Assembly (NCBI RefSeq): GCF_006345805.1
Contig: NW_021825446.1
Coordinates: 1-15,421, forward strand
Source of the DNA: Octopus sinensis
Lineage: Eukaryota
Reading direction: 5' to 3'
DNA: 15,421 bases
Shown: positions 1 through 15,421 of the stretch, one piece after another
Layout of the letters: each line of letters opens with the position of its first letter
Position numbering within the stretch: the first letter of the stretch is position 1
Notes under the pieces: model-generated
What the model saw: only the letters and a program-made list of their open reading frames with translations
Told to the model about the DNA's origin: nothing
Databases searched by the model: none
Translations under genes and position numbers: made by a program

Positions 1-9818: not shown

Positions 9819-9826
9819 TATATATA

Positions 9827-9877
<51 letters not shown>
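9819..9877. repeat. (TA)n between palindrome A and the retrozyme-like unit
   Basis: Direct reading. Confidence 0.95.
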
Positions 9878-9879
<2 letters not shown>

Positions 9880-9880
<1 letters not shown>

Positions 9881-10321
9881 ATGATAAATATCAAAGTGAG
9901 TTATATACAGTAGCGGTAACACATCGTGACGTATATTTGCCATTCAATATGGCCACCCCTAGGGTAGATGCTACTGTAGTTTTTAGCCCAGGAGGACACA
10001 CTCCTCCAGCTGGCCATAGACACACTTTCTGTGTCCTGTCAGTATTTGCAAGGGAAGTCATCCTTCCCGCCTTCAACTTATGATACACACGGACTCGAGT
10101 TTCGAGGTATTGACCTCTCGTCAGCGTGTGGGACATTCATAGTTGTCGCCGAGAATTAGATTTCCTTCACAAATACTTATACTTTTTCCAGCGTCCACTG
10201 TCGCTGATATTGAAACAGTGAAATCAAACAATGATAAATATCAAAGTGAGTTATATACAGTAGCGGTAACACATCGTGACGTATATTTGCCATTTCAAAA
10301 TGGCTACCCCTAAGGGTGGAT
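9880..10321 (-). mobile_element. Retrozyme-like non-autonomous retroelement (350-nt unit plus ~90-bp terminal redundancy) carrying the hammerhead
   Basis: Direct repeats 9880-9969 and 10230-10321 are spaced exactly 350 nt apart and identical over the first ~64 nt. There is an internal hammerhead, no credible ORF, and (TA)n on both flanks. Confidence 0.75.
10086..10130 (-). ncRNA. Type I hammerhead ribozyme, canonical core intact
   Basis: Minus strand reads CACACG-CTGACGA-GAGGT(CAAT)ACCTC-GAA-AC(TCGA)GT-C/-CGTGTG. It has a 6-bp stem I, an exact CUGANGA box, a 5-bp stem II closed by G10.1-C11.1, a GAAA box, a short palindromic stem III (ACTCGAGT) and a GUC cleavage triplet. Predicted cut is between 10092 and 10091. 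Confidence 0.93.
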
Positions 10322-10340
10322 ATATATATATATTATATTT

Positions 10341-10541
10341 AGGGCATTATTACACATAAATGCCACACGAGGAGGGGACTTTTAAAGTCATACCTACCAA
10401 AAATAAACAATCGTACCGAATGCAATTCTCGAAGCGAGACATTTAAAAACAGAATTGAACTAAATTCTGTTTTAAATGTCTCGCTTCGAGAATTGCGTTC
10501 GGTACGATTTATTTATTTTAGGTAGTTATGACTTTAAAAGT
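10341..10541. mobile_element. Fold-back palindrome B, second copy of family A, inverted and truncated on the right
   Basis: Same arm sequence as 9566-9806. The loop region GAATTGAACTAAATTC resembles the reverse complement of the A loop region. The right arm stops at ...GACTTTAAAAGT. Confidence 0.85.
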
Positions 10542-10555
10542 TGAATATATATATA

Positions 10556-10780
10556 TTCAACAATAATATTAAGGAATGGCCTTAATAGGCATTCAACTCA
10601 CTAAATCGAGCAACTAAACTCAAACCGCTAAATAGTAGTAATTCGGAATCAAAGGAAAATTAAAAATGTTTTTTAATTTCCTTTGATTTCCGAATTACTA
10701 CTATTTAGCGGTTGAGTTTAGCTGCTCGATTTAGTGAGTTGAATGACCTAGTAAGGCCATTCCTTAATATTATTGTTGAA
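10556..10780. mobile_element. Fold-back palindrome C (different family), ~111-bp arms, 3-nt loop
   Basis: 10556-10666 pairs with 10670-10780 with a handful of mismatches and indels. The ends read TTCAACAATAATATT...AATATTATTGTTGAA, with TA-rich flanks. Confidence 0.85.
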
Positions 10781-10951
10781 CGTATATTATATAGTCTGTT
10801 GACTATTTTTTGTTTCTCACTAGACCGCTGGTGGCGAAAAAAATTTCTATTGAATTTTTTGCTACCCTTATATTGATTAATATATATACATATATACATA
10901 TATATATATATATTTATATGTGTATAAGGATGAAAAGGGACACACGAGTTG

Positions 10952-11447
10952 ATATATATGAAAAACAAGTCAAGATAGAAAATGCTAAAATAATTTTATA
11001 AATAACATTTCTGTACCGGTTTCGGTCATTTGAGACCTTTTCAACTGTAACTATTAGATAATTAAATCTAGAAAAAAAATTTTAAAAAAAGGTTTTCTAA
11101 ACCAATATTTGTATAGTGTCAAATACAAGTGGCATTTTCCTGTTTTGCCTTTCTCTGTGTCTGTTGTTACTCTTGTGGGTTCGAGGTCATACCAAGAATT
11201 CACATGGACCTTGAACCCACAGAATTAAACAAGAGAAGACAGAGACAGGCAGAAACAAGAAATGACTTGTATTTGAATAAGATTGTATTTTTTTTACTAT
11301 ACAAATATTCTTTTAAAAAACTTTTATTTTATTTTCCTAAATTTGATTATCTAATAGTTACAGTTGAAAATGTCTCAAATGACGAAACCGGGGTTGAATG
11401 TTATTTATAAAATTATTTTAGCATTTTATTCTTTGACTTGTTTTTTC

Positions 11448-11452
<5 letters not shown>
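10952..11452. mobile_element. Fold-back palindrome D, ~500 bp, older and more diverged
   Basis: Arms pair from the termini (GAAAAACAAGTC / GACTTGTTTTTTC) inward through TCAAATACAAGT/ACTTGTATTTGA and TGTGGGTTCGAGGTC/GACCTTGAACCCACA to a loop at ~11189-11206. It is flanked by (TA)n. Confidence 0.8.
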
Positions 11453-11480
<28 letters not shown>

Positions 11481-11484
11481 GCTC

Positions 11485-12030
11485 ACAGCAGCCGTATTCC
11501 TACCGCTCTCTGTCACGCTGCTGAGACCCATATTGGAGACGGGATTCAGCCTCTTCTCATATCTCAAAGACATACATCATCTCGAAAGATTCAGAAGCTG
11601 GCTACCCGCATGGTTCTTGGTCTCAAGCATTTGTCTTAGAAGAAAGGTTGGAGACGCTCGACTTTATTCTCTAGAAAAAAACGACGACGCCGTGGTGATC
11701 TCATTTTTGCTCACAACATCATAAGCGGAAAGTGTAACCTCTCGAAAGCTGTTCTTCACTCCTGCTCCAGAGAGTCGGTTGCGGGGTCACTCCGAAAGCT
11801 CTATCTGCGACGATTTCATCTCAATCGAGGGAGAGGGGCTTTCTCCGTCCGGTTGCGGATCCGTGGAATAAGCTGCCGGACGAGATAGTGAAGATGCCGA
11901 CGACCGCTCGGTTCAAAGTCTCTCTGACCAGAAATGACCTGAACTCTTTGCATGAACACCCTCCCTGTACATAACTCCATGTCCACCTACATGGCCTGCT
12001 TTTTGCTTTTGAGTCAAAAATTAACTTAAC
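11485..12030 (+). mobile_element. 5'-truncated CR1-group LINE: ORF2 C-terminus plus 3' UTR, multiply frameshifted
   Basis: Frame-shifting translation gives VTLLRPILE...YLKDIHHLER(V)QKLATRMVLGLKHLS(Y)EERLETLD(L)YSLEKRRRRGDLI...RLRGHSE(K)LYLRRFHLNR...FSVR(V)ADPWNKLPDE...RFKVSL. These are hallmark CR1 post-RT motifs (RPxLEY, LERVQ, SYEERL, RGDLI, RGH, WNxLP). Confidence 0.88.
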
Positions 12031-12031
12031 T

Positions 12032-12055
12032 TATATATATATATATTATATATAT

Positions 12056-12107
<52 letters not shown>

Positions 12108-12161
12108 TGTGTGTGTGTGTGTGTGTTTATATAATATATATATATATAATATATATAATAT
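12032..12161. repeat. (TA)n/(TG)n compound tract
   Basis: Direct reading. Confidence 0.92.
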
Positions 12162-12328
12162 GTGACAATTAGTTGGTTGTCATAATAAAACTTAGAGTTT
12201 CGGATGCCAGGGGCTGAAGTCTGCTCTGGCATCTCATCAGTTATTAAGACAAAACAACAAACCCTTGAATAAAGGGAAATTACTCCAATAGGCCGGGGGA
12301 AAGTAAAAACTACGTTCATAGATCTGCA
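12162..12328 (-). mobile_element. ~165-bp hammerhead-bearing interspersed element (retrozyme or Penelope-derived) between microsatellites
   Basis: An island of complex sequence bounded by (TA)n/(TG)n on the left and (CA)n/(TA)n on the right, containing the 12177-12252 hammerhead. Confidence 0.55.
12177..12252 (-). ncRNA. Type I hammerhead ribozyme with long stems I and II (second family)
   Basis: Minus strand reads TTGTCTTAATAA-CTGATGA-GATGCCAG(15 nt)CTGGCATC-C-GAA-ACT(CTA)AGT-T/-TTATTATGACAA. Stem I is 12 bp with one mismatch, stem II is 8 bp plus one extra C, both core boxes are exact, and the triplet is GUU. Predicted cut is between 12189 and 12188. Confidence 0.85.
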
Positions 12329-12353
12329 TACACACACACACACACACACACAC

Positions 12354-12387
<34 letters not shown>

Positions 12388-12702
12388 TTGAAAATATGTG
12401 GTTTTAAGTTGATGGAAATTAAGTCCCTGAAATAATGATCCAGTAAGATGCTAATCTTCTTATATTTATTCATAACCAAGCTGATAGTAACTTCGAATGA
12501 TTTTGCTGACGTTGCCTTGTTCCAGCGACAAAAAGAGTAGGACGTGATATCGTCATGTGTCGTTAGTGCGTCCTTGAGGCATGTGTTCTATTCTGAACAT
12601 TTACAGACCTGTGTGACCCCTATTTGTAAATGTGTCTGACAAGAGCTGACTTCTTCAGTGAGAGACAGACAGGCAGAGGGACAGAGAGAGTGAGAAGAAA
12701 AG

Positions 12703-12800
12703 AAGAATGAGTCGATCCAAGTACAATATTGATACATTATTTATCGACCCCTCGAAAGAATTAAAATCAAAGCTGTCCTCAGCAGGTTTTGATCTTAGTA
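12703..12800 (+). mobile_element. Diverged fragment of a common cephalopod-type SINE body
   Basis: GTCGATCCAAGTAC...TTATTTATCGACCCCTCGAAAGAATTAAAATCAAAGCTGTCCTCAGCAGGTTTTGATC resembles a recalled abundant Octopus SINE segment (recall only). Confidence 0.4.
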
Positions 12801-13353
12801 CGCATGTCAAAGCAATCTGTCTGATGTTCTCTTGAATATTTTCAGGAAGATGATAGAATTAACTTGCAACAACATTCAAGAAAACAAGCAACAGGTAGAG
12901 CTAATTGACTTGCTAGAAACAAGAGCTAAATCTTATTTTTTACATCATACGGTATCGTATTAAGGAAAAAGGAACACACAGTTTATGTAGTACTTGATAG
13001 AACATACCTGAAAACTTAACCGACGAGATGGTCACGGCAATAAGATTCGTGGGTCATATGTTTGGTCGATCAGACTTAGCATAAAATTGTGTAAGAGTAC
13101 CAGTAACTCAAGGACCTGCAAAGATACCTCTCCCAGCCCCAGTACCACCACCATCACCACCACCACCACCCCACCACCAAAACTGGAGTCAGCTTGCTAA
13201 ACATAGCAGCCAGAACTTCCATAAATATCAGCTTCCTTTGTCTTTTCTTGTTGGGTATTATTATCGTACATATACTATATATAAAAAAAACAACAACACA
13301 AAAGTAAATTAGTGAAGGTCATGGTTGGAATGCGTTCAAAATAAGTGTGAAGG

Positions 13354-13525
13354 ATGACCATCGTCATCACCATCCTCTCAATCATCGTTGTCATCCTCGT
13401 CGTCGGCGTCATCATCATCGTAAGTGTTCTTATTGTCATCATCGCCATTAAAATCCTCATTCTCGTCGAAGTCGTCGTCGTCATCATCATCGCCATGATC
13501 GTCGTCGGTCGTCGTCGCCCTCGTA

Positions 13526-13558
<33 letters not shown>

Positions 13559-13577
13559 ATCATCATCATCATCACAT
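13354..13577. repeat. (CAT)/(CGT) trinucleotide tract
   Basis: Direct reading. Confidence 0.88.
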
Positions 13578-13642
13578 TGATGTAAATATATATTCATTCA
13601 TAATGCCTGACAATATATTCATGTGGTCGCAGTCGATCATGT

Positions 13643-14086
13643 TTGTATGTGTACGTGTATGTAAGTACGAATGTATGTATGTATGTATGTATGTATGTAT
13701 ATATGTATGTATGTATGTCTGTCTGTCTGTCTGTATGTATGTATGTCTGTATGTATGTCTGTATGTATGTCTGTATGTATGTATGTATGTATGTATGTAT
13801 GTATGTACGTATGTTTGTATGTATGTATGTACGTATGTAAGTATGTATATATGTATGTATGCACGTACGTATGTATATATGTATGTATGTATATATGTAT
13901 GCATGTATGTATGCATATATGTATGTATGAATGCATGTATGTATGTATATATGTATGTATGTATGTATGCATATATGTATGTATGTATGTATGTATGTAT
14001 ATATGTATGTATGCATGCATGTATGTATGTATGTATGTATGTATGCATATATGTATGTATGCATGCATGTATGTATGTATGTATGC

Positions 14087-14119
<33 letters not shown>

Positions 14120-14327
14120 TGTATATATGTATGTATATATGCATATATGTATGTATGCATGTATGTATGAATGCATGTATGTATGTATTCATGTATGTAA
14201 GCATGTATGTATGTATGTACGTATGTATGTATGTATGTATGTATATATGCATATATGTATGTATGTATGTATGCATGTATGTATGAATGTATGTATGTAT
14301 ATATGTATAGCATGTATGTATGTATGT
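13643..14327. repeat. ~685-bp (ATGT)n tract with ATGC/ATAT/CTGT variants
   Basis: Direct reading; source of the MYVC and HTYI ORFs. Confidence 0.95.
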
Positions 14328-14529
14328 ATTGAGCTTGAACCAACCGCTGCTCTTTCAGCCATTTCGGCCATATTTGATTAGTATGACAGCGTGCCGCATG
14401 ACGTCAGGTGATTTCGGGGCATTTTGCCCGCCAACCTCTGCCTTCATATCAACACATTAATTGGACTGTTGCTCAAGTAATGAGATACCAGCGACGATAA
14501 TGAAGCTCAGAACCCCAACGGCGTTGGCT

Positions 14530-15123
14530 CTCCTCTCTCTTTCCATTATTTTCATTATTTTTGACTTTATTCATTTCATTATTGTTCTTGTTGGCCTTTT
14601 TATTGAACTTTTTCCTCTTCTTTTTTTCTTTTTCTCTGCATCATATTCATTCTTTCTTTTCGTTGTCTTCTTTTCTGTCTTCTGTCATTTTATCGTTTCT
14701 TTCTATCTTTCTTCGTGCTGTCTTTTTTCTGTCGTTCCTTTAGTTCCTTCTTTCTCGTCTTTATCGTCTTTCTCTTCGACTCTTTTCTCCTCTCATCCCA
14801 CCTTATTCTCACCAGCCTCCCCTTCCTCTTCCTCCTGCGCCTCCTTCTTCTTCTTTATTTTCTTTGTGTTCTTCCTTTTTGTCCTCTGCGTCCTCCTTTA
14901 CCGTCTACGTTTTTTTTCTGCCCTTTTTACATCTTCATCCTCTCCTGCTGCTGCTACGACCTCCTGCTCCTGCTCCTCCTCCTCCTTCTACTACTACTTA
15001 CCTCCTCCTTTTTCTTTTATTCCTCGTCTTCCAACTCCCCTTCATTATCCTTGTCTTTCTACTTTTTTCTGCTTCTCTTCTTCCTCCTCATCCACCCAAT
15101 GTCTTCTCTCCTCCTCTCCGTTT

Positions 15124-15158
<35 letters not shown>

Positions 15159-15202
15159 TTACTACTACTACTACTACTACTACTGCTGCTGATACTACTA
15201 CT
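14530..15202. repeat. Pyrimidine-rich low-complexity tract ending in (CTA)n
   Basis: Direct reading. Confidence 0.85.
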
Positions 15203-15421
15203 ATTTAAGGACATTTCAAAGGAGGCGCCGAGATTGCTTTCTTCACATTTGTTGACGTAATTGTCGACGGCAACGTTAGCCGACGTCGGCCTTGGCGTTG
15301 TGGTCACCGTCAACATCGGCGAAAATCGTCCCTTTTTTCATCGTTATCATATGTTTTCTTTTCGCCTTATCACCAGTAATACTTTCTTCCCCTTCACAGT
15401 CAGAACCACCAACACAACCGC

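What the first reader, a model, noticed from the sequence alone, without database searches (positions are those of the whole stretch)
10086..10130. Intact, canonical hammerhead ribozyme hidden between microsatellites
Seen: every catalytic-core position is present on the minus strand (CUGACGA, GAAA, GUC), with a perfect 6-bp stem I and a 5-bp stem II closed by G-C. Stem III is the palindrome ACUCGAGU. Established: type I hammerheads with very short palindromic stem III occur in Penelope-like elements and metazoan retrozymes, and can cleave as dimers by swapping stem III. Inference: this copy should still self-cleave after C at 10092. Joint conservation of all boxes and three stems is very unlikely by chance.
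Basis: partly seen in the sequence, partly recalled or inferred. Interest (0 to 1): 0.92.

Follow-up and report, generated by a model that had tools for sequence, protein, structure and literature searches.

The report
Hammerhead ribozyme in a retrozyme-like repeat
A complete, textbook self-cutting hammerhead RNA motif really is encoded here, but it sits in a short non-coding mobile repeat of a kind already well described in animal genomes, so it is a sound but ordinary find.

Summary
Minus strand 10130-10086 reads CACACG-CUGACGA-GAGGUCAAUACCUC-GAAA-CUCGAGU-C|CGUGUG. That is a full type I hammerhead with every core position, a 6-bp helix I, a 4-5-bp helix II closed by G10.1-C11.1, and the palindrome ACUCGAGU as helix III. 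The cut is predicted between 10092 and 10091.

Rfam Hammerhead_1 scores 32.2 bits (curated cut-off 34), E = 1e-4 for the whole window against all families. A strict descriptor found no match in 3000 shuffles.

The ribozyme lies inside a 440-nt non-coding element (9880-10319, minus strand). This is 1.26 copies of a 350-nt unit with 44% GC. Its predicted RNA is strongly self-paired (z = -5). Both ends abut (TA)n. There is no ORF, Pol III box or reverse transcriptase nearby.

This matches metazoan non-LTR retrozymes, the non-autonomous relatives of Penelope-like elements. With only one ribozyme at the locus, no unit-length RNA can be excised, so it is probably a dead-end copy.

Cleavage, expression and copy number could not be tested, and no relatives of the unit were found in any collection.

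Verdict: a new member of a known kind, of low to moderate interest, not 0.92.

The parts
10086..10130 (-). Complete type I hammerhead ribozyme motif (45 nt)
   Evidence: Rfam RF00163 aligns model 1-45 at 32.2 bits, E 3.9e-6 / 1e-4. It is the only strict-descriptor hit in the window, with 0 hits in 3000 shuffles.
10125..10130 (-). Helix I, 5' strand (CACACG)
   Evidence: Pairs 6 of 6 with 10091-10086.
10118..10124 (-). Catalytic core C3-A9 (CUGACGA)
   Evidence: Read directly. These columns are invariant in alignment A2.
10104..10117 (-). Helix II plus loop 2 (GAGG-UCAAUA-CCUC, or 5 bp with loop CAAU), closed by G10.1-C11.1
   Evidence: It is 14 nt long, the same as the Rfam consensus GUCC-CAAAUA-GGAC. 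Four of the six loop positions are identical.
10100..10103 (-). Core G12 A13 A14 and A15.1 (GAAA)
   Evidence: Read directly. Invariant in A2.
10093..10100 (-). Helix III: the 8-nt palindrome ACUCGAGU. As a monomer it gives 2 bp plus the tetraloop UCGA. Between two copies it gives 8 bp.
   Evidence: Every comparator hammerhead also has an 8-nt palindrome here, although the search pattern left the loop free.
10092..10092 (-). C17. The predicted scissile bond lies between 10092 and 10091.
   Evidence: Position follows from the Rfam alignment and the descriptor. Cleavage itself was not tested.
10086..10091 (-). Helix I, 3' strand (CGUGUG)
10060..10160 (-). Extension of helix I into a long, imperfect closing stem, with a 6-nt bulge AUGUCC on the 5' strand (candidate loop 1)
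   Evidence: Minimum-energy and constrained folds of the 101-nt context.
9880..10319 (-). The carrier element: 440 nt, equal to 1.26 copies of a 350-nt non-coding unit, with a single ribozyme
   Evidence: Direct repeat with 350-nt spacing. The unit is 43.7% GC and 63% paired. Its circular MFE is -113.5 kcal/mol against -85.3 +/- 5.6 for shuffles, z = -5.06.
10230..10319 (-). Direct-repeat copy A (the 5' end of the element on the ribozyme strand)
   Evidence: The last 65 nt are 100% identical to copy B. All 5 differences lie in the first 30 nt.
9880..9964 (-). Direct-repeat copy B (the 3' end of the element)
9807..9877 (.). (TA)n microsatellite abutting the 3' end of the element
   Evidence: TRF row, period 2, 36.5 copies. 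Sequence.
10320..10340 (.). Short (AT)n run abutting the 5' end of the element
   Evidence: Sequence and alignment of the repeat ends.

Best explanation
Minus strand 10130-10086 encodes a genuine, sequence-intact type I hammerhead ribozyme.

It is not free-standing. It is carried by a 440-nt non-coding element (9880-10319, ribozyme strand = minus) made of 1.26 head-to-tail copies of a 350-nt, 44% GC unit. The unit's RNA is predicted to fold into a highly paired structure in which helix I of the ribozyme continues into a long stem. The element lies within (TA)n.

I read it as one copy of a metazoan 'non-LTR retrozyme' type repeat. These are non-autonomous relatives of the pseudo-LTRs of Penelope-like elements (PLEs).

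The mechanism of the family is inferred from the literature, not shown here:
1. Multimeric transcripts are cut by the hammerhead after C17.
2. This releases unit-length RNA with 5'-OH and 2',3'-cyclic phosphate ends.
3. A host tRNA ligase (RtcB) circularises that RNA.
4. A PLE reverse transcriptase/GIY-YIG endonuclease copies circular or multimeric RNA into AT-rich or (TA)n targets, giving tandem or partial-tandem insertions.

Two features of this copy fit such a template. It is longer than one unit, and it runs uninterrupted through the cleavage/ligation site.

The locus holds only one ribozyme. A transcript of it could be cut once at 10092|10091, either as a monomer or in trans with RNA from other copies through the palindromic helix III. 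It cannot release a unit-length RNA. The locus is therefore most likely a dead-end 'monomer' offspring rather than a source copy.
For: Shown here:
- The complete core and three helices.
- The Rfam RF00163 full-length alignment: 32.2 bits, E 1e-4 for the window against 4227 families.
- 0 descriptor hits in 3000 shuffles.
- The ribozyme fits the type I consensus structure through compensatory changes relative to 9 other hammerhead families or consensus sequences. 95% of cells are paired, against 66% when shuffled and 22-39% when slid. All 6 helix I pairs and 3 of 4 helix II pairs show changes on both sides. The palindromic loop 3 covaries as AU/GC/UA.
- The dimer MFE is the double hammerhead with an 8-bp helix III: -33.9 against 2 x -14.5 kcal/mol.
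- The 350-nt period direct repeat, with 65 nt identical.
- The unit is 43.7% GC and 63% paired, with circular-fold z = -5.06.
- Both ends abut (TA)n.
- No Pfam domain in any non-low-complexity reading-frame segment of the window, no tRNA, and no Pol III A or B box.

From the literature:
- Canonical metazoan type I hammerheads have 6-bp, 4-bp and 1-2-bp helices with a palindromic loop 3. They sit in 150-450-bp low-GC repeats that are expressed as 170-400-nt self-paired circRNAs (PMC7229834, PMC4209133).
- PLEs insert as partial tandems with a bias for AT-rich or (TA)n targets (PMC8557442, PMC11167929).
- Retrozymes are phylogenetically nested with PLE pseudo-LTRs, and monomeric copies are read as non-mobile offspring (bioRxiv 10.64898/2026.07.22.740005).
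Against: - No second copy of the 350-nt unit was found anywhere. There is none elsewhere in the window. The family-specific pattern found none in the metagenome contigs. The protein-word route through a spurious ORF found none. No paper holds the sequence string. 'Repeat family' therefore rests on the 1.26-unit structure alone. The source genome is not in any collection available here.
- The defining retrozyme feature, tandem units each with a ribozyme, is not met at this locus.
- No PLE reverse transcriptase is in the window.
- The Rfam score is 1.8 bits under the gathering cut-off.
- Nearest-neighbour thermodynamics gives the monomeric catalytic fold a Boltzmann weight of only 2.5e-5. An inactive alternative fold at -14.5 beats the active fold at -8.7 kcal/mol. 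The Rfam consensus (1.4e-4) and a comparator family (4e-5) behave the same way, so this does not single the copy out.
- The (TA)n at the 3' end could be a tail made during retrotransposition rather than the target.
Confidence: 0.72

Rival explanations
1. The element is a fragment of an autonomous Penelope-like element, such as a solo or partial pseudo-LTR left after deletion of the ORF. It would then not be a member of a dedicated non-autonomous retrozyme family.
For: PLE pseudo-LTRs carry hammerheads with small palindromic helix III. PLEs insert as partial tandems into AT-rich or (TA)n sites (PMC4209133, PMC8557442, PMC11167929). The partial-tandem shape and the (TA)n flanks seen here fit equally well.
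Against: No RT or GIY-YIG remnant was found in any non-low-complexity frame segment of the 15.4-kb window. The ribozyme has the 'canonical' 6/4/2 architecture with a loop 2 close to CAAAUA, which the literature associates with retrozyme repeats. It does not have the 'minimal' PLE form with a long helix II, a bulged base and a short helix I (PMC4209133, PMC7229834). The 350-nt unit size and the strongly self-paired fold are retrozyme-like. The distinction is one of degree, because retrozymes are now viewed as PLE derivatives.
Confidence: 0.15
2. It is the stump of a satellite-DNA array with hammerheads, like newt satellite 2 or cave-cricket pDo500. The array would have arisen by unequal crossing-over rather than retrotransposition, and was later eroded to 1.26 units.
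For: The unit length of 350 nt and the head-to-tail repeat are what a satellite remnant would look like. The last 65 nt of the two repeat copies are identical.
Against: The element ends cleanly against (TA)n on both sides in a region full of other mobile elements. The literature now treats such hammerhead satellites as retrozymes (PMC7229834). The two models predict nearly the same sequence at a single locus.
Confidence: 0.07
3. It is a host-domesticated regulatory ribozyme, like the intronic or 3'-UTR hammerheads of amniotes, that cuts a specific host transcript.
For: The copy is single and sequence-intact.
Against: No gene, exon or protein domain is detectable around it. It sits inside a repeat unit bracketed by MITE-like palindromes and microsatellites. 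No conservation data are available.
Confidence: 0.04
4. It is a chance match to the hammerhead consensus in AT-rich repetitive DNA.
For: The Rfam score is just under the gathering threshold. The first-stage scan read many windows.
Against: There were 0 strict matches in 3000 shuffles of the window. Dividing the E-value by the 4227 families and scaling to 4e9 nt gives about 3e-3 for a 2-Gb genome (my extrapolation). Features that no search required are also present: the palindromic loop 3, a 14-nt helix II/loop 2 with AAUA, a bulged extension of helix I, and a location in a 350-nt structured repeat unit.
Confidence: 0.02

Closest known systems
Metazoan non-LTR retrozymes (Cervera & de la Pena 2020, PMC7229834): short tandem repeats with type I hammerheads, expressed as 170-400-nt circRNAs. 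Examples are newt satellite 2, axolotl Rtz_331/353, and the coral and mussel repeats.
   Same: A type I hammerhead with a 6-bp helix I, a 4-bp helix II with a 6-nt loop, and a 2-bp helix III with a palindromic tetraloop. The unit is 350 nt, GC is 44%, and it is non-coding with no LTR. The predicted RNA is highly self-paired, with the ribozyme's helix I continuing into the rod.
   Different: This locus has only 1.26 units and one ribozyme, not an array. Copy number, expression and circularity are unknown. There is no sequence similarity outside the ribozyme to any comparator retrieved.
Hammerheads in the pseudo-LTRs of Penelope-like elements (Cervera & de la Pena 2014, PMC4209133; Craig et al. 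2021, PMC8557442; Frangieh et al. 2024, PMC11167929)
   Same: The palindromic helix III implies a dimeric active form. The organisation is a partial tandem. The insertion context is AT-rich/(TA)n, and no target-site duplication can be discerned.
   Different: There is no RT/GIY-YIG ORF in the window. The ribozyme is of the canonical form, not the 'minimal' PLE form with a 7-8-bp helix II, an unpaired base before 10.1 and a 4-5-bp helix I.
Rfam Hammerhead_1 (RF00163), whose consensus is dominated by the Schistosoma SM-alpha and amphibian satellite ribozymes
   Same: The alignment is full-length and ungapped. All invariant positions are shared, helix lengths are the same, and loop 2 reads UCAAUA against CAAAUA.
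   Different: The score of 32.2 bits is under the 34-bit gathering score. Helix I and II sequences are entirely different, though compensatory. Unlike the SINE-like SM-alpha and the L002/L003 repeat, this unit has no Pol III A or B box.
Plant LTR retrozymes (PMC4918200)
   Same: Non-autonomous, ribozyme-bearing, and circRNA-forming in concept.
   Different: Those have type III hammerheads in true LTRs, with PBS/PPT, a ~700-nt unit, GC above 55% and 4-bp target-site duplications. None of these is seen here.

Membership tests
Hammerhead ribozyme, type I (Rfam RF00163) | Conserved core: C3 U4 G5 A6 N7 G8 A9, G12 A13 A14, the A15.1-U16.1 pair, and H17 | tested here: met
   CUGACGA at 10124-10118, GAAA at 10103-10100, U16.1 at 10093, C17 at 10092.
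Hammerhead ribozyme, type I (Rfam RF00163) | Three helices around the core with helix I open (type I topology), and a G10.1-C11.1 closing pair | tested here: met
   Helix I 6 bp, helix II 4-5 bp, helix III 2 bp plus a tetraloop. 95% of cells are paired across 10 sequences, with compensatory changes.
Hammerhead ribozyme, type I (Rfam RF00163) | Covariance-model score at or above the curated gathering score (34 bits) | tested here: not met
   32.2 bits. There is no hit in gathering mode. By E-value it is significant: 3.9e-6 and 1e-4. This is a near miss on a curator's threshold, not on a structural feature.
Hammerhead ribozyme, type I (Rfam RF00163) | Loop 1-loop 2 tertiary contact that gives fast cleavage at physiological Mg2+ | tested here: inconclusive
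   Loop 2, UCAAUA, shares 4 of 6 positions with the consensus CAAAUA. A 6-nt bulge, AUGUCC, follows the 6-bp helix I on the 5' strand. Contacts cannot be verified from sequence.
Hammerhead ribozyme, type I (Rfam RF00163) | Site-specific self-cleavage after position 17 | not testable with these tools
   Needs in vitro transcription or mapping of RNA ends.
Metazoan non-LTR retrozyme | Repeat unit of about 150-450 nt carrying a type I hammerhead, with low GC (<45-50%) and non-coding | tested here: met
   350-nt period, 43.7% GC, no protein domain.
Metazoan non-LTR retrozyme | Tandem arrangement, dimer to multimer, so that two ribozymes flank a unit | tested here: not met
   This locus has 1.26 units and one ribozyme. 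Monomeric derivatives of retrozyme families are described (bioRxiv 10.64898/2026.07.22.740005), but arrays of this family were not seen.
Metazoan non-LTR retrozyme | Unit RNA folds into a highly self-paired, compact structure | tested here: met
   Circular MFE -113.5 kcal/mol, 63% paired, z = -5.06 against 200 dinucleotide shuffles. This is a prediction only.
Metazoan non-LTR retrozyme | Many copies in the genome and expression as linear and circular unit-length RNA | not testable with these tools
   The source genome and transcriptome are not available. Scans for relatives were empty.
Penelope-like element (autonomous) | ORF with a telomerase-like RT and a GIY-YIG endonuclease between pseudo-LTRs | tested here: not met
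   No Pfam family at E <= 0.01 in the stop-free segments of >=50 aa submitted, the microsatellite-encoded ones being dropped.
Penelope-like element (autonomous) | Partial-tandem insertion and a bias for AT-rich/(TA)n targets | tested here: met
   1.26 units with both ends against (TA)n. This is consistent with PLE-mediated insertion, but a single locus does not prove it.
tRNA-derived SINE-like hammerhead repeats (SM-alpha type) | Internal Pol III A and B boxes, or a tRNA-like head | tested here: not met
   No B box within 2 mismatches and no A box within 1 mismatch on either strand. ARAGORN finds nothing.

The most novel reading that the evidence does not exclude
The 1.26-unit copy reads straight through the ribozyme's cut/ligation site and ends against (TA)n on both sides. 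It could be a sequence fossil of reverse transcription running more than once round a ligated 350-nt RNA circle, or along an uncleaved multimer. It would belong to a so far undescribed, possibly still active, retrozyme family in a microsatellite-rich animal genome. If the family proves young and abundant, its many 1.x-unit insertions would map, at nucleotide level, where a Penelope-type enzyme starts and stops on a circular template and how it picks (TA)n.
Probability: 0.3. Interest if true: 0.4.

Novelty: new member of a known kind. Interest (0 to 1): 0.2.

Why it matters
It adds one more, apparently uncatalogued, hammerhead-bearing repeat to a class known in animals since the newt satellite of 1987. 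That class is now understood as retrozymes or PLE derivatives.

Its practical value is modest:
- It is a clean query (a 350-nt unit plus ribozyme) for finding the family and its autonomous partner in the source genome.
- It is a compact natural ribozyme that could be tested for monomer versus dimer cleavage.
- It is a single-locus illustration of a partial-tandem insertion into (TA)n.

It does not open a new question.

Tried and rejected
1. Rfam at the gathering threshold over the whole window gave no hit. The hit appears only in E-value mode.

2. Other hammerheads in the window. The loose pattern gave a second match at 8930-8992 on the plus strand. It has no helices and is not found by the descriptor, so I treat it as chance.

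3. Other copies of the unit in the window: none.

4. Relatives elsewhere.
- The family-specific pattern in the metagenome contigs gave 0 hits.
- An exact look-up and a homology search with the 81-aa spurious ORF spanning the ribozyme gave 0 hits.
- Look-ups of two long window ORFs to trace the source contig gave 0 hits.
- Sequence strings searched in the literature gave 0 hits.

5. The general hammerhead pattern in viral contigs gave one hit, inside a GC-rich stretch with no helix I. I rejected it as chance.

6. A PLE RT/EN or any other protein domain near the element: none.

7. Pol III boxes or a tRNA-like head: none.

8. Taxon of origin. A frameshifted LINE-tail piece used as a protein query gave nothing. 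The very high microsatellite density, 20% of the window, reminded me of decapod crustaceans. That is memory only and unverified.

9. The idea that the flanking MITE-like palindromes and the ribozyme element form one 773-nt composite tandem unit. I rejected it because the two periods differ (773 against 350) and homology stops at the palindrome.

10. Using MFE alone to argue the monomer is inactive. I rejected it because the Rfam consensus and a comparator family show the same tiny Boltzmann weight for the catalytic fold.

Full report
**1. The observation.**

Read on the minus strand, 10130-10086 is CACACG CUGACGA GAGGUCAAUACCUC GAAA CUCGAGU C CGUGUG. In hammerhead numbering:
- Helix I: 10130-10125 pairs with 10091-10086, six Watson-Crick pairs.
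- Core C3-A9: 10124-10118.
- Helix II and loop 2: 10117-10104, closed by G10.1-C11.1. It can be read as 5 bp with loop CAAU, or as 4 bp with the 6-nt loop UCAAUA.
- G12-A14 and A15.1: 10103-10100.
- Helix III: the palindrome ACUCGAGU at 10100-10093.
- C17: 10092.

**2. More than chance?**

- Rfam at its curated thresholds lists nothing in the window.
- In E-value mode, Hammerhead_1 (RF00163) aligns end to end, ungapped, at exactly these coordinates. The score is 32.2 bits against a gathering score of 34. E = 3.9e-6 on 601 nt and 1e-4 on the whole window against all 4227 families.
- I wrote a strict type I descriptor: helix I >=5 bp, CUGANGA, helix II >=4 bp closed by G-C, GAAA, A15.1-U16.1 plus at least one further pair, and H17. 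It finds this site alone. It found nothing in 3000 dinucleotide-preserving shuffles of the window on both strands. A much looser version gave 33 hits in the 3000 shuffles.
- Dividing the E-value by the number of families and scaling to a 2-Gb genome gives about 3e-3. This is my extrapolation.

The motif is real.

**3. What carries it.**

The window has no convincing gene. About 20% of it is tandem repeat, nearly all of period <=6. It is eukaryotic non-coding DNA.

The ribozyme lies between two copies of an 85-90-nt direct repeat spaced 350 nt apart, at 9880-9964 and 10230-10319. The last 65 nt of the two copies are identical. All five differences lie in the first 30 nt.

The element is therefore minus strand 10319->9880, which is 440 nt or 1.26 head-to-tail copies of a 350-nt unit. 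It contains one ribozyme. Both ends abut (TA)n, at 9807-9877 and 10320-10340.

I took the unit from cut site to cut site (10091-9880 joined to 10229-10092). Its properties are:
- 43.7% GC.
- A predicted circular fold of -113.5 kcal/mol with 63% of bases paired. Dinucleotide shuffles give -85.3 +/- 5.6, so z = -5.06.
- Helix I of the ribozyme continues into a long imperfect stem after a 6-nt bulge (AUGUCC) on its 5' strand.
- No Pol III A or B box, no tRNA-like head, no other Rfam family, and no reverse transcriptase or endonuclease remnant in the window.

**4. Folding of the ribozyme.**

- As a 45-mer, or in 101 nt of context, the catalytic fold (-8.7 kcal/mol) loses to an alternative hairpin (-14.5). 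Its Boltzmann weight is about 2.5e-5.
- The Rfam consensus (1.4e-4) and a comparator family (4e-5) behave the same way. This reflects the known weakness of a 2-bp helix III in nearest-neighbour models rather than a defect of this copy.
- For two molecules, the minimum-energy structure is exactly the double hammerhead with an 8-bp intermolecular helix III: -33.9 against 2 x -14.5.
- The literature reports two relevant behaviours. Such ribozymes are more active as dimers (axolotl). Invertebrate versions with a 2-bp helix III and a tetraloop also cleave efficiently as monomers, with a coral kobs of about 0.8 per min (PMC7229834).

- A family-specific pattern found nothing in the metagenome contigs.
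- A general canonical pattern, which left helix I, the interior of helix II and loop 3 free, retrieved 39 metagenome loci. It also retrieved two tiny scaffolds in bacterial assemblies.
- The metagenome contigs are animal DNA, since they carry Kelch and rhodopsin-type GPCR ORFs.
- Every comparator has a 6-bp helix I. All but two decayed copies have an 8-nt palindrome at helix III: ACAGCUGU, ACACGUGU or ACGCGCGU.
- On an alignment of the window's ribozyme with nine other families or consensus sequences, 95% of cells pair in the type I structure. The figure is 66% when shuffled and 22-39% when the partners are slid. All six helix I pairs and three of four helix II pairs show changes on both sides. 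The palindromic loop positions covary as AU/GC/UA, and the window's sequence contributes the only U-A.
- Caveat: the pairs fixed by the search pattern (G10.1-C11.1, A15.1-U16.1, C15.2-G16.2) are invariant by construction.
- None of these loci resembles the 350-nt unit outside the ribozyme.

**6. Interpretation.**

The anatomy matches the metazoan non-LTR retrozymes. These are 150-450-bp, low-GC, non-coding repeats with canonical type I hammerheads, expressed as self-paired circular RNAs of 170-400 nt (PMC7229834). They are now regarded as non-autonomous derivatives of the pseudo-LTRs of Penelope-like elements (bioRxiv 10.64898/2026.07.22.740005). PLEs insert as partial tandems and prefer AT-rich or (TA)n targets, where target-site duplications cannot be discerned (PMC8557442, PMC11167929).

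The copy here is longer than one unit and runs uninterrupted through the cleavage site. Its template must therefore have been a circle or an uncleaved multimer. That step is inference.

With one ribozyme the locus cannot release a unit-length RNA. It is best seen as a dead-end 'monomer' offspring, a category the 2026 preprint describes.

What is shown: the motif, its significance, the repeat structure, the flanks, and the predicted folds. What is inferred: catalysis, transcription, circularisation, the mobilising enzyme, and the existence of further copies.

**7. Rivals.**

- A remnant of an autonomous PLE (confidence 0.15). There is no ORF remnant, and the ribozyme is of the canonical form rather than the minimal form.
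- An eroded satellite array (0.07).
- A domesticated host ribozyme (0.04). There is no gene context.
- Chance (0.02).

**8. Limits.**

- I could not find the source genome or any second copy. Family membership therefore rests on architecture.
- The defining tandem arrangement is not met at this locus.
- The Rfam gathering score is narrowly missed.
- The taxon is unknown.

**9. Verdict.**

However, this is a new member of a well-known kind, not a surprise. Interest is 0.2.

Noticed in passing
window 9560-9806 and 10345-10541: Two copies of a near-perfect palindromic MITE-like element lie in the same orientation, 773 nt apart, bracketing the ribozyme element and its (TA)n flanks. The arms at 9579-9676 and 9697-9794 are 97% complementary. 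The second copy lacks its right end. The only Rfam matches are sub-threshold miRNA-precursor hits, for example MIR4374 at 71 bits against a gathering score of 105.
   Followed up: partly
window 10567-10790: A different palindromic element of about 220 nt abuts the truncated MITE copy. It is probably a nested insertion.
   Followed up: no
window 11016-11086 and 11322-11392: An inverted repeat of 71 nt, 83% complementary, with arms 235 nt apart. It may be another small foldback element.
   Followed up: no
window ~11640-11970, + strand: Three overlapping reading-frame pieces (RRRRGDLI......RPVADPWNKLPDEIVKMPTTARFKVSL) look like a frameshifted C-terminal tail of a CR1/L2-type LINE reverse transcriptase. 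I recognised this from memory only. There was no Pfam hit and no protein-database hit.
   Followed up: partly
whole window, e.g. 4241-4839 (TCA)n, 13656-14329 (TGTA)n, 2527-2748 (AGAT)n: Microsatellite density is extreme. 20% of the 15.4 kb is tandem repeat, spread over 42 TRF rows. This hints at a very SSR-rich animal genome. The taxon was not determined.
   Followed up: partly
window 10295-10319 versus 9945-9964: All five differences between the two copies of the direct repeat fall in its first 30 nt, and the following 65 nt are identical. Two of the differences lengthen a small hairpin (GCCAUUU/AAAUGGC in place of GCCAU/AUGGC). This could reflect the 5' end of cDNA synthesis, or selection on structure.
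   Followed up: no
L002 1-367 and L003 1-476: Two very short scaffolds hold the same circularly permuted repeat of about 340 nt. One is in the Vibrio viridaestus LJC006 assembly and the other in the Marinifilum breve JC075 assembly. The repeat has a canonical type I hammerhead and tRNA-type A/B-box-like motifs (TAGCTGAGTGG, GGTTCGAGTC). This is most likely animal retrozyme or SINE-like contamination in bacterial assemblies.
   Followed up: partly
L004-L042, e.g. L005 70-102(-)/514-546(+), L024, L027: One metagenome (Ga0126343) holds a dispersed animal repeat with a canonical hammerhead. It often occurs as inverted pairs 230-450 nt apart and has an internal inverted duplication. This is the arrangement described for PLE insertions. 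The contigs also carry Kelch and GPCR genes.
   Followed up: partly
window 8930-8992, + strand: A second match to the loose CUGANGA...GAAA...GUC pattern. It has no helices and is a chance match.
   Followed up: yes
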